Source: Zygophlyctis sp. KS116
Taxonomy: Eukaryota > Fungi > Chytridiomycota
DNA: 8,087 bases
Assembly (NCBI GenBank): GCA_054661495.1
Contig: BAAFSQ010000388.1
Location: 1 to 8,087, forward strand
Direction: 5' to 3'
Shown piece after piece: positions 1-8,087 of this stretch. A model generated the notes under the pieces. The model saw nothing but the letters and a program-made list of their open reading frames with translations, did not search any database and was not told the origin of the DNA. Each line of letters starts with the position of its first letter. Position 1 is the stretch's first letter. The position numbers were made by a program, and so were the translations under genes.

Positions 1-75
1 TTGCTTCAATCCATACAAACTTCTCTTAAGTTTGTAAACCATTGTTTCTTTTCCTGGAACAATGAACCCAGGTGC
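1..75 (-). pseudogene. Ty1/Copia reverse transcriptase (RVT_2-type) fragment, running off the window's left edge
   Basis: Reverse complement of 75..1 translates APGFIVPGKETMVYKLKRSLYGLKQ, matching the Copia RT motif P-x-GF...V-x-x-L-x-[KR]SLYGLKQ. In-frame TAA lies upstream at 81-79. Not in the ORF track. Confidence 0.9.
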
Positions 76-371
76 TTTTTATTAATAACTTTGCAAATAT
101 CTTTATCAACATTCAAAAAAATAGCTAATCGGTTTTTAACTCTTAGCGACCAAACCGAGACCCTTGAGGCTCGTGCTGATTTTCTCGCCTATAGAGCACT
201 ACTTGCTAGAGGGAAAACCACAAGAGGCATACGATTTTCTGAAAGTAGCTTAGTAGAGTTAAATAGCTTGGGGGGTTATTCGGACGAAGGATATCATTAT
301 GCTGTCAAATTTGTAACAAACAAAGAAAAAATGAACAAATATAGGGTAACATTGATGGTCGGTATGCTGAG

Positions 372-401
372 GTAATTTCATTTATTACTTAACTATTAAA
401 G
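372..401 (+). other. Spliceosomal micro-intron 1 of Crypton gene (30 nt)
   Basis: gtaatt...ttaac...aaag. Contains an in-frame TAA. Removal restores GMLR-HKD. Confidence 0.85.
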
Positions 402-531
402 GCACAAAGACATCGAGTTGTGCGCTGTTAGTGCCTTGGCTTTGCACCTATTTCACCGTTTTCATGTACAAAAGGAAGAACGACCAGTTTTATCTGACCG
501 CAATAATTGGTATAATACTTTTTTATTGAAG

Positions 532-559
532 GTAAGAAATAAATGAACTTAAAATTAAG
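532..559 (+). other. Micro-intron 2 of Crypton gene (28 nt)
   Basis: gtaaga...ttaag. Removal gives FLLK-GHGIKEKTYSKQRDSIK. Confidence 0.8.
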
Positions 560-642
560 GGGCATGGTATAAAGGAAAAAACTTATTCAAAACAAAGAGA
601 TTCAATTAAAAATATGAAGCCTTGAATATAAGTTGTAATAAG

Positions 643-670
643 GTATACAAATTTTTTGATGAAATTATAG
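643..670 (+). other. Micro-intron 3 of Crypton gene (28 nt)
   Basis: gtatac...ttatag. Removal gives YEALNISCNK-VTHVGR. Confidence 0.85.
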
Positions 671-974
671 GTTACGCATGTCGGCCGAGCCGGTGGTGCC
701 ATTGACTTGGCACATGCGATGGTAGACCAGTCTTCCATTGAACGGATGGGATTTTGGGGTATGGACTCTGCTTTGACTGGGGCCTACCAAAGCAAAAGCC
801 TGCCAGTTGACTGTCTACACGTTTTGGCTGGCTTTTCAAAAAATGAGGCCTACTTTTTAAAACGAAACTCTATACAGCCACCTCAGGAACTTCAGGAATT
901 AATTTTTCCATGGTTGGAAAATTTATAGGTGGAGGGTCAGGAAAGCATTAAAAAACACGGCTCAGAATTTTCAG

Positions 975-1004
975 GTATAGCTTCTACTGTTTTATTTTTA
1001 TTAG
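975..1004 (+). other. Micro-intron 4 of Crypton gene (30 nt, in-frame)
   Basis: gtatag...T-rich...ttag. Removal gives EFSGLGYVKLLKFLRVVILQD, closer to the family spacing. It has no stop codon, so support is weaker. Confidence 0.7.
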
Positions 1005-1207
1005 GCCTTGGGTATGTAAAACTACTCAAATTTCTCAGAGTGGTAATATTACAAGACTCTGTAAACTATTTAATGGAGGAAAAATATATGCATTTTGATA
1101 TATTCAAGCTGCCCTTGTTCAAATCAGAATTGTTCATCACCTTTTCTCGGGCTCTGCAAACTGGTATGGAGGAGGCTAAAATTCCTAGGAATGAAATATT
1201 AGAAAGG

Positions 1208-1233
1208 GTAGTTCTGTTGATTTTAACTCTTAG
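1208..1233 (+). other. Micro-intron 5 of Crypton gene (26 nt)
   Basis: gtagtt...ttaac...ttag. Removal gives ILER-AVPEIK and links ORF 929 to the frame of ORF 1333. Confidence 0.85.
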
Positions 1234-1529
1234 GCTGTCCCTGAAATCAAAAACAGTCTTGATATAGTACATCAGCTACTAATTAATGGCGAACATTCGC
1301 GTGGAGGAATCCTTGCAGTTCAACAGGAACTGTTGAAATTAGTTTCTATTCAGAAGCAAGTCAATTCTATGATATTAAGTAATCAAAGCCTGCAGCGAGG
1401 GATTGTTAATGCTGCTTCTTCTTTAGCAACTGCAGTATCAGTAAACTCTGATTTTTCAAATGCTCCAACAGCTGTTCCACAAGCTGATTGTTTTAATTTA
1501 GAGGTTCAACCTGAATCCACTGAAAAGCA

Positions 1530-1688
1530 AACGATATACCTATTATTAAGCTTGGCTCTCACCAGGTAGTGCAAACAGTCATGGAAGCCTGGGAAGAGTG
1601 GAAGAAGCCATGGGATGGGCATTTCTCAATTGAAGAGTTGATTAAAAGTTATGGGGATAAATGGCCTGATAAAAGTGACTCAGAAATA
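1530..1688 (+). pseudogene. GCR1_C-like DNA-binding domain of the Crypton, 3'-truncated
   Basis: Frame 3 reads IKLGSHQVVQTVMEAWEEWKKPWDGHFSIEELIKSYGDKW, fitting the GCR1_C pattern TV..[AL]W.EW......SI..L...YG..W. Confidence 0.8.
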
Positions 1689-2525
1689 AGATAGAGGCAA
1701 AGATTCATAGCATTCAAGAATTGACAACATTACGTCCGGAACAATATGAAAATCTGACGTCGTTCAATCTACGTCACCGAAAAATGTACACCGAGGAATT
1801 GATTAAAGATATATATTTGAAAACATTGAAGACAATAGATCAGGAAATATGGTGGATTTGCATACGAGATGAAACGTTAAAGACTTATGCTGAAGTATTG
1901 GTCAAGGCAGCTGAGTCAGATGAATTAAAGCGTTCGTCTGATGAAATCAGTGAGAGGAAAGAAACACGCGGAGAAACTTCTAATTTTGCAAGAGTATCAG
2001 ATGTCAATGAACTAGCGTAGCAGTTTAGATCTCTTGCATTAATGATAAATAAGCAGAAGGCATCACGACCCTTAGATGAAGTTAAATGTTATAATTGCAA
2101 TGAGATGGGTCATTATTCTAGCAATTGTACTGCCCCAGCCAGAGATCGTGAACGACGATCATTCCGAGATAACCAAAGACCAAAAGAACCAGGCGCTTCT
2201 CCGGCTACAGGTGCTAATGCAATACCATTGGGACTAGGTGAAGGATTTCTGGCAATGGAAAAAGAACCGACTACAGCCATGCTTGCAAATGAAGCTTTTA
2301 CGACAAATGAAACCTTTTCTTATAAGAGAATGAGAGTAGATAATTTAGTTAACCAGCGACAAACTTCTACTTCAACAAATACCGAAGGAAAGAAAAATTT
2401 TGGGTTGGATCCTAAGATGAGCAGTCAGTAATACTCTTAAAATAGACGGTAATTCTGTTGTTGAACGGATTTTAAACGAACCAGAACCTATAACAACAAT
2501 AGAGCTTTTGAATGGTGAAATAAAA
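1688..2525 (+). pseudogene. Gypsy gag remnant with zinc knuckle
   Basis: Reads KIEAKIHSIQELTTLRPEQYENLTSFNLR..., with an in-frame TAG at 2018-2020 (ELA*QFRSLAL). CX2CX4HX4C motif CYNCNEMGHYSSNC at 2087-2128. Frame change near 2420. Confidence 0.85.
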
Positions 2526-3238
2526 CCATTCGGTATATTTGGATTTAATGTTATGCCTTTCGGCCTTACAAACGCACCCGCTCATTTCTCACGTATTATG
2601 AACAGAATATTTCACGATTATTTATTCCTTTTTGTATTAATTTATTTGGACGATTTGTGTATCGTCTCTAGTACTTTGGAACACGTAAAGTTGGTTTTTG
2701 ATAGATTACGTATATTTGGTGTACGTCTGAAATTTACGTAACCCTCAATGGTCTGGCTTCCTATTTTCGTCGATTTATTCCTTCTTTTGCTGAAATAACA
2801 TTACCACTTTCTAGTTTACTCAAATTACCGTCAAAGAGTGTTTTCATTTGGGGGGAGGAGCAGCAGCAAGCATTTGAAGCCATCAAGCATATATTTATAT
2901 CAGAACCTCTTCTTAAAATGCCAACAACAGAAGGAAAATTTATTTTATCTACTGATGCCTCTAGTTTTGCTATAGGAGCATGTTTAGAACAAGTACAGGA
3001 CGATACAGTTGTACCGATTTGTTATTTCTCTAGAGTATTGCAAGCAGCTGAAAAGAACTATTCAGCATATGAGAAAGAAGCATTAGCAGTTATATGTGCT
3101 GTCAAACAGCCCAGAAAATATTTGTTACCGAATAATTTTATTATTTACACTGATAATTCTGCAGTAGCCAGTCTTCTCAACGCCAAAGATCCAGTTGGAC
3201 GAATCATAAGATGGACTAATTCATTAATGGAATATAAT
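2526..3238 (+). pseudogene. Gypsy RT (C-terminal half), connection domain and RNase H
   Basis: PFG...VMPFGLTNAP and YLDD (2643-2654). After a deletion at ~2740: GLASYFRRFIPSFA...WGEEQQQAFE, then TDAS, AEKNYSAYEKEALAV, YTDN, GRIIRW. Confidence 0.95.
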
Positions 3239-3240
3239 TA

Positions 3241-4475
3241 ACCCTAGCCGATTTTCTACCTCGCAATCCGGTCTTTTTCACTACTGAAGTTACGGGATCA
3301 TCATCTACATTATCATATGAGGAAATTATAAACAAACTCAAGCAAAATTACGGGGAAAATGCATCCTCAAAGGAGTTACGACAGCTTAAGCGGTTTATTT
3401 TAATTGACAATGTTTTATTTAGACAGACGGCGTCAACCCCAAAGTATGTGTTTAAGGACGAAAATGAAACATTTGATATATTACGACGACTTCATAACGG
3501 AATGGGACATTTTAGCTTTGAAACAATTTATAAATGGGTAAAGGAAAGATACTGGAGTAAAACCCTTTATAATGATGTAAAACGATATTTTTCTTCATGT
3601 TTACAATGCCAAAGATTTCAATTAAAGAAGCCTATATATAAATTCTCGGGACGATCGTCCATTTCAGGGATGTTTCAAGAATTTGCCATAGACTTTTTGG
3701 GACCTTTTCCCACTACCCCTGATGGATTTAAATTTATTTTAGTAGCAGTAGAAAAATTATCTCGTTATCCCATAGCAAAAGTGTATAAGAATCAATTAGC
3801 AATCACTGCAGTCGAATTTGTCAAAACCGAATTATTGCTCATTACGGTTGCCCAACAGTTTTAACAGTTGATAGGGGTTCATGCTTTGTGTCTTCGTTAT
3901 TTAAAAGTATGGCTCAAGAGTACAATATTAAGTTGAATTTTACTCCAGCATATCAGCCCGAATGGAATGGAACAGTCGAACGTCTAAACAATACAATCAG
4001 ATACGCTTTAACAAAAACTATTAAAGGAAAGTTTATAGATTGGAATTATTTCTTGCCTCAAATTCTATTTGGTATAAGAGCAAGAATCAGCAACGCTACA
4101 GGATACTCACCATTTTTCTTGATGTATGGGACACATACAAAACTACCAGGAAAGTATAATTTAATCGACCCTCTTTGTGAAATACTACCTGAACTTCGTA
4201 CCTTAGCATTTGCTAATCTACCTGGTCACCGCTCAACGTTAATTCATGACTCCATTAGCTCTTCAAAAATTAAAACATTTGAAGTGAATGATCTTGTTAT
4301 GTTCCTAGATCCATCCATTCGTAAAACTAAGATAAGAGACAAGAAAACAGCTCGGTATTATGGCTCTTTTAAAGTCCTAGGATGTCATTCTCACAATACT
4401 TATACACTTGAATCAAAGTCAGGTCAACGTTCTCTTATTCATGCGTGTCGTCTTCGTAAATTCATTCCTAGCTAA
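3241..4475 (+). pseudogene. Gypsy integrase (HHCC zinc finger, DDE core, GPY/F-like tail), frameshifted
   Basis: LADFLPR (end of RNase H), LHNGMGH...CLQC, IDFLGPF, frameshift near 3830 into HYGCPTVLTVDRG, PEWNGTVERLN, RYYGSFKV, stop TAA at 4473-4475. Confidence 0.95.
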
Positions 4476-4502
4476 GCTGATGTTGCATGGTGTGCTGATT
4501 CT

Positions 4503-4513
4503 GGTGGGTGGAG
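4503..4513 (+). promoter_or_regulatory. Polypurine tract (plus-strand primer) of the Gypsy element
   Basis: GGTGGGTGGAG lies 28 nt after the integrase stop and is directly followed by TGTAAAG. Confidence 0.7.
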
Positions 4514-4561
4514 TGTAAAGGTCCAAAGTATAAAATGTCCGAATGCAAAGTCATAGTTACA
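4514..4561 (+). repeat. 3' LTR remnant (start well supported, end tentative)
   Basis: Begins TGTAA right after the PPT. An inverted TTACA occurs at 4557-4561. No second LTR copy is present to confirm it. Confidence 0.45.
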
Positions 4562-4658
4562 TCATTTAGATTAATCAAGATTGGATTAGTTCTATTTGTT
4601 AAGTGATTGTTTAAGAGTTAAGAGAAAAAACTTTATTGAACCAACCACCCCATATTTT

Positions 4659-5075
4659 TTAATATCCCCGATACTTCTTGGATAACTGTGCTTCAGTAAG
4701 CATCGACCTTATACACTCTTGCAAGGTTCTATTCATCCTTTCTCCAACTCCATTTTGTTGCGGGGTATATAGGATAGAGCTTTGTTGAAGTACTCTATTT
4801 TCTTCCAAGAAATCTCTAAAACTGTTTGAGAAATATTCTCCCCCATTGTCAGATCTAATTATACCAATTAGATCTGACACTATTTATGACAATCATAAAC
4901 AGTTCTGTAAATTTGGTGAAGATTTCTGATTTTTGACGGATTAAATATGCAGCAAAATCCCGAAAAATCATCAATGAAGGTAACAAAACACCTAAATCCA
5001 CCTAGAGCATTGACTTCAAATGGACCACAAGCGTCCGAATGAATTAAGCCAAATTTACGTGGATTTCTTTGACTT
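4659..5075 (-). pseudogene. Ty1/Copia integrase core fragment, frameshifted
   Basis: Minus strand reads GLIHSDACGPF...GGFRCFVTFIDDFS / YLIRQKSEIFTKF / IIRSDNGGEY...YTPQQNGVGERMNRTLQECIRSML, the Copia D-D-E motifs. Confidence 0.93.
4847..4879. repeat. Perfect 14-bp inverted repeat with 5-nt spacer
   Basis: TGTCAGATCTAATT (4847-4860) - atacc - AATTAGATCTGACA (4866-4879). Confidence 0.95.
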
Positions 5076-5084
5076 CTCTCACCA

Positions 5085-5540
5085 AATATTATTGACTCAA
5101 ATGCGCCAAATTCAAACAGAGATTTATAAAATACTACCAGCTTTTAATAATTCAGTGGGTAATACCATTGCTGGAATAATTCAAGAGTTTGAAGAACGAA
5201 CTATTGGGGCTGGTACAGTAACTCGAGATGGTCTGGAGGGACTTTTAAGGTTGACACTAGAGCAAGTTCTTGCTGAAAGAGGAATGTGAGTTTCTAATGA
5301 ACCAGCAGATATTGTTGAAAATTTAAAAATTGAAAGTGCTGTCTATACACATAATGGTCGTTTAATTAAATTGCCAGTTAATTTTAAATTTCCTTTTTGT
5401 ACAGTAGAAGAAGCCTGGCAAAACTGGATGCTTAGAGACACAATGAAGGGAATTCCAAAATTAAGAAGCTGTGAACCAATCGATTTTACGGACAGAAATC
5501 AAAGAAAAAGGTTTAGTGATTTCTCCTACTTAATGCTTAA
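5085..5540 (+). pseudogene. C-terminal region of a second, CryptonS-like tyrosine-recombinase element (GCR1_C-like W-x-x-W domain)
   Basis: ORFs 5020 and 5371 share one frame, split by TGA at 5287-5289: EERTIGAGTVTRDGL...KLPVNFKFP...AWQNW...GIPKLR...RKRFSDFSYLM. From memory this resembles the tails of oomycete Crypton-like proteins. The catalytic domain is absent. Confidence 0.6.
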
Positions 5541-5551
5541 GGTTAGGGTTA
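5541..5551 (+). repeat. Telomere-type (TTAGGG)n micro-tract at an element junction
   Basis: GGTTAGGGTTA lies exactly between two convergent truncated coding fragments. Confidence 0.75.
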
Positions 5552-6272
5552 TTCTGTTGCTCCTTTAGTTTTTGTAATATTTTTAAACTTTCCCCTACCG
5601 TGAAAATTTAAATACATCGTACGATGTTTATTATAATCTGTTATTTGACTAATCATCTTCTTACCTTTCTGAGAGTACAACTTACTGAAGAAAGTTTCAG
5701 CCTCATTCAAAACCTGCAACATTACCCCTTTGTTTAACATCAACTGGCTGGTGAGACCTTCCAAAGTCCCATCTAAAAACAAAAGATCTACAAAGTTTTG
5801 ATTTTCCGATATCATTCTGTTAATTTCGCTTAGGGGTCCAACCATTGTCTTGAGAATTGGGGATTTTTTTGTTCCCTTCTTTCCCACCAATAGTGAGTAA
5901 ATGATCAGCGGCTCCTCCCAGCTAAGGTCAAAATCTGGTTTTACGTAGCAGTTCGATCCTGAAAGAAAAGAAACAATTGGAGTTAAAACGTATAACTGGA
6001 AATTAGACATTATACTGACCTATCATGTTAATTAAATCGGCAGTTCTTTCACCACAACAATCAGTGATCAGAGGAACGACTCCTAGACAGTCGAAAACTC
6101 TACTCCTTAAAAATCAAAAGATTACCGCTGCGTTACAGTCTCGTCCCATTCACGCTTGGACTTTTTCCTGGTAGGGCTGAATAATTATTACAATCAAGAT
6201 TTACGTGTCAAAGACCATAGAAAAACTCCTTTTTATTGAAGGTGAGGAATCACATGCTTCCGATATTAACAT
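5552..6272 (-). pseudogene. DUF3987/YfjI-like P-loop NTPase (putative helicase) gene with micro-introns, 3'-truncated
   Basis: WEEPLIIYSLLVGKKGTKKSP (Walker A-like), DGTLEGL, LQVLNEAETFF (Walker B-like). Model: ATG at 6272, introns 6204-6177 (28 nt), 6125-6100 (26 nt), possibly 6019-5996 (24 nt), and 5664-5638 (27 nt). One frameshift is required near 6020. Confidence 0.72.
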
Positions 6273-6333
6273 GTTTTTTTGAATAATTTAAGATGCTTTT
6301 AGGACGCGTCGTGAATTCTTATTTATTTTGACA

Positions 6334-6922
6334 TCATTTAATAATTTGTCCAATCATATTTAATATAATATTCCGAAAATTGAAAGTGGAAAATTGAAAA
6401 AGAAAATTTGTTAAGAGTTGAACTTGCAACATGAGAAATATTTTCGGTCCATTAGGAAAACATTTTTTTACTGAAGAGAAATTTTCTGTATGCTTTAAGA
6501 GGCTTTCGTTAATATTTGATTCATCTAAAGAGTTTTCTTTGTCCATTCCTTGATTGCATATTTTAAGAGTGTTTTTCCAATAAATGTTTGGGAAAGCACA
6601 TTTTTCATTTATGTTTCCAAGTTTTTTAAGAAAGAATTGATACCATGCTGGAATCTCATCCCATGTCTTACGTTTCATCCATGGAAAATGTAGCACTAAA
6701 TCCTCAAAAGATAGTAATAACTTTGGATTTGAAGGTAGTTTCAGTTTATTAAGATCAAGATTGAGTCTATACATTACTTTGCATCCTTAGCATAAATTTC
6801 ATCTGGCCTTTCAACCAGAATCTGTTTGATCGGCTCAAATGATAAGTGTTTAAAGTTAACATTATTGTCATATATCAAGTTAATAAAGTACTTTATGAAT
6901 GTGTCAATGCAGTTTTTAATTT
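6334..6922 (-). pseudogene. Unassigned ORF remnant, cut at its 5' side by the pogo insertion
   Basis: Two overlapping minus-strand ORFs meet at TAATG (6776-6772), together ~195 codons in very AT-rich DNA. No motif recognised. Confidence 0.3.
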
Positions 6923-6924
6923 TA

Positions 6925-6949
6925 CCGTAATTCCGATGGTCGAACGAAC
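6925..6949 (+). repeat. Left terminal inverted repeat of the pogo element
   Basis: CCGTA terminus after TA, typical of a pogo subgroup. The core TGGTCGAACGAAC is the exact reverse complement of 8067-8079. Confidence 0.8.
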
Positions 6950-6986
6950 ACCTCGGAGCTTTTTTCGAAAATTTATTTGTGAGAGA

Positions 6987-7006
6987 GTTCGGTCGACCAT
7001 CGGAAT
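6987..7006 (-). repeat. Internal inverted copy of the TIR motif
   Basis: GTTCGGTCGACCATCGGAAT is 19/20 identical to the reverse complement of 6930-6949. Confidence 0.9.
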
Positions 7007-7737
7007 GGAATTCACTCCTGTACACAAGAGACAAAGAACTTATAATTTTGATTTAAGCGAAAAAAAGAAGTTACTTATTTTAGCAAATAAAAGTTCTCCT
7101 TCACAGGTTTGTGCTGATTACAATATACCAAAAGGGCCGTTCGCTGGTTGGAAGAAAACAATAGATATCGATGTAGATTATGTTAAAAGACAATATACGT
7201 TGCATCCGGGACCTAAATCTAAGGGGCAACACTTGGAAACAGTTATTGATACGTTTATTGAAAGAAGAGAAGAAGGTCAACAGGAATGTACAGTAAATTC
7301 TATTGTATTTGAAATTATAAGCTTTGATTATGATTTCATGGATGCAGATTATTACAAAATAAGAAAGTGGGGCTACCTTACTAGAAACAATTATTCTATT
7401 CGCAGCAAGACTCATGTTGCTCAAAAAGCTTGTAACGTTGAAATATGTTTGGATTTTGTTATGTATGCCAATGAAATCAAGGAACACTTAAATATTCATC
7501 CTGATTTTGTGATAAATATGGATGAAACACCTTCTTGCTATTATGATAACCGGCCAAATACGAAGGTCGTTTCAAAGGGTGCCAGATCAGTTAATGGTGC
7601 ACAAACAAAAAAAAGGAAATTATCGAGCTACTGTTTGTCTAGCTGTTACTGCTTCAGGGAGAAAGTTGGAGCCTTTAATTATTTATAAAGGACAACCCGG
7701 TAAAACGAATGAGAAAAAAGCAACAGTTGGAATGGTC
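7005..7737 (+). pseudogene. pogo transposase remnant (N-terminal HTH, CENP-B/Tc5-type HTH, start of DDE_1)
   Basis: MEFTPVHKRQRTYNFDLSEKKKLL...WKK; KWGY-LTRNNYSIRSKTHVAQK; VINMDETP (first catalytic D); frameshift in A8 at 7607-7614, then RATVCLAVTASGRKLEPLIIYKG. Truncated before the other catalytic residues. Confidence 0.92.
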
Positions 7738-7739
7738 TA

Positions 7740-7751
7740 GGTTAGGGTTAG
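7740..7751 (+). repeat. Telomere-type (TTAGGG)n micro-tract at an internal deletion junction
   Basis: (ta)GGTTAGGGTTAG joins the truncated transposase to the truncated HIRAN-like gene. Confidence 0.8.
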
Positions 7752-8010
7752 TTTCGTAGGAATTTGTAGATTTACTATATAATTTAATAATTTGAGCCAG
7801 CTTATTTTCATAGCATCTTTTAAATGGAAGAAATTCCTTAGCGACATGTCCAACTAAGTCTGATTCCACTCCATTCTTAATTTCAAAAGCTTTTAAACTG
7901 TATTCATTTTTATCCTGTTCATTCAAAAATACATCGGGCTATAGAATCACAACGCTGTTTTCTTGCATTTCAGAACTATAATTATGAAGTCCAACAATTA
8001 GAAGATTCAT
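7752..8010 (-). pseudogene. HIRAN-like accessory gene inside the pogo element, 3'-truncated
   Basis: From ATG at 8010: MNLLIVGLHNYSSEMQENSVVIL*PDVFLNEQDKNEYSLKAFEIKNGVESDLVGHVAKEFLPFKRCYENKLAQIIKLYS, with the HIRAN-like layout IVG..Y / L.P..N..D / VGHV..E. In-frame TAG at 7941-7939. Confidence 0.55.
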
Positions 8011-8066
8011 TTGAAAATTGAAAGCTAGTAAAGCTTAAAAACAGGGTAAATGTTTTTTTGTAAAAA

Positions 8067-8087
8067 GTTCGTTCGACCAACGCGTTC
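8067..8087 (-). repeat. Right subterminal repeat and probable beginning of the right TIR
   Basis: GTTCGTTCGACCA (8067-8079), followed 17 nt later by a new GTTC (8084-8087) at the window edge. Confidence 0.75.

Follow-up and report, generated by a model that had tools for sequence, protein, structure and literature searches.

Short TTAGGG tracts at the joints of broken transposons in the chytrid fungus Zygophlyctis sp. KS116

TTAGGG tracts in a window of broken mobile elements

The window analyzed here is an 8,087-nt stretch of the Zygophlyctis sp. KS116 genome and comprises the entire contig C388 of a 12.7 Mb assembly in 1175 contigs. It was found to be a heap of broken mobile elements, including a Crypton, a Ty3/gypsy relic, an integrase fragment, a Crypton-type fragment, a DUF3987 gene and a pogo-type element. 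Four short tracts of the motif TTAGGG, designated J1 to J4, lie at joints in this material. The features are as follows.

130-1700: Crypton gene with an NDC10_II match, interrupted by very short introns
1721-4475, forward strand: broken Ty3/gypsy LTR-retrotransposon relic, which holds J3 and J4
2739-2745, reverse strand: J4 tract, 7 nt, where the Ty3/gypsy reverse transcriptase has lost about 45 codons
3238-3246, reverse strand: J3 tract, where sequence following the Ty3/gypsy RNase H has been deleted (compared with homologue L057 and a contig of run X4)
5020-5540, forward strand: Crypton-type C-terminal fragment cut at J1, with 38-40% identity to L064-L066 (5020-5350 assigned by position only)
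5541-5551, forward strand: J1 tract, 11 nt, GGTTAGGGTTA, joining the Crypton-type fragment (forward) to the truncated DUF3987 gene (reverse)
5552-6272, reverse strand: DUF3987 gene, intron-containing and multicopy in the genome, cut at J1 (PF13148, E 6.7e-07; 5' limit approximate)
6936-7737, forward strand: pogo/Tigger-type DDE_1 transposase cut at J2 (homologues L004 and L005 have DDE_1, E 5e-11; direct match weak)
7738-7751, forward strand: J2 tract, 14 nt, TAGG-TTAGGG-TTAG, with the perfect part GGTTAGGGTTAG at 7740-7751, at an internal deletion of about 470 nt in the pogo/Tigger-type element
7752-7968, reverse strand: convergent accessory ORF of the same pogo-type element, cut at J2 (homologues L004 and L026)
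Also in the window: a short integrase fragment, one of the broken mobile-element pieces

The window sequence was present in metagenomes of fresh water and in a single run labelled by organism. The closest named matches of an Rpf2 gene on contig C57 were chytrids (Rhizophlyctis and Spizellomyces, about 50%), and a metagenomic relative reached 78%, so that this one gene places the host near the Chytridiomycota. All four joints were crossed with zero differences, at depths of 62-350, by contigs (rather than raw reads) of X1 and X3, runs of two studies that are possibly the source of the assembly. An earlier sequence-only reading had asked for the junctions to be verified by long reads or PCR; the contigs of these runs span both J1 and J2.

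In that reading, J1 and J2 stood out as the window's two longest TTAGGG-phase tracts, and both were recovered as such. In 1000 dinucleotide shuffles of the window, the mean number of tracts of at least 11 nt was 0.013, and two were never encountered together (0/1000). The tracts had also been suspected of being non-templated, and they were indeed absent from related copies that run through both positions.

Each tract had further been held to fuse two truncated coding fragments. For J1 this stands, as homologues on both sides continue past the break. The Crypton-type homologues extend approximately 60-75 codons beyond position 5540, and two DUF3987 homologues (L014 and L018; 71-72% DNA identity) stay in frame past 5552 and lack the tract. 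The truncated DUF3987 ORF stops on a codon provided by the J1 tract. It was noted that the Crypton-type fragment had no Pfam match of its own, and that the ORF of its homologue L065 was closest to NDC10_II/GCR1_C clusters, which we treat as a lead. The DUF3987 gene region (5552-6456) occurs in several diverged copies, and a conserved upstream segment of about 110 nt (6343-6456) was encountered at more than 15 places; the gene and this segment possibly form an undescribed mobile element.

At J2, however, the joint lies within one element. L004 carries the transposase and the convergent gene in unchanged order but separated by approximately 467 additional nt, and it lacks the tract; J2 is therefore read as an internal deletion. 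The break in the transposase is passed by L004 and L005, and that in the convergent gene by L004 and L026. The tract itself is better read as 14 nt from 7738 than as 12 nt from 7740. The DDE_1 domain of the homologues agrees with the transposase that had been proposed to the left of J2, and the 'HIRAN-like' label given to 7752-7968 was dropped, this accessory ORF having no family match in Pfam or PDB. The left breakpoints of J1 and J2 are inexact because the parents are only 38% (protein) and approximately 70% (DNA) alike.

The convergent accessory ORF was found in several pogo-type copies (L004, L023 and L026), and a search of JGI metagenomes recovered no relatives of the pogo transposase. 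At its left end (6930-7006), the pogo-type element carries a 20-nt inverted repeat. A 16-nt sequence matching it lies where the contig stops (8067-8082), and the two are probable terminal or subterminal repeats. Compared to window positions 6607-6611, contig C422 contains approximately 1245 nt more with a 5-nt overlap, likely an insertion with target duplication that is absent from the window.

The remaining two tracts lie in the Ty3/gypsy relic. At J3, the parent ends in TA in register with the repeat, and GGGTTA was then added. A tract-free form of J3 was found in run X4 of another study, represented by one contig at a depth of 4.8, which has 38 other letters where the window has seven (3238-3244) and may be an allele or close paralogue of the window locus. 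At J4, the match to the Ty3 reverse transcriptase stops near residue 248 and picks up near residues 293-296. Tracts of 7 nt alone are not above chance in the window (4 seen and 3.4 expected), and a 12-nt loss at position 2674 is a deletion with no tract.

Distribution of the tracts and anatomy of their junctions

We assessed enrichment in 72.6 kb of loci whose sole selection criterion was homology to the window. These contained 20 tracts of at least 9 nt, whereas shuffles averaged 1.0 and the reversed motif gave 1 (approximately 20-fold), and tracts of at least 10 nt numbered 11, compared to 0.13 in shuffles. The excess amounts to about one tract per 4 kb of transposon DNA. All tracts of at least 8 nt with a homologue in the collected loci were located at an alignment end (15/15), compared to 32% of random positions and 0/5 for the reversed motif. 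Neither the reversed motif nor two other permuted motifs were enriched at breakpoints. Some 7-nt tracts were already present in the parents, and one 11-mer falls within the open frame of a host-like gene (C68).

Among 21 two-sided junctions, a crude set in which partner insertions and tandem repeats are counted and some known cases are missed, a tract of at least 7 nt was present in 2 and of at least 6 nt in 4, and tract-free deletions were clearly the most common. Joining through a telomere tract is a minority route (2-4/21 junctions).

Three 11-mer probes of the assembly recovered 77 distinct tracts of at least 11 nt on 56 contigs. Of these, 72 were found in contig C129 and smaller contigs, which make up approximately 49% of the assembly (p = 4e-17; reversed control 12/25). 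Contigs C1-C128, which by interpolated lengths make up roughly half of the assembly, contained 5/77 tracts compared to 13/25 for the reversed control. The whole-genome count of the 11-mer (44, and 25 for the reversed 11-mer) is weak by itself, and the signal rests on the distribution and the junctions. The C64 tract, the sole large-contig tract that was opened fully, lies inside a Copia relic (L067:720-960); there, the 11-nt tract marks the joint of a duplication of about 60 nt, and a second tract of 8 nt follows about 110 nt further.

Pairs of parent and derived copies at 90-100% identity fix the break 5' of the G strand. The pairs include the following.

C653: 16 nt replaced by AGGGTTA, with flanks 95-100% alike on both sides
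C270: parent ends TAG, then GGTTAG added
C131: parent ends G, then GGTTAG added twice
C1129 and C159: parent ends TTA, then GGGTTAGG added
C615: a further clean parent/derived pair at 90-100% identity

The tracts occupy internal sites and are absent from the ancestral (empty) sequence. Their targets carry the changes typical of end joining, namely filler, deletions of 16 to approximately 470 nt and a duplication at C64. Parental bases were in register with the repeat over at least 1 nt in 7/11 pairs and over 3 nt in 3/11 (p about 0.005), in a small set that was judged by eye and whose length threshold favours tracts with in-register parental bases. Such bases have been used as an argument for telomerase in mammals (PMC2246262). 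At the other end, the 3' ends of the G strand fell at TTA, TAG or AGG in 29/36 unselected tracts (p = 0.008), as expected if synthesis halts near a template boundary.

The perfect tracts measure 9-20 nt. Among 83 inner units, 11 were TTAGG and one was TTAGGGG, which suggests a slightly stuttering enzyme, and J2 itself contains a short unit. A telomere of regularly alternating TTAGG and TTAGGG was considered and set aside, since TTAGGTTAGGG occurred only 4 times, below its control (19), and TTAGG is a minor variant. At C137, C826 and C385, G-strand and C-strand tracts stand opposite each other, separated by 2-6 nt, which is how two ends that were each extended ahead of joining would look. Head-to-head loci resembling tiny telomere fusions were recorded at L070 (C137:7481-7510), L073 (C826:94-124), L053 (C385:4617) and L003 (C1129:955). 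Extra non-telomeric filler or local duplication was encountered at the C1162, C64 and C133 joints; at C1162 (L026:279-301), approximately 15 nt of non-telomeric filler lies ahead of a GGTTAGGG tract.

Candidate origins of the tracts

The sequence-only reading had attributed the tracts to telomerase, and the genome was found to possess a TERT gene on C66 (RNA-binding domain, E 3e-22), in which the reverse transcriptase motifs A, C and E with their aspartates were present when viewed exon by exon. Two Ku-domain genes and three ATP-dependent ligases were also identified. An array of four TTAGGG units was absent from the whole assembly; missing terminal arrays are common in short-read assemblies. 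TTAGGG telomeres are documented in the chytrid Batrachochytrium (PMC11797018). Among the telomere-like runs encountered, the longest was a 39-nt mix of TTAGG, TTAGGG and TTAGGGG units on C590 (L071:78-116), which may reflect the actual telomere sequence and its slight irregularity. The search for the telomerase RNA did not recover it. Its single candidate, the sole TTAGGGTTAGG in C1-C130 (C64:32122), turned out to be another scar, placed in the Copia relic at the duplication joint, and had no Rfam support.

Relative to the parental copies, the tracts are new, and they are enriched, lie at breakpoints and are primed in register. From these features we infer the enzyme and the joining pathway: telomerase probably adds 1-3 repeats to a trimmed break end as filler, and end joining seals the break. 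A double-strand break would arise and its ends would be trimmed, as the loss of 16 to about 470 nt suggests. The telomerase template would anneal to the final 0-3 bases of one 3' end, to which the enzyme would add 1-3 TTAGGG units, presumably stuttering to TTAGG at times. The tail would be too short for a telomere, and end joining would tie it to the other end, at times perhaps through a short microhomology. Both ends would sometimes be extended, which would give the head-to-head tracts. The scars may persist mainly in transposon relics because elsewhere they would wreck genes.

Alternatively, telomeric sequence could be captured or copied with no telomerase at the break, either by a polymerase that switches to telomeric DNA or TERRA or through the ligation of fragments. 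This origin has been proposed in mammals (PMC7215372), and priming by microhomology would likewise produce in-register starts. The non-telomeric filler and local duplications at C1162, C64 and C133 are also of the kind that it would leave. However, random fragments should end in any phase of the repeat, and the 3' ends observed here are biased. The tracts are nearly all 9-20 nt long, and the reversed and two other permuted motifs lack enrichment at the breakpoints. We regard capture or copying as unlikely to account for the tracts.

A second class of tracts brings a retroelement into consideration. Seven tracts end in TTAGG and run directly into a common element 3' end: C341 (L046), C380 (L051), C385 (L052), C471 (L060), C590 (L071/L091), C760 (L076/L090) and C137 (L088/L092). 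The family is a non-LTR retrotransposon that encodes RVT_1, and tandem repeats extend across the other side of some of these tracts. About seven tracts are accordingly assigned to a telomere-associated retrotransposon, and its 3' ends on TTAGGG tracts indirectly support TTAGGG as the telomere repeat. When the flanks were examined for sequence copied from the telomerase RNA beyond its template, the mark of TERC-ITS, this 3' end was the only recurrent one.

Abortive reverse transcription by this element could also write short tracts, if a break primed on an RNA tail ending in CCCUAA and synthesis stopped within the tail. The encoded RVT_1, the seven tracts that enter the element and AGG as the commonest tract end are in keeping with it. 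An intermediate class is nevertheless missing. Among 34 tracts ending GGGTTAGG, the seven run into the element for approximately 200 nt or more where the contig permits (C341 stops at the contig end), and the others contained no element sequence except for one weak 8/12 match. Many tracts also stop earlier, at TTA or TAG. The window tracts are flanked by Crypton, DUF3987, pogo and gypsy sequence, and none adjoins the 3' end of the non-LTR element. Abortive retrotransposition is accordingly judged quite improbable.

The sequence-only reading went further than the priming of breaks by telomerase and envisaged a repeat-erosion or DNA-elimination pathway. New, enriched, in-register tracts at breakpoints and the presence of TERT lend support to its telomerase part, and the dedicated pathway was not supported. 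Under such a programmed or transposon-directed process, transposons would be cut on purpose, rejoined with the help of telomerase and eroded. The heavily cut relics, the concentration of 72/77 tracts in the smaller contigs and the placing of the C64 tract in a Copia relic are what it would produce. Selection against lesions in compact gene space predicts the same distribution, however. Since the tracts bring stops and deletions, selection alone can confine them to relics, and targeting is not called for. Most deletion junctions are also tract-free, and no common motif was seen at the breaks. The scars appear fixed at full depth in X1 and X3, where only the joined form and no second, intact form was seen among contigs, which drop rare forms. 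We consider a programmed pathway very improbable. Also doubtful is a related speculation for this chytrid-related lineage, in which telomerase would be a permanent component of the end-joining machinery, recruited to breaks in transposon-rich chromatin (perhaps by Ku), and transposons would be actively cut and sealed with stop-bearing repeats as genome defence.

Chance matches, parental sequence or assembly chimeras are scarcely credible. The parental 7-nt tracts, the C68 11-mer, the possibility that X1 and X3 share the assembly's source and the use of contigs instead of raw reads might bring them to mind, but they are already largely refuted by the approximately 20-fold enrichment, the 15/15 placement at breakpoints, the collinear flanks on both sides and the presence of the joints in runs of two studies (depth 62-350).

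The prevailing view is that telomerase is kept off internal breaks. The tracts suggest that it often takes part in ordinary break repair in this fungus, at a frequency that would surprise a telomere or repair specialist. With about one scar per 4 kb of transposon DNA, hundreds of natural events are expected, which make it possible to deduce how an unknown telomerase is primed in register, where its template ends and how processive it is. Whether short interstitial repeats are the work of telomerase, an old question, becomes statistically testable.

Comparison with known systems

In the programmed DNA elimination of ciliates and nematodes, telomerase acts on new internal breaks and the ends become telomeres in a somatic genome. 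The fungal ends are instead rejoined, and neither a second genome form nor a break motif was seen.

Among fungi, the closest likeness to the seven-tract class is MoTeR in Magnaporthe oryzae, where the 3' ends of non-LTR elements adjoin short TTAGGG tracts, tandem repeats lie on the far side, and the tracts are split target sites of the telomere (PMC7367193). De novo telomere addition on seeds of 1-4 nt has also been shown in M. oryzae (PMC7367193). The window differs from MoTeR in that its four tracts lack such an element and J2-J4 retain both flanks in order. A literature search, for which many subscription papers were outside its reach, recovered no report of telomere-repeat break filler in fungi.

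Telomeric insertions and neotelomeres in human cells are similar in that telomerase adds repeats at internal breaks, and the insertion requires telomerase activity (PMC5388398; bioRxiv 10.1101/2022.10.31.514589). These human cases arise in somatic cells, are infrequent and increase upon mutation or overexpression, whereas the fungal scars are fixed in a wild genome with both flanks kept.

Mammalian short interstitial telomeric sequences (s-ITS), described in primates, rodents and the horse, share with the fungal tracts the one-step insertion of TTAGGG at breaks, the deletions or duplications of the target and the 1-3 parental in-register bases, and telomerase has been proposed as their writer (PMC2246262, PMC7215372). 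Surveys of s-ITS count at least four units, a cut-off that their authors call arbitrary and that leaves shorter ones uncounted; the fungal tracts contain 1-3 units, and at 9-20 nt the perfect ones all fall below it. Density also differs, with approximately one tract per 4 kb of transposon DNA in the fungus compared to 229 loci in the human genome according to the s-ITS papers. A screen of approximately 350,000 induced mammalian junctions recovered zero telomere-repeat insertions (PMC7215372). Unlike mammalian s-ITS, the fungal tracts mostly replace deleted DNA and include head-to-head pairs and TTAGG variants; their one recurrent flank was the retroelement 3' end, and no telomerase-RNA flank has been seen so far. 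The kind of event is already known from mammals, and it is the host, the shortness and the density that differ here.
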